Positions 1 through 64,000 of a stretch of 64,000 bases of DNA are shown in pieces. Below the pieces are notes generated by a model. That model ran no database searches and had not been told where the DNA came from. It worked only from the letters and a program-made list of their open reading frames with translations. The stretch spans positions 68,594-132,593 of IMG/VR virus record IMGVR_UViG_3300009506_000003. The stretch is one strand, 5' to 3'. A program made the translations under genes and the position numbers. How positions within the stretch are numbered: position 1 is the first letter of the stretch; the number at the start of each line of letters is the position of its first letter. The stretch is from a virus.

Positions 1-1
1 C

Positions 2-1165
2 TGCATCCCGCATGGCGTAATAGACCGCATTGAAGTCAAACCGTTCAGTACCTCCTCGAGCCGCTCGGACGGGTACGTCTCCGTCAGGCCCCAACCGGTC
101 GAGGGTGAGAAGAATCTTGTCCATCTCACCGATGGCGAGGTTGAGCGCCTTGAGCGCCTTGAGCAGCGCCTTCTTGGAGCCCTCTCCAACCGTGGTGTCG
201 ACCACGTTCACCGTCCCAGCCTTTTTGCGCTCGGGCTTCTGGGTGGTCCCGCCTGGGACGTACATGGCAGACGGGTTCGGGTAGATGTTGTGGAAGATGT
301 ACCTGTTGAGGTGGTTGAGGATGTCTCGGAAAGACACAAGCGTCCCAATGGAGGTCATGCCGTTCCGAATCCACTGGTTGAACGCCTTGCTGGCGTAGAG
401 CTTCGAAGAGGTCTTGTCCGCCTGGATCGCTCCAAGCTGCCCCAACAAGTTGTACCGGAGTTCAGCAATCGAGAAGAAGTCGTTGATGCCCTTGAAGCCC
501 TTGAAGTCTTTGCTCCGGTACTTGAGCCCTCCCACCGCCTCGAGCAGATGGATGAGCCCACCAAGCAACCCTTCCGTCTCTTGGTACTCGGGAGACCTTG
601 GGCGCGTGTTGATGAGTCGAGAGATGACCCACTGATGCCCACCAAAGTTGTCGAAGAGCCCCTGCCCTGCACCAACGAAGTTGTGGTGCTTGTCTGTGAG
701 CCCGCTTCCTCCAGCGGAGTAGTCGGCAAAGAACTGGTAGCAGGTGTCCCAGTACGACGACAGGTCCATGCACTGCAGAATCAGTTGCCGCCCGGTAGGG
801 GTCTTTCGGAAGTTGAACCCGATGACCTCCCCTGTGTAGAGCAACTTGTACGCGAAGTCGGACACCTCGTACCGGTTTAGGTCCTGCTCCTCAAAGACAG
901 GCATCTTCCGCACGGAGCCCAATCCGCTGTGCTGCTCCAAGGCCGTCTTGGCTTTGGCTACCTCGTCGTCTGTCAGTGCCTCATCCAAGTAGAACAGATG
1001 AACCAGGGTCCTCGGTAGCAAGTGCATACCCATGTCTGTAGGGATGATCTGAATCGCGGCTGTGGCAGGAGTATCTGGCTGCACCGTTACCGATGCAGAG
1101 ATGACGGGGACTTCAATGCCCTCCAGAAAGAGCCGAAGCCCGAGTGGCGCAACCTTGACGCTCAT
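2..1165 (-). CDS. Baseplate hub-like virion protein (partial, runs off window)
   Basis: Manually translated ORF absent from the track (MSVKVAPLGLRLFLEGIEVPVISASVTVQPDTPATAAIQIIP...). ATG overlaps the stop of the upstream gene (ATGA). Lies downstream of the tape-measure-like gene; function inferred from context. Confidence 0.55.
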   Translation of the reverse strand, partial: MSVKVAPLGLRLFLEGIEVPVISASVTVQPDTPATAAIQIIPTDMGMHLLPRTLVHLFYLDEALTDDEVAKAKTALEQHSGLGSVRKMPVFEEQDLNRYEVSDFAYKLLYTGEVIGFNFRKTPTGRQLILQCMDLSSYWDTCYQFFADYSAGGSGLTDKHHNFVGAGQGLFDNFGGHQWVISRLINTRPRSPEYQETEGLLGGLIHLLEAVGGLKYRSKDFKGFKGINDFFSIAELRYNLLGQLGAIQADKTSSKLYASKAFNQWIRNGMTSIGTLVSFRDILNHLNRYIFHNIYPNPSAMYVPGGTTQKPERKKAGTVNVVDTTVGEGSKKALLKALKALNLAIGEMDKILLTLDRLGPDGDVPVRAARGGTERFDFNAVYYAMRDA

Positions 1166-3252
1166 ACCACTGGGTCAATCGAAGCATCCTCGTCCTCTGT
1201 GGACGTGATCCCCGACGTGTCCTCTGACTGAGACTGGGCCAAATTGCTGACGTAGGTGTTGCTGCCGTAAGCTGCCTCGAGCAGTGCGGCACGTTCTTCA
1301 TCGCTGGGCTCGGTGTTCTCGATAGTACCCTCCTGACCGTAGACCTCTTCGATAGTGGAGGGGTCATCTCGACCCTCCCCGTACGACGCGCTGTCAGTGT
1401 TGCCGTAGACCTCGTCCAAAGAGTCCTTCACTTTGTCCGCGTTGGGCTCGGTACGGTCGACGTCATCAGGCAGGTCACCTTCTGCTGCCAGCGTCTCAGC
1501 ATCTTGAGCCTCTTGGCTGTTGATGAGGTTCGTGTAGTCGTTGCTCCCGTACGCCATTTCGTAGGCGTAGCTCTCACTCATGGGAACGCCGCCGAACAGC
1601 CGAGCCTTCTGGGACTCAGGGATGTACTCGTTGCTGTTGTAGACGTCACCAATCTTGGCTTTGCCCACCGACGTGACCCCTTGAGAGAACAAGTCGTGGA
1701 CATCCTGGCTAGCTACTCGATCTTTCCATCGAGCCCAGCTATCCAATGCGTTCTTCCCAACGTACTCGCTGATACCGGGGATGAACTGGCCTTGAGCAAA
1801 ACCCTCCCCGATGTATTTGATGTTCTGCGGCGTCAGACCGAGTGCAGACGACGCCACCCCCAAAGGATTCTCCACGAAGTTCCTGGCGGTCATGATCGCG
1901 CCGTACCCTGTACGCAGCGCCTGGACCACTCCAGCAATGTCTTGCAGAATCCCGCCGGCGGCAGCGATGACATTGAAGTTCGCCAACATGGCCTTGTCCG
2001 CGTCGGCCTTCTGCTTCTTCGCCTCGAGGCGGCCCTGCAGGGCTTGCCACTGATCTTCCGTCATCAGGTCCTTGAGGCTGGCGGGCTGACGGCGAGTTGG
2101 GTACTCGTCGTAGTTCTCGTAGATCATGCCTCGAGAGGTACCAGTCACCTCAGACACCCAGGAGGGAACGAACTTGACGGGCCCCAGAACACGGAGTTTG
2201 GTTCCGGGCACCGGAACGAGAACCCCGTTGACGTCCACCTTGATGGTGGATTGTCTCTGCCCTTCTGCATTGAGGGTAGTGAGAGCTGTAGTGGTGATCG
2301 AAGATGGAGCCAGCTCTGCAGTCGAGTTCGCAGCAATGGCTGCAGCGGCTCCAATAGGCATCCTCAAAGTACGCCCACCCATCAGCCGGTTGGCGATGTC
2401 GAGTTTGTCCCCCAGCCACACCTGAGCTGAGTTCCAGTAGGAGACACCCTTCCTCATCAAGCCGAGGACGCTGTTCTCTTTCGGGATCTGCTTGGAGGTT
2501 GCAGCATTCATGTTGGCTTCCCGAACTGCTACGCCTGTCGACGTGAAGGACTTCCTTCTCTTGTCGAGCTCGTCGTTCAAGATGTCCAATGACTGAGCTT
2601 CAACCCCAGGGAATCTCATCGCTCCCACGTTGGAGTACTCATGGTAGTTGGTCATGAGCATCGTCATCGTGAAAGGCACTGTGTACGGGTCGTCCGCCGT
2701 GTCGATAGCAGTAGCGTTGATCGGGTAGCCCTCAACAACGATGGTGTCGTACGCGATGTAGCACCGCGCGTTTCTCTCCACGAGCTTGCTACCACGAAGG
2801 TACCTCTCGTAGTTGAGCCAGAACTGGGCCCGCCAGTTGAAGTCCTCCGTGTTCATCAAGAGCCCTTGGAACGTGACGAACCGCGGCTTCTCCCCAAAGA
2901 AGTAGGCGAAGGACTCACCGAACGTGGGGATGACTTGCGTCTTCTCTTCTCGGCTCTCCTCCACTCTCTGAAGGATGAAGTCGGAGTATTCAGCCACCGC
3001 CCCTTGAGCGGTGATGTTCTTCTTCGGGTCGGATGTCTGGTCTACGGCCGAGCTCGACACGAGCGGGATCGAGAACCCATCGGGGGTCCTCACAGAAATG
3101 ACGGCGTACGTGTCCTTCTTGATTTGGATGCCACGGTAGGGACGACGGATGGCTGCCCACTCCGCTCCCCGACCCGTCTGGTTTGTGAGGGTAGAGGACC
3201 CGCTCTTACGGCTCCGAGCTTCGAAGTGGTCTGACTCAAGAAAGATGAACAT
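1162..3252 (-). CDS. Putative virion (tail/baseplate) protein, 696 aa, acidic C-terminus
   Basis: Long ORF coupled to its neighbours in the structural operon. Confidence 0.55.
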   Translation of the reverse strand: MFIFLESDHFEARSRKSGSSTLTNQTGRGAEWAAIRRPYRGIQIKKDTYAVISVRTPDGFSIPLVSSSAVDQTSDPKKNITAQGAVAEYSDFILQRVEESREEKTQVIPTFGESFAYFFGEKPRFVTFQGLLMNTEDFNWRAQFWLNYERYLRGSKLVERNARCYIAYDTIVVEGYPINATAIDTADDPYTVPFTMTMLMTNYHEYSNVGAMRFPGVEAQSLDILNDELDKRRKSFTSTGVAVREANMNAATSKQIPKENSVLGLMRKGVSYWNSAQVWLGDKLDIANRLMGGRTLRMPIGAAAAIAANSTAELAPSSITTTALTTLNAEGQRQSTIKVDVNGVLVPVPGTKLRVLGPVKFVPSWVSEVTGTSRGMIYENYDEYPTRRQPASLKDLMTEDQWQALQGRLEAKKQKADADKAMLANFNVIAAAGGILQDIAGVVQALRTGYGAIMTARNFVENPLGVASSALGLTPQNIKYIGEGFAQGQFIPGISEYVGKNALDSWARWKDRVASQDVHDLFSQGVTSVGKAKIGDVYNSNEYIPESQKARLFGGVPMSESYAYEMAYGSNDYTNLINSQEAQDAETLAAEGDLPDDVDRTEPNADKVKDSLDEVYGNTDSASYGEGRDDPSTIEEVYGQEGTIENTEPSDEERAALLEAAYGSNTYVSNLAQSQSEDTSGITSTEDEDASIDPVV

Positions 3253-3485
3253 CAGCCTTGCCCCGCCGTGAACCGCTCAGTGAGCAGGAACTCCAAGAAG
3301 AGTGGCTCCACCTCTGACCCGACATCCGTGCCTGTCATCAAACGGTAGATCTCACGATTGATCAGATGCAGGAAGACGTCGTCCACGTTGATGCGGTCGA
3401 TCAGCTTCATCGTGATCTTGCCGCGCTCGTTCGTGGTGATCGAGACTTCTTGCTCGAAACGTCCGCCTTCCTCTCCGTTTGCCAT
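3252..3485 (-). CDS. Hypothetical protein, 77 aa
   Basis: AAGGAGG RBS; coupled to the next gene. Confidence 0.7.
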   Translation of the reverse strand: MANGEEGGRFEQEVSITTNERGKITMKLIDRINVDDVFLHLINREIYRLMTGTDVGSEVEPLFLEFLLTERFTAGQG

Positions 3486-3494
3486 GAGTCCTCC

Positions 3495-6400
3495 TTACGT
3501 CTCCTGAGCCACCGGGTTGCTCTGTTTGACCTTCATCGCCTCGTCTTTGATTTTGTCTCCCAGGACAGAGCCTACCGCAAACACGAACCGCTCGTTGGCG
3601 GCGGCGTACTTGGTCAACATGTCCGTCAAGCTCTGGTTCTGAGACTTCCGGGCTCCGGGACCTTCACCCAACGCGGCGCCTGATACACCACGAAGCATGT
3701 CCTTGAGCTCTCCCACGTCTCTGCCCTTGATGCCTCCCTTCAGGAGCTCGTTCAACCTCTCCTGATCCACCCCAGTGAAGAGGTCCACTCCTCCTGCGCG
3801 CATCCGCTGGCGGAACTTGCGGACACCGGCCTCGTCCATCTCCCCCATCTGCTCGATGAGGCCGAGACGACCTGCCTGCCGACCTACCTCTCCCGCGCGG
3901 CCTTGCAGAAGGAGGTCGATCTCTTTCTGGCTCAAGTCTCCGCTTTTGGCCACTTCCCCCAAGAGCTGACGACCGCCTGTGAGGTCCTCTTTGGCAAACG
4001 CCTGACGAGCTCGCTCGAGCGTGGAGCGGAGGCCTTCGTCCTTGATCCCCTGAATGCCTGTGATTGGACCCTGCGACTTCGCAACGTCCCGCATCCGGGT
4101 CTTCTTTTCCTTCCACATCTGGGCCTGCTGAACAGCACTACTCGTGCCCAGCTCTTTCGCCAAGGCATCCTTGGTGTCCTGGCTGGAGCCCTGCAGAAGC
4201 TCCATGACCCTCTTTGCGTTCGTGTCCCCTCTGTTGGCAGCCTCGGTGAATCGATTCCCCTCTGCCGCCTTGCCACTGATGTAGTCGGAAATGTCCTGAG
4301 GGGAGAACTCCTCTGATGACAGGATGCCAGCCCATTCGTCTTCCGAAATCTGCTCGCCGGCAGCCATACCTCCAGCCACACCCAACCCGAGGCCTCCGAG
4401 GATGCCACCTACGATTCCGCCGGCGACGGTACCGAGCACAGGTACCACAGAGCCGATAACGGCCCCCATGGCTGCACCGGCGACCGCCCCGCCTATCGCC
4501 CCACCTGCTGTGGAGACCATGCCCTCGCTGATGTCTGCGAGCTTGCCAAGATTCTCCTCGTGGATCTTGTCCAGGTCGCCTTCGGTCATGACGCCAACCT
4601 CGCGCGCCATCCGGTCATAGTCGACGGCCAGGTCGCTCTGCTTGTACTTGAGCTCGCCCTGGGCGACGGCCAAGACGTCCAGCTTGCCCTCCATCGTGCC
4701 CTCACCTCCAGGAGTACCCTTGGTGAGCTCACGCATTGCCGCTCGAGCCTCGCTGTCGCCCTCCAGCATGCGAAGCACTTCTCTTCCGTACTCCCGAGGG
4801 CTGGCGTCTTTAGCATTCTGCAAGCGGTCTCGAGAGTCCTTGCTGTTGAACATTTCCCTGACCCGGCGTTTGACCGTGTCCATCGCTTGGCGCTTCTTTT
4901 GAGTCTCCCCACCCAGCAGGCCGCCCATCGTGGCGTCCATGCTGCGCATCATAGTGCGACGAGAGATTCGACGAACATCCTCCGACTTGGCGCTCCTGCC
5001 TCCCCCCAGGTTGACCTCAGACGCTCCCGCCGGGCCAGCCTGTGTCTCCAACCCGGCCTCAACCAAAGACCGAGCTCGAGGCGTCATCATGGAGAGCTCG
5101 TAGCCGCTCATGCCCATCGCTCCCCCGCCCATCCAAGCCAAGGGGTCTATTCCCACGGCGCCCATCGTTGCGCCGGCGAGCCCGCCAAGAGCAGTACCCC
5201 ACGGCCCAATCATGGAGCCGGCAGCGGCACCCATCGCGCCGTATCCTGCTACGCGGCCGAGGAAACCGGCACCTTGCTCTCTCATCTGCATCGTCATGTT
5301 GCCGAGGATGCCCGGGTCTACAAAGCCCTGTCCCACGTTTGCAGCACCCAACATCTGAGGGGTGATCTCTCTGTCCATGGCACCAGCAGCAGCCATGTGC
5401 ATCTGCTGACGCATGCTGAGCTTTGGCAGTCGACGGGTACGTCCTGTCATCCACCTTCCGACCTTGTCCATTGTGGACCCGATCTCCGTGGCGAGGTTCT
5501 CCCCAAGCTCCTGCAAGGGACGCTCTACTGCTTCCTCCCACACGCTGCCAACCGCATCCTTGAATCCCGCCCAGCTCTGGTTCCTTCGCTGCTCGATGTT
5601 CCTGAAACTGTCCTCGAGCGCAGCCTCCATGCGGCGCTCGTTGTCGGCGGTGATGCGAGGCATCTCCTGAATCATCTTCTGGATGACGTCCGCTTGGCGC
5701 TGGTTCGCTCCAGTCAGGAGCTGAATGAACCTGTTCTGAATGGGCTCCGACGCAGCACCGTACCCCGCACGGTTCATGGCCTGTTGGATGCCCATCGACA
5801 TAGCCTCGACGCCACCCTGCGCGGCCATGCTCTGACCCATCTGGTCTGCACGATTGAAGAACGACACGGCCAAGGACTTGTTGCTGACTCGTTTTCGCCC
5901 CTGCGCCTGAAGCTGACCGATGGTTACCTCCCCCCTTTGGAACTTCGCAAGGAGCTCCGGGTCCATCCGTCCTGTGAATTGGCCTCCCTCGATCTCTCCT
6001 AAACCAGCCATCATGAGCCGGCCCATAGCGGTCTGACCCATTCCGGACATGACCTGCTGCAAGGAACCAGCAACCATCTGACGACCTTCAGCGCCGGTGA
6101 CACCTCCAGTGAAGTTTCGAATGTCTTCTCGACTCAAGACGCCTGTGTGAACAGCACCAGACACCTGAGTGAATAGCTCTCTGCCCAAGCGTGCCCCAGC
6201 TCGGAGCGTGCCTCCCATCGCGTGGGACATCTGCGCTCCGGTCTGCATCGCACCCATCAGGGCTGCTCCGCCTCCGGGCCCCGCAGCTTTTCCTGCTACC
6301 GCAGTACCCATGACGTCGGCCGCTGACCACAGCCCCATCTTGTTCAGGTTCTGGACGAGGGGCATCGCCTCGTCGAGGGTAGTACCAAGGATCTGAGCCA

Positions 6401-7232
6401 CGGCCTTGGTCTTCCCAACGATGTCTCTGAATCGTCGTTTGAACTGATTGACGTCACCGACACCCTCGAGCATTCCAGATTGACCAGCTCGGTCCATTAG
6501 GCGGCGCATGTCCTGCATGCTGGTCATCACGTCCTCACCTGCCATCTCGTGCAAGAATGACGTGACGTTCTTGATCATTCCTCTGCCAGGCCCGCCACCC
6601 ATTCCTGCGCCACCTTGTCCCCATTGAGGCTCGAAGTACTGCGTCGCCATGCGACCAACGTCTTTGACGTTCTGCGCACCTTGAAAGATGTTCGTCCCAA
6701 CAGTCTCGATAGCCTTGCCAGCGATGTAGTAGGGGATCGCAGCAGCGGCAGCGCCAGCCAAACCTCCAGCAAGTACACCCGCCCCCGCTCGCAGTCCTCC
6801 GGAAGCGAACGCGCGCCCAACGTTGCCGAAGCCGTGCATGAGGCCCATGCCAGACTCTCCGGCCATTACGCCCATGCGGCCTATTCCAGTGGCGGACGAT
6901 ACACCTGTACCAGCTCCGAACGCTCTACTGATCCCCGTGAATGGATCCAACAGACCGAGCGGGTTCCGGTACCCGAGCAGACCTGCCGCCATGGTGCCGC
7001 CGGCGGCGATACCTGGAAGAGCCATGCCGAGCCCGCCAGTGATGCGAGCTCCCATGTTGGGATCAAATGGCTCAGACACTCGGTAGGACGGAGAGGGGTA
7101 CGGGTTCTGCATCTGAGGGGCAGGAGCCATAGCGTAGCCGCCTCCCACTGCCTGGGAGAACGCATGCTGATTGGCGAACATCACTTGCTGTCCACCAACC
7201 AGACCTGACACCTGCTCGCTCGTAAACGGCAT
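3495..7232 (-). CDS. Tape measure-like protein (~1245 aa)
   Basis: Very long, Gly/Ala/Met-rich helical ORF with glycine-zipper hydrophobic segments; GGAGG RBS; next to tail-like genes. Confidence 0.65.
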   Translation of the reverse strand: MPFTSEQVSGLVGGQQVMFANQHAFSQAVGGGYAMAPAPQMQNPYPSPSYRVSEPFDPNMGARITGGLGMALPGIAAGGTMAAGLLGYRNPLGLLDPFTGISRAFGAGTGVSSATGIGRMGVMAGESGMGLMHGFGNVGRAFASGGLRAGAGVLAGGLAGAAAAAIPYYIAGKAIETVGTNIFQGAQNVKDVGRMATQYFEPQWGQGGAGMGGGPGRGMIKNVTSFLHEMAGEDVMTSMQDMRRLMDRAGQSGMLEGVGDVNQFKRRFRDIVGKTKAVAQILGTTLDEAMPLVQNLNKMGLWSAADVMGTAVAGKAAGPGGGAALMGAMQTGAQMSHAMGGTLRAGARLGRELFTQVSGAVHTGVLSREDIRNFTGGVTGAEGRQMVAGSLQQVMSGMGQTAMGRLMMAGLGEIEGGQFTGRMDPELLAKFQRGEVTIGQLQAQGRKRVSNKSLAVSFFNRADQMGQSMAAQGGVEAMSMGIQQAMNRAGYGAASEPIQNRFIQLLTGANQRQADVIQKMIQEMPRITADNERRMEAALEDSFRNIEQRRNQSWAGFKDAVGSVWEEAVERPLQELGENLATEIGSTMDKVGRWMTGRTRRLPKLSMRQQMHMAAAGAMDREITPQMLGAANVGQGFVDPGILGNMTMQMREQGAGFLGRVAGYGAMGAAAGSMIGPWGTALGGLAGATMGAVGIDPLAWMGGGAMGMSGYELSMMTPRARSLVEAGLETQAGPAGASEVNLGGGRSAKSEDVRRISRRTMMRSMDATMGGLLGGETQKKRQAMDTVKRRVREMFNSKDSRDRLQNAKDASPREYGREVLRMLEGDSEARAAMRELTKGTPGGEGTMEGKLDVLAVAQGELKYKQSDLAVDYDRMAREVGVMTEGDLDKIHEENLGKLADISEGMVSTAGGAIGGAVAGAAMGAVIGSVVPVLGTVAGGIVGGILGGLGLGVAGGMAAGEQISEDEWAGILSSEEFSPQDISDYISGKAAEGNRFTEAANRGDTNAKRVMELLQGSSQDTKDALAKELGTSSAVQQAQMWKEKKTRMRDVAKSQGPITGIQGIKDEGLRSTLERARQAFAKEDLTGGRQLLGEVAKSGDLSQKEIDLLLQGRAGEVGRQAGRLGLIEQMGEMDEAGVRKFRQRMRAGGVDLFTGVDQERLNELLKGGIKGRDVGELKDMLRGVSGAALGEGPGARKSQNQSLTDMLTKYAAANERFVFAVGSVLGDKIKDEAMKVKQSNPVAQET

Positions 7233-7443
7233 CAAACCTCCGACTTCGTTCCGTACCTCCTCTAGTACACCGAAATCTTTCTACAGACTACGATATAAGA
7301 GTCCTGCTGGTAAACCGTGGATGAGAGACGCGGGTCCGGTCAGTGCCACAAACACAACCAACAAGACACGCCCGAACCACGCAGAGTCCACCGCGGGCTC
7401 GGCGCCCAATGTGAAGGGGCCCCGGGAGCTGGGCATCCAGTTT

Positions 7444-7737
7444 TTACTTACCCCCGAGGAATCTCTTTTTCTCGGGCTGCTTCGGAGGGTCAATGGGGGT
7501 CACGTTGCCTTCAGGTGGAGCCACTTGATCGTCTGCTTTCTTGGCGATCCGTTCGTAGTACCCACGCACCGCGCTTCGACAGCGCTTGCAGAGGTCTTCG
7601 AACGAACAGAGCTCTCCATGGAAATTGACAGTCACCTCGAACTTCATCTCACCCTTGCGGGCAACTTCTCCGGAGTGCTGAGTTTCGACCCGACCGCAAC
7701 GGTCACAGGTCACTTCGACAACATCTCGTCGTGCCAT
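7444..7737 (-). CDS. Zn-binding protein resembling the Lsr2 dimerization domain
   Basis: MARRDVVEVTCDRCG...FEDLCKRC; two CxxC; GAGGGG RBS; Lsr2 resemblance judged by eye. Confidence 0.5.
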   Translation of the reverse strand: MARRDVVEVTCDRCGRVETQHSGEVARKGEMKFEVTVNFHGELCSFEDLCKRCRSAVRGYYERIAKKADDQVAPPEGNVTPIDPPKQPEKKRFLGGK

Positions 7738-7738
7738 C

Positions 7739-8002
7739 TTACCCCTCCTCAGGAAGGTGATTGGTCGGAGTCTTCTCATCAACGTGCCCACGCAGCTTCT
7801 GGTAGAGGTACCCCTCTACCGCAAACCGCTCTATCTTGACGAGCCCGTCTGAGTAGTCCGGGTGTCCTCTGAGACCTTCCTCGAAACGAGAGACCTCTTT
7901 TTGACATAAGGCTCGTAGAGGATCCGCGTTCCCCTTTCGGGCCTCTTGCAAGGCCGAGTTCATTTCGTCTTCTGACCAAGGCAGTGTGATCTCGATTTGC
8001 AT
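7739..8002 (-). CDS. Hypothetical protein
   Basis: ORF track; packed against the next gene. Confidence 0.6.
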   Translation of the reverse strand: MQIEITLPWSEDEMNSALQEARKGNADPLRALCQKEVSRFEEGLRGHPDYSDGLVKIERFAVEGYLYQKLRGHVDEKTPTNHLPEEG

Positions 8003-8038
8003 GGACTCAACCTACATATTTTCTATGGGGTCATCAAT

Positions 8039-8302
8039 ATGGCGCAAGAGAAAAGAAGAGCCAAGCCGAAAAAGCCTGGTCGAAGCAGGATCCCCGAGTA
8101 CCTCGTCCACTGTGGCGACGCTTGGAACCTCTTCGCGTACGGAGGAAAGTGGAAGGTCACCCACCTGACGAACAAGCTCAACGAGCTGCTCGCCAGAATC
8201 GACTTCTTGCCGGGGCTAGTGCTCCGGGATGAAGAAGGCAAGTTGCTGAAACCTGTCCTTCAGGTACACCTCGTGCCTGTGGACACACCGGAGGAAAGAT
8301 GA
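8039..8302 (+). CDS. Hypothetical protein
   Basis: First ORF of a plus-strand operon; ATGA overlap with the next gene. Confidence 0.6.
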   Translation: MAQEKRRAKPKKPGRSRIPEYLVHCGDAWNLFAYGGKWKVTHLTNKLNELLARIDFLPGLVLRDEEGKLLKPVLQVHLVPVDTPEER

Positions 8303-8640
8303 GCGTACCAAAAACTGGACCTGGCTCAGTCATAGAACCATTGGTTCTAAACGGGCCCATGATGAAGTGCCCGAAGTGTGAAGGAACCACCAACCTGTGG
8401 AGGAACGAGACAGTCCCCCGCATGATTGGTATCAAGCCCCTGCCCGAAGGTGGATTCGATTGGGACAACGAAGCCCGAGACGAGTTCATCGACGAGGCCA
8501 GCGTGAAGAGCTCAGAGGAGCCTGAGTTCTTCTGCCGCGATTGTGATGTCTACTTTGAGGCTCCAGAGATCGCTGAAATGGACGGCAATGCCGACCGGAA
8601 AGGACACGACGGACATGCGCAGGTTCATCAAGGAGCCTAA
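8299..8640 (+). CDS. Zn-ribbon protein
   Basis: CPKC...CRDC; GGAGG RBS. Confidence 0.6.
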   Translation: MSVPKTGPGSVIEPLVLNGPMMKCPKCEGTTNLWRNETVPRMIGIKPLPEGGFDWDNEARDEFIDEASVKSSEEPEFFCRDCDVYFEAPEIAEMDGNADRKGHDGHAQVHQGA

Positions 8641-10027
8641 GGGCAAGGCCGCCCAAATCTGGGAGATCGTGGTGGCAAAGAACACGGTCTCCATCATGCA
8701 CGGCCAGCTCGGCGGGAAGATGCAGGACACCTTGCAGGAGTTCGAGGGGAAGAACCTCAGCAAGAAGAACGAGAAGAGCCCAGAGCAAGTGGCTCAGGAA
8801 TGGGCGGAGAACCAGATCAAGAAGAAGGTGAAGCAGGGCTACTTCGAGGTGAACATCAGTACGGGGAAGCCCATCGGAGACAAGGCCGCCGGTGACATCC
8901 TCACGTACGTCCAGCCGCCGACCAACTTCACCATCTACAAGCCGCAGCACAGTCTCTCGAAAGCGCTCGAAAAGGCGCTGAGGGGCGGGCAAGCACTCGT
9001 CGGGAGAAAGCGGGACGGGTACATGCACTACCTGGTCACGGATGAGCACGGCTACACGAGGCTGTTCTCATCGAAGTGGGAGCCGGCCCACAACCTGGAG
9101 ATGAAGGAGATGGTCCCTTGGATGGAACGGTACCCTCACATCGAGAGGGACGTTCAGAGACTCGGCTTGCCGCCGATGTCCATCGTCGTAGGGGAACTCT
9201 GCGCATCTCCAGAGTGCGGAAGAGACTCTTCTGGGTTCACCATAGACGACTTCGAGTACGTTGGAGGGGTCATCAAGTCCCTGACCCCCAGGGCACTCGA
9301 CATGCAGCAAGAGCAAGGCCGACTCGAGTTCTGCATTTGGGACATCGCCATCTGGGGAGGGGAGCCCTACGCGAAAGAGATGACCGTCGGCGCTCGGTAT
9401 GACCACATCTACCACCTGATTGGTAGGACTGGGGTGGAGTTCATCACCATGCCTGAGCTGATCGAGCTCTACAACGACGGGTTCAAGGTCACGTCCCACC
9501 GTGCCGGCGAGCTCGAGCTCGAGTACGACCATGAGGATGTGGTCCATGACTTGCTCGAGTATGCAAAGAATCTCGGGTGGGAAGGTTACGTAGTGGTCAA
9601 TCCCCACGAGAAGTACGGGGACAAGGCGTTCAACTTCCGAGGCAAGAACGACCGTCCGGTCTGTTGCGGGAAGCTGAAGCCCGACTACGAGGCTGACTTC
9701 GTGGTCATGTGGGATCCCGACAACAAGATCGGGGAGTGGGGCACCGGAAAGAACAAGAAGGGCGTCGGGTCTGTCCAGGCGTACCTCTACGACGACAATC
9801 TCTGCGAGCTCGTCCCGGTCAGCAAGGTTGGTGGGGGCATCACCGACGAGCAGTGCAAGAAGTTCGCGGATCCAAAGCTGTACCCCATGGTGTGGCAGGT
9901 CGTGTTCAAAGGATGGACCGCCAAGGGTTCTCTCCGTCATCCGTCCTTGTTCCGAGTGCGAGATGACAAGAAGCCAGAAGAATGCAGCATTGCCCAGAAC
10001 CCAAGATGGAGAGGAGCCGAGCAATGA
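8615..10027 (+). CDS. ATP-dependent DNA ligase with WGR-like N-terminal domain
   Basis: KRDG adenylation motif, GEL, WD, EGYVV, KLKP, KVGGG and LRHP..FRVRDDK OB-fold motif; start uncertain (8588 or 8615). Confidence 0.9.
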   Translation: MRRFIKEPKGKAAQIWEIVVAKNTVSIMHGQLGGKMQDTLQEFEGKNLSKKNEKSPEQVAQEWAENQIKKKVKQGYFEVNISTGKPIGDKAAGDILTYVQPPTNFTIYKPQHSLSKALEKALRGGQALVGRKRDGYMHYLVTDEHGYTRLFSSKWEPAHNLEMKEMVPWMERYPHIERDVQRLGLPPMSIVVGELCASPECGRDSSGFTIDDFEYVGGVIKSLTPRALDMQQEQGRLEFCIWDIAIWGGEPYAKEMTVGARYDHIYHLIGRTGVEFITMPELIELYNDGFKVTSHRAGELELEYDHEDVVHDLLEYAKNLGWEGYVVVNPHEKYGDKAFNFRGKNDRPVCCGKLKPDYEADFVVMWDPDNKIGEWGTGKNKKGVGSVQAYLYDDNLCELVPVSKVGGGITDEQCKKFADPKLYPMVWQVVFKGWTAKGSLRHPSLFRVRDDKKPEECSIAQNPRWRGAEQ

Positions 10028-10293
10028 AGCAGAGACGATTCATTCTCTGGGACTGCAAGGACAACTACCGACCGATGACTGATGAGGAAGGGAACCAAAT
10101 CATCAGCGATGGGGTTCTCGGGAGGTTGTCCTTGGACAATGTCTACCTGACCACCTACGCCCGCTACCCAGGTGAGCTCCGGCCGGCTGACCTCGAGGTC
10201 GGGGAGTGCATCAAGGCTGTAGGGTTTCACCTGAGCGGGGAGCATGGGGTCTACGACATCTACCGCGTCGAGGACGCATCGGAGGCCCCATGA
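10024..10293 (+). CDS. Hypothetical protein
   Basis: ATGA overlap with the ligase stop. Confidence 0.65.
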   Translation: MKQRRFILWDCKDNYRPMTDEEGNQIISDGVLGRLSLDNVYLTTYARYPGELRPADLEVGECIKAVGFHLSGEHGVYDIYRVEDASEAP

Positions 10294-10335
10294 GCTACTG
10301 CATGCCGATGGGGCGCGGATGTCCGTGTCCAGAGT

Positions 10336-10602
10336 GTGAAGAGAGGGAGTCTGATGATTGACTACATCACTGAGTTCAAGATGAACCAGTCACGAGGACA
10401 CCAACTGAAGTACCGGGACATCAACGACCCAGACTTCTCGAAAGAGTGGGGGCGTCCTGAAGCCATCATCCCCGACAAGGAAGTGACTTTGGAGCTCCAC
10501 CTTCACCTCATCTACGACGCGGAGCACTCCCACTTGGTGAGGGACCTCACGGTGGCAGTGAGCAAAATCAACCAGGCTATCGCCCAGGAGAGAGGACAAT
10601 GA
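10336..10602 (+). CDS. Hypothetical protein
   Basis: ORF track; start may be the internal ATG after GGGAG. Confidence 0.6.
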   Translation: MKRGSLMIDYITEFKMNQSRGHQLKYRDINDPDFSKEWGRPEAIIPDKEVTLELHLHLIYDAEHSHLVRDLTVAVSKINQAIAQERGQ

Positions 10603-10964
10603 GCTACTTCGAAGACGTAGTGCGCTGGCATCGAAAAGTGGGGCACCCGGTCGCCCCCAACATTATGGCCGCGCAAGAGGCGATGCACGGCGGGCTCGGC
10701 TGGAAGTTGGTGGTGGAAGAGTTCAAGGAGCTCTGCGATGCCACCAACATCGAGGAGTACGCCGATGCTATCGGTGACCTCATCTGGGTGCTCTGCGGCG
10801 ACGCCGCACGGAAAGGAATCCCGCTGGACCGAGTCTGGGCTGAGATCCGAAGAGCCAACTTCGACAAGCTGGGCGGGCCTGTCAGAGAGGACGGCAAGAT
10901 TCTGAAACCGGAAGGATGGCGCCCGCCCGACATCACTTCCGCATTGAAGGAGGAAATAGGATGA
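10599..10964 (+). CDS. MazG-like / all-alpha NTP pyrophosphohydrolase
   Basis: EEFKEL...DAIGDL...N..K...REDGKILKPEGW pattern. Confidence 0.8.
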   Translation: MSYFEDVVRWHRKVGHPVAPNIMAAQEAMHGGLGWKLVVEEFKELCDATNIEEYADAIGDLIWVLCGDAARKGIPLDRVWAEIRRANFDKLGGPVREDGKILKPEGWRPPDITSALKEEIG

Positions 10965-11275
10965 GCAGGCCTTGGTCTGTGAACCCAGAGAACTGGGACC
11001 AGTGCATCAACTACCTGTTCCCCAAGTGGCTCAAAGAGCGTGGCGGCATCGTAGTCTACGAGAACCATATGTTCGACAGCAGCAGCTTGGGAGACAAGAC
11101 GTTCATGCCGGCCAGGTACATCGCAGAGGACAACCAGATGCACGACGCGCCAGAGGAGCACCGCCCGAACGGTGGGGTCCCCAGCATGCGTCAGCAGAAG
11201 GTAGACCACATCCGCCTCGAGGACTTCTCGACGCTGGAAGACGCGCTGGAGTGCTTCGAGAAGGAGGCCGCATGA
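10961..11275 (+). CDS. Hypothetical protein
   Basis: Coupled ORF with RBS. Confidence 0.65.
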   Translation: MSRPWSVNPENWDQCINYLFPKWLKERGGIVVYENHMFDSSSLGDKTFMPARYIAEDNQMHDAPEEHRPNGGVPSMRQQKVDHIRLEDFSTLEDALECFEKEAA

Positions 11276-11439
11276 AGCGCTGTGGGAAGTGCGAGAACTG
11301 CAAGAAGCTGGAGAGAGTAAAAGCTCGGGTCTTGGCCTGCGCCAACCCTCCCTTCAGCCATGCAGACGACGATGTCGTGAACTTGTGGAACACAGAGCTC
11401 AAACGACTTCCATGTCAGGAGAATCCCAATGCTCAATGA
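11272..11439 (+). CDS. Small Cys-containing protein
   Basis: AAGGAGG RBS; CGKCENC. Confidence 0.55.
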   Translation: MKRCGKCENCKKLERVKARVLACANPPFSHADDDVVNLWNTELKRLPCQENPNAQ

Positions 11440-11698
11440 CGCCCACCGGGCCAACTTCGAGACGCTCGAGCGGGCGTTCTCTGAGGGGGACGTATGCCTC
11501 CTCGAATGCGTAGACAAGGATACTGGAAAACCGATCCCTGTCATTTGTGCAGTTCAACCTTCCGGGGACGAGGCAGCGCCGATTGAGTTTGTGCCGTTTG
11601 CCAAGTTGTTCCTGGGCAACCCTTACGAGGAGGTAGATCCCCCTCAGGAGATGGATACACATGAGCCAAGCGATTGTGCTGTCGGGGAACCCGAGTGA
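11429..11698 (+). CDS. DUF6117-like protein
   Basis: RANFETL...LLEC.D..TG.P..VICAV...PF..L..GNPYE pattern recognised from memory. Confidence 0.6.
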   Translation: MLNDAHRANFETLERAFSEGDVCLLECVDKDTGKPIPVICAVQPSGDEAAPIEFVPFAKLFLGNPYEEVDPPQEMDTHEPSDCAVGEPE

Positions 11699-12155
11699 GG
11701 GTTTCACAGCCGTCGGCCCATTTGACGACTTTGACGAGGCCGCCGACTGGGCCGACAGCCAGGTCACCATCGGCAACACGTGGGTGATGACCGTCGTCAG
11801 CCCCGCCAACTACGAGGAGTCGGAAGTGAGTGGGATGGATGCAGTCAAGAAGCTGATCACCGACCTCGGGCTCGATGAGCCTGGGGCCCCCAATCTGGAC
11901 GGCCACACAGAAGACGACCTGCGACAGTTCGTGCAGGTGGCTTCTCGTTGTCCTGGACAGCTCGGGGCTGTTCTCTTCGGGGAGCAGGAAGACCGTGAAG
12001 CCCGCCGGCGCGCGGTTGACACGCTCTGCACCTATGCCCAACTCCGACTGCAGGCGTCGAGCCTGCGTCTGGTGGGCCGCATCGACGAGGCTATGGCTGT
12101 GGAAGCCACGATGGAGCGGCTCTACGGCATCCTGCCTGAATGGGGGCGGTGGTAG
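11661..12155 (+). CDS. Hypothetical protein
   Basis: AGGAG RBS; operon context. Confidence 0.6.
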   Translation: MSQAIVLSGNPSEGFTAVGPFDDFDEAADWADSQVTIGNTWVMTVVSPANYEESEVSGMDAVKKLITDLGLDEPGAPNLDGHTEDDLRQFVQVASRCPGQLGAVLFGEQEDREARRRAVDTLCTYAQLRLQASSLRLVGRIDEAMAVEATMERLYGILPEWGRW

Positions 12156-12229
12156 ACGACGTCTTCACCACCTCTCCGCCCGAACAACAAACACTGTGAC
12201 ACATTGATGGGTATCGAAAGGAGACACCC

Positions 12230-12484
12230 ATGGTACACCCAGATCACGCAATGCTGGCAGACTCCAAAGAGCCACTGGTCGACGCCAAGAAGCTCGCCGA
12301 GTTTCTGTCAGTCCGCAAGGAGTACATCTATGTCTTGATGCGTCAGGGGATGCCCCACTACCGCATCGGGAACCGGAAGTACGTCCGCTTCGTCAAGTCG
12401 GAAGTACTCGACTGGATCAAGACCAACCCCTTCCAAGAGGAGAACGATGCCACACCTGAAGGCGCAGATTCTCGGCCCCACTGA
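12230..12484 (+). CDS. Excisionase-like HTH DNA-binding protein
   Basis: KKLAEFLSV.KEYIY...GMPHYRIG...VRF...EVLDWI. Confidence 0.8.
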   Translation: MVHPDHAMLADSKEPLVDAKKLAEFLSVRKEYIYVLMRQGMPHYRIGNRKYVRFVKSEVLDWIKTNPFQEENDATPEGADSRPH

Positions 12485-13034
12485 TTGGTGGAAGGTCGAG
12501 ACGACAAACGGCACCTGCTGGGTGCTATGTGAGGACCTCGGCGTGCGAGAGGTCAAGGCAGAGGATCTTCTCGATCTCCTGCCGTCTGACAACTACGACA
12601 CGCAGGACATCATCCAGTGGGAGTACTACCGGGGGTACGGCGTCAGGCTGACAGAGCCGGACGAGACGCCCTGGGAGGTCTACGACTCGGAGTACGATGC
12701 CAAGATCTACTTCTCGGATGAGCACCAAGAGCTCTGCCCAATCTGTCTGACAGAGTTGGACGGGGATGGAACATGCGCAGCGTGCGTCCGAGACCTAGAC
12801 CACGAGACGTTTCTCGACGCGCTTGGTACCGTGCTTCAAGGAGTGACGGTCAACGAGATCCTGCACACTGTGCCGGGCATCTACGAGATCATCGCGGAGG
12901 AGTACAACAACGAGGCCTTGAATCAGGCCTACGAGGACATGAGGCTACGGTATGAAGCCAAAGATCCGGATGCCCAAAGGGCAGACGAGGCCCAAGCCCG
13001 AGACGGTACGGGCACAGGCCAAGCCCCAGCGTAA
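12447..13034 (+). CDS. Hypothetical protein
   Basis: GAGGAG RBS. Confidence 0.65.
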   Translation: MPHLKAQILGPTDWWKVETTNGTCWVLCEDLGVREVKAEDLLDLLPSDNYDTQDIIQWEYYRGYGVRLTEPDETPWEVYDSEYDAKIYFSDEHQELCPICLTELDGDGTCAACVRDLDHETFLDALGTVLQGVTVNEILHTVPGIYEIIAEEYNNEALNQAYEDMRLRYEAKDPDAQRADEAQARDGTGTGQAPA

Positions 13035-13194
13035 AGCCAGGGCTTCACCGAAGCGGGGAGACCCCTACATGGATAAGGTGGTCGACCTGAAAGACGCGAA
13101 CGGCAATGTCATCTTCCGAGGGACCAGAAGGGAATGTGTGGTGTACGCGCACGAGACCTTCGAGGAGCGACACTTCCGTAGAGCATCATGGTGA
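12952..13194 (+). CDS. Hypothetical basic protein
   Basis: Last plus-strand ORF before the convergent block. Confidence 0.5.
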   Translation: MKPKIRMPKGQTRPKPETVRAQAKPQRKARASPKRGDPYMDKVVDLKDANGNVIFRGTRRECVVYAHETFEERHFRRASW

Positions 13195-13377
13195 GAGTCT
13201 GCGGGATCCGTACACGGTCCCGCAGACAGGACACCTCTGAACGGTTTGCCGTGTCGCGGGGTCAACCCGCGGCACGGTCTTCCGATGGCACTTCCTGCAC
13301 ATCATGCTCTTGGCCTTCCCCGGTGTCTTCGGGGAGTTCTTCGCTAGGGACCGCGTCCCTGTGATCACTCGTGGCAT
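13186..13377 (-). CDS. Small Zn-ribbon protein
   Basis: CRKC...CPVC; AGGAGAGG RBS. Confidence 0.55.
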   Translation of the reverse strand: MPRVITGTRSLAKNSPKTPGKAKSMMCRKCHRKTVPRVDPATRQTVQRCPVCGTVYGSRRLSP

Positions 13378-13819
13378 CTGCCTCTCCTTCTTTAGCTTGG
13401 GGTTCTGGCGGTGGAGGCAGCTTGTCGAGCGCGACGCCCAGCATCCACTCCATCATGTGGTCTCGAAAGTCTGGGCGAGCTCGGAATGAGGCCCAGTCCT
13501 TGAACAGTGTCTCGATGTCGTCGGCCTCGATACGCTCGTCAGCCCCGACCTTCTCCAACAGCAAGTTGATGCCCATGACGGCCATCCTGGTGGAGACAGC
13601 AAACTGCTCGTCGAGCAAGTTCTGCGACTTGGTCAGCTCCTTCTGGTTGGCCCAGATGGTCTGGTTGGAACGCGCCATCACCTGGATGGTAGCGTCGAGC
13701 TGATTGACCCTCTTACTCAGCCGCTCCTCGAGCTGCTGGAGGGACCGCTCTAATTCCTTGTGGGTTTTTTTTCGTGGGTTTGGGCCTCGTGGCCCGCTTG
13801 CCTTTCGTGCTCTTGTCAT
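13262..13819 (-). CDS. Coiled-coil hypothetical protein
   Basis: ORF track; operon context. Confidence 0.6.
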   Translation of the reverse strand: MTRARKASGPRGPNPRKKTHKELERSLQQLEERLSKRVNQLDATIQVMARSNQTIWANQKELTKSQNLLDEQFAVSTRMAVMGINLLLEKVGADERIEADDIETLFKDWASFRARPDFRDHMMEWMLGVALDKLPPPPEPQAKEGEADATSDHRDAVPSEELPEDTGEGQEHDVQEVPSEDRAAG

Positions 13820-14093
13820 CTTTCTTGGTCTCCACTACCTCGAGATTCTCCAAGGACTCGATCTCCTCTTCGAGAGGAGCAATTTTCTCGGCCTCAATCC
13901 CTCGGACGATCTCAGTGATGATCTCCTGGCTGACGAGCTTTGCAACGCAGCCCTCAGCAGGGATCCCATGTTGTGCCTCTCGAACCTCCGTGTCCACAAA
14001 CTTGATGAGCGTGTCCACGACCTGGTGCCAAACAGCGCGATGCTGCCTACTCTCTTCGAGCTTTTGAAGTGCTTCAATGAACGAGAGCGCCAT
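13713..14093 (-). CDS. Hypothetical protein
   Basis: GGAGG RBS. Confidence 0.65.
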   Translation of the reverse strand: MALSFIEALQKLEESRQHRAVWHQVVDTLIKFVDTEVREAQHGIPAEGCVAKLVSQEIITEIVRGIEAEKIAPLEEEIESLENLEVVETKKDDKSTKGKRATRPKPTKKNPQGIRAVPPAARGAAE

Positions 14094-14250
14094 GCAAATC
14101 CTCCAACGAGCTAGGTATAAGCCCTATGTTGGCCCTCATGGCAGAGGAGTGGCTCCCTCGCCAGAGCCGGTTCGAGGAGAACCAGCCGGGGCTGCAGCGG
14201 TGCCGATTGTCGGTCGAGCGAGCAGCTCCGTTCTTTTAGCCCTCCAAGAG

Positions 14251-14979
14251 TCATGCCGTTATCATAGCAAGAAAACGTGCCTTCAGGTCAGCCCCATTGG
14301 CCAAGTCCTTTCGGATCGCTTTCAGTGTGTAGATCAACGGCTGCCTCTGTACCCTAGCCTTCTCCAGCTTGTCTATGTCTGCCGTTGTCTCGTGCAGGGC
14401 GTCGTACCGAATCTCGTATGGTGAGTACTTCAGATAGACGTCCGCGTCGCCCTCGAGTGCATACCAGGTCTTGACCAAAAGCTCTGCGAGGTTCGGAGGT
14501 GTGAGGTTCGCCAGCTTCTCCCCCACAACATACGGTAGCCTCTCCAGCCCGTCCGATCTTCGGTTCTCCTTCCGAAGGGATGAGACGTGAGCTCCTTTCG
14601 CAGCCGGGTCCAAGAACAACTCCCGTTGGCAGTGTCGGCAGACCGTGTGCATGTAGGCGAAGTCATCTGACGAGATCGGCTTCCCGCAGTCATTGTAGCC
14701 GCACCAGTACATCTTCTGGTCGCCACCACCATGCAGCCTCTTCCCCGACTCCCAGATCTGGAGCATGAGCGGTGAAGGCTTGTGAGCCAAAGACGACCGA
14801 TGTCGACTGAACATGACCTCGATCTTGTACTTGGCCTTGTCGAGCTCCCTCTGACGTACTGCCTCAAGATCCTCCTTCGTGAGCTTCACCTGGGTCTCCC
14901 CAGATATGCTCCCGCCCCGAGGACGACCTACGGCCACCTCAGCAGGAAGAGCCGTGATTTTGTCGTCTGGCAGACTCAT
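14251..14979 (-). CDS. Hypothetical protein with Zn-finger
   Basis: CGYNDC...CRHC; GAGGT RBS. Confidence 0.65.
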   Translation of the reverse strand: MSLPDDKITALPAEVAVGRPRGGSISGETQVKLTKEDLEAVRQRELDKAKYKIEVMFSRHRSSLAHKPSPLMLQIWESGKRLHGGGDQKMYWCGYNDCGKPISSDDFAYMHTVCRHCQRELFLDPAAKGAHVSSLRKENRRSDGLERLPYVVGEKLANLTPPNLAELLVKTWYALEGDADVYLKYSPYEIRYDALHETTADIDKLEKARVQRQPLIYTLKAIRKDLANGADLKARFLAMITA

Positions 14980-14982
14980 GAG

Positions 14983-15498
14983 CTACCTCACTGGCGCAGC
15001 GCCCTTGCGCCCGCCTTTGCCCTGAGACCCCATGGGAGTGCCAGGGCCGGTGAGGGGAGACTCCATCACCTCGAACTTCGGGATGGCAGGAGCGATGGCC
15101 TCACAGATTGCATGTGCGGCTGCCCGAAGGTCATTCGAGGCAAACGAGATCGTCCAAGCGAACTTCGTGCGCTTGTGCTTTCTCAAGTACTGCTTGCACA
15201 AGTGACCTTCGCAATCTTGGTGCACCTCGATGGCCTCGAGGACAGGGGTGATGATCTTGTCGACGAACGCCCCCTCGTTGTCTGCCTTCACCCTTCCGAG
15301 CAAATGTACCTGACCCGGGCTGGCCTTCACTTCTACCACCTCGAACAGCTTGGTGGCCTGGAAGGCGCCGGCGGTCTGCTGAGCGGTGTGCTCGGCATAC
15401 TCCTGAGCGGAAATGTCGGGTGCCTCAAACTCGCTGATGTCCTGGTCGGACTCATTCCTGCCGCGAGTACGGAACTCACTCTCCACTGATGCTGTCAT
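14983..15498 (-). CDS. Hypothetical protein
   Basis: GGAG RBS. Confidence 0.65.
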   Translation of the reverse strand: MTASVESEFRTRGRNESDQDISEFEAPDISAQEYAEHTAQQTAGAFQATKLFEVVEVKASPGQVHLLGRVKADNEGAFVDKIITPVLEAIEVHQDCEGHLCKQYLRKHKRTKFAWTISFASNDLRAAAHAICEAIAPAIPKFEVMESPLTGPGTPMGSQGKGGRKGAAPVR

Positions 15499-15772
15499 GT
15501 TTTTTCTCCAATGCCACGACGTTGTCCGGAAGGTCCATCTCCTCCAGGTGACGCCGGTAGTCTTCTAGTAAACCCTCACAACGAACAATCGCGATGATGA
15601 GGCCGTTGTCTACGACCTTCATTGCGGGCCAGTCCGCCAACATGCTCTGACGTTCCGGCTTGTCGTCCAACTCTCGCATGCGCGTGTAGAGGACGTCCCT
15701 CGCCACCTTGAACGCATGAAGGTCTCGCTCGACCTCGGTGACCTCAGCAATGATCTCCTCACGAGTCGGCAC
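15476..15772 (-). CDS. Hypothetical protein
   Basis: GGAGG RBS; GTG start. Confidence 0.65.
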   Translation of the reverse strand: MPTREEIIAEVTEVERDLHAFKVARDVLYTRMRELDDKPERQSMLADWPAMKVVDNGLIIAIVRCEGLLEDYRRHLEEMDLPDNVVALEKKHDSISGE

Positions 15773-16118
15773 GTGATCCTCCTACCAGGTCGTAGATGGG
15801 GCACTCGGTGCCGCACGCGGGGCAATCAACTCCGGCGGTCTTCTCCACCGTCCGGTCCTCTTCTTCCCACACCAAATGCTTGCACGGCTGACCACCAGAG
15901 ATACTCGGCATGGGAGCACCGCCGGGCTCACCACCTTCCCTTGGAGTGGCACAACAAGCTGCCACGTCGCAGGAACAGGTTCCCTCCCTCTCCCCACTCG
16001 GAAAGGTGTACGTGCACTCCGGAGGCAGGTAGTTGTCCACCTTCGGGTACTCCACGCAGACCTTCGGCTTCCGGTCGTGGATGGCGCAGCGCCCTATGAG
16101 CCTCTTCTCAGTTGTCAT
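15759..16118 (-). CDS. Cys-cluster (YkgJ-like) metal-binding protein
   Basis: CAIHDRKPKVCVEYP motif plus further Cys clusters. Confidence 0.55.
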   Translation of the reverse strand: MTTEKRLIGRCAIHDRKPKVCVEYPKVDNYLPPECTYTFPSGEREGTCSCDVAACCATPREGGEPGGAPMPSISGGQPCKHLVWEEEDRTVEKTAGVDCPACGTECPIYDLVGGSRADS

Positions 16119-16299
16119 GGCGTGTGGTCTTGAAGATGCGGGTGATGGCCCCATGCTTGCGAACCAACCCCGAGTAGTCTGGGCCCTTCACTCCCTCCCA
16201 AAACGGACGGCCGGTTCTGGTTTCACGAAAAGGGATCCCGAGAGCGACATCCTCAGCCGTGATCTCCTCGACGAACAAGCTCTTGATCCACTCGAGCAT
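16108..16299 (-). CDS. Hypothetical protein
   Basis: GGGAG RBS. Confidence 0.5.
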   Translation of the reverse strand: MLEWIKSLFVEEITAEDVALGIPFRETRTGRPFWEGVKGPDYSGLVRKHGAITRIFKTTRHDN

Positions 16300-16300
16300 C

Positions 16301-16768
16301 TCAGCTCCCTTCTGGTGATTCCACGTAGATGACCAGAGCAACCACGGAGTCACCTTCGTAGCGCTGCTCTTTCTTCACCACCTTGCGTTCCCCCACACCA
16401 TCGCGGAGGTCGACCTTGGTGAGGGTCACCCACGGCATTTCGTTCGGGACCACCAGGCGGCCGAGGCGGTCGATGAGTACGTCGTCCTCCCCGTTGAACG
16501 TCTCGTTCTCGAACTCCAGGAAGATGTTCCTGTAGCCGCCTGGATGGTCCAATTCGGTCTCCCGGATTTCGGCCATGTCGCTGGTGATGGCTTCCCCGAG
16601 CTCGCGCACGAAGTTGTCCACCTCCGCGCGATCATCCGTGTTCAGCGGGCGGCTTCCATGGGACTGTTCGTAGTCCTCTGGTAGTAAGCGCCAGTTGACC
16701 AACTGTTGAATCGCGTTCTTGGGGATGACTCCCGCTTCCACCAACATCTTTGCTGTCTGCTGAGCCAT
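16301..16768 (-). CDS. Hypothetical protein
   Basis: GAGGAG RBS. Confidence 0.65.
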   Translation of the reverse strand: MAQQTAKMLVEAGVIPKNAIQQLVNWRLLPEDYEQSHGSRPLNTDDRAEVDNFVRELGEAITSDMAEIRETELDHPGGYRNIFLEFENETFNGEDDVLIDRLGRLVVPNEMPWVTLTKVDLRDGVGERKVVKKEQRYEGDSVVALVIYVESPEGS

Positions 16769-17303
16769 GACTTCTCCTCGTCAGGTCTACCGCGGTCTTC
16801 ACCGCGAAAGAGATTTCAGATGGGTCCGCACTCGGATGCTTCGAACAACAGAGGATCAGGGTCTCCTCTGGGATGGATTTGACTCTGTGGATAGGCAGAC
16901 CCAAGAGGCTATCCACGCTTCGGACGGGCAGGCCTCTCTCCTCCACCTCAAGCCACTTCCAAATCAGGTTCTCGTTGTTGGGCCCACTGACCCAGCAAGT
17001 TGCGTTGAGCCCCTCTCCGTGAGCCAGAAGCATCATGTCTACGAGCACCTGGTACGAAGTGGCCCCGTCGCTGTAGTACTCCGCGATGTCAGGCAGGTTG
17101 CGCAAGGCACCGTCCCACGTGACCTCGTCTTCTTGAAGGCCGTCCCCCTCAACCCATCGTTGAGCCCTGACGTACGTGTCATCGTTGTCGAGCTCCACAC
17201 GCTTCACGTGACCACCATTCAAGATCTCTCGAATGAGAGAACAGATGCCGTCCACCGTTCCGGGAAGCTCGAACTTCTCCGTGCGTATGCTAGATTTGCT
17301 CAA
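16632..17303 (-). CDS. Hypothetical protein
   Basis: Probable TTG start overlapping the upstream gene end; start uncertain. Confidence 0.55.
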   Translation of the reverse strand: MSKSSIRTEKFELPGTVDGICSLIREILNGGHVKRVELDNDDTYVRAQRWVEGDGLQEDEVTWDGALRNLPDIAEYYSDGATSYQVLVDMMLLAHGEGLNATCWVSGPNNENLIWKWLEVEERGLPVRSVDSLLGLPIHRVKSIPEETLILCCSKHPSADPSEISFAVKTAVDLTRRSHGSADSKDVGGSGSHPQERDSTVGQLALTTRGLRTVPWKPPAEHG

Positions 17304-17505
17304 CGTCAGGCCCCTTTTCCCGTTCGAGAAGGTCCACGAAGTGGTCCGTAATGATCGTCGAGAGAGACTTGTGATGCCGCTTCGCATAGGCGTGCATGTC
17401 CCGCTTCAGCCGTGGCTCGATCATCAGATTGAGCCGAGCCGTGCGCAGAGGCTCTCTCCCGTTGGGCCGCTTCTTGGCCTTCTTTTTGGTCTTCGCAGTA
17501 GCCAT
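17290..17505 (-). CDS. Ribbon-helix-helix-like DNA-binding protein
   Basis: ARLNLMIEPRLKRDMHAYAKRHHKSLSTIITD fits an RHH pattern. Confidence 0.6.
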   Translation of the reverse strand: MATAKTKKKAKKRPNGREPLRTARLNLMIEPRLKRDMHAYAKRHHKSLSTIITDHFVDLLEREKGPDVEQI

Positions 17506-17508
17506 CGT

Positions 17509-17805
17509 CTACCCCACAGGCGTCTCCTCATCCGGCCTGAGATGCGAGTACCCCTCCAGGAACTCCCGAAGGCCCGGTATCGGGTACTTCTTCAGGATCA
17601 GGTTGATGACCTGCTGGTGCATCTGCTCCAGGAGCTGGTTCATTGAGGGCTCTTCCCCCTCGAGCATCGTTCCCTTGAACGCCTTGGTCATTTCCTGGTC
17701 GACGAACTTGTGAAGCTCCAAGTCTGCAGCCAAAAAGTGAGGCAGCCACATCCAGGCCACTTCCCACCGCCCGTCTTGCGCCTTCTTTTCATGGATGAGG
17801 TACAT
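17509..17805 (-). CDS. Hypothetical protein
   Basis: GGAGG RBS. Confidence 0.6.
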   Translation of the reverse strand: MYLIHEKKAQDGRWEVAWMWLPHFLAADLELHKFVDQEMTKAFKGTMLEGEEPSMNQLLEQMHQQVINLILKKYPIPGLREFLEGYSHLRPDEETPVG

Positions 17806-17837
17806 GGAGCCTCCAAGTCCGCAGTGCCAGGGTTGCG

Positions 17838-18125
17838 CTACTCTTCCACTCCGAGCAGCTCGTCTTCTTTCAGGATGAGATGCACCTCACCACCGATTTT
17901 GAGTTCGGTGCCTGAGTACTTCCCGAAGAGGACCACGTCCCCTTCCTTCACGCTGACTTTGGCGGTGTAGCCGTCCTCGAGCAGCTTCCCGTCTCCCACG
18001 GACACCACCACCCCCTTGTTGGGCTTTTCCTGAGCCCCATCTGGAATGATGATCCCTCCCTCGGTCACCGTGTCAGAGTCGACACGCTTCACGAGGACTC
18101 GGTCTTGTAGTGGTCTGAACGCCAT
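17838..18125 (-). CDS. groES: Co-chaperonin GroES
   Basis: [12 protein letters not shown]...[22 protein letters not shown]...[16 protein letters not shown]. Confidence 0.97.
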
Positions 18126-18134
18126 GTGGTCTCC

Positions 18135-18485
18135 CTAGTTGTCGTATGGGAGGGCGAGGTCGAGCTCGTCTCCCTCGTCGAGAACCCCAATGAGGTCTCG
18201 CAGGTGCATGAAGCAGTGGGCAATGCCCACCCGGTTGGCCTCTTTCAGGTGACCGCGAAAAACGACTCGATCTCCTGGGGCGATGGTTGGCTTGATGAAC
18301 TTCACCTTGCCGTTTACCTCGTCGAAGTAGCCCTTGCCGACAGACAAGACTCGACCGACGACGTGGCCCAGCCGTTCGTAGAGATTGCCGTCAGGGATGT
18401 AGAGTCCGCTGTCGGTTCTCTTCTTCGGCGTCTCGGGCTTCACCAAAACCCAAGGGCCGTTAGCCCTCACTCGTTCGGCGTCCAT
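18135..18485 (-). CDS. Divergent GroES-like co-chaperonin
   Basis: WVLVKP...TDSGLYIP...GRVLSVGKG...PGDRVVF...DLIGVL. Confidence 0.8.
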   Translation of the reverse strand: MDAERVRANGPWVLVKPETPKKRTDSGLYIPDGNLYERLGHVVGRVLSVGKGYFDEVNGKVKFIKPTIAPGDRVVFRGHLKEANRVGIAHCFMHLRDLIGVLDEGDELDLALPYDN

Positions 18486-18814
18486 CAGAGTGACTCCGCC
18501 CCGTCGTCGGCTCCCTCGCCTTCGAGGCCGAGCTTCTGGAGCTTCGCCGAGAGAGCTTTGTTGAACCAGCCGTTGCCGGCGGTGGCAACGAACGACCCCT
18601 GGATCTTCTCGTTGAGGATGAAAGCGGTCTCAGAGTCGGGCGCCTTGAACACCAGGCGGACGCTCTTTTGACCAGCCCCGTCCGTGTACTGGACCAGGTA
18701 GGTGTTGATCGGAAGGGCACCGATAACCTTGTTCGGGCCGCCCTCTTCTCCGGCCTTTCCGAAGACGAAGCCGGCGGTGTTCGGACCATGCTCTGGGGTA
18801 GGAATGCTGCTCAT
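18485..18814 (-). CDS. Hypothetical protein
   Basis: AAGGAG RBS; coupled. Confidence 0.65.
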   Translation of the reverse strand: MSSIPTPEHGPNTAGFVFGKAGEEGGPNKVIGALPINTYLVQYTDGAGQKSVRLVFKAPDSETAFILNEKIQGSFVATAGNGWFNKALSAKLQKLGLEGEGADDGAESL

Positions 18815-18815
18815 G

Positions 18816-19085
18816 TCACTCTCCTTGTGGGTTCAAAGACACAACGACGGGTTCACACCCGCACATCCGCACCGGGACCTGTGTTCCCGTCTGCGGGTCG
18901 ATCAGATTTTGGTACATCACTGGTTGCTGGCACAGCGGGCACGCCCCCTGACTCGGGACGTTCAGAGGCTGTGGCCTGGGTGGCACTGCCGCCCCGGACT
19001 GGGACGCAAGAGGCAGTACGAGCTTCAACAACTCGTCCAGCTTTTTTTCGATCCGTATCAGCGCTTTCGCCACGATGTTGTTCAT
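18816..19085 (-). CDS. Hypothetical Cys-containing protein
   Basis: GGAGG RBS; overlaps the low-complexity tail of the upstream ORF. Confidence 0.55.
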   Translation of the reverse strand: MNNIVAKALIRIEKKLDELLKLVLPLASQSGAAVPPRPQPLNVPSQGACPLCQQPVMYQNLIDPQTGTQVPVRMCGCEPVVVSLNPQGE

Positions 19086-19524
19086 CGAAAACCTCCAAGC
19101 ACGAGGGGCCGGGCTCCTCGATGTAGTAGCAACAGGCGCCCTTGCTCGAGGAGTCGAAGTGCAACCTGGTTCCGTCTTCCATGACCAGACGTTTGAGGAT
19201 GACCCTCTCAGGCTGCCCCGTCGGTTCTGCGTGAACCTCCATCACCTTCTTTGTGGTGATGAGCTCACGGAACCTGTTGACCGTGGCAGCGCTCCCGTCA
19301 GGCGCTCCAAAGCCATGAACGGCACGGTAGAACGTCTGAAGAGGTATCTCCTTCTGAGTGAATCCGCGCGCATGCCCCTTCACCTGCATGACTCGACCCT
19401 CACACAACGGGGTAGGGCAGTGTGCAGACTCTCGCTCCACGAGCTCAGACATGCTGTGGAGCTCTTCGAGCGTCCCCGCTAGCTGATACGAGGTCTTGCA
19501 GGTAGGGCAGGCGTAGAACCTCAT
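18853..19524 (-). CDS. Zn-ribbon hypothetical protein
   Basis: CPTC...CPTPLC; ATGA coupling. Confidence 0.6.
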   Translation of the reverse strand: MRFYACPTCKTSYQLAGTLEELHSMSELVERESAHCPTPLCEGRVMQVKGHARGFTQKEIPLQTFYRAVHGFGAPDGSAATVNRFRELITTKKVMEVHAEPTGQPERVILKRLVMEDGTRLHFDSSSKGACCYYIEEPGPSCLEVFDEQHRGESADTDRKKAGRVVEARTASCVPVRGGSATQATASERPESGGVPAVPATSDVPKSDRPADGNTGPGADVRV

Positions 19525-19934
19525 AGCGATGCCACCCCCGTCGCTGGGTCGTTATACTCTTCGCCAGGTTCTGCCCCTTCCTCTTCGTAGTCCCCCTCTT
19601 CAGGAAGGTCGACTACACTGGCCATTCGAGGCCCGGTCACCGGCTGTCGTTCAGGTTCGAACACCTGCTGATGAACCTGTGGCTCTGACTCCGGTACCAC
19701 TACCGGCTGTGGTTTTCCGGTACCCGGAATCGGAACCTGAGCAACCTTTGAGACTGTAGAAGCGTTACGGGTCTCTTGGGCCTCAGCCATCATGGCAATG
19801 ACTGCCATTGCGGTGTCGTCGTCGACATAGATCGGAAACTCTCGGACCCCGTTGGACAGAACCAATGCTTTGGGGATCGCATCCCCTGTTTCCAAGTCGT
19901 AGCTTTCTCCAGCTACCCGGACTACGCGAATCAT
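19521..19934 (-). CDS. Hypothetical protein
   Basis: GGAGG RBS; coupled. Confidence 0.65.
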   Translation of the reverse strand: MIRVVRVAGESYDLETGDAIPKALVLSNGVREFPIYVDDDTAMAVIAMMAEAQETRNASTVSKVAQVPIPGTGKPQPVVVPESEPQVHQQVFEPERQPVTGPRMASVVDLPEEGDYEEEGAEPGEEYNDPATGVASL

Positions 19935-20125
19935 GTGACCTCCGGTGGCGGAGCACTCACAGGGTGCCTCACCGTCATGGTTTTTCCTGTAAGCAAGTCA
20001 TGAAGTCCCGTGACGGCGGCCAACAAAGCGCACTTCGGCTTCCCACCTGCTATGTCCGGGCCACCTGAGTGAGCGATGCACTCCCCCTGACAGGTCCGGT
20101 CCTTGTCCAAAAAGCATTGTGCCAT
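19931..20125 (-). CDS. Small Cys-containing protein
   Basis: Coupled ORF. Confidence 0.55.
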   Translation of the reverse strand: MAQCFLDKDRTCQGECIAHSGGPDIAGGKPKCALLAAVTGLHDLLTGKTMTVRHPVSAPPPEVT

Positions 20126-20564
20126 CAGATCCTCATGTGCCTACGTGTCTTCCTCATCGCCTCCGCCTTGCGTGTCCGCTCTTCGCTTCTACGCAACTGC
20201 GACTGCAATCTCCGCACTCTCGAGTCGTTCGCCATCCAGAGCGGCTTGACACGGAATGCAACGTGAGAGGCCCACTGCTTGAGAGCAGCCTTGGCCAACT
20301 CGGACCTCTTGCCCTTCTCCGCCTCGAGGAAGGGGAACATCGTGTTCTTGTAGTTGAGGAGAGCTTTCTCGATGCCCTCCATATTGTCCTTCGCTGAGCC
20401 CACAACGGACGCGACGATGGCCTCCGTCTGGAACAGCTCGGCCTCCCGCCTCCGGGTAGCGATCAACAGGAAGATTGACTCCAGCAGACTTCCCGGCTCC
20501 GGAGGCGAAGTAGCCAGGTCGTAGAGCATGTGGGCTCGTGCCCATCCTGATGGAGTCTCTATCC
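20125..20564 (-). CDS. -1 frame extension of the upstream gene (GT-type tail assembly chaperone, C-terminal part)
   Basis: The -1 frame is open from the slippery A AAA AAT through KWIETPSGWARAH into the 134-aa ORF; the internal ATG has no clear RBS. Confidence 0.65.
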
Positions 20565-21749
20565 ATTTTTTAGGACATCCACCGTGAAGAGTTTGTCGAC
20601 ACGATCTTGGAACCAGATGGACTGCACCGAAAAGTCAGCCACCAACTGCACCGGGAACGACGCGATGTGGAACATCTTCTTCTCGAAGTCTTCCTTCACG
20701 ATGTCCTCGGTCATCTTCCCGACATCTTTGCGATGGTCGGGTAGGTACTTCCCGTTGATGGCCACGATACCGCACGTCAAGCGGCAGGTGTTGACGAGCT
20801 CCTGCGTGTAGAGAGCGGAACCCGGGTAGTCGTAGATGTACTTCAAGATCCAGATGTTCTCCCTCTGGTTGAAAGTACGAAGGGTGACTGAGAGCTTCCC
20901 CGGGATGATGGGGATTTCTTGCTGGATCTCTTTCTTCATGACCATGTCGGTGATGTCGAGATCCTTGAGACGCTTCTCGATTGCCTCTCGGCGCTCCTTG
21001 CTCATCAGGCCAGTACGGATGTCGGCAATGGTTGCCATGTCCATACCGTCCAACGGTGAGTCCGGCTCGAAGTCGAGCTCAGCCTCGGCGAGCTCGTCTC
21101 TTGTCTCCTCGGCCACGGACTTCTTGCTGCTGCCGGCGGTAGGGCCGGGCTCTTCCCCGCGGTTGTCCAGTGGTGGTGCTTCTTCATGCTGGGCGGCGTC
21201 AACGTTCTCTTGTGCCATTTTCAATGCCTGTACTGTCTCGGGTGAAAAGTTGGACCTCGCCTGCGCCATGTCGTTGGCCTGACGCAGGGAGATCGGACCA
21301 TTTGTCTGACCTCGAGCCATTGCCTGGTTGCCCGGGTACGCCGACCCCACGCCTGTTGGAGGTTTGGGGTTCGGTTTCGGCTTCAAGTCAGGGGGCTCAC
21401 GCATGTCCTCTGGCACGCTCTCAAAGAACTGAGGCTGTGCCATCCCTCCGTGGAGACCAGCGATGGCTTCCATCTTCTCGCTCGAGGGGGACTCCACATG
21501 GCCCAATGGGGGAGCCTTGCCTTTCAGAGCAGAGGCCTTCTTCTTGTTGGCCACCCGCTGCTGGATGCGCGCCGCGTAGGACCGCGCGCCGGGGTCCGTG
21601 ATCGGTTGGTTCACCTCAGGGTTGAACTCGTTGTCAGCTTCCATCCCCATGATCCTCTGAACGTCCGCGCTCGGGTTGAGCTCGGCGATCTCTTTCTTGG
21701 TGAGCGTCGGCTGTGTTCCAGTCCCGACTTTTGGCCTGTCTATCTTCAC
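20559..21749 (-). CDS. Putative tail assembly chaperone (G-type), 396 aa
   Basis: Ends ...VLKNG* across a canonical slippery heptamer; GAGGGG RBS. Confidence 0.6.
   Translation of the reverse strand: MKIDRPKVGTGTQPTLTKKEIAELNPSADVQRIMGMEADNEFNPEVNQPITDPGARSYAARIQQRVANKKKASALKGKAPPLGHVESPSSEKMEAIAGLHGGMAQPQFFESVPEDMREPPDLKPKPNPKPPTGVGSAYPGNQAMARGQTNGPISLRQANDMAQARSNFSPETVQALKMAQENVDAAQHEEAPPLDNRGEEPGPTAGSSKKSVAEETRDELAEAELDFEPDSPLDGMDMATIADIRTGLMSKERREAIEKRLKDLDITDMVMKKEIQQEIPIIPGKLSVTLRTFNQRENIWILKYIYDYPGSALYTQELVNTCRLTCGIVAINGKYLPDHRKDVGKMTEDIVKEDFEKKMFHIASFPVQLVADFSVQSIWFQDRVDKLFTVDVLKNG
20565..20571 (-). other. -1 ribosomal frameshift slippery site A AAA AAT
   Basis: Minus strand reads GTC CTA AAA AAT GGA TAG; X XXY YYZ in the correct phase. 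Confidence 0.75.
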
Positions 21750-21758
21750 TCGCCCCTC

Positions 21759-22103
21759 CTAGTTCCCTTCAGGTAGCTCATCGAATGCCATGTTCCAGTC
21801 TGGCTCCACGAGCGTGTGTTTGCTGAATCCTCGTGGTACCGCAGATGGAGTCTCCGGACGCAGAGGGCTGTTAGTGATTGGCCAATGAATCTTGCACGGC
21901 CCGCAGTGAACATTCACACCAAGGCGATTTGACACAACACGGCCTTCCCGCCCGCACTTCGGGCAGAGCCGAGCCTTGTCGACGTTGGCGTCCAACTTCG
22001 AGACAGCTTCGAGTGGAGTGGTAGGTATTTCTGGAAGGCTCTCAGGGCCTGTCTTCGGCTTCGGCAGCCCAGTGGGCTTTTGCTTGATGGTCGGCTTAGT
22101 CAT
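21759..22103 (-). CDS. Zn-ribbon hypothetical protein
   Basis: CPKC...CGPC. Confidence 0.6.
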   Translation of the reverse strand: MTKPTIKQKPTGLPKPKTGPESLPEIPTTPLEAVSKLDANVDKARLCPKCGREGRVVSNRLGVNVHCGPCKIHWPITNSPLRPETPSAVPRGFSKHTLVEPDWNMAFDELPEGN

Positions 22104-22554
22104 GGAGGCCCCACTGCTGCTTGGCAGAAAAGGTGAAGACTCCTTGCCCCACCTCTGCCACCTTCGTGGAGAGAGGGCCTATCAGACGTACCGTCGGTTT
22201 GTCTTTACGAAGACGCACAACCATGCCAGCCAACTCTCGGATCATGTCGTCCAAGAGTTTGGGCCAAAGAGTGTCCGTCCAGTTCTCCGCAAGGTTGAGT
22301 GTCACCGAGCTCATGACGACCCAAACCGGTAGAGCGGTGCTGTCCCCCGGGAGGAGCATCTTCACCTCCCCGCTCTCCGTGAGCAGCTTCCTGAAGGAAC
22401 GCTTCGAGCATCGGGCGAAGACGTTCTCTGCAACCTCTTTGCTGTGCTGGAGCGCCTCGAACACCTGAGAAAAGTCGTACTTGTCCTCGGTCTTTTCCGC
22501 TGCGGCCTCGTCCAGAGGGTCAGATTCGAATGTGGTGACGACCTTCGTTGTCAT
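22096..22554 (-). CDS. Hypothetical protein
   Basis: ORF preceded by TTGACA-N17-TAGACC. Confidence 0.6.
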   Translation of the reverse strand: MTTKVVTTFESDPLDEAAAEKTEDKYDFSQVFEALQHSKEVAENVFARCSKRSFRKLLTESGEVKMLLPGDSTALPVWVVMSSVTLNLAENWTDTLWPKLLDDMIRELAGMVVRLRKDKPTVRLIGPLSTKVAEVGQGVFTFSAKQQWGLHD

Positions 22555-22586
22555 AAAGGAAGGTCTACATATAAACTACATAGGTG

Positions 22587-22838
22587 TCAAGACACACCCT
22601 TCGCAGGTTTTCCGGTAGGCAATTTTTGCTTCTGGGACTGGGGTGCGGCAATCTTCCCCGCAGCGTCGAAGCGGCTCCCACAAGCAGCACACGAGAATTC
22701 GTTCCCGTCCTTGGTCACGAGCTCTGGCTCAGAGTTCATGCAGACAGGACACTGAGCTCTCCAGCCTTTCCGTCGGCACCAGTAGCATCCTTGGCCTTGG
22801 CACTTGGGGCACTTCTGTTGTCCGTCTTGCAAACGCAT
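22587..22838 (-). CDS. Cys-rich Zn-finger protein
   Basis: Four CxxC motifs. Confidence 0.55.
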   Translation of the reverse strand: MRLQDGQQKCPKCQGQGCYWCRRKGWRAQCPVCMNSEPELVTKDGNEFSCAACGSRFDAAGKIAAPQSQKQKLPTGKPAKGVS

Positions 22839-22869
22839 GGCTAAAAAGAGAGCCCGTGTGGACTCTCTT
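22839..22869 (-). terminator. Intrinsic terminator after recA-like gene
   Basis: AAGAGAGTCC-ACAC-GGGCTCTCTT followed by TTTAGCC. Confidence 0.75.
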
Positions 22870-22874
22870 GAGGC

Positions 22875-23786
22875 TTACGCCCGTTGCTGGACCTCGTCAA
22901 GGATGACTCTTGCGAGCTCCGGATTCATCTCCAAGATCGCAGTCGCTTCTCCTTCTCCTCTTCCAAGGCTCTCGTCTCCCCACATGTACCAAGGACCAGC
23001 CTGCACAATGACCCCGGCGTCACGCGCGACTCGAATGAGGTCTCGAAGAGTGTCCACTCCCGATCCTTTCACGAAGGGCAACGAGATGATCGATGCTGGC
23101 CTCGAGTAGACGTTGGCTACTACGTTCACCTGCATCGTGAACGTGTGGTCTGTGACTTCCGTTCTGCTCAGCTCCAGGCGAGTACTGAACCTGTCGATGA
23201 TCTTCCGGGCAGCGGAATCGATGTCCCCGTCCACGAAGAACTTGTCGGGCTTGATGCTTCTCCGAGTCCGAATCTGGTTCGTCATCACGATGCACGACCC
23301 ACGTCCCAAGAAAGGAAGCGCCACCTCCAAAAAGGTGTCCACCATCAAGTTCCATTCACCAAACTCGTCTTCCTTGGGCCGCATGGACGTAGCTGAATCG
23401 ATTGCCAAGATGCAAGGCACGTCCTGGTGGAGCTCCAAGAACTTGCAGGCTCCAGCGAGTACGTCCTCCCCGTAGTTCCCTGTGATGAGGAGCAGCCGAT
23501 TGAGGTCGATGTCGAAGACCCTCATGTACGGAATGTCCAAGTACTCGGTTGGGCACAAGGCCGCAGCCAACCCAGCGCGTTGAGCGGTACCGACGATCTC
23601 GTACAACAAGGACGTCTTCCCTGCTGAAGCCGGGCCGTAGATCTCAATGGCGCCGGCAGGAAGGGCCCCACCAATCTCTCTGTCCAGGCTCACGATTCCA
23701 GTAGCGGTGCTGAAGTCCAATGCTGGAGACCGCTTCACTCCCCAAGCCTTCACGACGTCCTCGATACCCTCATCAACGATGCCCAT
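22875..23786 (-). CDS. recA: RecA-like recombinase
   Basis: TGIVSLD..IGG.LP.G.IEIYGPASAGKT (Walker A), IDS (Walker B), NQIR, and G.I.QAG.WY...LGRG C-terminal motif. Confidence 0.85.
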   Translation of the reverse strand: MGIVDEGIEDVVKAWGVKRSPALDFSTATGIVSLDREIGGALPAGAIEIYGPASAGKTSLLYEIVGTAQRAGLAAALCPTEYLDIPYMRVFDIDLNRLLLITGNYGEDVLAGACKFLELHQDVPCILAIDSATSMRPKEDEFGEWNLMVDTFLEVALPFLGRGSCIVMTNQIRTRRSIKPDKFFVDGDIDSAARKIIDRFSTRLELSRTEVTDHTFTMQVNVVANVYSRPASIISLPFVKGSGVDTLRDLIRVARDAGVIVQAGPWYMWGDESLGRGEGEATAILEMNPELARVILDEVQQRA

Positions 23787-23815
23787 GGCTAATCCTCCAA
23801 GTTCGGTTCGCCACT

Positions 23816-23851
23816 CTTATGCCGAAAGACCAACGACTTTCTCGTCATAAG
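23816..23851. promoter_or_regulatory. Overlapping divergent pair of AAA-N17-19-ATAAG promoters
   Basis: Minus: AAA(23838-40)...GGCATAAG toward recA. Plus: AAA(23825-27)...GTCATAAG toward the 23909 gene. Confidence 0.6.
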
Positions 23852-23908
23852 GGTCCTGAAGGTATCCGTCTATCTTCACTAACCCTCAGGCAGAAAGAAA
23901 GGTCCCAC

Positions 23909-24460
23909 ATGGAAGCTGAGAAAATTCAAGCGTTGCTATCAGTATCACCAACCAAGCTCGAGAAGGTGGCCGAGCGAATCGAGATTCCCCTACCCCTGGC
24001 CAGGGAGATGCGTGTCCAAGCATTGAATCTGATGCTGGGGAAGTGCGTGCTGTGTGAAACGCCCACCCCGATGGGTCTTTGCACGTCCTGCAGAAGGAAC
24101 ACAGGAGGGAAGCCCATCCTGCGGACCACTCGGGAGAAGATTCTCCGCAAGCTCGACCCGAAAGCGGTCCTCATTCGACGTCCGTGCGCCACGTGCGGCA
24201 ACGAGTTCACTCAGACTGTCGACGCCATCATTCGCAACCTGCTCAACTTTGGCCGACCTCACATCGCGAAGAGCTGCAGGAAGTGCAGAGGCAAGAAGAG
24301 GAAGATGTCGGCGCTCGATCAACCGAAAGAAAGGAGGAAGAGGAAGCCCGCCGGCGACGGCCATATCGTCAATCAACCGTTCGCAGAGAGCGAAGTGCTC
24401 GCTCAGATGCGTTCCAACCTGCAGTCGCAGGAAAACCCCGGAAACAAAGCGAAAAAGTGA
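23909..24460 (+). CDS. Zn-finger protein
   Basis: Four CxxC motifs; own promoter. Confidence 0.6.
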   Translation: MEAEKIQALLSVSPTKLEKVAERIEIPLPLAREMRVQALNLMLGKCVLCETPTPMGLCTSCRRNTGGKPILRTTREKILRKLDPKAVLIRRPCATCGNEFTQTVDAIIRNLLNFGRPHIAKSCRKCRGKKRKMSALDQPKERRKRKPAGDGHIVNQPFAESEVLAQMRSNLQSQENPGNKAKK

Positions 24461-24569
24461 AAAAACACGCTCCTACCTGTGGATAAGAATTGTGGTGGAA
24501 AAGGAACGCAGGTCGGCGACCTTTGAAGCCAAGTCTCTGTCAGGCAGAAGCCAGAAAACGAGGTCTAAG

Positions 24570-24851
24570 ATGTTCACTCAGCAGCAAGTCCAGGAAGTGA
24601 TGGACAAGTACTACACCGCCAACGACGCCAAGGGGCAGGCCGAGGTCTTGAAGAACAACAAGGAGTTGCTCAAGGCCGCCAACCTCCGCGACCGCAAGCT
24701 CGGCCGCGTCGGGTTGCCGTTCTCGACCAAGCTCGACGACCGGACGGACGAGATCCCGTTCCTCGCCGGCCTCAAGAAGGCCGTGGTCTACATCGGGTCG
24801 GGTGTCGGCACCGTCCTCGGCGTGACGAAGCTCGTCCGCTGGATCTTCTAG
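24570..24851 (+). CDS. Hypothetical protein with hydrophobic C-terminus
   Basis: Strong codon bias; GAGG RBS; ATAAG promoter at 24483. Confidence 0.65.
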   Translation: MFTQQQVQEVMDKYYTANDAKGQAEVLKNNKELLKAANLRDRKLGRVGLPFSTKLDDRTDEIPFLAGLKKAVVYIGSGVGTVLGVTKLVRWIF

Positions 24852-25156
24852 GAAGACTCAACACACAGTACTGGCCGTTGGCCCTCGTCAGGCGGAAGCC
24901 TGGCGAGGCCCTTCGGGTAAAAAATCAGGTTTTTCTTTTCGGTATAAGAATCTTGGAAGCTAGGAGTACCCCTTCTCGTTCATGGCCAAAAAAAGAAGAC
25001 TGAAGAGCTACGAGAAGGAGGGACCTCATGAGCTTTCTGCCTGAGAGCGGGTAGGGTCGAGCTTCGGCTCGGCCCTACTCCAGGCAGGCACGATTGTTTT
25101 TTAGCTCCCGCGCTTCTAGTATGGGTGAAGGCCACGTACTCGAACGGGAGACTGTG

Positions 25157-25417
25157 ATGAAGATAGAGCCTACCCAGGACGCGCCGCTGGTGCTCAACAT
25201 GAATGCGGTCCAGCGCGTCTACCAGAATGTAGTGGTAGACGATGAAGTCGATGAGGACGACAACGAAGTCGTGCTCAAGATGCAAGCCACCAAGGATTTC
25301 AAGAAGAAGCTCAACGCAGTTGCACATCGGCTCCTCACCATCAGCATCCAACGAGCAGTAGAAGACGGAAGGAACACAATCTGGGTGGAAGACCTGCCCG
25401 AGATACAGGAGGTGTGA
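25157..25417 (+). CDS. Histone-fold protein (bacterial histone-like)
   Basis: MQATKDFKKKLNAVAHRLLTISIQRAVEDGRNTIWVEDL matches histone alpha2-L2-alpha3 (R-x-T-I...D); GGGAG RBS. Confidence 0.65.
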   Translation: MKIEPTQDAPLVLNMNAVQRVYQNVVVDDEVDEDDNEVVLKMQATKDFKKKLNAVAHRLLTISIQRAVEDGRNTIWVEDLPEIQEV

Positions 25418-25448
25418 CCTGAGCGAGTGGAAAGCGTGCTCGGGGACG

Positions 25449-25766
25449 ATGTCAGACGGTCGCCGGCACTGCTACTACCGCGCAGTCACACAGCTCAACG
25501 GTAGATGGTACTGCAGGAAGTGCTTCCGCCAACGGATAGCCAAACCCAAGCCGTCTCCCAAGCCAAAGAAAAAGTCAGCAGTCATCAACCCCGCCGGGCG
25601 CATTCCCGACAAAGACTTGCTGAAGCTCTACAGGAACGTTCGTCGATACCAGGAGTCCGGAGGCACCATGGATGTCTACAGCTCCAAAGTCCTCATCAAC
25701 GAAATCGTTCCTGCCCTGCTACTCGAAGTGATGCGGCTTCGAGGTATCGAACTGCCAGAGGGTTGA
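25449..25766 (+). CDS. Hypothetical protein
   Basis: ORF track. Confidence 0.55.
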   Translation: MSDGRRHCYYRAVTQLNGRWYCRKCFRQRIAKPKPSPKPKKKSAVINPAGRIPDKDLLKLYRNVRRYQESGGTMDVYSSKVLINEIVPALLLEVMRLRGIELPEG

Positions 25767-26016
25767 GGTATGCCTCTCAGGCAAGGAGTCCAACATGCCT
25801 TTTCACATTTGAGCAAACGAGATCATGGCGGTCGCCATGACACTTCCGTTCATCGGGTGGATCTTCCATTGGGTCCGTCACAAACTGAAAGGACAAAAGC
25901 CATGTTCCGATTTGGAAAACGAGGGATCGTGTTCGTTGGGTCAGTGCGAGCATTCCGAAGAGCACTCCGAGATCTACGATCCGCTCGACCCGGGATGACG
26001 CTGCTCGAGTACTGCA

Positions 26017-26355
26017 ATGAGCACACTTCCTGAAGGCTACTCTCCTGAGTCCTGCCACTGGTGCTACCAGGGAGACATGCTTGTCGGAGAGTCATCCTTC
26101 CACCGGCAGGAATGGTGTGTTCAGTGCGGTACGGTTCGCGTCTGGTTCGACAGGACAGGGTGGTCCTACCAGGTATCTGACCTGGCCCGCGCGCACCCAT
26201 GCGCCGGTGAGGGTCAGTTCCTGAGTGAGGTGCCCTCCCGAGCTCTACCTCCCCTCCGCAAGAGGAGACTTGGCAGAGGCCTCAAGGATCTGCTGCCACA
26301 TGCAGGGTCCACTGTCATTCGAGGGCTCTTCCCTATTCCAGGAAAGAAGCCCTGA
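26017..26355 (+). CDS. Hypothetical protein
   Basis: ORF track. Confidence 0.5.
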   Translation: MSTLPEGYSPESCHWCYQGDMLVGESSFHRQEWCVQCGTVRVWFDRTGWSYQVSDLARAHPCAGEGQFLSEVPSRALPPLRKRRLGRGLKDLLPHAGSTVIRGLFPIPGKKP

Positions 26356-26472
26356 CCCTCTTTTCGTCATAAGAATCATGGAGCGGGATTGGACACCCCG
26401 CGCCATAACTGTGGGGTCGGCTGCTGCTTTGGCTATGAGCAGTCGGCCCCACGCAACTCTCAGGAGAACATC

Positions 26473-26685
26473 ATGGATGCAGAAGTCCAAGCGGCAGTTG
26501 ACTCTGCCAGAAGTGCACAGAAACGCTCGTTGGAAACCACGAAGGCTCAGGTAGCAGAGGCTCTCGAAGCTCTGCCCTCGAGGATCCGAACGTACCGCTC
26601 CATCGACCTTGCCCACGAGCTCGACCGCGTGTCCGATCTTCTCAAGAAGCAACACTGGGCCAAGGAATGGCTGAGGGAGGAATAG
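26473..26685 (+). CDS. Hypothetical protein
   Basis: AGGAG RBS; ATAAG promoter at 26369 and a hairpin leader. Confidence 0.6.
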   Translation: MDAEVQAAVDSARSAQKRSLETTKAQVAEALEALPSRIRTYRSIDLAHELDRVSDLLKKQHWAKEWLREE

Positions 26686-26687
26686 CT

Positions 26688-28091
26688 GTGGAGTTCACCC
26701 ACTTCGAACGGGTCATGAAGGATACCCTGCGGTACGACCAGGAAGGTCGCGCGTTCGCTCGCAAGGCCGTCGCGGAAGGCAAGCCGTCGGAGATGTTCTA
26801 CGACTTCTTGAAGGGGCACAAGGATCGGTTGAGGGAAGCGGCCAAGTCCGAGGCCGCCCTCATCCGAACACTTTTACCCCTCAACGGTCGGGCAATGATG
26901 ATCGCCCATCACATCACCAAGGAGCTGCTCAAGCTCCAGGAGGACGAGTACTCTTTCGAGGAGCTGACCAAGCACCCCGACTACGCCACCGTGGTGGGGA
27001 TCGCCAGCGTCTCCAAGGATGAGCTCGTCATCAACTCCTCGGGCAACATGTACTTCCACATGGCCGCGCACGACAAAGCGGGCCTCAAAGTCTACGAGCC
27101 GAGCGTCGGGTTGGCAGAACAGCTTCGGCACACGGAGCTCCGAGGCCTTGAAGTCGATAACCTCGAGCTACCCCACCGAAGCATCTACCTGAAGGTCCCC
27201 TCCTCAGCAGACCTGAAGATCTGGAACGACGAGTCCGGGTGGCACTCCGTCATTGGGATATACGTGGTGGAGGAGCGCAGAGAAGGTACCCGTTCATGGA
27301 GGTTCTTGGTCTGCGGGGAGACGAAACCCATCAAGGTGGCGCAGGGTATCTACGATGACAACGACGCCCTGGTCTACTTCAACGTTCCGCTTCCAGAGGG
27401 GATGCGACTCGACGAGGCTCTCGCCACCACCCAAGAAGAGGTCATCCGAAATGTCGAGGACCTAAGAAAAAGAGGCAAGGACAGTTTCGGTCCCATGCTC
27501 GACGAGTGGCAGGACATCTTCCGGTGGGCAATGAACGTCATGCTCTACCTGACGCTGGACTCTGCAGAGGTCGAGGAGGTCATCACCAACAAGGAGGCGC
27601 GGCAGCTCCTCGAGCGCATCAAGAAGCTGGACCCAAGGTCCAAGAAGCGTCGGAACTTGAATGGGAGGCTCGGCAAGATCCGCCCGTACAAGCGCATCAT
27701 CCTGGGACGCTCCATCGCCCGCCGGGGCGGCTGGGAGCTCATGGTACGTGTCCAAGTCCGAGGGCACTGGAGAAACCAACCTCACGGTCCTGGGCGCATG
27801 TACCGGCGCCTTCAGTGGATCGAGCCGTACTGGAAAGGACCCGAAGATGGCTCATTGGCAGGAACAACTACCGAAGTGGCATCCGCTGCATCGGAGAAAG
27901 GAACAAGAGATGATCAGTCCCGGAACGGAGAGGGCTCTCCAGTCTTTGAGCGAACGGCTACCCTCCCAACTGAAGGGGTTGACCGAGGCGATCACTACGT
28001 TGTCCGAACTGGTAAAACAGGCAGCGGACAAGGCAGCTCTCGACTTCGAGACCCCAGGCGCCAAGCCAGTGGTGCTGCATCTGACGAGTGA
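26688..28091 (+). CDS. Hypothetical phage protein with VRGHWR motif
   Basis: GGAGG RBS; C-terminal VRGHWRNQPHG...WIEPYWKG. Confidence 0.7.
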   Translation: MEFTHFERVMKDTLRYDQEGRAFARKAVAEGKPSEMFYDFLKGHKDRLREAAKSEAALIRTLLPLNGRAMMIAHHITKELLKLQEDEYSFEELTKHPDYATVVGIASVSKDELVINSSGNMYFHMAAHDKAGLKVYEPSVGLAEQLRHTELRGLEVDNLELPHRSIYLKVPSSADLKIWNDESGWHSVIGIYVVEERREGTRSWRFLVCGETKPIKVAQGIYDDNDALVYFNVPLPEGMRLDEALATTQEEVIRNVEDLRKRGKDSFGPMLDEWQDIFRWAMNVMLYLTLDSAEVEEVITNKEARQLLERIKKLDPRSKKRRNLNGRLGKIRPYKRIILGRSIARRGGWELMVRVQVRGHWRNQPHGPGRMYRRLQWIEPYWKGPEDGSLAGTTTEVASAASEKGTRDDQSRNGEGSPVFERTATLPTEGVDRGDHYVVRTGKTGSGQGSSRLRDPRRQASGAASDE

Positions 28092-28266
28092 CGAGTGGAC
28101 TGAGTTGGTGGCGTCCATCGACTCCAAAGCGGCCTTGGCCGAGCGCGGGGACTACGGGGAAGAAGACCCTGAAGAAGACTTCGACCCGAAGAAGTGGTCC
28201 GAGGACCTTGAAGCCTTGAGCTCCAAGGTCCAAGAACAGCTCCACAGTCAGAACGTCAGTTTTTGA
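27910..28266 (+). CDS. Hypothetical protein
   Basis: AAGGA RBS; ends at a terminator. Confidence 0.6.
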   Translation: MISPGTERALQSLSERLPSQLKGLTEAITTLSELVKQAADKAALDFETPGAKPVVLHLTSDEWTELVASIDSKAALAERGDYGEEDPEEDFDPKKWSEDLEALSSKVQEQLHSQNVSF

Positions 28267-28272
28267 GTGAGA

Positions 28273-28306
28273 GGCCGGGGAGAGATCCCCGGCCTTCTCT
28301 TTTAGC
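28273..28306 (+). terminator. Intrinsic terminator between convergent genes
   Basis: GGCCGGGG-AGAGAT-CCCCGGCC then TTCTCTTTTAGC. Confidence 0.75.
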
Positions 28307-29183
28307 CCTTCACGTCCTTCACTGCATCCCTCAACAACTTCTTGTCCTCGTTCTCCTTCTCGATCACCCTGTCCACGAGCTCCTGGTCCGTGTGGATCTC
28401 GAGCACGTCCTCAATAATGTCTCGCAGCGCTGTCGGGGGCAGAGCATCAACCTCCCACGAGCTGTGCCCGTACTTCTCGACGAAGGCTTTCGCCCGGCTA
28501 TCTGATAGCTTCGTGGGATTGGGAGGAGGATTGTACTGCTGGACTTGGTCCATGGTCAGAGCCAGCTTCCGGACTTCAGCGTAGGAGCCGAACATGCTCA
28601 ACCTGTCCTGGATGTCCCGAACCATGTCCTCCCCAGAGGGGTCGAGGTCGCCCAGGTAGAAAATGATCGCGCACTCGGACCCATCCTCTGCCATCTCTCC
28701 TTCGATGCGCTTGGCAGACTCGTACATCGCGCTCGAGCTCGAATACCCACGGTTGACCATGAGGGTGATGTGGAACTTCCTCGCGATGGGGGCAAGCACA
28801 CCGGCGAGAGCATCTTTCTCCACCCAGAGCTCGACGTAGAACTCCTGCCCCTTCCTACGGGGTAGCCGATACGCCCCCAGGGCTCCTTCAACAAGAGTTC
28901 GGATGTTGGGAAACTGAGGCGGCATCTGAGGCTGACGCATCCGGTCTTCGATAGCGTCCCAATCGATGAGCCCAGCGAGACGCCCTTTCGAGATGATGCT
29001 GCCCAGGTTCTTGTACGACTTCTCTTCGTTTGGAATGAGAGCTTTGGACACGAACTGGTAGTAGAGCTGCCTGAGCGTCAGGCGCAAACCTTGCCGGCTG
29101 TAGCTGTAGATGATGTCGTTTGCCTCGTCGATACGAGTCTGAGACTCCGACGAGAACTTCGTCTTCTTGAAGCACTCCTTCAT
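28302..29183 (-). CDS. TOPRIM-domain protein (Topo VI-A/Spo11-like)
   Basis: LTLRQLYY, VEKDAL, RGYSS, YLGDLDPSG and WEVDAL motifs. Confidence 0.75.
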   Translation of the reverse strand: MKECFKKTKFSSESQTRIDEANDIIYSYSRQGLRLTLRQLYYQFVSKALIPNEEKSYKNLGSIISKGRLAGLIDWDAIEDRMRQPQMPPQFPNIRTLVEGALGAYRLPRRKGQEFYVELWVEKDALAGVLAPIARKFHITLMVNRGYSSSSAMYESAKRIEGEMAEDGSECAIIFYLGDLDPSGEDMVRDIQDRLSMFGSYAEVRKLALTMDQVQQYNPPPNPTKLSDSRAKAFVEKYGHSSWEVDALPPTALRDIIEDVLEIHTDQELVDRVIEKENEDKKLLRDAVKDVKG

Positions 29184-29231
29184 GACTGGTCTCCCTGTTC
29201 AAGGTGGTGGCCTCCACCCATATGTGTTGGG

Positions 29232-29840
29232 TTATGACGAAACGTGCGGCAAAGTGTAAACCGACCGGAGGAACTCAGCGTCTTTCTCCGTGATCACGTA
29301 CTGGTCAGGTACGGCTGCAGAGTACATCACGCTGTTCCGAATCCCGTCGTGAGCCAAGCCCAGGCAATGCCCGAGCTCGTGGCAGAAAGCCCTGCCAAGA
29401 ATGGAGTCCGAGTAGGACTCCCACCCAGGCATCAAGTAGATCGCGGCTCGAGCAAGAGCGCCTTCTCCGTCGAGAGCGTACCGGGTGTAGGCCACTGCGT
29501 GCTCGTGCTCATCGAAGTCCAGAGGAGCAGGCATGATGGGAATGACGTGACCATCGGCGGGTACGTCCTGAGGGCCGGCGAAGAGCTGGAGCCCACTCTT
29601 CATATTCCAATATCGGGCGCCCTCTTTCACCGCGTCCAGAATCCTCTGCTCGCCGGCAAGGAGGTCGGTGTCTACGATGAGCATGAGGGGTGGCCAGGTG
29701 ACCTTCCAAGACCTGATGTTCGGCAGGCCGAGCATGTCCAACGCATCTTTGCGTTTCTTGTCCGTGGCGATGCCGTAGATCAGGAGAACGAGGACTACCG
29801 CCCCAAAGACTGCACCCAGCACTATCCAGACGGTGTTCAT
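29232..29840 (-). CDS. Matrixin-like zinc metalloprotease, membrane-anchored
   Basis: HELGHCLGLAH plus SVMY Met-turn; N-terminal transmembrane helix. Confidence 0.85.
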   Translation of the reverse strand: MNTVWIVLGAVFGAVVLVLLIYGIATDKKRKDALDMLGLPNIRSWKVTWPPLMLIVDTDLLAGEQRILDAVKEGARYWNMKSGLQLFAGPQDVPADGHVIPIMPAPLDFDEHEHAVAYTRYALDGEGALARAAIYLMPGWESYSDSILGRAFCHELGHCLGLAHDGIRNSVMYSAAVPDQYVITEKDAEFLRSVYTLPHVSS

Positions 29841-30130
29841 TTGAGTTCCCTACTCCCAATAGACACCGAGGACATGAATTTTGATAACACCTGCCGGTGA
29901 AGATTCTCCACCTCGACGGTGTAGTCATCTGGAGGAATAGGAATGGAGAAGACCTTGCCGTCCGCTGTCATTTCCCCAGGACGGATGAGCTGGCCTTGCC
30001 GAATGACGATCTTCGTCTTTCTTCCATCCACCTTCTTCCGCTCACCGAAGGTTTCCGTGTGCCCCGCTTTGTAGGCGAGCTCGAGCTTCTTGTCGAACTG
30101 ACGCCGATTGCTACCTTTTCCATTCGCCAT
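29837..30130 (-). CDS. Hypothetical protein
   Basis: ATGA coupling to the protease gene. Confidence 0.55.
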   Translation of the reverse strand: MANGKGSNRRQFDKKLELAYKAGHTETFGERKKVDGRKTKIVIRQGQLIRPGEMTADGKVFSIPIPPDDYTVEVENLHRQVLSKFMSSVSIGSRELK

Positions 30131-30343
30131 GGGAGGTCGCCTTTCCCAAGTATTGGTGTGGCGGCGGCCGGGGGCGACCCAACAGGTTGAACCCTCACGG
30201 AGTCGAAATGACCAAGCAAGAACTGTTGGACCCGACCCCGCCACGTGAGCCGTCACCGTACAGGAGAGGGCTGACAAAAATCAACCGCTTGCATTCGGCA
30301 TAAGACCTTTGCAGGCAGAAAACTCTTTGTCCGGAGGTCTTTC

Positions 30344-30439
30344 ATGAAGCAGGTCTACTTCAAGCCAAAAGTCTTGGCGGTCATTTTCGTGTTCGTTGGT
30401 GGTATCCTCGGATTCATGTACGGCTTCTGCACCGTCTGA
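30344..30439 (+). CDS. 31-aa single-pass membrane peptide
   Basis: GGAGG RBS; MKQVYFKPKVLAVIFVFVGGILGFMYGFCTV; ATAAG promoter at 30300. Confidence 0.6.
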   Translation: MKQVYFKPKVLAVIFVFVGGILGFMYGFCTV

Positions 30440-30451
30440 TAGGAGGGAGTC

Positions 30452-30841
30452 ATGCTGGGTTCAGAGGTCCTCAACGAACTGCGCCTGAACCTCCTCGATG
30501 CCATCAAGGAGGGGAAGGTCCTTTTGCTGTTCCACTACAAGGACGGCACTCCCCTGCACGCGGCCATCAGAAGAAAGATCGCCGGCATGGAGAAGATGGT
30601 ACAGGGTGTTGAGATCATCAACGCCGGCGGTACCGCTTACGACGTGTGCGCTGCCATCGACGAGGTGATTGCGGCCATCGAAGACGTCATCAACCTCTCG
30701 CACTGCCAGAACTGCGCGGAGCCAGTCTACGCAGAGCGTGCGGCTTTCATGGGCATGAGGGCAAAGTTCCTGAAGCTCGAGGAGATGATGACGGTTGGGG
30801 AGGTACCGATGAAAGACGAGGGCGACGTTGTCCTCAACTGA
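30452..30841 (+). CDS. Hypothetical protein
   Basis: AGGAGG RBS; followed by a terminator. Confidence 0.7.
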   Translation: MLGSEVLNELRLNLLDAIKEGKVLLLFHYKDGTPLHAAIRRKIAGMEKMVQGVEIINAGGTAYDVCAAIDEVIAAIEDVINLSHCQNCAEPVYAERAAFMGMRAKFLKLEEMMTVGEVPMKDEGDVVLN

Positions 30842-30887
30842 TTTGGAGAGGCCCCGTGAGGGGCCTTTCTTTTACTCGGAGAATCGA

Positions 30888-31520
30888 ATGTCGAATGTGA
30901 AGACGGTCCAGATGGACCCGCCGTGGCCCGAGCAGGGTGCAGGCAAGATCAAGCGTGGCGCCGACAGGCACTACAAGCTCATCAAGAGGCGAGAGGACAT
31001 CTTGAAGGTCATTCTGCAGTCTGGTGTCTGGCCGGATTGGGAGAAGGACGAGAGTGCTCACCTCTACATGTGGGTCACGAACAACTACCTCGAGTGGGGA
31101 CTGTGGCTCATGGATGCCTTGGGGTTCACCTACAAGACGAACGTCGTCTGGGTGAAGACCAAAGCCGACTGGCCCGACATCATCGACGAGCTCATCGACG
31201 AGAATGGTGGGCTCACTCTGAACCCGCTGACCTGGATGAAGATCTTGGCGGCGGCCATCCGTATCGGCATCGGCCAGTACTTCCGTGGCAGCCACGAGCT
31301 CTGCCTCTTCGGGGTGCGGGGCAAGGCCATGATGCCGAAGAAGGCCCTCCCTTCTGTCTTCCATGCTCCTCGAGAGAAGGGTGAGGACGGCAAGGAGAAG
31401 CACTCCAAGAAGCCGACCCGTGCGTACGAGATCATCGAGGCTACAAGCCCAGGACCTTACCTCGAGATCTTCGCACGGTCAGAACGCAAGAACTGGGCAT
31501 CCTGGGGAAACGAAATCTGA
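30888..31520 (+). CDS. MT-A70 family adenine methyltransferase
   Basis: DPPW, LYMWVTN, WVK, GQYFRGSHELCLFG, HSKKP, LEIFAR and WGNE motifs. Confidence 0.9.
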   Translation: MSNVKTVQMDPPWPEQGAGKIKRGADRHYKLIKRREDILKVILQSGVWPDWEKDESAHLYMWVTNNYLEWGLWLMDALGFTYKTNVVWVKTKADWPDIIDELIDENGGLTLNPLTWMKILAAAIRIGIGQYFRGSHELCLFGVRGKAMMPKKALPSVFHAPREKGEDGKEKHSKKPTRAYEIIEATSPGPYLEIFARSERKNWASWGNEI

Positions 31521-31521
31521 C

Positions 31522-31815
31522 ATGAACCACAAGTGGAAAAAACTCGGGGGAAGGTCTGTCAAAGCAGAACTCGGTCGAAAGGTATGTGTGAACTGCAAAC
31601 TTCAGTGGAGGCGCATTCGTTGCGGGGGCGCGGAACCACACAAAGGATGGACTGAATCTCAGTACCGGTCGGGTAAAGGTACCTGGCAAAGGTACCCCAG
31701 CGGCAAAGTGCCTCCTTGCAACCACTGTAGGGAGTGCCCGACCTGCAACGGTACAGGTCTCATCACTAGAGAGAAGCACTTGGAGATGAAGTTGGAGGCG
31801 AAGAATGCCACGTAG
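31522..31815 (+). CDS. Cys-rich hypothetical protein
   Basis: Packed ORF. Confidence 0.5.
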   Translation: MNHKWKKLGGRSVKAELGRKVCVNCKLQWRRIRCGGAEPHKGWTESQYRSGKGTWQRYPSGKVPPCNHCRECPTCNGTGLITREKHLEMKLEAKNAT

Positions 31816-32029
31816 GCCAGCAGTCATCATCGAAGAGGCCGACTGCACCTTGTGCCGCGGCAAGAACAAGATCGTGACCGGGCGCGTCGCCGGCGACAGC
31901 GGCGGGTACCGGCTCACGGAAGGGTGCAAGGCCACCTTCGGAGTCAACTGGCGGCGTGTCACCGACCGCAAAGCTCGAGCACCCTGGGTGAAGAAGTACT
32001 GGGAGCTCGTGGAGGAAAGAGGGCAATGA
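31805..32029 (+). CDS. Hypothetical protein
   Basis: GGAGG RBS. Confidence 0.6.
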   Translation: MPRRPAVIIEEADCTLCRGKNKIVTGRVAGDSGGYRLTEGCKATFGVNWRRVTDRKARAPWVKKYWELVEERGQ

Positions 32030-32205
32030 CTCTCGAGGACATCAGAGACCGAATTGCTGACGTCATGAAGTGGAAGCGGGAAGACGTTGACAAGTTCAGC
32101 CTCCCCACGCTTCGCGCCTTCGTCAGAGGGAAAGACAAAAACTTGGACAGGATCCTGACCGACGTCATCGACTCTGGGCAGCACCTGTTCATCAAGGAGA
32201 GATGA
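32026..32205 (+). CDS. Hypothetical protein
   Basis: Coupled ORF. Confidence 0.6.
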   Translation: MTLEDIRDRIADVMKWKREDVDKFSLPTLRAFVRGKDKNLDRILTDVIDSGQHLFIKER

Positions 32206-32426
32206 TGGAGACATTCCTGACACCTGTTGAGCTCACGAGGCTCGACGCCATTCGGTACGCCAAGGAGCGCACCGAGCGCGACGGCAGAACTTTCGTTGCC
32301 CGGACTGATGGGCACAAGTTCTACGTCGTCCCTCTCTATGAGGCCGGGTCTGAAGAGCCTGGGAGGTTCCCCAAGATTGACGCTGGCTACGCAGCCATCG
32401 GAACTCTCTTGGAGGACAAGCCATGA
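32202..32426 (+). CDS. Hypothetical protein
   Basis: Coupled ORF. Confidence 0.6.
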   Translation: MMETFLTPVELTRLDAIRYAKERTERDGRTFVARTDGHKFYVVPLYEAGSEEPGRFPKIDAGYAAIGTLLEDKP

Positions 32427-32626
32427 GGCACTTCGTCGTCGCTCTGGACGAGGCTGGGAGCCCCATCCGGAACATGGACATCACCACTACAGATGGCGAG
32501 CCAAAAGACTCCACAGAGGACCACCAAGAGGCCCTCACTTTTTGTGGGATGCTGAACCACTACTACGAGCACGGCGAACTGCTGGACGGCAGAGTCGTTG
32601 GCGGGTATGAAGTGGTGTCTGAGTAG
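32423..32626 (+). CDS. Hypothetical protein
   Basis: GGAGG RBS; coupled. Confidence 0.6.
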   Translation: MRHFVVALDEAGSPIRNMDITTTDGEPKDSTEDHQEALTFCGMLNHYYEHGELLDGRVVGGYEVVSE

Positions 32627-32633
32627 TTCACAC

Positions 32634-32995
32634 GGGCCCGACAGGTTTCGACGTGGACACGGAAGGAAGTGGGAGCGTGCCGCTGATGTATCGCAACAGC
32701 GTCAAAAAGCGATGCAACCTTCAACTGCCAACGACAACGTTGAGCAGGTCGCCCAGCGCCTCGCGGCGTAACAGCGACACCGAGAGCAGACGCCTGCTAT
32801 GCTCTCGGCGCCAAAAGCAGGATGCTGTCTTCATGAGGATGTCCGTCTTCGCATGAGGGCTCAAGACCAAACGGCTGGACAAGGGGTGTCGACCTGTCGG
32901 CGGGTACGGCGCACCGATAAAGAACACCGAATACGCACGTAGAGCTCACTCTGGAAGGTTTGCGGACCCCGGTTCGATTCCGGGCGGGTCCACCA
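32634..32995 (+). ncRNA. ssrA: tmRNA
   Basis: 5' GGGCCCGACAGGTTTCGAC; 3' T-arm GGTTCGATTCC and CGGGTCCACCA with G3-U70; tag frame 32727-32771 ANDNVEQVAQRLAA*. Confidence 0.95.
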
Positions 32996-33003
32996 TTCGA
33001 AGT

Positions 33004-33330
33004 TTGCTGAGGCGCATGAGAAGTCGGGTAGCAACCGGCTCGAAATCCTGGATAACCGTTGCTCTCTAAAGACGCGGCATCCCAGGCACTCAGCAATGCT
33101 CGAGGAAGTGAGATGGGCAGGCAGCGAGGGTGAGGTTCCGACCTTCGTCACTCCCAGGGCGGGAAAAGGCCAAGACCGAGAGCGAGGTGTACCTCAACAC
33201 CGTTCGAGCTCCGACAAGTGACCAGACCACCAGAAGGCAAGCCCTGGCCTCGAGCCAATTCTATGGCCTGCCCCGAGGACATACTGGCGAGCGCAGCAGC
33301 GCTCGTTCGTCGCCAACCTCGGGGCGGGCC
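33004..33330 (+). ncRNA. Unassigned structured RNA region downstream of tmRNA
   Basis: Three consecutive closed domains: TTGCTGAG/CTCAGCAA, GCTCGAGG/CCTCGAGC and GGCCTGCCCCGAGG/CCTCGGGGCGGGCC; no convincing ORF. Confidence 0.5.
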
Positions 33331-33352
33331 ACCCTTTCATCGGAGGAATAGC

Positions 33353-33577
33353 ATGGGGGATCCCCTACCGACGGGCTGCCGTGCCCGTTACGAAGCAATC
33401 TATGAGAAGGCCAACATCCTTCTCGACCAGTTCTACTACGGCAACCGAAAGCGCGTGCAGGAGGAGCTCTCTGAGCTTCCTCCTCTCGCTGCCGCCGCAG
33501 TCGTGACAATCATGCTGCGGGCAGCTCAACCTGAAACCCAAAAGTTGCTGGAGCAGTGGCTCCGGGAGGTGGCGTGA
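33353..33577 (+). CDS. Hypothetical protein
   Basis: GGAGG RBS. Confidence 0.6.
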   Translation: MGDPLPTGCRARYEAIYEKANILLDQFYYGNRKRVQEELSELPPLAAAAVVTIMLRAAQPETQKLLEQWLREVA

Positions 33578-33771
33578 TGCCGATCTACGATGTCGTTACG
33601 TCCTTCGGCGTGATCCAGTACGAAGCTGACAACATCAAGGAAGCGCGGACATGGGCGAAGAAAGCTCACAAGGTGGGCCCAAGCTCAGTGTCTCGACAAG
33701 TCAACTACAAGCACTGCGAGCAGTGTGACTGCAAACCATGCTGCTGCCCAGAAAGGAAACCAGATGCCTAG
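33577..33771 (+). CDS. Hypothetical protein
   Basis: Coupled ORF. Confidence 0.6.
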   Translation: MPIYDVVTSFGVIQYEADNIKEARTWAKKAHKVGPSSVSRQVNYKHCEQCDCKPCCCPERKPDA

Positions 33772-33949
33772 CCCCACCACAAAGAACAGTCTCTGGCCCG
33801 AGCCCGTCGAGGAAGAACCCAGCATTGAACAGCTCCAAGAGTGGTCCTTCGATGGGATTGCAGAAGCCACCGACGGTTGCAGAGTTGAGCCCGATGGCGT
33901 TTGCGAGCACGGGTACCCCTCATGGCTCATTCATCTGGGGGTGATCTGA
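33764..33949 (+). CDS. Conserved small phage protein
   Basis: EATDGCRVEPDGVCEHGYPSWL pattern. Confidence 0.65.
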   Translation: MPSPTTKNSLWPEPVEEEPSIEQLQEWSFDGIAEATDGCRVEPDGVCEHGYPSWLIHLGVI

Positions 33950-34173
33950 TGCCGAAGATTCACGAGAGGGAAAGCCTTGTCAAAAGCGCCGAGCTGCAGC
34001 TCAGGGAAGCCATCGTCGAGATGATGAAGAGCTGGGACCTGACCACGTTCGAGACTATCCAGGTCTTCAACAAGGTCATGTCCGAGGAGATCGCGTCGGT
34101 CGTGAAGTACCAGATCCGCTTTGAACGTCACGGCAACTACGACACCCCAGGAGGGTGGGCAAAGGGGGAGTGA
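33949..34173 (+). CDS. Hypothetical protein
   Basis: Coupled ORF. Confidence 0.6.
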   Translation: MPKIHERESLVKSAELQLREAIVEMMKSWDLTTFETIQVFNKVMSEEIASVVKYQIRFERHGNYDTPGGWAKGE

Positions 34174-35123
34174 TGAGATCCATCGACAGCCTGGACGGGA
34201 CGAAGCGCCCGCATGGTACGCGCTCTCGTTACGTCTCCGGCTGCCGGTGCGGTGAGTGCAAAGAAGCCAACCGACTGGCGTACCATGAACGTCAGCAACG
34301 CGCGAAGGAGGCCGCTGCCGAAATCACCGAGACCAAAGAGGGCGCCCCTCAGCAATGGACGGACCCTCGGACTGGGAAGACCTACACGCGCATCTACAAG
34401 CGGGCGTGCCCGGGGGTGAACGGAGACCCGTGCGAGTGGGGCTCTCATCTTCGCTCGGATTCGAAAGGCAGCGTGTGTGGTCGATGTCGGCTCAAACTCA
34501 CATGGAACGGCCTCGTTCCTTCTGACCGGGCTCGGGACCACATCCATGCACTCAGTCGCCGCGGGGTAGGGTACAAGCAGGTAGCGGACGCCGCCGGCGT
34601 CGCCGAGTCCATTGTGGCCAAGATCCGTTCCGGGGAGCGAAAGAACATCCGGGCCCAAGCGGAGAAGAGGATCCTGGAGGTGGACATCGGTGCTCGAGCA
34701 GACCACGCTCTGGTACCGGCCGGTCCCTCGTGGAAGCTCCTCAACAAGCTCCTCAAGAAGTACTCCAAGGCGGAGCTCGCCCGCCGGCTCGGGTCCGAGG
34801 CCAAGAACCCAGCCCTGCAGGTGTCGAAGAAAGAAGTGACGGTCAAGAAGGCCCACCAGATTCAGAAGCTCTACAACGATTGCATGGAAGAGCAGAAGTT
34901 CATCGACACCTACGTTCCCATCTGTACTCGATGTGGCTACTCGCACAAGAAGCCGGAACGTCTGGCTCGACTCAAGAGAGCACTGCCGGCAAGGGCGCAC
35001 GACATCAGGGACTGGTGGCCGTGCACCTACGGTATCCACCCTGACCCAGTTGGGGAGAGACGGCTCTACCGAGACCTTCACGATCTCGGCGCCGTGTTGG
35101 TGAATGGCATCTGGAGGCTCTGA
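34173..35123 (+). CDS. Zn-finger/HTH DNA-binding protein
   Basis: HGT...Y..GCRC.EC; Cro/XRE-like HTH GYKQVADAAGVAESIVAKIRSG. Confidence 0.7.
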   Translation: MRSIDSLDGTKRPHGTRSRYVSGCRCGECKEANRLAYHERQQRAKEAAAEITETKEGAPQQWTDPRTGKTYTRIYKRACPGVNGDPCEWGSHLRSDSKGSVCGRCRLKLTWNGLVPSDRARDHIHALSRRGVGYKQVADAAGVAESIVAKIRSGERKNIRAQAEKRILEVDIGARADHALVPAGPSWKLLNKLLKKYSKAELARRLGSEAKNPALQVSKKEVTVKKAHQIQKLYNDCMEEQKFIDTYVPICTRCGYSHKKPERLARLKRALPARAHDIRDWWPCTYGIHPDPVGERRLYRDLHDLGAVLVNGIWRL

Positions 35124-35199
35124 AAAGGGGTAACGCTTTTTGGCATAAGGGTAATGTCGGAAAGCAATTACCTCAAAGCTCAAAGGCAGGAGAGAAGAC

Positions 35200-35748
35200 A
35201 TGTCCGAAATCACAATCACAGAGGCACTAGCCGAGATCAAAACCATCGGCAAGCGCCTCTCGAAGCGTCGCCAGTTCGTCATGGACCATCTGGTCCGAGT
35301 CGACCGGATGAAGGATCCGCACGAGGACAAAGGCGGCTCCAAGAAGGTCATCGAGCAGGAGCTCCAGGGCATCAAAGACCTGGAGGGCCGCATCGTTGGC
35401 ATTCGGTCGGCCATCAACAAGGCCAACCAGACGACCGAGCTCACCATCGGCAAGATCACCCGCAGCATCGCGGACTGGATCATCTGGCGGCGGGAGGTGT
35501 CCGCCGGCGAGAAGCAGTTCCTCAGCGTGATGCGGGAGGCCATCAACAAGACCCGGGGCCAGCGCATCGGCCTCCAGATGCCCATCCGGGCGGCGGGGTC
35601 GCCAGCCGACATCCAGGAGTCGGGGTTCGAGATCAACCTCGACGAGAAGCACCTGGCCGAGGACATCGAGGCCATCGAAGAGGTCCTGGGATCTCTGGAC
35701 GGGAAGCTGTCGCTCTTGAACGCGACAACGACCATCCAAGTGGAGTAG
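35200..35748 (+). CDS. DIP1984-like coiled-coil protein
   Basis: ITITEALAEIK...IRSAINKANQTT...SIADWI.WR...LDGKLSLLNATTTI pattern recognised from memory; own ATAAG promoter at 35145. Confidence 0.65.
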   Translation: MSEITITEALAEIKTIGKRLSKRRQFVMDHLVRVDRMKDPHEDKGGSKKVIEQELQGIKDLEGRIVGIRSAINKANQTTELTIGKITRSIADWIIWRREVSAGEKQFLSVMREAINKTRGQRIGLQMPIRAAGSPADIQESGFEINLDEKHLAEDIEAIEEVLGSLDGKLSLLNATTTIQVE

Positions 35749-35757
35749 ACTCAAGTT

Positions 35758-36041
35758 GCCTTCAACAGCGAAGCGGGAAAAGGATCGGCAACCAACAAGC
35801 AACGGACTACTAATCCGTGACGCTTGGCTTTGGAAGAGCCAAACAACATGAAAGCTCAGAGGTCATCAAGCTCAAAGCTCACCCCCGTGGAGGCGAGGTT
35901 CGCCTGCGAAGCGGGTCAAGAAAGCTCAATGCTCAGGCCTCAAAGCTACATGAAATCCGTCATCACCCTGACCCCGGCGGAGACGTCGGGGAAGCGCGTG
36001 TCGTTCAGCGTGTCCCCAGGTGGCGGCTGCTGACTGGAGGC
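35758..36041 (+). ncRNA. Candidate structured RNA with NNGCTCA heptamer repeats
   Basis: Closing helix GCCTTCA-A-CAGC / GCTG-AC-TGGAGGC; two tracts of heptamers; terminator follows. Confidence 0.55.
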
Positions 36042-36053
36042 TTCTCTTCAAGC

Positions 36054-36093
36054 ACCCGGGACTCACTTCGTGTGGGTCTCGGGTGTTTTTTTA
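36054..36093 (+). terminator. Intrinsic terminator
   Basis: CACCCGGGACTCAC ... GTGGGTCTCGGGTG followed by T7. Confidence 0.8.
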
Positions 36094-36143
36094 CCCACGC
36101 GACGGGATACGTGATTTTGAGAACCGCTACGTGGGCACTCTCG

Positions 36144-36362
36144 TTATCCTACATCCCCTTCAAGCATGTCTGCTGCCTCCTCTGAGGACAGCTCTCCGAG
36201 CTGGACCATGAGCTCGATGGTCTGGTGGGACGCCATCTGCCATCCCAGGCACCCTTCCTCTCCACACTTGCAGTGTACCGCATGGAGGCCGAGAGAGCGC
36301 AGGGTTTGGGTCGTCATTCCTGACCGCCGCGCGTAGGCTCTCTCGAACTCTTCCTTGGTCAC
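36144..36362 (-). CDS. Hypothetical protein
   Basis: GTG start coupled to the upstream stop; GGAGG RBS. Confidence 0.55.
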   Translation of the reverse strand: MTKEEFERAYARRSGMTTQTLRSLGLHAVHCKCGEEGCLGWQMASHQTIELMVQLGELSSEEAADMLEGDVG

Positions 36363-36682
36363 TGAACTTCCTCCAGGCGCTTGATCACAGCTTCCGCGGC
36401 TGACTTGTGCGCTGCATGGAGAGCGCAGCAATGCTCTTCGGTCTGGCAGGAGTGCGGGGTGTTCCTGATGATGTGCTCGAGGTCCCGGCTCAGCTCTTTG
36501 GCCAGCTCCTTCCGCGCTTCGGACTTGAGCTGGTCGAGGAAAGGTACCAGAGCGTCGAAGAGCTCTTTGGTCAGGGCTCTGGCCTTCTCATGGTCCGCCC
36601 CTCGCTCCCCTCGGATGTAGAGCTTCGAGTGGAAGGGGAACCAGTTGATGAACCTCTCTGCCCAGTGGAGCTGCACTTTCAT
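36359..36682 (-). CDS. Hypothetical protein
   Basis: Coupled ORF. Confidence 0.6.
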   Translation of the reverse strand: MKVQLHWAERFINWFPFHSKLYIRGERGADHEKARALTKELFDALVPFLDQLKSEARKELAKELSRDLEHIIRNTPHSCQTEEHCCALHAAHKSAAEAVIKRLEEVQ

Positions 36683-37026
36683 AGGACGCCCTCCAATCTC
36701 TCAGCGAGGTCTTCTGCATCGCCTTTGATGATGTACCCGTCCGCCCCCGAGTCTTGGACCGCTCGAGCGAGCTTGTCAACGGAGCTGTTCGAGAAGAGGT
36801 ACACCCTGGGCGCCGGGCGGTGCTTCTTGATGAGCTTGACGAGCTCGGAGCCATCCATGGCCGGCATGTGAAGGTCGACCAGCACGACGTCAGGCTTCTC
36901 CCGTAGGACGAGCGCAGACGTCCCGAAGGGCGTTCTGGTAGTGATCACCTCGTGCCCCATGCCTTCAATCACCATCTGGGCGCACGTCAGCATCACGTGC
37001 GAATCGTCGACGATGAGGACCTTCAT
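36679..37026 (-). CDS. Stand-alone response regulator receiver (CheY-like)
   Basis: MKVLIVDDS...PDVVLVDLHMPAMDG...LFS...GADGYIIK. Confidence 0.9.
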   Translation of the reverse strand: MKVLIVDDSHVMLTCAQMVIEGMGHEVITTRTPFGTSALVLREKPDVVLVDLHMPAMDGSELVKLIKKHRPAPRVYLFSNSSVDKLARAVQDSGADGYIIKGDAEDLAERLEGVL

Positions 37027-37217
37027 CGCTTGGCCGCGCACGCCTTGTGCGCAATCCCCTCCCGAGGGAAGAGGCAGTAGTGATGCTGCCCCGCCATCGT
37101 GCTGACCGGGCGTCCACAGATGATGCACGGCGCCGAAGACTTCGAGCGGTCAACGAGAGGCCGCCGGCGATTGCCCTCACGGCCTGGTTTCGTTCTGGGT
37201 GCCTTGGTGTCCATCAT
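37023..37217 (-). CDS. Hypothetical protein
   Basis: GGAGG RBS; coupled. Confidence 0.5.
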   Translation of the reverse strand: MMDTKAPRTKPGREGNRRRPLVDRSKSSAPCIICGRPVSTMAGQHHYCLFPREGIAHKACAAKR

Positions 37218-37543
37218 ATCCTCCGGAAGTTCCTGGTGGCCGTCGCCGTTCGCCGGCGCGTCGGCCGTTTTGCTCGAGCAACAGTTGGTACCGGCACAGG
37301 AGCTGGTGTGAGCTGGTGCAGGTTGGTGCTGAGCCACCCGACCGCCTCCAAGCTCTCCGCGCGTCGAAGCTCTCTCGTGATCGCCTTGAGCTCCTCTTCC
37401 TCATCCGGCGGGGGCGCCGGCGACCGAGGCAGTGAGGTGGTCGAGTACGTAGGGGTGCTGTTGACATAGATCGTGACCGTCGCGGTACCGTCGCCGGTCA
37501 AGTCACCGTTACCAAATGAATAGAATGGAGGGATCGCCGCCAT
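37214..37543 (-). CDS. Hypothetical protein
   Basis: ORF track. Confidence 0.45.
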   Translation of the reverse strand: MAAIPPFYSFGNGDLTGDGTATVTIYVNSTPTYSTTSLPRSPAPPPDEEEELKAITRELRRAESLEAVGWLSTNLHQLTPAPVPVPTVARAKRPTRRRTATATRNFRRI

Positions 37544-37598
37544 GGCGATCACTTTACTTGTCACAACGGGTGCGTGTCACCCATCTCAGGAGAAAGTC

Positions 37599-38003
37599 AT
37601 GAAGAAACTCATCATCCTTCGGGGTCTGCCTGGTTCCGGGAAGTCCCGTCTCGCTCTTCAACACGAAGGGGCAGTCATCTGCTCTGCCGACCACCACTTC
37701 GAGAAGGAGGACGGCACCTACGACTTCAACCCCGCCGAGCTCGGCCGCGCGCACATGCTCTGCCAGTTCAAGGCGCTCGACGCGATGTCCTCTGGGGCGC
37801 CCGTGGTGGTCATCGACAACACCAACGTGCGCCACTGGGAGTACCTCATCTACCAGAGGATGGGAGACGTCTTCGGGTACCAGCAGGAGGTCCTGCCTGT
37901 CGGCGGCCGGTCCTACGACGACGTGCGTGAGTACGCCGCTCGCAACGTCCACGGGGTCCCCGAGATGAAGATCCTCGAGATGGCCTACCGATGGGAAGAG
38001 TGA
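37599..38003 (+). CDS. P-loop kinase (AAA_33 / polynucleotide kinase-like)
   Basis: LIILRGLPGSGKS, ICSAD.HF, VIDNTN, RNVHGVP. Confidence 0.85.
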   Translation: MKKLIILRGLPGSGKSRLALQHEGAVICSADHHFEKEDGTYDFNPAELGRAHMLCQFKALDAMSSGAPVVVIDNTNVRHWEYLIYQRMGDVFGYQQEVLPVGGRSYDDVREYAARNVHGVPEMKILEMAYRWEE

Positions 38004-38109
38004 GGGGTTGCTGCCCGTCCCTCCTATTGGATGTCCGCTTTTCGACACACCCTCCTCTGTGGAGGTTGCATGCTGCTCCCCCCTTTCGGTCGCCACGCAG
38101 GATAGGAGG

Positions 38110-38478
38110 ATGACGATGACGACATGGTGCACAGACTGCCTGGCCGAAGGGGTCGAGCTCTACCCTGTCAAGGTCCGCAGGCCCAATGGGGAGATGCGCT
38201 GGAACAACATGTGCTTGGAGTGCAAGGAGAAGCGGGAGCGTGCTCGAGCACGAAAGCCTCTCACCCCGGACGAGCTCGAGGAGGAGCAGGCTCGGGATGC
38301 CCGTCTGGCCGAGCGCATGAAGAGCCGGTCGGCCATCCCCGTAGTGAAGGTAGGCCGAAATCGGACTACCTTCCACGAGTTCTCCATCACCCCTTCCATG
38401 GACACCTACCAGTACATGACGTCGAAGGGCACCCAAGGGTACCGCTTCACATTCCTGGGGTGGAAGTCGAAGGAATAA
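38110..38478 (+). CDS. Hypothetical protein
   Basis: AGGAGG RBS; two CxxC motifs. Confidence 0.6.
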   Translation: MTMTTWCTDCLAEGVELYPVKVRRPNGEMRWNNMCLECKEKRERARARKPLTPDELEEEQARDARLAERMKSRSAIPVVKVGRNRTTFHEFSITPSMDTYQYMTSKGTQGYRFTFLGWKSKE

Positions 38479-38524
38479 GGGGGCGGCCTCCCCCTATCGT
38501 ACTTGTGGTAGAGTCGGAGATGTG

Positions 38525-38790
38525 AATCCTGCCAACCAAGACGCCGTTGGGATTGCTGCTGCAAGGCATGAAATCTGGCGTCTGGCAGGGGGACGGGTGG
38601 TCCTGGCGCAGGCGGAGGGCCTGGTTTGTACCCGTTGTGAGGTCAGGGTAGCCACCAAACTCAGGGTCCCTGCGGTGTGCGTGGTAACGGACACCGTGCG
38701 CTGCGCGCCTGCAGGCGTGTGCGGCACCGCGGGCCTGGGGGGAGCGAGAGACTTTGCATGTCCATGTCGGGTCTCTCGCTCCTCCTTTCT
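38525..38790 (+). ncRNA. Candidate structured ncRNA
   Basis: Series of long GC hairpins ending in GGAGCGAGAGAC/GTCTCTCGCTCC; upstream TGGTAGAGT extended -10. Confidence 0.45.
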
Positions 38791-38908
38791 ACTCGCAAAA
38801 CCCCAATAGAGATGGGGATAAGAGATACGTAGGAAAGATGACGCCTCGCCGAGGCGATTGAGCTTTCCTGTGTCTTTCAGGCAGAAACCATCCACAAGGA
38901 GATGTCGC

Positions 38909-39478
38909 ATGTCCAACGACAACCCCAAGATCGCGGTGTTCGATACGTCGAGCATCTTCACCGTCTGCCCCGAGAACTATCCTTGGGCGCAAGACAAAAA
39001 GTGCCAGCTCCCGGACGGGACGAAGGTCCTCAGTCTGGGCAAGCTCGAGCAGGCCCTCGAAGAGGGGTACACCTGCTTCGTTGCCAGCACCAGGGAGAAG
39101 CTGGGTGACCACGACCAGTGGTGGGTCGAGCTCGTCGGAAAGGACAACGTGTTCCTCGCCGGCCAGCGCCCCGACAGCCCCTACTGGTGGGCCGACACCA
39201 ACCGCAACGAGCGAGTCAGCATGGGCTGGATCAAGCTCTTCGAGCGGCTCGGGATCGAGTACCCGCACGTGGACTACTCCGGAGTCGAGGTCGACGAGGA
39301 AGAGGAACCGGCGGAGCCCCCGTTGGAGTTCTGGACCTCGGCGCGGCACGTGCTCTACGAAGACCACGGGATCCGTGAGGGCCGCAGCTTCAAGTGCAAG
39401 CAGGAGAAGCAGCACGACGCGCACATCGCCGCGCGGCGCAAGGACTTCAAGGAACGCCTGCAGAAAGCGCAGGTGTAG
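38909..39478 (+). CDS. Hypothetical protein
   Basis: AAGGAG RBS; ATAAG promoter at 38818. Confidence 0.7.
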   Translation: MSNDNPKIAVFDTSSIFTVCPENYPWAQDKKCQLPDGTKVLSLGKLEQALEEGYTCFVASTREKLGDHDQWWVELVGKDNVFLAGQRPDSPYWWADTNRNERVSMGWIKLFERLGIEYPHVDYSGVEVDEEEEPAEPPLEFWTSARHVLYEDHGIREGRSFKCKQEKQHDAHIAARRKDFKERLQKAQV

Positions 39479-39480
39479 CC

Positions 39481-39618
39481 ATGATGTTCGACGCGCATGA
39501 TCTGGCGAAGCGGATGCTCAAGGAGGGTGCCAAGACCGTCATCATCCTTGCGCTCGTATTTGGAACCCCACTTGGCATTGGCATCCTCCTCGGGATGTGG
39601 ATGAGCTGCGGTGGCTGA
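39481..39618 (+). CDS. Small membrane protein
   Basis: Hydrophobic helix; terminator follows. Confidence 0.5.
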   Translation: MMFDAHDLAKRMLKEGAKTVIILALVFGTPLGIGILLGMWMSCGG

Positions 39619-39684
39619 CAGAGAAGCTCGGGCCGGGGTCTCCTTCGGGAGGCCCCGGTCCACCTTTTTACGATGAGGTGAATC

Positions 39685-39912
39685 ATGTCGATTGTTCGAT
39701 ACCCGAGATGGCGCCCGCGCGCTCATCCGAAGAAGCCAGCAGGGGTGGTGCCGCTCGCAAAGGCGGCCGAGCTCCTGAAGAAGTCCGCGTCTTCCGTCCG
39801 GAGGTACATCCTCAAAGGCGAACTCGTTGCTCGCCAGGACGAAGAGACTCGCAAGATCTACATCACCAGGGAAAGCATCGAGGCCCTGAAGCTGAGCTGG
39901 AAGGGGGCATGA
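39685..39912 (+). CDS. HTH DNA-binding protein
   Basis: LAKAAELLKKSASSVRRYILKGEL. Confidence 0.7.
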   Translation: MSIVRYPRWRPRAHPKKPAGVVPLAKAAELLKKSASSVRRYILKGELVARQDEETRKIYITRESIEALKLSWKGA

Positions 39913-40379
39913 TGCTGCGATACCCGTACTACAAGCCCTCCCCTCATCCAGACCCCAGAGTCCAAGCCGAGCGCGAAAAGGTCCAACAAGAGATCGATGA
40001 GCTCCGGCGCTACTCCGACAAGCTGCACGACCGAGCCGAGGGCTGGCGGCAGACACAGGAGGGCAACGCCGAGCTCGAGGACCAGCTCGCGGCCGACGAG
40101 GCGTCCAACGGTGACACTGAGCTCGATGACCTCAAAGACCTCATCGAGACGCAGTTCCCGGAGGACATGAAGCCCGAAGCCCGAGATCTCCTCCAGCGCC
40201 TGCGTGAGGCCAAAGAGATGATCGACGAGGTCGGGCCCTACCTCGAACAGCTCCACGCCGAAGATGCCGCTCGCAAGCAGGAGCTCAAGGATGAGCTGTC
40301 GGCCCGAATCCGTGCTCGAGCAGAGGGTGAGACCATCGAAGCGCAGCTCGTCGAAGACGTCGAGCTCGAGGTGCACTGA
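39909..40379 (+). CDS. Coiled-coil hypothetical protein
   Basis: Coupled ORF. Confidence 0.6.
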   Translation: MMLRYPYYKPSPHPDPRVQAEREKVQQEIDELRRYSDKLHDRAEGWRQTQEGNAELEDQLAADEASNGDTELDDLKDLIETQFPEDMKPEARDLLQRLREAKEMIDEVGPYLEQLHAEDAARKQELKDELSARIRARAEGETIEAQLVEDVELEVH

Positions 40380-40621
40380 TGTTCATCGACCACAAAGAAA
40401 CGGAGGACCACGCAATCGAAGCCTACCAAGGTCTCTGGGAGATGAGGACCGCCCTGGCAAAGATGAAGAAAGCCGGGACGGAGGAGAACATCATCCAAGA
40501 CATGGAGGCCGCGGTGAAGAGGGTTGAGGACCGAGTGAAGCTCTACGACGAGTACTTCCCCGGCGACCTCAATCGACGTGTTCACGCGGCCAGGCTTCGC
40601 ACTGGCTACAGGAGTTCGTGA
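40379..40621 (+). CDS. Hypothetical protein
   Basis: Coupled ORF. Confidence 0.6.
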   Translation: MFIDHKETEDHAIEAYQGLWEMRTALAKMKKAGTEENIIQDMEAAVKRVEDRVKLYDEYFPGDLNRRVHAARLRTGYRSS

Positions 40622-40983
40622 TGGTCAGAACAGGAGGCGACTGCTACGAGGCGGCCGGCTCTCTGTTCATGGACCTCTGCTTTCGGGGTGGGGACCCTGA
40701 CTTCTCCCGCGCCGAGCTCGTTCACGGAGTGCCGACTCTCCAGTGTGAGCCGTTCATCAAGTACGGCCACGCTTGGCTCGAGTTCGACAACCCAAAGCTC
40801 GGCGTCCGGATGGTCCGGGATCCCTCGAACGGTAGAGACGTCACGATGCCGAGGGACTACTACTACCAGCTTGGCAAAATCGATCCAGCGGAGTGCAGGC
40901 GCTACAAGTTTGGCGACCTGCGCCGCTGGGTCACAGAGACGGGCCACTGGGGTCCGTGGGAGGAAGGTGATGAAGGAGCGTGA
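40618..40983 (+). CDS. Hypothetical protein (GDCY...HAWLE, possibly transglutaminase-like)
   Basis: Cys and His motifs seen in the sequence. Confidence 0.55.
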   Translation: MMVRTGGDCYEAAGSLFMDLCFRGGDPDFSRAELVHGVPTLQCEPFIKYGHAWLEFDNPKLGVRMVRDPSNGRDVTMPRDYYYQLGKIDPAECRRYKFGDLRRWVTETGHWGPWEEGDEGA

Positions 40984-41158
40984 CATCCAAACGCTCATCG
41001 AACAGATCGTCCCGAAGGCTCATCCGCAGCAAGTCACCGAGCTCGTGGCAGCGGTGATGAGCGCCGGCCTCGGAAAACAGTGGACCTCAACCAACGGAGA
41101 TTGGAGCGATGCGGGCTGCGTGCTGCAAAGCGCGGCGGCTGGAATCAAGGACGAGTAG
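40970..41158 (+). CDS. Hypothetical protein
   Basis: GGAGG RBS. Confidence 0.55.
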   Translation: MKERDIQTLIEQIVPKAHPQQVTELVAAVMSAGLGKQWTSTNGDWSDAGCVLQSAAAGIKDE

Positions 41159-41371
41159 TTGGCGCCCACGAGGCGCCGGTTGTAGGAGAGACGCGGGGTT
41201 CCCTCCCCCCAAGACGCCCCGCGTCTCTCTTTCTCCCTGCAAAACTGGGACGCAGCCTGTGCATAAGAAACATGACGGGAAGAGAACGCCTTGTCCGGGA
41301 AGTTCTCGTCCGAGCTCTCGCAGACCGCGCCTGCTCGGGCCCGTCATCTCTCAGGCAAACAGGAGTGTCCC

Positions 41372-41713
41372 ATGTTGGCTCGCATCTACAGCATTCGTGA
41401 CGCGATCATTGATGCCATCTTCCCGCCCCCCAATCCGAGCTCGGTCCCGCCGGTCGAAGCGGTCTTCACCAAGATCGCGTGGGAGCTCAAGGGCATGACG
41501 ACGTTCAAGCGGGAGTTGGTGACCAGTACCAAGTTCCGCTTCGCTCTGCTCCTGAGCACCATCCTCACGGCCGGCGACTTCCTGGCGCTCGAGCGCTTCG
41601 AGAAAGAGGTCGGTGAGGTCGAGGCCAACAGGCGCATGTGCGAGGCCCTGTCGTCGTCCGGCTACTTCCTCTGGCACGAGGAGACCGATGAGGTCCAGGC
41701 GGTGTCGTCATGA
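41372..41713 (+). CDS. Hypothetical protein
   Basis: AGGAG RBS; ATAAG promoter at 41263. Confidence 0.65.
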   Translation: MLARIYSIRDAIIDAIFPPPNPSSVPPVEAVFTKIAWELKGMTTFKRELVTSTKFRFALLLSTILTAGDFLALERFEKEVGEVEANRRMCEALSSSGYFLWHEETDEVQAVSS

Positions 41714-42171
41714 CCGCCGCGGAGCTGAACGAAGTCCTGTCCGGTACCGTTGACCGAGGGGAGTTCAAGAAGGTCCTCCAAGAGAGGCCGAAGCTCCCGG
41801 GCGGCTTGCCGCTCGTCTTTCGGTTCATGGACGCCATCTCCGACGCTCGAGCTCGGGTCCGCAAAGCCGAGCTCGAGCAGGCCTGGGGTCAGAGGACCAA
41901 GGAAGGCCTGGAGCGGCACCGGCAGACGGCCCGGGAGCGCCGGGAACAGGTGGCGGTGGAGCGCAGGCTCCACCTGTCCATCGCCTGCCCGGTGTGCGGG
42001 GCGTTCGAAGGGCAGCTCTGCGTGACCATGGAAGGCGCCTTCCCCGGTCGGGAGTGTTACACTGCCCACGCGGGCAGGAGAAGGGCGTCCAAGGCCAAGC
42101 AGAAGGCCGAGATGGAAGCCCGGAACCTGGAAGCGGGCATCAAGGCCGTCGAGGCGGCTCAGGAGAAGTAG
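41710..42171 (+). CDS. Zn-finger hypothetical protein
   Basis: CPVCGA..G..C...H..R. Confidence 0.6.
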   Translation: MTAAELNEVLSGTVDRGEFKKVLQERPKLPGGLPLVFRFMDAISDARARVRKAELEQAWGQRTKEGLERHRQTARERREQVAVERRLHLSIACPVCGAFEGQLCVTMEGAFPGRECYTAHAGRRRASKAKQKAEMEARNLEAGIKAVEAAQEK

Positions 42172-42172
42172 C

Positions 42173-42391
42173 ATGAGCAAGATGCTCGACGAGATGTTCA
42201 AGCGGCTCCCCAAGAGGCGGCTGGCCAAAGAGCCGTCCAGGGGGTCGCTGGCGGAGAAGCGGAAGCTGTTCCCGCCGGCGATCCTGGACCCGAGGGTCAG
42301 CGAGGCGCTCAGGGGGTTGCCAGAGCAGTACCGCCGGTTCTACTGGTGGCGCTGGCCCTACCAATCCTTGAAGAAGGAGAAACAGGCCTGA
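42173..42391 (+). CDS. Hypothetical protein
   Basis: AGGAG RBS. Confidence 0.55.
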   Translation: MSKMLDEMFKRLPKRRLAKEPSRGSLAEKRKLFPPAILDPRVSEALRGLPEQYRRFYWWRWPYQSLKKEKQA

Positions 42392-42415
42392 GCTAATAGG
42401 GGCTCAGGTCGGGGA

Positions 42416-42450
42416 GGCACCAGGGTTCGTCCCTGGTGCTTTCTTTTAGC
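42416..42450 (+). terminator. Intrinsic terminator
   Basis: GGCACCAGGG-TTCGT-CCCTGGTGCT then TTCTTTTAGC. Confidence 0.8.
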
Positions 42451-42484
42451 CCGTGAGGTATGCTTCGAGCTCAGGAGGTGTCTC

Positions 42485-42679
42485 ATGCCCAACCGCTCTG
42501 TCTGCAGCCACTGCGGGGCTCCCTACGACGGCCCCAAGCCTCACGATGAAGTTGAAGGCCTCGACCACAAGGGGTGCGCCTACAACGGAGCCTACGTGGA
42601 CGAGAAGGTCTACAAGAAGCTCGACAAGGACGACATCATCGCCAGGGAAGCTGTTCAGCGCCAGCCGCCGGCGGAGTAG
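42485..42679 (+). CDS. Hypothetical protein
   Basis: AGGAGG RBS. Confidence 0.6.
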   Translation: MPNRSVCSHCGAPYDGPKPHDEVEGLDHKGCAYNGAYVDEKVYKKLDKDDIIAREAVQRQPPAE

Positions 42680-42803
42680 GTCACCCGCAGAGCTGCCAGC
42701 CGATGAGCACGTACAGGACTGCCAGCCCCATGCAGACGTAACCCCAGTTCCTGACTGCTCTCGGTGTCATTCCGGGCCCCGGAATCCCTTCGAGAACCCT
42801 CGC

Positions 42804-43196
42804 CTACCGATTCTCATCGCCTAGACCAACATCCTTGCTGGTCACGTTGAGCAAAACGAGGACCGCCACGTCATCCACGGGGCTGTAGCTGGCCTGAATA
42901 TCGGGCCACCCGATGTCAAAAGAGCCATCTGCGCAGTCTTGGACCTTCCGTGCCTCCTCGAAGTTGAGCCCATGCTGCTCGATGAGGCTCTTGAGGCGTC
43001 TGCTCTCTGAGACCATCCCTTCGGGGCGGACAAGAATGGCGACCATGGGGTGCTCAGGGGCACATGCCATCCCTTGGGCGTGGTTGGAGCCGTCCCCCGA
43101 GTCGGTAGTCTCGAAGCCGGCCTCGTTGAGCATGATGACCAGGTCTCGGATGCCGGGGCTGAGCCCGTCGATGACCTCTTGGCTGAGCGGGGTCAT
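42804..43196 (-). CDS. Hypothetical protein
   Basis: ORF track; GIRDLV..LN..GF.T.DS.DG. Confidence 0.6.
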   Translation of the reverse strand: MTPLSQEVIDGLSPGIRDLVIMLNEAGFETTDSGDGSNHAQGMACAPEHPMVAILVRPEGMVSESRRLKSLIEQHGLNFEEARKVQDCADGSFDIGWPDIQASYSPVDDVAVLVLLNVTSKDVGLGDENR

Positions 43197-43197
43197 G

Positions 43198-43524
43198 TTA
43201 GCTCACGAGGTTGGCGCTCAGGACGTTGGTCACGATGACGCGCGCCATGACTTGGGCGGGGTTCATGTAGACCTCGACGAGCGGCCTGTTGGAGTCGTTG
43301 AGGTCGTTCGAGAAGTACACCCCTTTGGACGCCAGCCGCTCGAAGATGCGGTGGTAGTGGTCCAGTAGGGTAGGCTCGTCAGTCAGTCCCACATAGGCCA
43401 CAACCATCCCGCCGTCTGCCTCTGTTGCGCTGACGAGCTGGTAGCCTTCGTTGGCGATCTCCTGCGCCACGGCCTTGATGTCCTCGTGCAGGTTGTCGAT
43501 GTCTTCTTGGGTCATGAGTTGCAT
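43198..43524 (-). CDS. Hypothetical protein
   Basis: GGAGG RBS. Confidence 0.65.
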   Translation of the reverse strand: MQLMTQEDIDNLHEDIKAVAQEIANEGYQLVSATEADGGMVVAYVGLTDEPTLLDHYHRIFERLASKGVYFSNDLNDSNRPLVEVYMNPAQVMARVIVTNVLSANLVS

Positions 43525-44254
43525 GGCTCACCTCCAGCGCCCACCATAATCTGGGTACACAAAAAAATCCACCAGTGAGATGGGGACCCGTCAGGCGTGA
43601 ACCAACATTGGGTATGAAGGAAATTACCCCAGCGAGATGGGGACCTCTGTCCATGAGCTACGGGTCCCATCCACGAGGCATCTCTCCATAGTTGTCGTGA
43701 GAGCTGTCACCTCAGTGGCGCTCAGCAATGCGTGCAACACTTGACCGCGCCCTTGACGTTGGCTCATTGAGAGCGCACGCTATCTGCGAGCGCCTCGGTG
43801 GCTCGACTGAGTATCCCTCCCCCCACAGTCGTCCCCACTGGGGCGCTCACCTCAGCGCATCCCAATGACTCATCCCCGAGGGCGGGCCTATGATGTCGGC
43901 CCTGCTCTGTGCAGACAACCCACAACGGTAACAGCCCTGAACCCAACGAAGGGTGGGAGCGGGGGCATTGTGTGTCACACCGAACACAGAGGGCTATGAG
44001 GGAGGGCCCTAAGGGAGGGGTCTGCTGTGAGACTGCCTGCATGGCCCTTGGCTCCACATGAGATTGGCCATCTGCTGAGAATCACCATACGGGGGTCTGC
44101 ACAGTGGGCACCACTCACTTGAGTGGTACTGGTACATGGTCAGGTGCTGGTGTCTCTCTATGTGGGGCTTCACCTTCCCGCTATTACTGGGCCGCGCCCG
44201 AAGGGCTCGTTGTGAGGAAAGGCTGGGTGCGAGGGTACTGCTGTGCAAAGGGCT

Positions 44255-45061
44255 TCAGCCCCTGATCTTGGCTACGTCGAGGATGAAGCTGAGCGAGGGC
44301 TCTTTGGCTCCTGTGAACAGCTCCTCTGCTCTCTGCTTGGGCAGCATAGATGGGGCGCTCTCTTGCTCGAGTCGTTTGGCCGCATCGAGGACCTTCTGGG
44401 TATTGGTCTTGGGCAACATGGCCTTCAACCTGGTGCCCGCCGCTTCGATGGCCTCACCCACGGGCATGTGCAAGACGTCTGCAGCTTGGGGCTTGAGAGA
44501 CACTCCTCCGATGACATCGGTGTGCGCTTTGAAGGCCTTGGCCAGTTCCGGTGCCCGGAAAGCGAGCTCTTCACTGAGGCCTCTGGCTGCAGCACGTGTG
44601 CGCAGAAGGCCAACGGGCCCGAGCTTTGCTCCTGCCTGGTAGCCAGCTTCGTAGAGCTTGACTGCAGAGGGGTCACCGAGGATGGCTACGATCTCTCTGA
44701 TAGGCCTGCTGATCATTGGTTGCCCGGCTGCTCCTGCTCGAGCACCGAAGCCAATCGCTCTGCGCGCTCCGGCTGCCATGAGGTCCTTGACGAGCGGGAT
44801 CTTCATCCCATGCCTCTGCAGCGCATTGAAGAGAGCCAGCTTCCCTGTGACAGCAAGCCCGGCTGCAGTCATGGGGTCCATGCCTTGCTTCTGCAGCATG
44901 GGCAGCGTGGGCACTTGCTTGGGCACCTTCGGAATGTCCTCGATCCTCATGATGGGAGCGTTGGGGTCACCCGCAAGCCTCATCCTCGAGCGCAGCAGGA
45001 TGGGAGGCATTGCTTCCTTCTGAATGGATGTGAGCTCGCTCTTGAAGGCCTGCAGGTCCAT
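44255..45061 (-). CDS. Hypothetical protein, possible internal virion protein
   Basis: 268 aa, Ala/Gly-rich; N-terminus MDLQAFKSEL. Confidence 0.6.
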   Translation of the reverse strand: MDLQAFKSELTSIQKEAMPPILLRSRMRLAGDPNAPIMRIEDIPKVPKQVPTLPMLQKQGMDPMTAAGLAVTGKLALFNALQRHGMKIPLVKDLMAAGARRAIGFGARAGAAGQPMISRPIREIVAILGDPSAVKLYEAGYQAGAKLGPVGLLRTRAAARGLSEELAFRAPELAKAFKAHTDVIGGVSLKPQAADVLHMPVGEAIEAAGTRLKAMLPKTNTQKVLDAAKRLEQESAPSMLPKQRAEELFTGAKEPSLSFILDVAKIRG

Positions 45062-45064
45062 TGA

Positions 45065-45562
45065 CTACTCCCTGGGCTGAACTGCAGGTGCATTCATCAG
45101 CCGCCGGTGGGCGAGGTATTGACCAACGCCACCGCCGAGAGCGCTGCCAGCGAGCCCGCTGCCGAGGATGCCCAGGCCGCTGGCGAGCAGGCCGAGCTTT
45201 CCTCCGCGCGGAACGACATGACGCATGAGAGCCAGGCCTCCACCGGCGCCTACTGCAGCACCACCGAGAGAGCCAATGCGTGACTCCATTTGGTGTCGGC
45301 GCAGGTTGCCACCCATCATGCGAGTGCCGGCCAGCCGTGACTGCCTGGTGGCCTGATAGAGACCGCCAGGTGTAGCTGTGGTGCCCTTGGGCGTGTAGAC
45401 CCTGAACGTGCCTGGCATCGAGCCGCTACCAATGCCGAGTACTCGGTCTTTGCCTTGACCTGGGATCCTCTCGATGAGTGGCCCACGACTCACAGGTTGA
45501 GCTGCAGGCTCTTCAGCCAGCTTCACTACTTCGTCAACAAAGGCTGCGATTGAAGCGTCCAT
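45065..45562 (-). CDS. Glycine-zipper protein, possible internal virion protein
   Basis: N-terminus MDASIAAFVDEVVKLA; two GxxxG hydrophobic helices. Confidence 0.6.
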   Translation of the reverse strand: MDASIAAFVDEVVKLAEEPAAQPVSRGPLIERIPGQGKDRVLGIGSGSMPGTFRVYTPKGTTATPGGLYQATRQSRLAGTRMMGGNLRRHQMESRIGSLGGAAVGAGGGLALMRHVVPRGGKLGLLASGLGILGSGLAGSALGGGVGQYLAHRRLMNAPAVQPRE

Positions 45563-45601
45563 GAGGTCTACCTTACCCCACTGGACACTTTGTCGGAAGA
45601 G

Positions 45602-46021
45602 CTAGTGTCCGTGGTTGAAGCCGAAGGCAAAGCGTCTGCCTGAGCGGTAGTGATGGAGCTCGAAGTCTCGAGAGCCACAGCAGCCGCTCTCACGCTGCTC
45701 CTTGTGGCGGCCAACAGCTTCCCACGCCGCCGGCGAGAAACGTTGCGGGCCAGTGGGCAGCTCGACGATGCTGAAGTTGTCCATGCAGTCTTCGACGTAG
45801 GGCTTGACGAGCTTTCCTATCCGCCGAGCGAGCCAGTTGCCCATCTCTTCCCCGAACTGCTCCACGAGCCTGTCACGCATCTCGTGCCACATCGTGCGCC
45901 GTGGCTTGAGGACCACTGCCACATAGGGTTGCTCACCGTTGCAGAGCCCGGCATGGCCTCGCTGCTTGCCACATCTGCAGCGCCCCACATGGGCAGGAAG
46001 GTTGGTTGCTCGCAGTGCCAT
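45602..46021 (-). CDS. Hypothetical protein
   Basis: ORF ending GCCGS.D...FGFNHGH. Confidence 0.55.
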   Translation of the reverse strand: MALRATNLPAHVGRCRCGKQRGHAGLCNGEQPYVAVVLKPRRTMWHEMRDRLVEQFGEEMGNWLARRIGKLVKPYVEDCMDNFSIVELPTGPQRFSPAAWEAVGRHKEQRESGCCGSRDFELHHYRSGRRFAFGFNHGH

Positions 46022-46172
46022 GGGGTCACTCTACCAGGACTTCACCCTTGTGTGAATTGCTTCTTCACGAAAGACGTGAAGAACGTTCCTCGAAGAGGCC
46101 TTCAAGTGTGAAATGCGAGCTCCACACTTGGGATAAGGAGCATGGAGGCACAACACTTTCCCTGGAGGTCGA

Positions 46173-46619
46173 ATGCAGACGTTTCTTCCCTATGAGGACT
46201 TCGAGTCATCGGCTCACGTCCTCGACTACCAGAGGTTGGGCAAGCAGCGCCTCGAAGCCAAGAGCATCTTGCGCATCAATCTCGGGGAAGCTGAAGGCGG
46301 CGCATGGAGGAATCACCCTGCTGTGGTGATGTGGAAAGGCTTCGAGCCCATGCTTGCTTTCTATGGCCTGGTCATCACGAGCGAGTGGTGCCGGCGTGGT
46401 TATCGAGACCAGCAGTACGAGTTCTTTCTGGGCACGCTCCAACAGTTGGGTTGGGGTGGGCACAACGAAGAGCCACTACCCCGTCCTTCTTGGCTTGGCC
46501 GAGAGGACTTTCATCGTTCACATCGGGCCAACCTTCTGCGCAAGGCGCCCAACCACTACGGCCGGTACTGGAGCGAAGACCCATCGCTACCGTACGTTTG
46601 GCCGTCAAAGGAGAGTTGA
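46173..46619 (+). CDS. Pyrimidine dimer DNA glycosylase/endonuclease V-like (MSMEG_6728 family)
   Basis: MQTFLPY..F..SA..LD..RLGKQRLE...W.NHPAV.MW.G...EW.RRGY.D...SHR.NLLRK. Confidence 0.85.
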   Translation: MQTFLPYEDFESSAHVLDYQRLGKQRLEAKSILRINLGEAEGGAWRNHPAVVMWKGFEPMLAFYGLVITSEWCRRGYRDQQYEFFLGTLQQLGWGGHNEEPLPRPSWLGREDFHRSHRANLLRKAPNHYGRYWSEDPSLPYVWPSKES

Positions 46620-47008
46620 TGTCCGTTCCCAATAGCATCACCTTCCACCCGCTGTGGCCTGAGCTGCAGCCATACGTGAAGGACGAGCCTGCCCCAGACG
46701 CCAAGGGGAGAAAGTCTAGGGTTCGCCTCGAGCTGGTTGGTCTCCCAGACCATTTGGCTCGCAAGGCGCTGAAGATGGAAGTCGCCTGTGTCTCTTGCGG
46801 GCAGCCCATCTTTCCAATTCGGGCTCGGAGGGGCGCTCCCAAGCGAGGAGAGGAAGAGCACGCGCCGGGCATCCCCAAGCATCTTTACATTGCCGTCGCC
46901 TGCCCCTTGCAGGTCAGCATTGGATGCAGCAGAGGCCGCGCGGCCTCGGTCGAGTACAGCCGCATCGAGAACCACATGATCGTCTACAGAGCGAAGAAAG
47001 GAGAATGA
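46619..47008 (+). CDS. Hypothetical protein
   Basis: AAGGAG RBS; coupled. Confidence 0.6.
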   Translation: MSVPNSITFHPLWPELQPYVKDEPAPDAKGRKSRVRLELVGLPDHLARKALKMEVACVSCGQPIFPIRARRGAPKRGEEEHAPGIPKHLYIAVACPLQVSIGCSRGRAASVEYSRIENHMIVYRAKKGE

Positions 47009-47009
47009 G

Positions 47010-47339
47010 ATGGAATGGATCAAGTTCAGGAACGAGTTGGCTGAGCAACGCTTCGACGAGTGCAAGGCCGTGGCCGAGAAGCACGAGCACCTGAAGCCGA
47101 GCTGGGCCCGGTGCCTTGAGGTGCTCAAGAACCTCAGCACGAACTACAAGGGCGTGGTGGAGCTCTACAATGACTTCAGCCCGCTCAGCTTCAACTGGGG
47201 GATCATTCGTGGAGACGGTACGTGTCCCTTCAATGGTGGCATGATCTTCCATGGCCCCCACGACGGCTTTGGCAGCGGTGAGGCGCCCACGTTCAGCGTG
47301 TGCCTCAACCCAGAGCACGGTTGGAGCCTGCACACATGA
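47010..47339 (+). CDS. Hypothetical protein (FNGGMIFHG...GWSLHT, DUF4120-like)
   Basis: Motif recognised from memory. Confidence 0.6.
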   Translation: MEWIKFRNELAEQRFDECKAVAEKHEHLKPSWARCLEVLKNLSTNYKGVVELYNDFSPLSFNWGIIRGDGTCPFNGGMIFHGPHDGFGSGEAPTFSVCLNPEHGWSLHT

Positions 47340-47563
47340 AGGTCGTGGTCACATTCAAGACGCCCGACGCTCTTGCCCAAGCTGTGCGTGACATCGTGGA
47401 TCAACAGCACCACGAGGACAGCCAGACCTGGGACGAGTACGAAGCTGAAGAGCGTGAGCACGAGCTCATGAAGAAGTTCGAGCGGTGGGTGGCTTGGGGC
47501 GAGGTCATCACGATAGAGTTCGACCTCGAAGCGGGTACAGCCACCGTCAAGGAGAGAGGATGA
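47336..47563 (+). CDS. Hypothetical protein
   Basis: Coupled ORF. Confidence 0.6.
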   Translation: MKVVVTFKTPDALAQAVRDIVDQQHHEDSQTWDEYEAEEREHELMKKFERWVAWGEVITIEFDLEAGTATVKERG

Positions 47564-47925
47564 GCGACGACCCAGAAAGAGGATGTCTCAAGGAGGTCTA
47601 CCGTGGGCACGAGCTCGAGGTGAAGCGTGAGCAAGCCATGGGTGGCTGGGACAACCTCTACTACTCGGCCTACCGGGTGAGAGATGGCTACGGAGCCATC
47701 GACAGCTTCACCTCTGACGAGAGCCCGCTCGCTGACTTCATGAAGGAGCTGAAGGAGATGCTCGATGAGCGCATGAAGGAGGTGAAGGAGGCCTACCCTG
47801 ATGGTCATTGCATCTGCGGGGAGACCATCCCTGAAGATGCGACCAGCGAAAGCGATTGTGAGAAATGCGGTCACGAGTTCTGCAGCTTCGCTGAAGATGC
47901 AGACGATGTTGACCTGCTAGACTGA
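47560..47925 (+). CDS. Hypothetical protein
   Basis: Coupled ORF. Confidence 0.6.
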   Translation: MSDDPERGCLKEVYRGHELEVKREQAMGGWDNLYYSAYRVRDGYGAIDSFTSDESPLADFMKELKEMLDERMKEVKEAYPDGHCICGETIPEDATSESDCEKCGHEFCSFAEDADDVDLLD

Positions 47926-47927
47926 AC

Positions 47928-47955
47928 TGAGCGACCTTCGGGTCGCTCTTTTAGC
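47928..47955 (+). terminator. Intrinsic terminator
   Basis: GAGCGACC-TTCG-GGTCGCTC then TTTTAGC. Confidence 0.85.
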
Positions 47956-47988
47956 CCTGCTGAGGTAGAAGACGTTTGGAGGTGAGCG

Positions 47989-49257
47989 ATGGCTATTGAC
48001 ACTGGTGCACTGAGGACTGCCACTGAGGCAGCTCTTGATACCAACATGCAGACCAACATGCCTGACTCGGGACCAGACCACCGGGAGGTCATGAAGAAGG
48101 TGGTTGCAGAAGCAGCCGTCCAGGCAGCTATCGCCCACAACGCTGATGCAGGTGGGGTTCCTGCACACACCCATGTTGAGGCTGACATCACAGACCTAGA
48201 CCACACCGACCCGAGCGCCATCCACAACAACGTGGCCGGGGAGATCAACGCCATCACGGAAAAGACCACTCCGGTTGGCGCTGACATCATAGCCATCGAG
48301 GACTCTGAGGCGTCCTTTGCCAAGAAGAAGCTCACCCTCACCAACTTGATGACTCTTGCTCCCGCCGGCGGCGGAGGTGGAGGCGGTACCGTCGTTGATG
48401 GCGCAGCGTCTGTGACACCTCTTTCTCAGTCCATCTCCTCCTCAGTGGCCACGTACATGCTCGACAGCTCTATGTATTCGGCATGGGTGGAGAACACGAA
48501 CTGGAAGAGGAACATCCCAGACTCAGGGGACGTGGCCTACGACGGAAGTAAGTACATCGTGGTCAGCGCCACAGGAAGGTACCGAGTCTACGGCACGGCC
48601 TACATCTACGGTGGCTCGGGCATTGCGGTACTTGACTTGCTGATCAATGGTGGCTCGGTGTGGACTGCTTCCCCCTATGTCCACGGCTCAGTCGACCCAG
48701 TAGAGCGCTCCTTCTCAGTCCTTTTGAATCTGACCGCCGGCGACACGATTGAAGTACGCATGGATGGCACGGTCAACATGGCCTGGGACGCTGGGTGCTC
48801 ACTCAACGTGGAGCGCGCGGACCCTGTCCCTGTTCTGAAGAAAGTGCTGTACGGGGCGCAGTACTCATCCACAGCGTCGAACGCTTCCAGCTATCCCTAC
48901 ACGTACTGGGTTTCGTTCTTCGACTACAGCTACTTCTACGCCAGCTCGGTTTCCTACGAAGACTGCAGGAAAGTGCCCATTCCAGGCCCCGGCAACATAG
49001 TGAAGGTGTTCGTCAAAACGGCTCAGACTTCCTACCCAAACACCAAGACTGCCCCTACTGACTTCCAACTACGGAAGAACGGGGCGGACGTGGCCGGGGC
49101 TTCATTCTCTGTGCCTGCAGGTGCCCCAGCGGACACCATCTACGAAGTCACAGGGTCTTGGCCGTACAACGACGGTGACGAGATGTGCCTCAAGGCGGAC
49201 ACAGGCTCCACTGGGAACTGCTACATCAAGACAGTGGGCTTGGTCGTAGAAGTCTGA
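47989..49257 (+). CDS. Putative fibre/receptor-binding protein with C1q/TNF-like beta domains
   Basis: HTHVEADITDL fibre repeat, poly-Gly linker, G.YRVYG and LNLTAGDTIEV C1q-like strands. Confidence 0.6.
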   Translation: MAIDTGALRTATEAALDTNMQTNMPDSGPDHREVMKKVVAEAAVQAAIAHNADAGGVPAHTHVEADITDLDHTDPSAIHNNVAGEINAITEKTTPVGADIIAIEDSEASFAKKKLTLTNLMTLAPAGGGGGGGTVVDGAASVTPLSQSISSSVATYMLDSSMYSAWVENTNWKRNIPDSGDVAYDGSKYIVVSATGRYRVYGTAYIYGGSGIAVLDLLINGGSVWTASPYVHGSVDPVERSFSVLLNLTAGDTIEVRMDGTVNMAWDAGCSLNVERADPVPVLKKVLYGAQYSSTASNASSYPYTYWVSFFDYSYFYASSVSYEDCRKVPIPGPGNIVKVFVKTAQTSYPNTKTAPTDFQLRKNGADVAGASFSVPAGAPADTIYEVTGSWPYNDGDEMCLKADTGSTGNCYIKTVGLVVEV

Positions 49258-49337
49258 TCCTCCTGCGAAAGCGCTTTCACTTCTCGTCATAAGGGTTGTG
49301 GACGGCACTTTTGCCGGCGCTTTCAGGAGGAATACCA

Positions 49338-50414
49338 ATGTCCAACGAAAAGGATGAGCTGAATCTCCAGCTCCAGATCAACCTCACCTACGACCTTGAT
49401 GGCGCAAGCCGCAAAGACATCATCAGGATGCTCGAGGGCGTGGCCGAACGGATGGCTGGCATGGGAGGCTTCACTGACGACTCCCCGGCCACCGTGCGCT
49501 GCTACGACTCCCAAGTCTTCGTGTGGGACGAAGAAGAGAAGACGCAGGATGCCTACTACGTAGAGTGCGATCAATGCGCCCGCTACGCTACGGATAAGGC
49601 CCCTGGTGACCCATGCGATCACTGCCCCGGAGAGATGTTCAAGCCGGCGGACCACATCAAGGTCCAGCCCGTCTTGCACGCTGAAGCTGAAGATGAATGC
49701 CCGAACTGCAAGTGTGGCACCTTGGGGCACGAGGGCGAGGACCTCGTGTGCAGGGGGGAATGCGGAGCTGTTTTTCCTTCCCCTATCGAAGGAGAGAAGA
49801 TGCTCTCCCGAGGTAGTGAGCTCTTGAGCACCATCGAAAACGAGCTCAACAACCAGAACGACTGGTGCTTCAATGGCGCTCGAATCGAAGTGGCGGTGGC
49901 CGAAGAGAGGACACTCTTTGTGCGCTTTGAAGACGGCTCAGGACTATCGCTTCGAGCTAGAGCCTTCCCAGAGGTCTACGAGCCTGACTGGGAGAAGCTC
50001 AACGGAAGCACATGCGATGACGGAGGTTGCCCTGGGTGGGTGATCGACGCAGAGACAAATGAGATCCAACGCTGCGACACGTGCCAGCGGTTCGACTCAG
50101 ACGACTCGGCTTTGGCCTACGTCCACAACCTGTGGACGATGGATGTTGGAAGACATCTCAAGCACAACGAGGAATCTCTTCCTCAATGGCTGAAGAGTCA
50201 CATTCAGTTCCCGAGGCTGCTGAGTGAGCTGTTGGCTCACATGGAAGTGTCGGAGGACACAGAGACAATGAACGAGCAGGGGTACATGAGCGTGAAGATC
50301 TCAGACCTCTGTGACTCAATGGACCTCGGATGGACCTTGGTGCTCGAGCTGCTGCATCGAGCCGATGCCATCTGGGAACACGAGAAGGCTTTGACCTTCA
50401 GAAGGAGGCCGTGA
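49338..50414 (+). CDS. Multi-domain hypothetical protein with Cys clusters
   Basis: AGGAGG RBS; ATAAG promoter at 49289. Confidence 0.65.
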   Translation: MSNEKDELNLQLQINLTYDLDGASRKDIIRMLEGVAERMAGMGGFTDDSPATVRCYDSQVFVWDEEEKTQDAYYVECDQCARYATDKAPGDPCDHCPGEMFKPADHIKVQPVLHAEAEDECPNCKCGTLGHEGEDLVCRGECGAVFPSPIEGEKMLSRGSELLSTIENELNNQNDWCFNGARIEVAVAEERTLFVRFEDGSGLSLRARAFPEVYEPDWEKLNGSTCDDGGCPGWVIDAETNEIQRCDTCQRFDSDDSALAYVHNLWTMDVGRHLKHNEESLPQWLKSHIQFPRLLSELLAHMEVSEDTETMNEQGYMSVKISDLCDSMDLGWTLVLELLHRADAIWEHEKALTFRRRP

Positions 50415-51340
50415 TGGCACTACCCGACTCTGCATTGAAGAACCTGTATGAGCCCGACTACGCCACCTCGGCTTTCCGCTTCATGGAAGCCAGCCGTGAG
50501 GGGCCTTGCCACTACTGTGGCGAGCACCTCAAGCGGGGATCGATGATCGCAGGGAACTATGGAATCTTGTGGGGTCACCAAGCCTGCGTCATTGCTGCCT
50601 GGCAACGCTGCGAGCTCATCCTCTCTCCCAACAACTCCGATCAGAGAGACACACAGCTTGAGGCGTGCGCCAACAGGCGCTACTGGGGAAACAAGGTGAT
50701 CGCACTCACTGATGCCGAGCTCGAGGTTCGAGGAGAAGGGGTTCTGGATTCTTTCTTGGAGGCCGCGCGTCTCTGCAAGAGAATGAGGGACGAAGGAATC
50801 ACCATCGACCATCGGTCGTTGGAGCGCAGGGTCTTCGAAGATGGAGCCCACAAATGGCCCAACCTCGCAGCGGCTGACGCAGAGGCGTTGAAGGAGCTTG
50901 CTGAGAAGATCAACGAGCCCCTCATCATCTCCCAACAGGTGCCTGAGGGTATCCCTCGGAAGTTTGCCAAGAAGGGAAGGCACCCCTTCCCAGAGTTCTC
51001 CAAGAACCCGTTGGAATACCTCGACAGGCCTCATTCCTGCGAGCACTTCCAAGCGGAGCTCATCCAGATCGTGACGATGCCGACGAGCATGCGCCCGTCC
51101 AAGCACGTCATCAAAGAGTTCGAGATGTGCCCCGAGACCTTGGAGGAAATCGTAGAGCGCATGTGGAAGGAATACTTGCAGGCGAGGTTCGCAGAGTGGA
51201 AGCGCACTCAGCGCACCCTGCCTGCTTGCCCGTTCCACAGGTGGGTTCCCAAGGTTGAGCTCGAGGTCACCGTGACCAAGCTCGACGAGTTTCCCTGGAA
51301 GCGTGCCCTGTGGTGGCGCTGTCAAGGAGGTGACGAATGA
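50414..51340 (+). CDS. Hypothetical protein
   Basis: AAGGAGG RBS. Confidence 0.65.
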   Translation: MALPDSALKNLYEPDYATSAFRFMEASREGPCHYCGEHLKRGSMIAGNYGILWGHQACVIAAWQRCELILSPNNSDQRDTQLEACANRRYWGNKVIALTDAELEVRGEGVLDSFLEAARLCKRMRDEGITIDHRSLERRVFEDGAHKWPNLAAADAEALKELAEKINEPLIISQQVPEGIPRKFAKKGRHPFPEFSKNPLEYLDRPHSCEHFQAELIQIVTMPTSMRPSKHVIKEFEMCPETLEEIVERMWKEYLQARFAEWKRTQRTLPACPFHRWVPKVELEVTVTKLDEFPWKRALWWRCQGGDE

Positions 51341-51729
51341 GCCAGTCTACCGACGCTCTCCTCTACTACGGCATCAACATCGCCCACGACGAGGAGGGGG
51401 ACTACCCTGACAAGTTCATCGCTCTCGAAGATGATGCTCCGGACTTCTTCGAATGGCTTGAGAGCCAGGTGAAAGACTTCAACAAGGAGCACAGCACCGA
51501 GTTCGAGGCGGCTTTTCACTGCTGCACGAACTGCCAGGGCTACTACATTACGCTGGGCGGAATATACCAATTCCGAGCATGGCGTGGTGAGCCCAGAAAG
51601 CTGGACGGAGTGTGGCCTGAAGTTGGGGCGACGGCTATCACGTATCTTCTCCAGCTCGCTTTGGAGATGGGAGTTGATGACCCCGCCTCCAAGATTGGCT
51701 GGTGGCTCGCTAGCTACGGAGAGATGTGA
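51337..51729 (+). CDS. Hypothetical protein
   Basis: AAGGAGG RBS. Confidence 0.65.
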   Translation: MSQSTDALLYYGINIAHDEEGDYPDKFIALEDDAPDFFEWLESQVKDFNKEHSTEFEAAFHCCTNCQGYYITLGGIYQFRAWRGEPRKLDGVWPEVGATAITYLLQLALEMGVDDPASKIGWWLASYGEM

Positions 51730-52013
51730 TGGCTTGTGCAGATCCAGGGCTCTTCTCGAAGGATGGTCGGTTCGACATCATCGAGGCTTGGTACGTTTGG
51801 CTCTGCACGCACCACAATGGTCAGGGCGCCCATCGGGGTAGCCCTGACTGGTGGTGCAGCTACTCCAATCTCTCCACCATGGAGACTCGCTTCAGGTTCC
51901 GGCCTCGGCCGAACCTGAGGTACGAAACCCTCTCCGAAAGAGGAAAGGAGATACACGACAACCTGTGCAGGCGCTGTGGATTCTGCGACTGCTTGGAGAA
52001 TGACAATGGCTGA
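51726..52013 (+). CDS. Hypothetical protein
   Basis: Coupled ORF. Confidence 0.6.
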   Translation: MMACADPGLFSKDGRFDIIEAWYVWLCTHHNGQGAHRGSPDWWCSYSNLSTMETRFRFRPRPNLRYETLSERGKEIHDNLCRRCGFCDCLENDNG

Positions 52014-52431
52014 TACAAAGAAGCTCGAAGAGCACTTCGAGAAACTCACCGAGATCCTGAAGAAGGGAATGGCTGCGCTGGAAGGCTTCGATGAAGACAA
52101 CGACGAAGCTGATGGCGTACAGGCATCCATTCAACGATTGGCTGACACCCTGCACCAACGTGTGGCCAGTATCCCCAAAGACGCTCAGTACGTGAGGCTG
52201 TCAAAGCTGAACGCATTTCTATTGGTGGAGGTCATGTGCGGGTGGGCCAAGGCGCTGGAAGGCGTGGGGGAAGAGTTCAGGAGCCTGGCCGAAGAAGCAG
52301 GCAAGGCTATCAGTGCTTTGGACGAAGCCAACGAGGAGTTTGACTCCGAGAAGGAGAAGCTCCTCGAGCTACTCGAAGAGCATGCCCCCGAGCTCGACAT
52401 CACAAGCGACCTACGGGAGGCAGAAAGGTAA
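52000..52431 (+). CDS. Helical hypothetical protein
   Basis: GGAG RBS. Confidence 0.6.
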   Translation: MTMADTKKLEEHFEKLTEILKKGMAALEGFDEDNDEADGVQASIQRLADTLHQRVASIPKDAQYVRLSKLNAFLLVEVMCGWAKALEGVGEEFRSLAEEAGKAISALDEANEEFDSEKEKLLELLEEHAPELDITSDLREAER

Positions 52432-52436
52432 CCTCA

Positions 52437-52655
52437 ATGAGGAACCATCCTCGCAGACATCGAATAGAGGCGGCCATGCGGTCCTTTGAACGGGCCAATC
52501 GGCGCCCCTACTACTTCTGCGCCTGCGGGGCTGAGTTCCTCAAAGGCGAACGGGCTCGGTACTACGCTCACAAGAGCAGGTGCGAGCCCAAGGAAGACAA
52601 CACCAAACATCAGCCCACTCAGCTCGGGCTGTTCAGAGAGGAAAAGGCATGCTGA
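52437..52655 (+). CDS. Hypothetical protein
   Basis: Packed ORF. Confidence 0.5.
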   Translation: MRNHPRRHRIEAAMRSFERANRRPYYFCACGAEFLKGERARYYAHKSRCEPKEDNTKHQPTQLGLFREEKAC

Positions 52656-52957
52656 AAGCACACGAGTTGGTGGCCCTCGAAGCAAGAGGAGCCTTCCACT
52701 CAGCAGAAGAGCTCTTGGAATGTGCCAAGCAGCTCTGCCACCTTCACTCGAACTCCTTGGAGAGGATGAACATCAACAAGGACGACGTGGAAATGATGGT
52801 GGCGACAGCAGAGACTGCTCAGCTCACGTTGGGCAGGCTGCTCCAGACCAACAGGTTCCTCCACCACGCCTACCGGAGTCTCGTGGAACGGAAGCAAGAC
52901 AACGACGGCCTGCTGACCTTGGCCTTTCCAACGGAGGACGACGATGGCGTTTCCTGA
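52649..52957 (+). CDS. Hypothetical protein
   Basis: Overlapping ORF with RBS. Confidence 0.55.
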   Translation: MLKAHELVALEARGAFHSAEELLECAKQLCHLHSNSLERMNINKDDVEMMVATAETAQLTLGRLLQTNRFLHHAYRSLVERKQDNDGLLTLAFPTEDDDGVS

Positions 52958-53333
52958 GAGGGAAGTGTGGTTCGCATGGAAGGAGTTCTCCGTCGTTGAC
53001 GGAGAGTCCACCCCCAGGCTGCTCATTCCGTGGGGCGACCCCATGGAGTACGAGCACCCTGCTGATGGCATCTTCGACACACCTGAGGAAGCTGAAGAGT
53101 GGAAGCAAGAGAACGCCCCCGATGAGGAGTGGGTTCTTTGCAGAGTGACGTACGAGCCCATCTCAGCGTGGCGGCAATGCCCCGACTGCAACGAGGTGAA
53201 GCTCTACGATGCCAACGTGTGGCGCAACTACAGCAACAAGCCGGGAAGCGGAACCCGCTATGTGTGTGGAGAGTGCTTCCGAAGGGGGAACGATGAAGGT
53301 TCGTCTGAATCTGGCAGCGCTGACCAGGCTTGA
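52944..53333 (+). CDS. Hypothetical protein
   Basis: GGAGG RBS. Confidence 0.6.
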   Translation: MAFPEREVWFAWKEFSVVDGESTPRLLIPWGDPMEYEHPADGIFDTPEEAEEWKQENAPDEEWVLCRVTYEPISAWRQCPDCNEVKLYDANVWRNYSNKPGSGTRYVCGECFRRGNDEGSSESGSADQA

Positions 53334-53517
53334 GTTCAGCAAGGAAGTCGAGGTTCCCGACAACATCACCTCTCACGAGCTCGACGACCTGGTCCGCAAG
53401 GCCTGGGACGAGAGCGACTACGAGGACTTCTCTGAAGACCACGAGTACTTCGAGAAGGGGCACTGTTGGTGGGACAAGCTCGACGAGGACGGAGAAGTCA
53501 CTTGCTCGTCATCATAG
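53293..53517 (+). CDS. Hypothetical acidic protein
   Basis: RBS; operon context. Confidence 0.6.
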   Translation: MKVRLNLAALTRLEFSKEVEVPDNITSHELDDLVRKAWDESDYEDFSEDHEYFEKGHCWWDKLDEDGEVTCSSS

Positions 53518-53879
53518 CGGGCACGCGCCACAAGATTGACCCACAGCTCCTCGAGCAGGCTATCGCTGAGAGCGGCTTCGACATCACGTGTGTGATTTCG
53601 GGTGCCGCTCAAGGCGTAGACCTGCTAGGGGAGCGTTGGGCTCAGGACCGGGGGATCTGTGTGAGGTCCTTCCCGGCTGATTGGGAGAGGTACGGCCGAG
53701 GAGCCGGACCTCGAAGGAACGAGGAGATGGCGTGCGTCGGGGAAGCTCTCATAGCCCTGCCGTGCGCTCACTCCAAAGGAACCAAGGACATGATCGAGCG
53801 GGCGCGCAGGCACCGGCTCAAGATCTTTCAGATGGAGGTACCATGTCAGAGCAAACCAAGAGTCCGGAAGAGGACCTAG
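53502..53879 (+). CDS. SLOG family (YspA/DUF2493-like) protein
   Basis: VIIAGTR...VISGAAQGVD..GERWA...FPADW..YGRGAGPRRN.EMA...SKGTKDMI. Confidence 0.8.
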   Translation: MLVIIAGTRHKIDPQLLEQAIAESGFDITCVISGAAQGVDLLGERWAQDRGICVRSFPADWERYGRGAGPRRNEEMACVGEALIALPCAHSKGTKDMIERARRHRLKIFQMEVPCQSKPRVRKRT

Positions 53880-54757
53880 ACGAGCTCGTCCACGAGGCGT
53901 GCTCGGAGATAGCTTCCAGCATCAACAACTCAGGTGAGGAGGCGCAGCGTGAGTTCCTGCGTGACGGAATCCCCCTGGTTGGTGACCGGCACGACCAGAG
54001 CAACCACCTGATGGCAGCCATGTGCCGCCTCGAGCAATGCTACGATCAAGTGGCTCATGTGTATCGAGAGCTCTCTGGGCTCAACAAGTACCCGACCAAT
54101 GTAAGTCAGGACTTGGCCCAGCTCATCTCGATGAGCCACCAACAGGCCAAGGCCAAGAAGTTCACCCCTCGGGTGCAGACCAACAGCCTGCGCAGTATTC
54201 CGGGTCGCGGTCTGGTCCTCGATTGCACCATTCTTGATGGCTCGCCGGCGGCGTCGTTCATCAATGAGAGCATCCGGTACAATGGCAAGCTCTACCGCAT
54301 CACCAGAGCGGAAGTGAGCTCGGCTGCCAAGCACCGAGTAGGCTTTCAGGTCTTCGAAGAGGCAGAGCTGCCACCACGGCACGAGCCTGTGAACTACCGG
54401 TTCCAATCCTCTGCCCCAGAGATGCAGTTCCTTCCCTCCCGGCCTGCGAGGGATGTCTTTGCCAGAGGCGTCCTGGACAAGGCGTGGGAGGAGCAGAAGA
54501 AGCGTCCCTGGACCATCCAGCACGACTACGCCGACCTCGAGCTCAGGGTGTTCGCTCTGGCGCTCAAGCAGATGGGCCTGGGCGAGTGGTACCACGAGCT
54601 CATAGAGATGGTCTGCTTCCCCGACGTCGACGATCTCAACTACATCCGTGACCAGATCAAGGAGCACCTGAACGATGAGCGAGTCCGCTTCCTCCAGGAG
54701 CCCAAAGCCCCTGGAGAAGGGGATGAGGGTGTACCTGAAGACCGTCGAGATCGGTGA
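53843..54757 (+). CDS. Hypothetical multi-domain protein
   Basis: GGAGG RBS. Confidence 0.65.
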   Translation: MSEQTKSPEEDLDELVHEACSEIASSINNSGEEAQREFLRDGIPLVGDRHDQSNHLMAAMCRLEQCYDQVAHVYRELSGLNKYPTNVSQDLAQLISMSHQQAKAKKFTPRVQTNSLRSIPGRGLVLDCTILDGSPAASFINESIRYNGKLYRITRAEVSSAAKHRVGFQVFEEAELPPRHEPVNYRFQSSAPEMQFLPSRPARDVFARGVLDKAWEEQKKRPWTIQHDYADLELRVFALALKQMGLGEWYHELIEMVCFPDVDDLNYIRDQIKEHLNDERVRFLQEPKAPGEGDEGVPEDRRDR

Positions 54758-54959
54758 GTCATTGGGCATCAAGCCCTTCAAGCAACGTGGTGGAGAGGCT
54801 GAGGTCGTCAGTATCTCTGAAGACAAGGAGGGTCAGCCTCTCTACTACGTCCGCCTGCTGAAGAATGGCAGGCAACGAATTGCCCGCCGTGAAGACCTCA
54901 CGGTGCGGCGCAAGCAACCCAAACCAAGACCTGAGAAAGGAAAGAGACATGCTACCTGA
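54723..54959 (+). CDS. Hypothetical protein
   Basis: RBS; operon context. Confidence 0.55.
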   Translation: MRVYLKTVEIGESLGIKPFKQRGGEAEVVSISEDKEGQPLYYVRLLKNGRQRIARREDLTVRRKQPKPRPEKGKRHAT

Positions 54960-55812
54960 AAGCATGCCCCACTGCCCCTGCTCATACAAAGACTGGCGAG
55001 GTGGAGGTGGTTACGTTGGACCCGGCATGGCCTACACCAACTTTACCTGCGGCCACTGTGGCAGAGGAGCAATGGAAATCAGCGCCCACTACTCCGGCCC
55101 GCTAGTGCTCATCTCGAAGGTGGACCAAGCCATCAGCGACTACGCCAACAACCATTTGATCATCCAGTGGAGGGCAAAGGAGGACGAAGCCAGGGAGTAC
55201 TACCGGAAGCACGAGAAGAAGTGGCTCACACCGCTGCCTCCTCGACTGCCTTCAGAGATTGACATCGTCTACCGGATGAATGGGAATGACGAGGAGGGCA
55301 ACCCTCTCTGGATCCCAGTCACCCACGGTGAATGCTACGACATCACTACTCCCCCAGACCCCATTCGTGTTCGCCACGACGAGCACTGGAACGGAATCTG
55401 GAAGGAGCTGCATGACGCCGGCGTCATTCCTCATGATGTGGAGATCACCGAAGCGAAGAACGGCTACTACGACGACAAGGGCAAGGAGCCTTGGTACACG
55501 TTCGTTCTTCACGACACCACATTTCGGGTCGGGCCTCGCAAGCGCGTGGTAGCCATCCAAGCCGCGAGGGATGACCCGTTCGTTGTTGGCGCCATTGCTG
55601 AGCTCGCTCGGCAGGCCAACACGACCTACTACGCTGACGGCAACTGGCAGCCCTGGACGCTGCCCGTAGCTCGTGAGATAGAGGTCCATGCTTGGAAGCG
55701 TGAGGACGTAATCCTCTATTTGACCACCATCATCAAAGACCTGTCGGGAGACCACCATGTCGGACAAGAAGCAAGAAGCGAAGAAGCCGGAAGAGAAGAA
55801 GCTCAGCCCTGA
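54949..55812 (+). CDS. Hypothetical protein
   Basis: AAGGA RBS. Confidence 0.65.
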   Translation: MLPESMPHCPCSYKDWRGGGGYVGPGMAYTNFTCGHCGRGAMEISAHYSGPLVLISKVDQAISDYANNHLIIQWRAKEDEAREYYRKHEKKWLTPLPPRLPSEIDIVYRMNGNDEEGNPLWIPVTHGECYDITTPPDPIRVRHDEHWNGIWKELHDAGVIPHDVEITEAKNGYYDDKGKEPWYTFVLHDTTFRVGPRKRVVAIQAARDDPFVVGAIAELARQANTTYYADGNWQPWTLPVAREIEVHAWKREDVILYLTTIIKDLSGDHHVGQEARSEEAGREEAQP

Positions 55813-56350
55813 GGAAACCTTGAAAGCAGCCCGGAAGGACGTCGAGGCCATCCGAGCGAAGTTCAAGTCCGACCGGGCAGAGATGGAGAATGCTCGGAAA
55901 GAAAGCCTGCGGGAATCCGTGGGAACTCGAGGCCGGGAGCTCAACAAGTTGAAGGCTGCCTCTGACACAGAGAAGGCGAAGCACAACGACGTCTACCAGC
56001 AGACGACGGCCAAGATCCAGCAGGAGTTCAAAGAGTCTTTGCAGATCTTGGAATCCGAACGGGATGACGCCATCGCCAAGGCGAAAGCCGAGAAGGAAGA
56101 AGCCTACAAAGCCATCAATGCCAAGCTCCAGAAGGACTCGGAGCCCATCAAGGAGAAGCACAAGGCCGACGTGGCTGAGACCGAAGAGAGCTTCACTCTC
56201 GAGATGGGCAAGATCGACGAAGCTGAGTCCGAGGCCATGCAAGTCCTCAATCGGGAAATCGAGGTCCTCGAGAAAAAGGTCGAGAAGCGCAAGTCGAAGA
56301 AGCCCAAACCCAAGAAGTCTGAGGCCGAGCCGGCGGGAGCTTCAGCATGA
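55757..56350 (+). CDS. Lys/Glu-rich coiled-coil protein
   Basis: GGGAG RBS. Confidence 0.65.
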   Translation: MSDKKQEAKKPEEKKLSPEETLKAARKDVEAIRAKFKSDRAEMENARKESLRESVGTRGRELNKLKAASDTEKAKHNDVYQQTTAKIQQEFKESLQILESERDDAIAKAKAEKEEAYKAINAKLQKDSEPIKEKHKADVAETEESFTLEMGKIDEAESEAMQVLNREIEVLEKKVEKRKSKKPKPKKSEAEPAGASA

Positions 56351-56601
56351 GCGACGACCGAAACGAATACGTGAGCATCGAGTTCGACAAGCTCGTCCGG
56401 CAGTCCAAGCCTGGCAGCCACAACCAGGGCGCTTTCCTCATCGAGGTCGATGGGGATGAGTTCTGGGTGGCCAAGAGTCAGGTGGACAACGTGGACGAGC
56501 TCATGGACGACCTCGAGCTCCCTGAGCATCGGCGTGAGGCTGATTCGATTGAGGTGCCAAAGTGGTTGGCTGTCGAAAATGGCTGGCTCGACGAAGACTG
56601 A
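56347..56601 (+). CDS. Hypothetical protein
   Basis: Coupled; FWVAKSQV...IEVPKWLA...G. Confidence 0.65.
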   Translation: MSDDRNEYVSIEFDKLVRQSKPGSHNQGAFLIEVDGDEFWVAKSQVDNVDELMDDLELPEHRREADSIEVPKWLAVENGWLDED

Positions 56602-57180
56602 GGCGCTTGTACGGGAGCTTGGAAGAATACCCTCCTACGCAGGTGGGACTCTCCAAGCTCCTGCATCACAACCTCCGGCTACTACATAGAGTCGAAGTTG
56701 TCACCGAAGCTCCGGGACTGGTCCGCTTCGGCCTCGTCTTCAGCTTTTGGGTGTTCTTCTTCACCTTCAACATCTACCCGTGGTGGGCGCGCAGACGTGC
56801 ACAGACGTTGCTCACGCAATACGTTGCTGTCGGGACTGTCGTCACCACTGTGATTGTCGAATGAGGAGGCGCTAGAGGGTCAAGCGGCTACCTGGACTTT
56901 TGGGAGCCGCACCCTCACTCCCCAAGCCCTCATGAGCTGGCGCATGTGCGCCCTCAGCACAGGGTCATGGGTCGTTTTGAGCCTCTCTTTCAGTTTCCTC
57001 AGGTGCTCCTTCGGAGAATCACCTGAGGAGCCGATCTCGGTCGCGTTCCAGACCATGACTTCCTCCTACACATCTTCTATGTATTTTACCACAACGTCAC
57101 ATTTTTGGTTGTTGTTTCACAAAGTTGTGGTAGGAAGATGTCTCACATTCATTTCACCCTCAGATAGGGAGACCAGAGCA

Positions 57181-57378
57181 ATGACTCAGCAAGTGACCAT
57201 CAACGAAGCCCAGAAGGCGGCTCTCAAGACCATCGTGGATGGTGGCCGTCAGTCTGCTGACACCTTCAACAAGCGGACCATCTTCGCCCTCGAGAACCGC
57301 GGTCTCGTCAAGACGACCGAGAACAAGAAGGGCATCTTCGTGGCCCCGACCGCGAAGGGGAAGAAGGCCCTCAACTAG
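57181..57378 (+). CDS. Small winged-helix-like protein
   Basis: GGGAG RBS; RTIFALENRGLV...TAKG; AT-rich upstream region with inverted repeat. Confidence 0.7.
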   Translation: MTQQVTINEAQKAALKTIVDGGRQSADTFNKRTIFALENRGLVKTTENKKGIFVAPTAKGKKALN

Positions 57379-57407
57379 CCAACCGCCACGGCTTTGGTCA
57401 TGGCGTA

Positions 57408-57449
57408 GAGCCCGGCCGCCTTCATTGGTGACCGGGCTCTTTTTTTAGC
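57408..57449 (+). terminator. Intrinsic terminator between convergent units
   Basis: AGAGCCCGGCCGCC ... GGTGACCGGGCTCT then TTTTTTAGC. Confidence 0.8.
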
Positions 57450-57452
57450 GAG

Positions 57453-57543
57453 TGGTGGGTAGGGAAGGATTCGAACCTCCAGTGGCCACTGTCGTGACTC
57501 CGGGTCTACAGCCCGGCGCGTTCAGCCATTTCGCTACCTACCC
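57453..57543 (-). tRNA. tRNA-Tyr(GTA)
   Basis: Cloverleaf, long variable arm, CT-GTA-GA loop, CCA. Confidence 0.93.
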
Positions 57544-57546
57544 ACG

Positions 57547-57620
57547 TGGAAGAGGAGCTGGGAATCGAACCCAGATGAACTGGTCCAAAGCCAGTTGCCC
57601 TGCCATTGAGCGACTCCTCC
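57547..57620 (-). tRNA. tRNA-Gln(TTG)
   Basis: ACTGG-CT-TTG-GA-CCAGT; CCA. Confidence 0.92.
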
Positions 57621-57623
57621 GTT

Positions 57624-57699
57624 TGGATGGGGAGGCGGGGGTCGAACCCACAACCTCCTGATTCAGAATCAGGCGCTCCACCAGTTGAGCTACTCCCCA
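57624..57699 (-). tRNA. tRNA-Gln(CTG)
   Basis: CCTGA-TT-CTG-AA-TCAGG; CCA. Confidence 0.92.
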
Positions 57700-57700
57700 A

Positions 57701-57774
57701 TGGAAGCCGAGACCGGATTCGAACCGGTGATGCCTGGGTTGCAGCCAGGTGCCTTTCCACTTGGCTACTCGGCT
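57701..57774 (-). tRNA. tRNA-Cys(GCA)
   Basis: CCTGG-CT-GCA-AC-CCAGG; U73; CCA. Confidence 0.93.
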
Positions 57775-57775
57775 T

Positions 57776-57849
57776 TGGGGTGACCGCGGAGAATCGAACT
57801 CCGACCATCGGGGCCACAACCCGACGCTCTACCATTGAGCTACGGCCAC
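57776..57849 (-). tRNA. tRNA-His(GTG)
   Basis: TCGGG-TT-GTG-GC-CCCGA; C73; CCA. Confidence 0.93.
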
Positions 57850-57956
57850 AAGGGGACCTCGAGCTGCCTCGGGAGCCCCTTCTGGTCGCAGACGTCAATG
57901 TCGTAGAGCTTGCGCTCATCGCAGTATCTCCAAGTTGTGGACAGAGAGATCCGCGC

Positions 57957-58007
57957 TCAGGCTTGAGCCGGATATTGATGACAGTGCTGGTAGAAGCGAC
58001 TGACCAT
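57957..58007 (-). CDS. Leader peptide MVSRFYQHCHQYPAQA of the His/Cys/Gln/Tyr tRNA cassette
   Basis: ATG 6 nt after -10 TACACT; codons TAC CAG CAC TGT CAT CAA TAT. Confidence 0.75.
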   Translation of the reverse strand: MVSRFYQHCHQYPAQA

Positions 58008-58013
58008 GAGACG

Positions 58014-58043
58014 AGTGTACGACAGGCAGGCAGGACCTGACAA
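58014..58043 (-). promoter_or_regulatory. sigma70-type promoter of the His/Cys/Gln/Tyr cassette
   Basis: TTGTCA-N18-TACACT. Confidence 0.7.
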
Positions 58044-58412
58044 CTAGATTTTCTCTATCGTGTCACCCTTGTCGCTGCAGAGGTACACCGGGAGCTGTGT
58101 GCGCCCGACCTTCCTCTCACCGTTCTGGGTGAACCAAATCAACCTGAAGATGGGGCAGTCCTGCTCATCATCGTGGACAACCACACACGGCCGCGCGGGA
58201 CCATCGAAGAGCATGTGCCTCGTGAGCCGGCCATCATTGCTGATGTCGCTCTCATCGACCTCGAAGTGGTCTCCGTCCCCGTATTCCACCTCGCTCACTT
58301 CACCAAAGACAATCCAGTGAGCTCCTGCGGGGATGGTTCTGTCATATTGGGGGTCGGGGCGCTCCGGGTTTGGAACGCGCCTGTACGCCTGCTTCTGGAA
58401 CTTCAGAATCAT
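58044..58412 (-). CDS. Hypothetical protein inside the tRNA cluster
   Basis: 122-aa ORF; purine-rich RBS region. Confidence 0.6.
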   Translation of the reverse strand: MILKFQKQAYRRVPNPERPDPQYDRTIPAGAHWIVFGEVSEVEYGDGDHFEVDESDISNDGRLTRHMLFDGPARPCVVVHDDEQDCPIFRLIWFTQNGERKVGRTQLPVYLCSDKGDTIEKI

Positions 58413-58483
58413 TTCCTACCTACCTTCCTGTCTGTCCTGCCTGCCTGTCCTCGTCGTAGCACAGGTCACGGACAGAAGGAAAG

Positions 58484-58575
58484 TGGCGGAAGGTGGAGGA
58501 ATCGAACCCCTACGCTTTTGACGCACCATGCTGGTTTTCAAGACCAGTGGCTGGACCATCCCGCCGGCACCTTCC
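58484..58575 (-). tRNA. tRNA-Ser(TGA), probably 8/4 fold
   Basis: CTGGT-CT-TGA-AA-ACCAG; acceptor GGAAGGTG/CACCTTCC; G73; long variable arm. Confidence 0.88.
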
Positions 58576-58577
58576 GT

Positions 58578-58652
58578 TGGTCGGGGTGGGCGGCTTCGAA
58601 CCGCCGACCTCTTGTCCCCCAGACAAGCGCGCTACCCCTGCGCTACACCCCG
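58578..58652 (-). tRNA. tRNA-Pro(GGG)
   Basis: CTTGT-CT-GGG-GG-ACAAG; CCA. Confidence 0.92.
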
Positions 58653-58880
58653 GACCTTGTCAAAGAGGTAGCCCAAACTGCGGCTCCCCTGCTCTTCCTC
58701 TGACATCGAGAAGCCGTAGAACGTGTCGAGGCCCGTGTGCTCCACACCGTCGTCATCGACGATGGACACTCCATTGCCGAGACCGGCCTTCTCGAAAGCC
58801 TTCTGAGCTGACTCCTTGTCTTTGAAGCGCAGCTCATCCGTGCAACATCCACAATCCAACTTCACGTACACCGTGATCAT
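58632..58880 (-). CDS. Hypothetical protein whose stop codon lies inside tRNA-Pro(GGG)
   Basis: AGGAG RBS; phage-like codon use. Confidence 0.55.
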   Translation of the reverse strand: MITVYVKLDCGCCTDELRFKDKESAQKAFEKAGLGNGVSIVDDDGVEHTGLDTFYGFSMSEEEQGSRSLGYLFDKVRGVAQG

Positions 58881-58899
58881 GACGATCTCCTGTTTCGAG

Positions 58900-58975
58900 T
58901 GGTCGGGCTGGCCAGGCTCGAACTGGCGACCTCCTGTCCCCGAGGCAGGCGCGCTACCATCTGCGCTACAGCCCG
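58900..58975 (-). tRNA. tRNA-Pro(CGG)
   Basis: CT-CGG-GG loop; CCA. Confidence 0.9.
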
Positions 58976-58976
58976 A

Positions 58977-59051
58977 TGGTCGGGGTGGTCAGGATCGAAC
59001 TGACGACATCCGGCTCCCAAAACCGGCGCGCTCCCGCTGCGCTACACCCCG
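58977..59051 (-). tRNA. tRNA-Pro(TGG)
   Basis: CCGGT-TT-TGG-GA-GCCGG; CCA. Confidence 0.92.
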
Positions 59052-59067
59052 ACAGTGCGAGAAAAGT

Positions 59068-59157
59068 TGGCGGAGCAGACAGGATTCGAACCTGCGGACG
59101 CCTCACGACGCCTACGGGTTAGCAACCCGCTGCCTTCATCCGCTCGGCCACTGCTCC
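59068..59157 (-). tRNA. tRNA-Ser(GCT)
   Basis: GCGGG-TT-GCT-AA-CCCGT; long variable arm; G73; CCA. Confidence 0.93.
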
Positions 59158-59165
59158 GCTGTGAT

Positions 59166-59279
59166 TCAGCGACTCAGTGGCGAACTGGGTGACGGGGATG
59201 GTGATGGGGAGGACGAGCTCGGGCACAGCACTGCGAGGTTGCAGTTGAGTCGTGCGCGAGTTTCGTTGAGCATCAACAT
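59166..59279 (-). CDS. Leader peptide MLMLNETRARLNCNLAVLCPSSSSPSPSPSPSSPLSR of the Ser/Pro tRNA cassette
   Basis: GAGGAGG RBS; 15 consecutive Ser/Pro codons; stop 8 nt before tRNA-Ser. Confidence 0.75.
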   Translation of the reverse strand: MLMLNETRARLNCNLAVLCPSSSSPSPSPSPSSPLSR

Positions 59280-59299
59280 GATGACGTCCTCCTCAGTCG

Positions 59300-59328
59300 A
59301 ATGTACGATAGCTGTGAGTGTTCGTCAA
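59300..59328 (-). promoter_or_regulatory. sigma70-type promoter of the Ser/Pro cassette
   Basis: TTGACG-N17-TACATT. Confidence 0.75.
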
Positions 59329-59334
59329 CAACTC

Positions 59335-59547
59335 ATGGAGTGGTCAGTCACAAGAATCGAGGGAGTGGTGCGCCACCTCGTCCCGTCCCTCACCAATGTA
59401 GAGGTCAGCTTCCCCTCTCCGGGAGTGGTGCGCGTGCTGATCACAGCCGAGAACGCATGGGGCGTGCAGAGCAGGGTCCAGTCAGTACTCGACCAAGCCC
59501 TGCCCGCCTCCATTCAGCGTGTTGAGGTGTTGGTTGTCAGAGGCTAG
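59335..59547 (+). CDS. Hypothetical protein
   Basis: Short ORF filling the gap; weak RBS. Confidence 0.4.
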   Translation: MEWSVTRIEGVVRHLVPSLTNVEVSFPSPGVVRVLITAENAWGVQSRVQSVLDQALPASIQRVEVLVVRG

Positions 59548-60005
59548 TCGTCAGATGCTTCTGCCCACGCAATGGTGACCGCCCAGTGAGACAAAACTGG
59601 GTCGAACGCTTTGAACGCGGAAGGGTTGTCGATGCCCATCGTCATCTTGCCGTAGCTGAATCCGTTCTCTCCCCAGTCGGCAGTGTATTTCCCACCACGG
59701 GTGTTGAGCTCGACGCTCCCGCTTTCCGGACCACTGTTGGTCACGGTAGTGAGGCCCCACCCGCCTTCCTCGTCCTTCACCATGTCGATGTAGTAGTAGT
59801 CCCCTGGGACGAACTCCTTGCCACCAGCGTCGAAGGACGGTCCACGGAAGTTGAGGGTCATGTCCCCAGAGGGGGTGAACTTCCAGAACTGGGAGTTCTC
59901 TTTGTTGTGCTTGCTCTGCACAACGGGGCCTAGCTCGACGACAAGCGTCTTGTCCCACTTCTTGGTAACGGAAAGGCAACGGAATTTGGCACGTACCTGG
60001 CTCAT
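59544..60005 (-). CDS. Hypothetical phage protein (VRAKFRC...EN..FWKFTPSG)
   Basis: GGAGG RBS; internal duplication pattern. Confidence 0.7.
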   Translation of the reverse strand: MSQVRAKFRCLSVTKKWDKTLVVELGPVVQSKHNKENSQFWKFTPSGDMTLNFRGPSFDAGGKEFVPGDYYYIDMVKDEEGGWGLTTVTNSGPESGSVELNTRGGKYTADWGENGFSYGKMTMGIDNPSAFKAFDPVLSHWAVTIAWAEASDD

Positions 60006-60090
60006 CTCTTCCTCCAAACGGTTGAATGTGAGCCGCGCTGTTGACCTGGATCGCGACGTGCCAGTTACCTCCACCGTAGCATGGTCAAGG

Positions 60091-60690
60091 TCAGAAGTCA
60101 GCTTCTTCGAGCAGCGTGTAGGTGAAGCCATCCCCAAACAAGGATGAGGACTTCTTGGCCAGCGAGTACAAAAACTGGTGCTGGAAGGGGTCAGCCACCA
60201 CTTGGCAGCCAGCACTCCACTTGTCCACAACCGTACTGGCCTGGCTAGACCCAGCGTGGTGGAGGTTGATGCCGAACATCCCTTCCTGGATGGAATCCGG
60301 GTCGAGGTCGAGGACCTCGTCCTTGTTGTTGTCCCGGTAGACTTTCAGAGGGCTCTTCTGCACCAGAGCTGGATACCCGCTGTGGAGCCCGAGCTTGAAA
60401 GCGCCCCGGTACTGTCCTGGGACCAGGATGGCGGTACCGTTCACGTTCATCGGGTGCTCCCGGTAGTAGACACCGGGGTCCGTGGTGGCGGGGAACATGA
60501 AGCAGTTCCATCTGTCATTGAAAAGGTACATCACGCCGATCACATCGTTGAAGGTGTTGGCGCGGTTGTCCAGGGTCCGAATGCCGAAGATGTTGAGGTC
60601 GTAGCCACCCTTCGACTGGTCACCGAAGACGAGGTAGTTCTTCGAGCGCATGACGGCTTTGATGAGCTTCGCATCGCTGAGTACAAGCAT
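60091..60690 (-). CDS. Putative peptidoglycan hydrolase/endolysin (YkuD-like H...WSAGCQV)
   Basis: LNIFGIR...FND...TTDPG...GINLH...WSAGCQV...FTYTL; AGGAGG RBS. Confidence 0.6.
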   Translation of the reverse strand: MLVLSDAKLIKAVMRSKNYLVFGDQSKGGYDLNIFGIRTLDNRANTFNDVIGVMYLFNDRWNCFMFPATTDPGVYYREHPMNVNGTAILVPGQYRGAFKLGLHSGYPALVQKSPLKVYRDNNKDEVLDLDPDSIQEGMFGINLHHAGSSQASTVVDKWSAGCQVVADPFQHQFLYSLAKKSSSLFGDGFTYTLLEEADF

Positions 60691-60722
60691 GTAGGCCTCC
60701 TATCCAGAAGAGCCTACCACGA

Positions 60723-60806
60723 TGGTGCGGCGGGAGGGAGTCGAACCCTCACCCTTTCGGCCCGGATTTTAAGTCCGGTGTGTCTACCTGATTCCACCAC
60801 CGCCGC
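60723..60806 (-). tRNA. tRNA-Leu(TAA)
   Basis: CCGGA-CT-TAA-AA-TCCGG; variable arm; A73; CCA. Confidence 0.93.
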
Positions 60807-60807
60807 G

Positions 60808-60892
60808 TGGTGCGCGGGGCGGGATTCGAACCCGCATGCCGAAGCACCGAGGTTTGAGCTCGGCGTGTCTACCTTGCTTCCACCACCCGCGC
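60808..60892 (-). tRNA. tRNA-Leu(CAA)
   Basis: CCGAG-CT-CAA-AC-CTCGG; CCA. Confidence 0.93.
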
Positions 60893-60966
60893 TCGAGCTG
60901 TGCGCCCTGGAACCCTGTCACAGCTCAATGGCGCCCTCCTATGTGCCTGACGCCACCCACTTCGAT

Positions 60967-61052
60967 TGGTGCCCGAGGAGAGATTCGAACTCTCACGCCG
61001 AAGCACGGGTTTCTGAGACCCGCGTGTCTACCAAAGATTCCACCACTCGGGC
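60967..61052 (-). tRNA. tRNA-Leu(CAG)
   Basis: CGGGT-CT-CAG-AA-ACCCG; CCA. Confidence 0.93.
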
Positions 61053-61053
61053 T

Positions 61054-61139
61054 TGGTCCGCGAGGGGAGACTCGAACTCCCACGCACAAGGCGCCGGTCC
61101 CTCAGACCGGTGCGTCTACCTGGATTCCGCCACTCGCGG
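61054..61139 (-). tRNA. tRNA-Leu(GAG)
   Basis: CCGGT-CT-GAG-GG-ACCGG; CCA. Confidence 0.93.
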
Positions 61140-61159
61140 ACGGGTTTGCTTGGGAGCTG

Positions 61160-61237
61160 CTAGCGCAACAGGGATAGCAGCCCGGTGCTAAGGTGCGGGC
61201 CGCGTAACAGGGACAGGACTCTGTGGTCGCGCTGCAT
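61160..61237 (-). CDS. Leader peptide MQRDHRVLSLLRGPHLSTGLLSLLR of the Leu tRNA cassette
   Basis: ATG 6 nt after -10 TAAGGT; 8 Leu codons (CTG x4, TTA, CTT, CTA, TTG). Confidence 0.72.
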   Translation of the reverse strand: MQRDHRVLSLLRGPHLSTGLLSLLR

Positions 61238-61243
61238 GGTCAC

Positions 61244-61273
61244 ACCTTACGCGCTCCGAAGCCTCTTCGTCAA
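61244..61273 (-). promoter_or_regulatory. sigma70-type promoter of the Leu cassette
   Basis: TTGACG-N18-TAAGGT. Confidence 0.7.
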
Positions 61274-61351
61274 GTCCTCAAAAAACCATAGCCGTTTGCG
61301 TAATAAGGTCCCTGAAGCTAACTCTGTTCACTTTTCACTGGAGGATCTCAA

Positions 61352-62419
61352 ATGCAGGTAGCAGCATCCGCCGCAGGCCCTGAAAAGACGGGTCACGGCA
61401 AACGTCCTCGCATCTCTGTCAAAGAGAAGCGGAAGCAAATGGCCATCGAGCTCTTCGCCAAAGCGGTGGAAGAGGCCGAGAAGCCGGCTCAGTCAGACTT
61501 CATCGTCCCCAAAGTCGACTTTGCAATGATTGGCCCCAAAGAAGCCAAGGAGCTTCTCCAAAAGAGCCAGGGCAACAGAAAGATCCGTGAGCTTCACGTT
61601 CGCTGGCTGGAAAAAGTCATGCGTGACGGGAAATGGGTGTTCGGACCTCCCATCATCATCGATCTCAACGGAGTCCTCATTGGTGGGCACCACAGGCTCC
61701 ACGCCGTCATAAGGTCAGGGCTCTACGTTCCCATGACCGTCATGAAGGGGGCTGACCCGCAGCTCAACGAGTGGACCAACCAACACAAGGAAGCCAAACT
61801 GGGTGACGAGATTCATCGCTACGGGATGAACAACGCCAACGCGCGTGGGGCCATAGTGAGGTTGGCCGCCGAACTCACCGCCAAGAGGAGAATCCCCGTC
61901 AACTCCTTTAGCGACTATGCTGAGTGGGCTCGGGTCTTCAAGGGAGTCGACTGGGTGGTAGAGAATCTGGTGGGCAAAGACCCCTGGAGGAAATCATCCA
62001 TCACGGGAGCTTTCGCTTACGCCTACAACACTGACCCAGATGCCGTGAAGCTCTTCTGCACGAAGATGGTCACTGGGGAAGGCCTTTCAAAAACAGACCC
62101 GGTGCTGGCGTTCCGAAATTGGTTTCTTTGGTACACTGCTACCGACAAGGACAAGAAGGATGTCCGCAAGCACGCCATTGCAGGCGGTGGGGATGAGCGG
62201 AAGCGAGTCTACACGTTCAAGGTGCTGCACTGTATCCGTGCGGCTATCGAGAAGAAGAAGCCAAGAACCTTGAAGTCCTTGAGGATGGAAGTTTCTCTCG
62301 ACGATCTTGAGTACTTCAGGCAAGCCAACGAGACCAGGGCGGCCAAAAAGATGGTCAACTACTGGTCCGAGCCGAGGATGTCTTCCGAGGAATTTCTCTC
62401 GTACCTCAAAGAGGGGTAG
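61352..62419 (+). CDS. ParB-like N-terminal domain protein
   Basis: I.P..AKELL...NRKI...M..GKW...III...G.LIGGHHRLHAV; GGAGG RBS; ATAAG promoter at 61303. Confidence 0.7.
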   Translation: MQVAASAAGPEKTGHGKRPRISVKEKRKQMAIELFAKAVEEAEKPAQSDFIVPKVDFAMIGPKEAKELLQKSQGNRKIRELHVRWLEKVMRDGKWVFGPPIIIDLNGVLIGGHHRLHAVIRSGLYVPMTVMKGADPQLNEWTNQHKEAKLGDEIHRYGMNNANARGAIVRLAAELTAKRRIPVNSFSDYAEWARVFKGVDWVVENLVGKDPWRKSSITGAFAYAYNTDPDAVKLFCTKMVTGEGLSKTDPVLAFRNWFLWYTATDKDKKDVRKHAIAGGGDERKRVYTFKVLHCIRAAIEKKKPRTLKSLRMEVSLDDLEYFRQANETRAAKKMVNYWSEPRMSSEEFLSYLKEG

Positions 62420-62431
62420 AGGAGGTGCCCC

Positions 62432-63565
62432 ATGATAATGAGATTGAACCGAAATAAGAGCCTTCCGGACCACATCAGCGGGAGTGAACTCTTCACCATG
62501 ATCGAGCCCTACAAGGTCAAGGGGCCCGGAAGCAAGAGGTTCGGGCGCAAGAAGTTCACAAGGGACATCCTCAACGAGTACACCGATGAGGTCAACTTCA
62601 CCCCAAAAGCAATCGTCTACGACAAAGGAGACGGAGGAACCAAAGAGACAAGAGGACTCAACGAGAAAGAGGTCAGAAAGATTCTGCATTTTCTGCATAG
62701 GGATGGCTACATTGGCTCAGCAACCATCACTCTCCATAAGAGGTTCGGCCTTTCCAAGGATGAGAACACTGAGGTGGTTGGAGTCATAGGTCGAAGCTCT
62801 AGCAGCGCACCTCTTGAGGAAGCAGTGTCTCCTTCTACTCACTCATCTCCGCCTGCAGGGAAAAGAGAGACGTGGGGCGAAGCCAACTCTCTCCTCGTTC
62901 GAGCGGTAAAGAAGAACGTACCCCTTTCGAACCTGATCAGCTCACTCATCTCTGCAGGTCTCAGACAAGAGCCGTTACCGGCGGAAACTGTTCTGAGGCA
63001 AATGGAGCGCCTACGTGATTCTGGAGAGATCAACAAAGAGAGCCTCATCCAGTACAAGCGCAACAACGGAATAGCCGCCAGAGGAGGATACAAAAGGCAA
63101 AGAGCAGAGCCAGAGAGGGTGACCGAAGCCAAGTCTTCTTTGAAATCCCCATGGGGGAAGCATCAAAGCACCCTGCTGTCCAAGCTCATCAATGAGGTAG
63201 ACCCTCTACCTGGTGAGACAGGAGCTACCTATTTTGAAAGAGTGGCCGGGCAATTCAACGAGTCAGGATTGCGTGTGGTCACGGGCCCATCGTGCAGGAA
63301 GCAAGCTCCAAAACTCATTGGCAAGGGAATCACGAGTGAGCGATACTCTCTTGTCAATCGAAGTAGAGAGGAGAAGCTCCCCGCTGGGAGCCCCACTCCT
63401 ATCGAGAACGAGATCCAACGAAGAAAGGAAGAATCGTTGGGCATCAATCTCGAATCGGCTCTCACGGAAGAGGCAAAAGAAAAAGCCATTGAGATGTACC
63501 TCACTCCAGAAAGAAGGAGGGAGGCATACCGAGGCTATTTCAAGTCTTTGGGAGTCAACATATGA
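62432..63565 (+). CDS. Hypothetical protein
   Basis: AGGAGG RBS; 377 aa; lower GC than its surroundings. Confidence 0.6.
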   Translation: MIMRLNRNKSLPDHISGSELFTMIEPYKVKGPGSKRFGRKKFTRDILNEYTDEVNFTPKAIVYDKGDGGTKETRGLNEKEVRKILHFLHRDGYIGSATITLHKRFGLSKDENTEVVGVIGRSSSSAPLEEAVSPSTHSSPPAGKRETWGEANSLLVRAVKKNVPLSNLISSLISAGLRQEPLPAETVLRQMERLRDSGEINKESLIQYKRNNGIAARGGYKRQRAEPERVTEAKSSLKSPWGKHQSTLLSKLINEVDPLPGETGATYFERVAGQFNESGLRVVTGPSCRKQAPKLIGKGITSERYSLVNRSREEKLPAGSPTPIENEIQRRKEESLGINLESALTEEAKEKAIEMYLTPERRREAYRGYFKSLGVNI

Positions 63566-63571
63566 AAAGGA

Positions 63572-63603
63572 GAGGGGTGCCGTCTGAGCCCCTCTTTTTT
63601 AGC
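63572..63603 (+). terminator. Intrinsic terminator
   Basis: GAGGGG...CCCCTC then TTTTTTAGC. Confidence 0.65.
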
Positions 63604-63606
63604 GTG

Positions 63607-63682
63607 TGGCGGGAGTGGAGGGAGTCGAACCCTCAGCCATCGGGTTAACGGCCCGCTGCTCTACCATCTGAGCTTCACTCCC
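63607..63682 (-). tRNA. tRNA-Asn(GTT)
   Basis: CGGG-CC-GTT-AA-CCCG; G73; CCA. Confidence 0.9.
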
Positions 63683-63777
63683 GAGTGGGGTGGCGTCAGA
63701 GGTGCATTCCCCGTGACGCCGGCCTACCGTGACGAGACAAGATGCCTCTGCTCGCTCGTGAGGGCACATCCCCATAA

Positions 63778-63851
63778 TGGTGGACCAGGTTGGTGTCGAC
63801 CCAACGTCTCGAGCTCTTCAGACTCGTGCTAAACCCCTCAGCTACTGGTCC
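63778..63851 (-). tRNA. tRNA-Phe(GAA)
   Basis: CGAGT-CT-GAA-GA-GCTCG; atypical T-loop GTCGACA; CCA. Confidence 0.85.
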
Positions 63852-63858
63852 AAGTTTT

Positions 63859-63932
63859 TGGTGGAAGTGACAGGAATCGAACCTGCATCTCTCGGGTGCA
63901 AACCGAGGGCTCTCCCGTTGAGCTACACCCCC
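63859..63932 (-). tRNA. tRNA-Ala(TGC)
   Basis: CTCGG-TT-TGC-AC-CCGAG; G3-U70; CCA. Confidence 0.92.
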
Positions 63933-63940
63933 ACGCGATC

Positions 63941-64000
63941 TGGAGCCGGTGACAGGAGTCGAACCTGCAACCCTCTGCTTACAAGGCAGACGCTCTTCCG
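63941..64000 (-). tRNA. tRNA-Thr(TGT), 5' end outside window
   Basis: TCTGC-CT-TGT-AA-GCAGA; T-arm; CCA. Confidence 0.88.

Follow-up and report, generated by a model that had tools for sequence, protein, structure and literature searches.

In the attenuators that control amino-acid operons and pheST (trpL, hisL, leuL, pheL, thrL and ilv), a short leader ORF carries a run of cognate codons, and the speed of the ribosome on this run is the signal. Other leaders work through Rho, among them tnaC, which belongs to the tna operon of E. coli, and two Salmonella leaders with proline codons, mgtL and mgtP. T-box riboswitches sense tRNA status for genes of the same amino acid, although they do so without translation, binding the tRNA via a specifier codon. 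The purpose of tRNA genes in phages has been a matter of debate for decades, and to our knowledge the regulation of these genes is essentially undescribed. The roles that have been proposed for them include codon compensation and escape from tRNA-cleaving defences (PMC10264068, PMC11555353). Among the leaders described in the literature are pheL (PMC3082878) and the leaderless polycysteine short ORFs of mycobacteria, which are presented as cysteine-responsive attenuators (bioRxiv 10.1101/834739). Our search of the literature, which covered the articles themselves, found no published leader-peptide control of tRNA genes.

Here we analyzed a short ORF that directly precedes a cassette of serine and proline tRNA genes in a phage from marine sediment (IMG/VR record IMGVR_UViG_3300009506_000003, a contig of 132,593 bp). 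The window is the whole stretch of DNA that was analyzed, 64,000 nt long (positions 68,594 to 132,593 of the record), and all coordinates below are those of the window. Like the trpL/hisL class, this locus has a short ORF with start signals at the predicted 5' end of the transcript and a codon run cognate to what is supplied downstream, here Ser and Pro at 15 of 15 codons, and as in the thr and ilv leaders, more than one amino acid is represented. Unlike that class, it is phage-borne, the genes downstream are tRNAs instead of enzymes or synthetases, a terminator hairpin with a U-tract is absent from a spacer of just 8 nt, and the structure predicted to compete is the first tRNA itself. With the tnaC and mgt leaders it would share the principle that a ribosome held at or near the end of the leader ORF, and no intrinsic terminator, determines what becomes of the transcript, and in the mgt leaders proline codons are the sensed signal, as we propose here; those leaders, however, control protein-coding operons and have a long unstructured C-rich site, whereas the tract here is short and mostly paired. 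The polycysteine ORFs, as far as the preprint cited above describes them, are also short, amino-acid rich and placed at the start of the transcript, and two sister leaders in our phage share this leaderless geometry; the polycysteine ORFs differ in that they control genes of cysteine metabolism, not tRNAs, and in that the Ser/Pro leader is led by a Shine-Dalgarno sequence. Neither a T-box (at E <= 1) nor any other Rfam leader family matched between 57000 and 64000.

Results

The anatomy of the leader locus agrees with the original prediction, whose promoter, ribosome-binding site and 37-aa ORF were each found on the minus strand at the position given for them. A -35-like hexamer TTGACG (59323–59328) and a -10-like hexamer TACATT (59300–59305) are separated by 17 nt and jointly match the consensus at 9 of 12 positions. 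The Shine-Dalgarno sequence GAGGAGG, as read from the sequence (59288–59294), lies 8 nt 5' of the ATG, and the ORF comprises 37 codons and a stop (59166–59279; ATG at 59279, TGA at 59168–59166), its translation being MLMLNETRARLNCNLAVLCPSSSSPSPSPSPSSPLSR. Three promoter-like sites were counted between 57000 and 64000, against 1.7 ± 1.2 in shuffled sequences, and two of the three in these 7 kb belong to the Ser/Pro leader and to the His-type leader described below. Codons 20 to 34 (59178–59222, minus strand) are an uninterrupted run of 15 Ser/Pro codons, and codon 36 is an additional Ser. The codon string that had been quoted is exact, with five kinds of Ser codon (AGC, TCG, TCC, TCA and AGT) and three of Pro codon (CCG, CCA and CCC).

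Beyond the 8-nt spacer, the cassette runs on the minus strand in the order tRNA-Ser(GCU) (59068–59157), tRNA-Pro(UGG) (58977–59051), tRNA-Pro(CGG) (58900–58975), an 82-aa ORF (58632–58880) whose final codons and stop overlap the next gene, tRNA-Pro(GGG) (58578–58652), and finally tRNA-Ser(UGA) (58484–58575). The 82-aa ORF matched no Pfam or PHROG family. At the tRNA-Ser(UGA) locus the top Rfam match was tRNA-Sec, at 44.9 bits and under the cut-off of 47 for that family. Of the 16 Ser/Pro codons in the leader, the cassette's own tRNAs read 13 by standard wobble, the rules of which are established; the exceptions are three TCC codons, for which the cassette holds no matching tRNA. Because the distal half of the leader is spelled in the amino acids of the cassette tRNAs, and for the most part in their codons, the speed of a ribosome on it could report Ser/Pro decoding.

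The run is statistically unique. When the 132,593-bp contig was scanned in all six frames, it was the sole locus with at least 13 Ser/Pro in 15 residues, and it scores 15; lowering the threshold to at least 12 gave 2 loci and to at least 11 gave 9. It lies directly 5' of the Ser/Pro tRNAs and on their strand, and a 150-nt target on a single strand represents about 6 in 10,000 of all strand positions. The presence of a Ser/Pro run ahead of Ser/Pro tRNAs is not chance. The least probable account of the locus, to which we give very little credence, is that chance alone produced it or that it is simply a small gene whose Ser/Pro-tailed peptide has a function of its own and which came to lie beside the tRNAs by accident. 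Its start signals are good and phage genomes hold many small genes, but a position this improbable would have to be accidental, the match is repeated at a sister cassette, and no homologue of the peptide was found among the 28–91-residue proteins of a set of 5.8 billion proteins. As read from its sequence, the peptide is also without a hydrophobic signal segment, its N-terminus having E, R and R mid-way. Lipoprotein signals have Gly, Ala or Ser before the lipobox Cys, whereas here Leu directly precedes Cys19.

Codon variety had been put forward as evidence that the run is not a simple DNA repeat. This part stands, as Tandem Repeats Finder reported merely a 12-nt unit in 1.9 copies. The variety is, however, no signal in itself: under the phage's own codon usage, at least five kinds of Ser codon among 10 codons are expected with P = 0.67 and at least three kinds of Pro codon among 6 with P = 0.89. 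A designed "codon census" was rejected because this variety is ordinary. Variety in the sister leaders is weakly unusual: in one, Tyr, Gln and His are each written with both of their codons (joint P of about 0.03), and the Leu leader has five kinds of Leu codon among 8 codons (P = 0.13).

The match between leader and tRNAs recurs within the phage. The head of a His-type cassette (57957–58043, minus strand) consists of TTGTCA-N18-TACACT, 6 nt and an ORF of 16 codons starting with ATG at 58007, MVSRFYQHCHQYPAQA; it precedes tRNA His-Cys-Gln-Gln-Tyr (57849–57453), and its YQHCHQY, 107 nt 5' of these tRNAs, is the contig's sole window with 7 of 7 residues in {H,C,Q,Y}. The head of a Leu cassette (61160–61273, minus strand) consists of TTGACG-N18-TAAGGT, 6 nt and an ORF of 25 codons, 8 of them Leu, starting with ATG at 61237; it ends 20 nt 5' of four tRNA-Leu genes (61139–60723), the fourth of which came from the Rfam search. 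The Leu density of this ORF is by itself not rare, as the contig has 57 such loci. The leader/tRNA match is therefore found at 3 of the 3 cassette heads that are visible in the contig, two strongly and the Leu one weakly, a fourth tRNA cassette being truncated by the contig end. Both sister leaders have leaderless geometry, in contrast to the SD-led Ser/Pro leader.

These heads bear on whether the tract is read by ribosomes at all. It could instead be an untranslated RNA or DNA element, such as a C-rich spacer, a G-run motif of the template strand or a binding site for a protein or tRNA, and the plus strand does carry the G-runs GGG, GGGG, GGGG and GGG across 59189–59225. We nevertheless regard such an element as very unlikely: an ATG with a strong Shine-Dalgarno sequence at 8 nt opens the frame that contains the run, this frame stops just 5' of the tRNA, each of the three leaders has a well-placed start in its frame, the pattern in the sister cassette is one of amino acids and not of bases, and the tract matches no Rfam family. 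The ORF is probably translated, judging from its start signals and frame.

The same design was found in cultured phages of Caulobacter and Brevundimonas. In CcrKarma (JX100811), the leader RQFVRQIQVVRNIR has 13 of 14 residues in {F,V,I,Q,R}, the sole such window of 36,686 in 24 kb, and precedes an annotated terminator and tRNA Phe-Val-Ile-Ile-Val-Gln-Gln..Arg. A second Karma ORF, gp083 (45 aa), contains 32 successive residues from {P,T,K,L,A,S}, as counted in its translation, and precedes tRNA Pro-Pro-Thr-Lys-Lys-Leu-Leu-Leu-Ala-Ser-Ser. The frame and the 31–32-codon length of the first Karma leader are kept in all seven of seven phages, from Karma to Colossus and Brevundimonas phage Gurke, in each of which the leader sits ahead of a Phe/Val/Ile/Gln-type tRNA cluster. 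Changes in its first half largely stay among the amino acids of the cluster, judging by eye from the translations, with tallies of 13/16 in Karma, 12/15 in Rogue, 10/16 in Gurke and 8/16 in Colossus. Terminators between leader and tRNAs are annotated in GenBank for Karma and Colossus and listed for Swift and phiCbK. Our leader resembles the Karma type in being a same-strand sORF right 5' of a tRNA cluster, spelled in the cluster's amino acids, in a genome that repeats the design at several clusters. It differs in having no terminator, whereas the Karma and Colossus records carry one, and in sharing neither sequence similarity nor amino-acid sets with it. A literature search found no paper on Karma-type codon-matched leaders. 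In the main text of the phiCbK genome paper the words "leader" and "attenuat" are absent, and its supplementary gene tables, a separate part, might comment on gp083 (PMC3556154). The Ser/Pro leader is one of three such heads in its phage, and the design is recurrent, including in cultured phages; the reading of the ORF as a leader peptide, which the original prediction had offered, gains support from this recurrence as well as from the in-frame, SD-led run behind a promoter-like site.

A relative of about 85% identity is represented by contigs that span 59140/59147–59293, which is the leader and the tRNA start, in runs from two studies, four DNA runs having been compared; no RNA run was listed as containing the sequence. 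Just 5' of the covered leader, 377 nt are replaced in it by 165 other letters. A plus-strand ORF of 70 aa at 59335–59544 was rejected as a real gene, having no Pfam family and lying in the stretch that is replaced. Megablast and blastn against named phages returned matches of tRNA size only. In IMG/VR, proteins encoded next to the cassettes served as anchors: the 199-aa protein was found at 26 loci, none with a tRNA cassette and with tRNA calls limited to one tRNA-Glu and one doubtful call; the 153-aa protein was found at 2 loci, the closest 58% identical and on a 139-kb record with 3 tRNA matches; and the 122-aa, 355-aa and 82-aa proteins, together with an alignment of three homologues of the 122-aa protein, yielded nothing. 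A scan of metagenomes for the 153-aa protein turned up 7 loci, the most promising one 64% identical, and a homologue of the 122-aa protein with 80% identity lies on a contig of 1158 nt; searches of genome contigs for relatives of the cassettes gave nothing useful. A degenerate back-translation of YQHCHQY had 26 matches in IMG/VR, with a tRNA in 0 of the 26 fetched stretches. Pro-Ser-Pro-Ser-Pro placed 20–50 nt 5' of a type-II tRNA D-arm motif had 10 matches in IMG/VR, 0 of them near a tRNA and all of them within larger open reading frames.

The original prediction had also noted that no U-tract terminator follows the leader, and this proved correct: no intrinsic terminator lies between leader and tRNA-Ser, nor any terminator-like site on the minus strand from 59068 to 59330. 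Elsewhere in the phage, canonical-looking terminators number 28, against 16.4 ± 4.0 in shuffled sequences. We also looked for a terminator hidden 3' of tRNA-Ser and rejected it, as the U-rich ACUUUUCU lies at least 7 nt past any alternative stem. Since the Ser/Pro leader has no terminator, the classical attenuation mechanism fails here.

Control through Rho had been suggested on the ground that the tract is C-rich and G-poor like a rut site. The composition is as described, with 27 C (47%) and 10 G (18%) in the 57 nt of 59222–59166, which ranks in the top 0.22% of contig windows, but it is forced by the UCN and CCN codons. If the leader senses Ser/Pro decoding and its output is Rho-dependent termination inside the tRNA cassette, as in the tna operon, a held ribosome would hide the loading site on the C-rich run, while a fast one would bare it and Rho would halt RNA polymerase. 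The missing intrinsic terminator, the stop codon that adjoins the tract and the precedents of tnaC and of the proline-codon leaders of the Salmonella mgt operons all fit such a scheme. In ribosome-free folds, however, the tract is mostly paired in two structures, H1 and H2, and only about 20 nt are left single; known loading sites are longer and less structured. The C content of the sister leaders, moreover, is only mildly raised, at 32% and 39%, and since these leaders are so much less C-rich, Rho cannot be the shared mechanism. We consider a Rho-dependent output decidedly unlikely.

Of the two structures, helix H1 pairs the region covering the Shine-Dalgarno sequence (5' arm, 59285–59295, minus strand, 11 nt) with 59205–59215, to which it is 91% complementary. 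This 3' arm contains the first Ser codons, TCG TCC TCC CCA, with an anti-SD-like CCUCC, and the helix also appears in computed folds. Hairpin H2 (59133–59195, minus strand) pairs the last ORF codons, the stop and the 8-nt spacer with about the first 25 nt of tRNA-Ser(GCU), capturing in the computed fold its 5' acceptor strand and D arm. Its energy is -33.6 kcal/mol (z = -4.91), which none of 200 shuffles equalled. The folding gain between leader and tRNA-Ser was -14.0, compared with -6.8 ± 3.4 for shuffled leaders, 3.7% of which were as low. In a ribosome-mask model, the probability of the tRNA-Ser acceptor stem was 0.00 without a ribosome or with the P site on codons 1–29, and 0.99 with the P site on codons 32–35; the ribosome freed the tRNA at 4 of 38 positions. 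The switch between H2 and the cloverleaf comes from the energy model alone, and such models underrate the actual folding of tRNAs. An "anti-tRNA hairpin" as a mechanism common to all cassettes was rejected because the Leu cassette is without one. In the His-type cassette, a hairpin on the 5' part of the tRNA persists at every modelled ribosome position, giving no switch.

These structures could also be served by translation in which nothing specific is sensed. Translation of the ORF would then do no more than protect, unfold or destabilise the tRNA precursor at its 5' end, for instance because any passing ribosome opens H2 or because the ORF is a loading pad, and Ser/Pro would be incidental to structure. 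H1 does need CCUCC, which can be read as Ser codons, the tRNA sequence does constrain the 5' arm of H2, and in the mask model the tRNA is freed at no more than those 4 of the 38 positions. Structure binds only codons 22–25 and 29–38, however, and not the entire 15-codon run, and such translation would leave unexplained both the YQHCHQY before His-Cys-Gln-Gln-Tyr and the matched leaders of the Caulobacter phages. This makes it, in our judgement, quite unlikely.

Discussion

We propose that the 37-codon ORF is the translated leader of a phage tRNA operon and that the speed of Ser/Pro decoding sets the output of the cassette, a proposal to which we give slightly better than an even chance. Stalling on the run may alter tRNA output, and the step from the one to the other is the weakest link of the explanation, as there is no terminator. 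The preferred candidate for this step, which we hold only tentatively and on the strength of the modelled folds, is a folding switch between H2 and the tRNA-Ser cloverleaf. In naked RNA, the last ORF codons and the stop would engage tRNA-Ser(GCU) by pairing with its 5' acceptor strand and D arm, and tRNA-Ser bound in H2 would be blocked both in forming its cloverleaf and in being cleaved by RNase P. A ribosome held at the final Ser/Pro codons would release tRNA-Ser. H1 would pair the Shine-Dalgarno sequence with the first Ser codons, and a stall of the ribosome at these codons would leave the start site accessible as well. Processing, the other output route raised by the original prediction, thus gains some support from H2 and from the modelled release by the ribosome.

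The folding switch could govern the first tRNA alone and not the Pro tRNAs. The sign of the response, in which slow decoding gives more tRNA, is assumed from logic, and coupling of transcription to translation could reverse the direction in which H2 switches. The broader picture appears to us rather unlikely in its full form: every tRNA block of a phage would have its own ribosome-read gauge, a mini-ORF in the codons that the block decodes, and in this lineage the gauge would act not via a terminator but through the end of the leader, which would hold the 5' half of the first tRNA until a ribosome stalls at the final cognate codons, so that maturation is what is regulated. Such a gauge would allow a phage to raise exactly the tRNAs that are absent in its host or have just been lost to a host anticodon nuclease.

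If the proposal is true, a leader spelled in the codons of the downstream tRNAs would be a feedback sensor of decoding capacity, and leader-peptide attenuation would extend from amino-acid supply to tRNA supply. It predicts that the output of a tRNA block rises when its own codons are read slowly, and solely then. The design is present in cultured Caulobacter phages, and the idea is therefore testable at the bench now, while the terminator-free version in the Ser/Pro cassette points to a second output mechanism.

tRNA genes of the window

The virus record measures 132,593 bp with 58% GC, the window being its right-hand 64 kb, and a wrap test for circularity of the record was negative. The window DNA occurs in sequencing runs of marine-sediment metagenomes and, as a small share, in one soil run. 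ARAGORN and Rfam placed every tRNA gene of the window on the minus strand, within 57453-64000. ARAGORN counted 16, and Rfam added a fourth tRNA-Leu (60970-61052, minus strand, 52.2 bits with the tRNA model, anticodon CAG as read from the loop) and a cut tRNA at the contig end (63944-64000, minus strand, model positions 16-71, anticodon loop TGT, Thr). Because the contig ends inside a tRNA gene, the Ala-Phe-Asn cassette must continue with more genes and have its head beyond the record. The phage also encodes a one-piece tmRNA (32634-32995, plus strand, tag ANDNVEQVAQRLAA). A lone tRNA-Pro(UGG) called by ARAGORN outside the window (G000:C1:51716-51794, minus strand) lies inside a 1006-aa ORF and may be either an erroneous call or tRNA-like sequence of that gene.

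A Ser/Pro-rich ORF precedes the Ser/Pro tRNAs

The elements described in the original prediction were found exactly as claimed on the minus strand: a promoter-like TTGACG (59328-59323) and TACATT (59305-59300) with a 17-nt spacer, also picked up by the promoter scan, GAGGAGG (59294-59288) followed after 8 nt by ATG at 59279, and an ORF of 37 codons closed by TGA at 59168-59166. The first tRNA of the cassette, tRNA-Ser(GCU), starts at 59157, 8 nt after this stop (ARAGORN, Rfam), and is followed by tRNA-Pro(UGG), tRNA-Pro(CGG), an 82-aa ORF, tRNA-Pro(GGG) and tRNA-Ser(UGA). The 82-aa ORF (58632-58880, minus strand) has its own AGGAG, overlaps tRNA-Pro(GGG) with its final seven codons and stop, and matched no Pfam or PHROG family. 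Codons 20-34 of the leader are uninterrupted Ser/Pro and codon 36 is Ser too; standard wobble rules let the cassette's own tRNAs read 13 of these 16 codons, the exceptions being three TCC. The plus strand opposite the run (59189-59225) carries the G-runs GGG, GGGG, GGGG and GGG with loops of 4, 8 and 11 nt, which might form a G-quadruplex on the template strand.

When six frames of the entire contig were scanned, the leader run, scoring 15, was the sole locus in which 13 or more of 15 codons were Ser/Pro; two loci reached at least 12 and nine at least 11. Of all strand positions, about 6 in 10,000 fall within 150 nt ahead of one tRNA head on a single strand. The varied codons do exclude a simple DNA repeat, as had been argued, and Tandem Repeats Finder detected just a 12-nt unit in 1.9 copies, which differ at two sites, both synonymous third-position changes. 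The variety itself, however, is expected from the phage's own usage (63 long ORFs) and carries no signal (P = 0.67 for at least 5 Ser codon kinds in 10, P = 0.89 for at least 3 Pro kinds in 6). A simple scan found 3 promoter-like sites in 57000-64000 (shuffles, 1.7 +/- 1.2), two of them being the promoters of the Ser/Pro leader and of the His-type leader described below.

A relative is ~85% identical to the window over 59140/59147-59293, and the 377 nt upstream are replaced there by 165 other letters. A 70-aa plus-strand ORF (59335-59544) fills the gap between the neighboring 153-aa gene and the leader promoter; it matched no Pfam family and its stretch is the one replaced in the relative, so it is probably not a gene. 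The metagenome contig L030, whose 153-aa protein is 64% identical to that of the window, carries a 13-codon ORF (363-413, plus strand; MTSSSTTFVFEER) ending GAG GAA CGG TAG, 8 nt before tRNA-Glu(CUC) and tRNA-Glu(UUC). This spacing equals that of the window, and the cognate codons are just two, too few to judge.

Sister cassettes and cultured phages

Codon-matched short ORFs precede the tRNAs at 3/3 visible cassette heads, with strong statistics for two. The His-type head (57957-58043, minus strand) consists of a promoter and a 16-codon ORF, MVSRFYQHCHQYPAQA, in which both codons of Tyr, Gln and His are present. It holds YQHCHQY, the sole 7/7 {H,C,Q,Y} window of the contig in six frames, 107 nt before the tRNAs His-Cys-Gln-Gln-Tyr. 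The Leu head (61160-61273, minus strand) combines a promoter-like site with an ORF of 25 codons, 8 of them Leu (CTG four times, TTA, CTT, CTA, TTG), that ends 20 nt before four tRNA-Leu; Leu density by itself is not rare (57 loci in the contig). A post-hoc pattern, promoter plus 5-7 nt plus ATG, has two occurrences in the entire contig, one at the His-type leader and one at the Leu leader. With this spacing both would be leaderless, in contrast to the Ser/Pro leader with its Shine-Dalgarno; leaderless initiation would be an assumed property of the host.

Similar arrangements were found in cultured phages. In CcrKarma (JX100811), a 32-codon ORF holds RQFVRQIQVVRNIR, of whose 14 residues 13 belong to {F,V,I,Q,R}, the sole such window of 36,686 in 24 kb. 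After this ORF come a rho-independent terminator annotated in GenBank and the tRNAs Phe-Val-Ile-Ile-Val-Gln-Gln-(Ile)..Arg. The annotated gp083 (45 aa) has 32 consecutive residues in {P,T,K,L,A,S}, as counted from the translation, and precedes a terminator and the tRNAs Pro-Pro-Thr-Lys-Lys-Leu-Leu-Leu-Ala-Ser-Ser. The DNA of the first of these leaders is alignable well beyond near relatives, and a 31-32-codon ORF of this Phe/Val/Ile/Gln type (L062 14067-14165; matching ORFs in L074-L079) retains its frame and position in 7/7 phages fetched (Karma, Rogue, BL10, Gurke, RB23, CcrSC and Colossus). Many changes among the seven replace the amino acid, and those in the first half, read by eye, stay largely within the cluster's amino acids. 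Such confinement is predicted by a codon gauge and not by a functional peptide. The second half (RAGRSRM...), directly before the annotated terminator, shows the strongest conservation. Counts of Asn codons are 1, 1, 1, 2, 1, 1 and 3 across the seven, and the clusters of Gurke and Colossus, with the highest counts, include tRNA-Asn.

Folding of the leader with the first tRNA

Classical leader-peptide attenuation requires a terminator. The original prediction that no U-tract terminator follows was borne out, the spacer being 8 nt and that strand showing no terminator-like site; elsewhere in the phage, 28 canonical-looking terminators were found against 16.4 +/- 4.0 in shuffles. In the predicted fold, the Shine-Dalgarno region (59295-59285) forms helix H1 with the first Ser codons, UCG UCC UCC CCA (59215-59205). 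Hairpin H2 joins the last leader codons, stop and spacer to roughly 25 nt at the start of tRNA-Ser(GCU), which comprise the 5' acceptor strand and D arm (-33.6 kcal/mol, z -4.91; 0/200 shuffles fold as well). With the real leader attached, the tRNA gains -14.0 kcal/mol, compared with -6.8 +/- 3.4 for shuffled leaders, 3.7% of 300 of which gain as much.

A ribosome footprint of 29 nt was next masked codon by codon, and the predicted probability of the tRNA acceptor stem was read out. Without a ribosome, or when the P site occupied any of codons 1-29, this probability was 0.00; codons 30-31 gave 0.06-0.13, codons 32-35 (AGU UCG CCA CUG) 0.99 and codon 36 0.37, and the value fell back to 0.00 at codons 37-38, at which the start of the tRNA lies under the footprint. 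In this model, a ribosome stalled on the last Ser/Pro codons would open H2 and free tRNA-Ser(GCU) to fold, and naked RNA would trap it. The model is an equilibrium energy model that underrates real tRNA folding, the switch would control only the first tRNA of the cassette, and coupled transcription and translation could reverse the sign of the response.

Such a switch is not shared by the sister cassettes. The His-type cassette is predicted to fold a hairpin over the stop codon (z -3.0) and another of 68 nt (57900-57833; -40.3 kcal/mol, z -3.23, 0/200 shuffles as good) that reaches 17 nt into tRNA-His and persists at every modelled ribosome position. The start codon of the Leu leader is predicted to pair with its last codons and stop, and folding gave no H2-like hairpin between the Leu leader and its tRNA.

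A possible gauge of Ser/Pro decoding

The leader-peptide reading is thus supported by the statistics, the two sister cassettes and the cultured phages, and we lean towards regarding the leader as a ribosome-read gauge of Ser/Pro decoding that sets cassette output. For the output step, the folding switch is our first candidate and Rho the second. A Rho-dependent step at the C-rich tract had been proposed from its composition, which is indeed C-rich and G-poor (27 C and 10 G in 57 nt, top 0.22% of windows), yet UCN and CCN codons force such a composition, so that it is not evidence for Rho. Rho action is weakened further because the tract is mostly paired without a ribosome and the sister leaders are not notably C-rich; Rho dependence also amounts to an assumption about the host. 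The alternative proposal of processing, or else folding, finds some support.

The words 'leader' and 'attenuat' do not occur in an eLife paper on phage tRNAs (PMC10264068) or in the searched passages of the phiCbK genome paper (PMC3556154), and searching full texts for tRNA genes controlled by leader peptides or by attenuation returned nothing relevant. Set against the literature, leader-peptide attenuation directed at tRNA genes, here without a terminator, would be a variant of known attenuation.

What the first reader, a model, noticed from the sequence alone, without database searches (positions are those of the whole stretch)
61140..61273. Leaderless Leu-rich peptide precedes four tRNA-Leu
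The layout is TTGACG-N18-TAAGGT-N6-ATG. The ORF has 8 Leu codons of 5 types, including tandem CTG TTA, CTG CTA and CTG TTG. A 9-bp hairpin GGGCTGCTA/TAGCAGCTC spans the last Leu codons and the stop. The leader contains CTA although tRNA-Leu(TAG) is not in this cassette. The putative endolysin gene lies downstream on the same strand and may be co-regulated.
Basis: partly seen in the sequence, partly recalled or inferred. Interest (0 to 1): 0.85.

Follow-up and report, generated by a model that had tools for sequence, protein, structure and literature searches.

The report
Matched leader mini-genes before phage tRNA operons
This uncultured large phage puts a tiny reading frame, written in the amino acids that the following tRNAs carry, in front of each of its tRNA operons; this looks like a built-in gauge of tRNA supply, which my searches did not find described for tRNA genes.

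Summary
A 25-codon ATG frame (61237-61160, minus strand) has 8 Leu codons of 5 types. It starts 6 nt after a -10-like hexamer and ends 20 nt before four tRNA-Leu genes.

Taken alone it is only modestly unusual. It is not alone, though. The two other tRNA operons whose upstream DNA is visible in the window also start with a short frame rich in their own amino acids:
- A Ser/Pro-rich frame lies before Ser-Pro-Pro.
- A frame with a seven-codon run drawn only from His, Cys, Gln and Tyr lies before His-Cys-Gln-Gln-Tyr.

Each of these two runs is the longest of its kind in all six frames of the 132.6-kb record.

The Leu frame recurs in 6 of 6 related arrays that were found through their tRNAs, not their leaders. 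All three leaders recur in two relatives. In G010 the flanking protein genes are not homologous.

Best reading (about 0.6): translated leader frames sense aminoacyl-tRNA supply and tune each tRNA operon in cis. There is no intrinsic terminator, so the output step is unknown.

Four literature searches found no report of this. Earlier notes of this scan describe similar leaders before tRNA genes on other DNA.

The parts
61244..61273 (-). Promoter-like site of the Leu unit: TTGACG, 18 nt, TAAGGT. The ATG lies 6 nt after the -10-like hexamer, so the transcript would begin at or next to the start codon (leaderless).
   Evidence: Read. The -10 matches the consensus at 3 of 6, so one search did not list it. 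The TA of the -10 and the ATG are invariant in the 6-sequence alignment.
61160..61237 (-). Leu leader frame: 25 codons plus TAG, with 8 Leu codons (CTG x4, TTA, CTT, CTA, TTG). It ends Leu-Leu-Arg-stop.
   Evidence: Conserved in 6 of 6 related arrays. Includes the two rarest Leu codons of the phage: TTA 0.7% and CTA 3.1% of Leu codons in 47 long frames.
61154..61183 (-). It is not followed by a U tract.
   Evidence: Sequence. The minimum-energy fold of the leader prefers other pairings. No counterpart in G010 (reading of the alignment), and not among the consensus pairs of the four long-spacer relatives.
61140..61159 (-). 20-nt C/A-rich spacer between the stop codon and the 5' end of tRNA-Leu(GAG).
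   Evidence: The spacer is 20 nt in the window and L110, and 74-84 nt with two covarying hairpins in four relatives.
60723..61139 (-). tRNA-Leu array: GAG 61139-61054, CAG 61052-60970, a 77-nt spacer 60969-60893, CAA 60892-60808, TAA 60806-60723.
   Evidence: ARAGORN and Rfam. 77% identical to the array of G010.
60091..60690 (-). 199-aa gene 32 nt after the last tRNA-Leu, with its own ribosome-binding site. It is probably co-transcribed here, but it is not part of the conserved unit.
   Evidence: PHROG hits, no Pfam, no PDB. 26 relatives elsewhere have no tRNA-Leu nearby; one unassigned tRNA-like call in L026 is the only tRNA call. The one G010 flanking frame compared is not homologous.
59300..59328 (-). 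Promoter-like site of the Ser/Pro unit (TTGACG, 17 nt, TACATT).
   Evidence: Listed by the consensus scan, 9 of 12 matches.
59166..59294 (-). Ser/Pro leader. A ribosome-binding site (59294-59288) is followed by a 37-codon frame (59279-59166). The last part of the frame is a run of 15 codons that are all Ser or Pro. The stop lies 8 nt before tRNA-Ser(GCT).
   Evidence: It is the only Ser/Pro run of 12 or more in six frames of the record. 12-codon scan p 0.0008. The binding site is predicted to pair with UCCUCC inside the run.
58484..59157 (-). tRNA-Ser(GCT), Pro(TGG) and Pro(CGG), then an inserted 82-aa frame (58880-58632), then Pro(GGG) and Ser(TGA).
   Evidence: ARAGORN, frames.
58014..58043 (-). 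Promoter-like site of the His unit (TTGTCA, 18 nt, TACACT), with the ATG 6 nt after the -10.
   Evidence: Listed by the consensus scan, 9 of 12 matches. Spacing read.
57957..58007 (-). His/Cys/Gln/Tyr leader frame of 16 codons. It holds a run of 7 codons drawn only from Tyr, Gln, His and Cys: both Tyr codons, both Gln codons, both His codons and TGT.
   Evidence: It is the only run of 7 or more of this set in six frames of the record. 12-codon scan p 0.0053.
57453..57956 (-). 107-nt structured spacer (57956-57850), then tRNA-His, Cys, Gln(CTG), Gln(TTG) and Tyr (57849-57453).
   Evidence: ARAGORN, folds. The G+C-rich hairpin before tRNA-His is followed by only two U.

Best explanation
The Leu frame is one member of a set of leader mini-genes, one at the head of each tRNA operon of this phage lineage. 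Each is written largely in the amino acids of the tRNAs that follow it.

Proposed working:
1. A sigma-70-type promoter starts the transcript at, or a few bases before, the start codon. The Ser/Pro leader uses a ribosome-binding site instead.
2. A ribosome translates the leader while RNA polymerase moves into the tRNA genes.
3. The ribosome's speed over the cognate codons, which include the phage's rarest ones, reports the supply of the matching aminoacyl-tRNAs.
4. A ribosome stalled on these codons favours continued transcription or maturation of the tRNA array, so the phage makes more of a tRNA when it is short. Shortage could arise when host tRNAs decay or are cut during infection.

Shown:
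- the match between leader composition and the tRNAs that follow;
- its statistical rarity;
- its conservation, together with the promoter-to-ATG spacing, in relatives;
- that leader plus tRNAs travel as a unit.

Inferred: translation, sensing, and the direction of the response.

Unknown: the output step. No intrinsic terminator is present. My best guess (about one in three) is factor-dependent (Rho-type) termination. In that case a ribosome stalled on the C-rich 3' part of the leader would block the factor.
For: (1) Three of three tRNA operons with visible upstream DNA in the window have a cognate leader.
- The His/Cys/Gln/Tyr run of 7 is the only run of 7 or more in six frames of the 132,593-bp record.
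- The Ser/Pro run of 15 is the only run of 12 or more.
- The Leu frame is 1 of 425 short ATG frames with at least 32% Leu.

(2) G010 is a complete 202-kb relative whose DNA polymerase is 59% identical.
- It has the same three units.
- It also has a 37-codon leader before the Asp plus 18-tRNA array. 34 of its 37 residues lie in that array's 12 amino acids, and all 12 are present. It is the only such window of 138,130.
- It has a 13-codon GTG frame with GAA and GAG before the two tRNA-Glu genes.

(3) Arrays were found through a tRNA-Leu junction, blind to the leader. 6 of 6 with upstream DNA (window, G010, L106, L108, L109, L110) keep the Leu frame. L110 also keeps the His-type and Ser/Pro leaders.

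(4) In the His-type leaders the cognate run keeps its composition but not its order or sequence in the three genomes. This is what codon sensing predicts and what a functional peptide does not.

(5) Leaderless geometry is conserved. The -10-like hexamer lies 6 nt before the ATG in 4 of 6 Leu leaders (7 and 9 nt in the other two) and in 3 of 3 His-type leaders. All 3 Ser/Pro leaders have a ribosome-binding site, and their stop lies 8, 8 and 9 nt from the tRNA.

(6) Every Leu leader has TTA and CTA. These make up 0.7% and 3.1% of Leu codons in 47 long frames of the phage.

(7) In G010 the Leu, Ser/Pro and His units lie on the plus strand, while the longest open frames flanking them are on the minus strand. 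The two flanking frames compared are not homologous to the window's neighbours.

(8) Control: 0 of 29 tRNA clusters in 8 loci of other phages reach p<0.05 in the same 12-codon scan. The Ser/Pro leaders give 0.0008, 0.0014 and 0.0051, and the His-type leaders 0.0053 and 0.027.

(9) The leaders are C-rich. C/G is 1.58 for Leu and 2.00 for Ser/Pro, against a background 95th percentile of 1.57.
Against: - There is no expression data. No RNA run was listed, so the transcription start and translation are untested.
- There is no terminator and antiterminator pair. The window's Leu and Ser/Pro leaders leave 20 and 8 nt before the tRNA. No hairpin is followed by a U tract.
- The two covarying hairpins of four relatives lack a U run, apart from 4 U in L108.
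- The Leu enrichment is weak by a frame-blind scan (p 0.07-0.21).
- Pairwise pN/pS of the Leu frame is 0.2-1.8, and variable sites are spread evenly over the codon positions (13, 13, 15). Substitution patterns therefore do not prove translation.
- The leaders also hold codons that no phage tRNA reads well, so raising phage tRNA output could not relieve every stall. CTA is one, since G010 has no tRNA-Leu(TAG) either. TCC is probably another; that rests on recalled decoding rules.
- The G010 His-type leader gives p 0.30 in the scan. The script's clustering had left Tyr out of the set.
- The Glu leader has only 2 Glu codons of 13.
- C-richness is modest in the His leader (C/G 1.20).
- G008, a relative with 3 tRNAs, has no such leader.
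Confidence: 0.6

Rival explanations
1. The same translated sensors work with the opposite sign. A ribosome stalled on cognate codons uncouples from RNA polymerase, which then stops early. The phage thereby shuts a tRNA operon down when the matching amino acid is lacking. This would be an amino-acid-specific version of stringent control.
For: The leaders match at the level of the amino acid, not only of the phage's own anticodons. They include CTA and TCC, which phage tRNAs probably cannot read. That fits a gauge of charging better than a gauge of phage tRNA supply. Weak hairpins precede the tRNA in four relatives.
Against: Every characterised leader-peptide attenuator that I recall raises expression on stalling. 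A phage gains little from saving tRNA synthesis. There is no terminator in the window.
Confidence: 0.12
2. The frames are translated but are not sensors. They might load a ribosome on the nascent transcript to protect its 5' end or to shield it from termination. Alternatively, the peptides themselves might act.
For: The leaderless geometry and the ribosome-binding site are conserved. The last 6-7 residues of the Leu peptide and a Gly-Pro-His-Leu stretch are conserved in most Leu leaders.
Against: This does not explain why each leader is written in the amino acids of its own operon, across five operon types. It also does not explain why the His-type run is reshuffled between genomes. pN/pS near 1 in several pairs argues against a functional peptide.
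Confidence: 0.1
3. It is an untranslated RNA element. Codon-like triplets in the leader would pair with anticodon loops or other parts of the nascent tRNAs, either T-box-like or as a folding guide.
For: Triplets complementary to the downstream anticodons are present by construction. An 8-nt stretch of the G010 Glu leader is perfectly complementary to tRNA positions 1-8. A 7-nt stretch of the Ser/Pro leader pairs with tRNA-Ser positions 5-11, with a two-sided change between the window and G010.
Against: The triplets are contiguous and in frame, between a start codon placed at the predicted transcript start and a stop codon, in every case. No T-box or other Rfam family matches. Leader-to-tRNA complementarity is no better than shuffles in 11 of 14 cases. 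The best three give 19, 28 and 70 of 500 shuffles, which is not significant over 14 tests.
Confidence: 0.05
4. It is chance. The Leu frame would be an accidental open frame in a promoter region and 5' leader of a tRNA precursor.
For: Alone, the Leu frame is not rare by frame-blind statistics: 0.9% of windows and p about 0.2 in the 12-codon scan. Other frames of this G+C-rich DNA are open too.
Against: It is conserved in 6 of 6 arrays found through their tRNAs, with rare-codon content retained. Matched leaders, each the most extreme run of its kind in the record, lie before the other operons. 0 of 29 control clusters reach p<0.05.
Confidence: 0.03

Closest known systems
Leader-peptide transcription attenuators of enterobacterial amino-acid operons (leu, his, trp, pheA; the multivalent thr and ilv leaders) and of pheST (named from my own knowledge; not read here)
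   Same: A short upstream frame is enriched in the codons of the amino acid or acids that the operon serves. These include rare codons, placed near the end of the frame. Leaders with several amino acids serve mixed operons.
   Different: The controlled genes are tRNA genes, not biosynthetic or synthetase genes. No terminator and antiterminator pair and no U tract is present. The Leu and His-type leaders are leaderless. No Rfam leader family matches. The host is a phage.
Leaderless polycysteine short frames of mycobacteria that act as cysteine-responsive attenuators (bioRxiv 10.1101/834739; abstract read)
   Same: The transcript begins at the start codon of an unannotated short frame with a tract of cognate codons. 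Several independent leaders share one signal, which the authors call a 'ribulon'.
   Different: [quoted passage not shown] Here the next gene is a tRNA and has no such site. Each leader here senses a different amino-acid set.
Factor-dependent leader control such as tnaC-tnaA, and the proline-codon leaders of Salmonella mgt operons (recalled; not read here)
   Same: The leader frame ends next to a C-rich unstructured stretch. A ribosome held on the leader would deny access to the termination factor. No intrinsic terminator is needed.
   Different: Rho dependence is untested here. C-richness is clear only for the Ser/Pro and Leu leaders. The targets are tRNAs.
T-box riboswitches
   Same: They couple expression to the state of a specific tRNA through codon-anticodon recognition in a leader.
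   Different: T-boxes are untranslated, use one specifier codon and a conserved T-box motif, and control synthetase or amino-acid genes. No T-box match was found here.

Membership tests
Classical ribosome-mediated transcription attenuator (trpL/hisL/leuL type) | Short upstream frame enriched in codons cognate to the controlled function | tested here: met
   Leu has 8 of 25 codons. Ser/Pro has a run of 15. His/Cys/Gln/Tyr has a run of 7. The last two are each the longest run of their kind in the record.
Classical ribosome-mediated transcription attenuator (trpL/hisL/leuL type) | Mutually exclusive antiterminator and intrinsic terminator (hairpin plus U tract) after or over the end of the frame | tested here: not met
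   No terminator-like site was found in any of the three leaders. The folds show hairpins without a U tract. Only 8 and 20 nt separate the stop from the tRNA in two leaders. The relatives' two hairpins covary but lack a U run.
Classical ribosome-mediated transcription attenuator (trpL/hisL/leuL type) | The leader frame is translated and stalling changes read-through | not testable with these tools
   No RNA run was listed. Substitution patterns are not decisive.
Rfam leader families (Leu, His, Thr, Trp leaders) and T-box | Match to the family covariance model | tested here: not met
   No such match in window 56000-64000 at E up to 1, nor in L102, L106 and L108-L110 at E up to 0.1.
Leaderless short-frame attenuators (mycobacterial polycysteine type) | Transcript starts at the AUG or GUG of the short frame | tested here: inconclusive
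   A -10-like hexamer lies 6-9 nt before the start codon, with no ribosome-binding site, in 6 of 6 Leu and 3 of 3 His-type leaders. The start is not mapped.
Leaderless short-frame attenuators (mycobacterial polycysteine type) | [quoted passage not shown] | tested here: not met
   The downstream genes are tRNAs.
Rho-dependent leader control (tnaC type) | C-rich, G-poor unstructured loading site next to the leader's stop | tested here: inconclusive
   C/G is 1.58 (Leu), 2.00 (Ser/Pro) and 1.20 (His), against a background median of 1.00 and 95th percentile of 1.57. There is no functional test.
Degenerate tRNA (pseudo-tRNA-Leu(TAG)) in place of a leader | Residual match to the tRNA model | tested here: not met
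   No tRNA-model hit at 61140-61273 at E up to 1.

The most novel reading that the evidence does not exclude
A phage lineage runs its whole tRNA complement as a set of self-contained modules. Each module is a promoter, a leader mini-gene and a tRNA array. Each leader is a ribosome-read gauge for exactly the amino acids of its array. The output step needs no intrinsic terminator. The phage could then top up individual tRNAs on demand, for example when the host's tRNAs decay or are cut by anti-phage nucleases. This would be a new target class and possibly a new output mechanism for leader-peptide sensing.
Probability: 0.45. Interest if true: 0.92.

Novelty: new variant of a known kind. Interest (0 to 1): 0.87.

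Why it matters
How phages regulate their tRNA genes is little known. Why they carry them (codon matching, replacement of decaying host tRNAs, escape from tRNA-cutting defences) is still debated, to my knowledge.

A leader that reads the very codons served by the following tRNAs would be a direct feedback from decoding capacity to tRNA supply. That would make the question testable, because the leader can be moved in front of a reporter and challenged with depletion of single tRNAs.

It would also extend leader-peptide sensing from amino-acid and synthetase genes to tRNA genes. It would offer compact natural sensors for individual aminoacyl-tRNAs. The lack of a terminator points to an output step that is not yet understood.

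Tried and rejected
- Neighbour-gene searches. The 355-aa divergent gene has no close relative in viral or metagenome contigs. The 199-aa gene has 26 distant relatives with no tRNA-Leu nearby; one unassigned tRNA-like call in L026 was the only tRNA call. Their few tRNA clusters have no cognate leader.
- INPHARED blastn of 60000-62500 gave only generic tRNA-Leu similarity.
- A degenerate Ser/Pro-leader pattern in viral contigs returned G010 and one false match, L104. L104 has no tRNA and the match is out of frame.
- A tRNA-Cys pattern returned only G010.
- The Leu junction pattern gave no match in 185,579 species genomes.
- Searching metagenome records by handle is not possible.
- Pseudo-tRNA, T-box and Rfam leader families gave no match.
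- Intrinsic terminators: none in the leaders.
- Leader-to-tRNA 5' pairing as a general mechanism is not better than shuffles in 11 of 14 cases. Nothing survives correction for 14 tests.
- pN/pS and codon-position variation give no clear signature of peptide conservation.
- Broader relatives have no cognate leaders. This covers the DNA-polymerase relatives at 31-38% identity (G013, G016, G019) and G008.
- No RNA holder was listed for 57300-61400.
- Laying contigs of three DNA runs gave no cover of 61136-61400 outside the likely source run. It gave no usable variants in the leaders.
- Earlier findings by place and by sequence: nothing.
The same frames were then located by rule from coordinates.
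- Structure prediction, complex prediction and large protein searches were not used. They do not bear on a 25-codon leader.

Full report
**What the window is.** The window is the last 64 kb of a 132,593-bp IMG/VR virus record. The record is estimated 69% complete and has 58% G+C. It encodes a family-A DNA polymerase, helicases, a ligase, tail proteins, a tmRNA and at least 18 tRNA genes. All the tRNA operons lie in the last 8 kb, on the minus strand. The record ends inside a tRNA, so the head of the last array is missing.

**The observation.** On the minus strand I read TTGACG (61273-61268), 18 nt, TAAGGT (61249-61244), 6 nt and ATG (61237).
- A 25-codon frame follows, ending with TAG at 61162-61160.
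- The 9-pair hairpin (one G-U) lies at 61183-61154.
- tRNA-Leu(GAG) starts 20 nt after the stop.
- ARAGORN calls three tRNA-Leu genes, and Rfam adds tRNA-Leu(CAG) at 61052-60970.

**How unusual the Leu frame is alone.**
- It is the only one of 425 ATG frames of 20-40 aa in the record with at least 32% Leu.
- However, 0.9% of all stop-free 25-codon windows are as Leu-rich.
- 3.2% of 220-nt segments hold a window with five Leu codon types.
- A frame-blind 12-codon scan gives p about 0.2.

**The decisive finding.** I translated the DNA upstream of every tRNA cluster. The other two operon heads that the record retains also carry a short frame written in their own amino acids.
- Before tRNA-Ser(GCT)-Pro(TGG)-Pro(CGG): a promoter-like site (59328-59300, listed by the consensus scan) and a ribosome-binding site precede a 37-codon frame (59279-59166). 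The last part of this frame is a run of 15 codons that are all Ser or Pro. Its stop lies 8 nt before the tRNA.
- Before tRNA-His-Cys-Gln(CTG)-Gln(TTG)-Tyr: a second listed promoter-like site (58043-58014) lies 6 nt before the ATG of a 16-codon frame (58007-57957). This frame holds seven consecutive codons drawn only from Tyr, Gln, His and Cys. They use both Tyr codons, both Gln codons, both His codons and TGT.

In the six-frame translation of the whole record, the first run is the only Ser/Pro run of 12 or more. The second is the only run of 7 or more of its set.

**Relatives.**
- Neighbouring protein genes gave no useful relatives.
- The DNA polymerase found five IMG/VR records at 59-66% identity.
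- One of them, G010, is complete (202,100 bp). It has 35 tRNA genes and a tmRNA.
- G010 holds the same Leu (GAG, CAG, CAA, TAA), Ser/Pro and His/Cys/Gln/Gln/Tyr arrays. Each is preceded by the matching leader.
- The G010 Leu frame is a 25-codon homologue with 7 Leu codons of the same five types.
- The G010 Ser/Pro leader shares a 28-nt identical core with the window's. Its stop is again 8 nt from the tRNA.
- The G010 His-type leader cannot be aligned with the window's. It still ends in a run of six Gln/His/Tyr/Cys codons directly before the stop.
- G010 also shows what the window's truncated end hides. A 37-codon frame lies before tRNA-Asp and the following 18-tRNA array. 34 of its 37 residues belong to that array's 12 amino acids, and all 12 are present. 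It is the only such window of 138,130.
- A 13-codon GTG frame with one GAA and one GAG lies 7 nt before the two tRNA-Glu genes. That last case is weak on its own.

**An ascertainment blind to the leader.** I scanned metagenome contigs for the junction between tRNA-Leu(GAG) and tRNA-Leu(CAG).
- Five loci came back. One of them (L109) is also in IMG/VR, and one (L107) is cut before the leader.
- Counting the window and G010, 6 of 6 arrays with upstream DNA have an ATG frame of 24-25 codons with 6-9 Leu codons.
- Each frame has at least five Leu codon types, always including TTA and CTA, and each ends Leu-Leu-Arg-stop.
- A -10-like hexamer lies 6 nt (four cases), 7 nt or 9 nt before the ATG. None has a ribosome-binding site.
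- TTA and CTA are the phage's rarest Leu codons, at 0.7% and 3.1% in 47 long frames. The commonest, CTC (36%), is absent from the window's leader.
- L110 also carries a His-type leader. Its -10-like hexamer is 6 nt before the ATG, and its cognate run lies directly before the stop.
- L110 also carries a Ser/Pro leader with a ribosome-binding site. Its stop lies 9 nt from the tRNA.

**Specificity control.** The same 12-codon scan was applied to 29 tRNA clusters in 8 loci of other phages. These include more distant polymerase relatives with 8-17 tRNAs.
- None reaches p<0.05; the lowest is 0.056.
- The Ser/Pro leaders give 0.0008, 0.0014 and 0.0051.
- The His-type leaders give 0.0053 and 0.027.
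- The G010 His-type leader gives 0.30, because the script's clustering left Tyr out of its set.
- The Leu leaders give only 0.07-0.21.
- G008, a 65% polymerase relative with only three tRNAs, has no such leader.

**The unit of conservation.** In G010 the three units lie on the plus strand. The longest open frames flanking them are on the minus strand. The two flanking frames compared are not homologous to the window's neighbours. The leader therefore belongs to the tRNAs.

The window's 199-aa gene (an unknown-function PHROG and a partial endolysin PHROG) follows the last tRNA-Leu by 32 nt with no terminator. It is probably co-transcribed here, but that link is not conserved.

**Mechanism: what the sequence does and does not show.**
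- No known RNA family matches the leaders.
- No intrinsic terminator is present. The window's leaders leave 20, 8 and 107 nt before the first tRNA, and no hairpin is followed by a U tract.
- Terminator-like sites are no commoner than in shuffles in the window region (5 found, 7.0 expected) and much rarer in the G010 region (6 found, 15.8 expected).
- Four relatives have a longer Leu spacer (74-84 nt) with two hairpins. These keep their pairs through two-sided changes but lack a U run.
- In all three Ser/Pro leaders the ribosome-binding site is predicted to pair with UCCUCC inside the Ser/Pro run.
- The leaders are C-rich, with C/G up to 2.0. This is compatible with a Rho loading site, but it is not a test.
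- I tested whether the leaders pair with the 5' strand of the first tRNA. An 8-nt perfect match exists in the G010 Glu leader. A 7-nt match with a two-sided change exists in two Ser/Pro leaders. Eleven of 14 cases are no better than shuffles, so this is not a general feature.
- Pairwise pN/pS of the Leu frame is 0.2-1.8, and variable sites are spread evenly over the codon positions. What is conserved is the frame and its codon content, not a peptide.
- That fits a sensor, but it leaves translation unproven.

**Reading.** I conclude that the Leu frame is real. It is one of a family of operon-specific leader mini-genes.

The best-supported model is ribosome-mediated sensing of aminoacyl-tRNA supply that tunes each tRNA operon in cis. 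The most likely sign is 'more tRNA when decoding is slow'. The output step is open, and factor-dependent termination is my first guess.

Two things do not fit a simple supply-on-demand loop:
- The leaders contain codons that the phage's own tRNAs probably cannot read. These are CTA (no tRNA-Leu(TAG) in complete G010) and TCC.
- The match is at the level of the amino acid.

These points keep a sign-reversed, starvation-type control alive as a rival.

**Known art.**
- Four full-text searches found no paper describing a leader frame that controls tRNA genes (listings and abstract starts only).
- The closest described system that I read is the leaderless polycysteine short frames of mycobacteria (10.1101/834739; abstract only).
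- The comparisons with enterobacterial attenuators, tnaC and the mgt leaders rest on my own knowledge.
- Earlier notes of this scan report leader frames before tRNA genes on other DNA: three other phages and a group of uncultured bacteria. They are unchecked leads that I did not test. They suggest that the principle may be widespread.
- This case stands out in three ways. It has a full set of matched leaders. Its geometry is leaderless. It has no terminator.

Noticed in passing
window 32634-32995 (+); L102 434-791 (-): The phage encodes its own tmRNA, with a 14-residue tag (ARAGORN). G010 has a homologue with a similar 15-residue tag. A phage-borne ribosome-rescue RNA sits oddly well beside leaders that are expected to stall ribosomes.
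   Followed up: no
window 60893-60969 (-): A 77-nt spacer lies between tRNA-Leu(CAG) and tRNA-Leu(CAA). It is absent from G010 and has no tRNA-model match. In L107, L108 and L110 a roughly 480-510-nt insert instead lies between tRNA-Leu(CAA) and tRNA-Leu(TAA).
   Followed up: partly
window 58632-58880 (-): An 82-aa frame with a ribosome-binding site is inserted inside the Ser/Pro tRNA cluster. Its last 20 nt or so overlap tRNA-Pro(GGG). G010 has the four tRNAs contiguous, without this gene and without Pro(GGG).
   Followed up: no
window 57850-57930 (-): Inside the His leader spacer, a second ATG frame with a GGAG 8 nt upstream runs into tRNA-His. It is Ser/Thr-rich and its meaning is unknown.
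   Followed up: no
G000:C1:63099-63848 (-), outside the window (L047 3099-3848): A 249-aa protein matches an RNA polymerase sigma factor PHROG (E 3.5e-10). A phage sigma factor could be what reads the weak -10-like hexamers of the leader promoters.
   Followed up: no
L102 9083-9218 (-) and 8765-8836 (-): In G010, ARAGORN with introns allowed predicts a tRNA-Ser(AGA) with a 64-nt insert in the anticodon loop (Rfam tRNA 49.6 bits over 134 nt). It also predicts a tRNA-like gene with an irregular anticodon loop.
   Followed up: partly
window 63560-63600 and 57400-57450: Hairpins that look like terminators close the Ala-Phe-Asn array and the His-to-Tyr array. The second is the terminator of the convergent plus-strand gene read on the other strand. 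Overall, terminator-like sites are fewer than in shuffles.
   Followed up: partly
window 61352-62419 (+): The divergent neighbour is a 355-aa protein with a weak ParB-like match (phrog_5931; phrog_620 at E 6e-4). It has no close relative in viral or metagenome contigs.
   Followed up: partly
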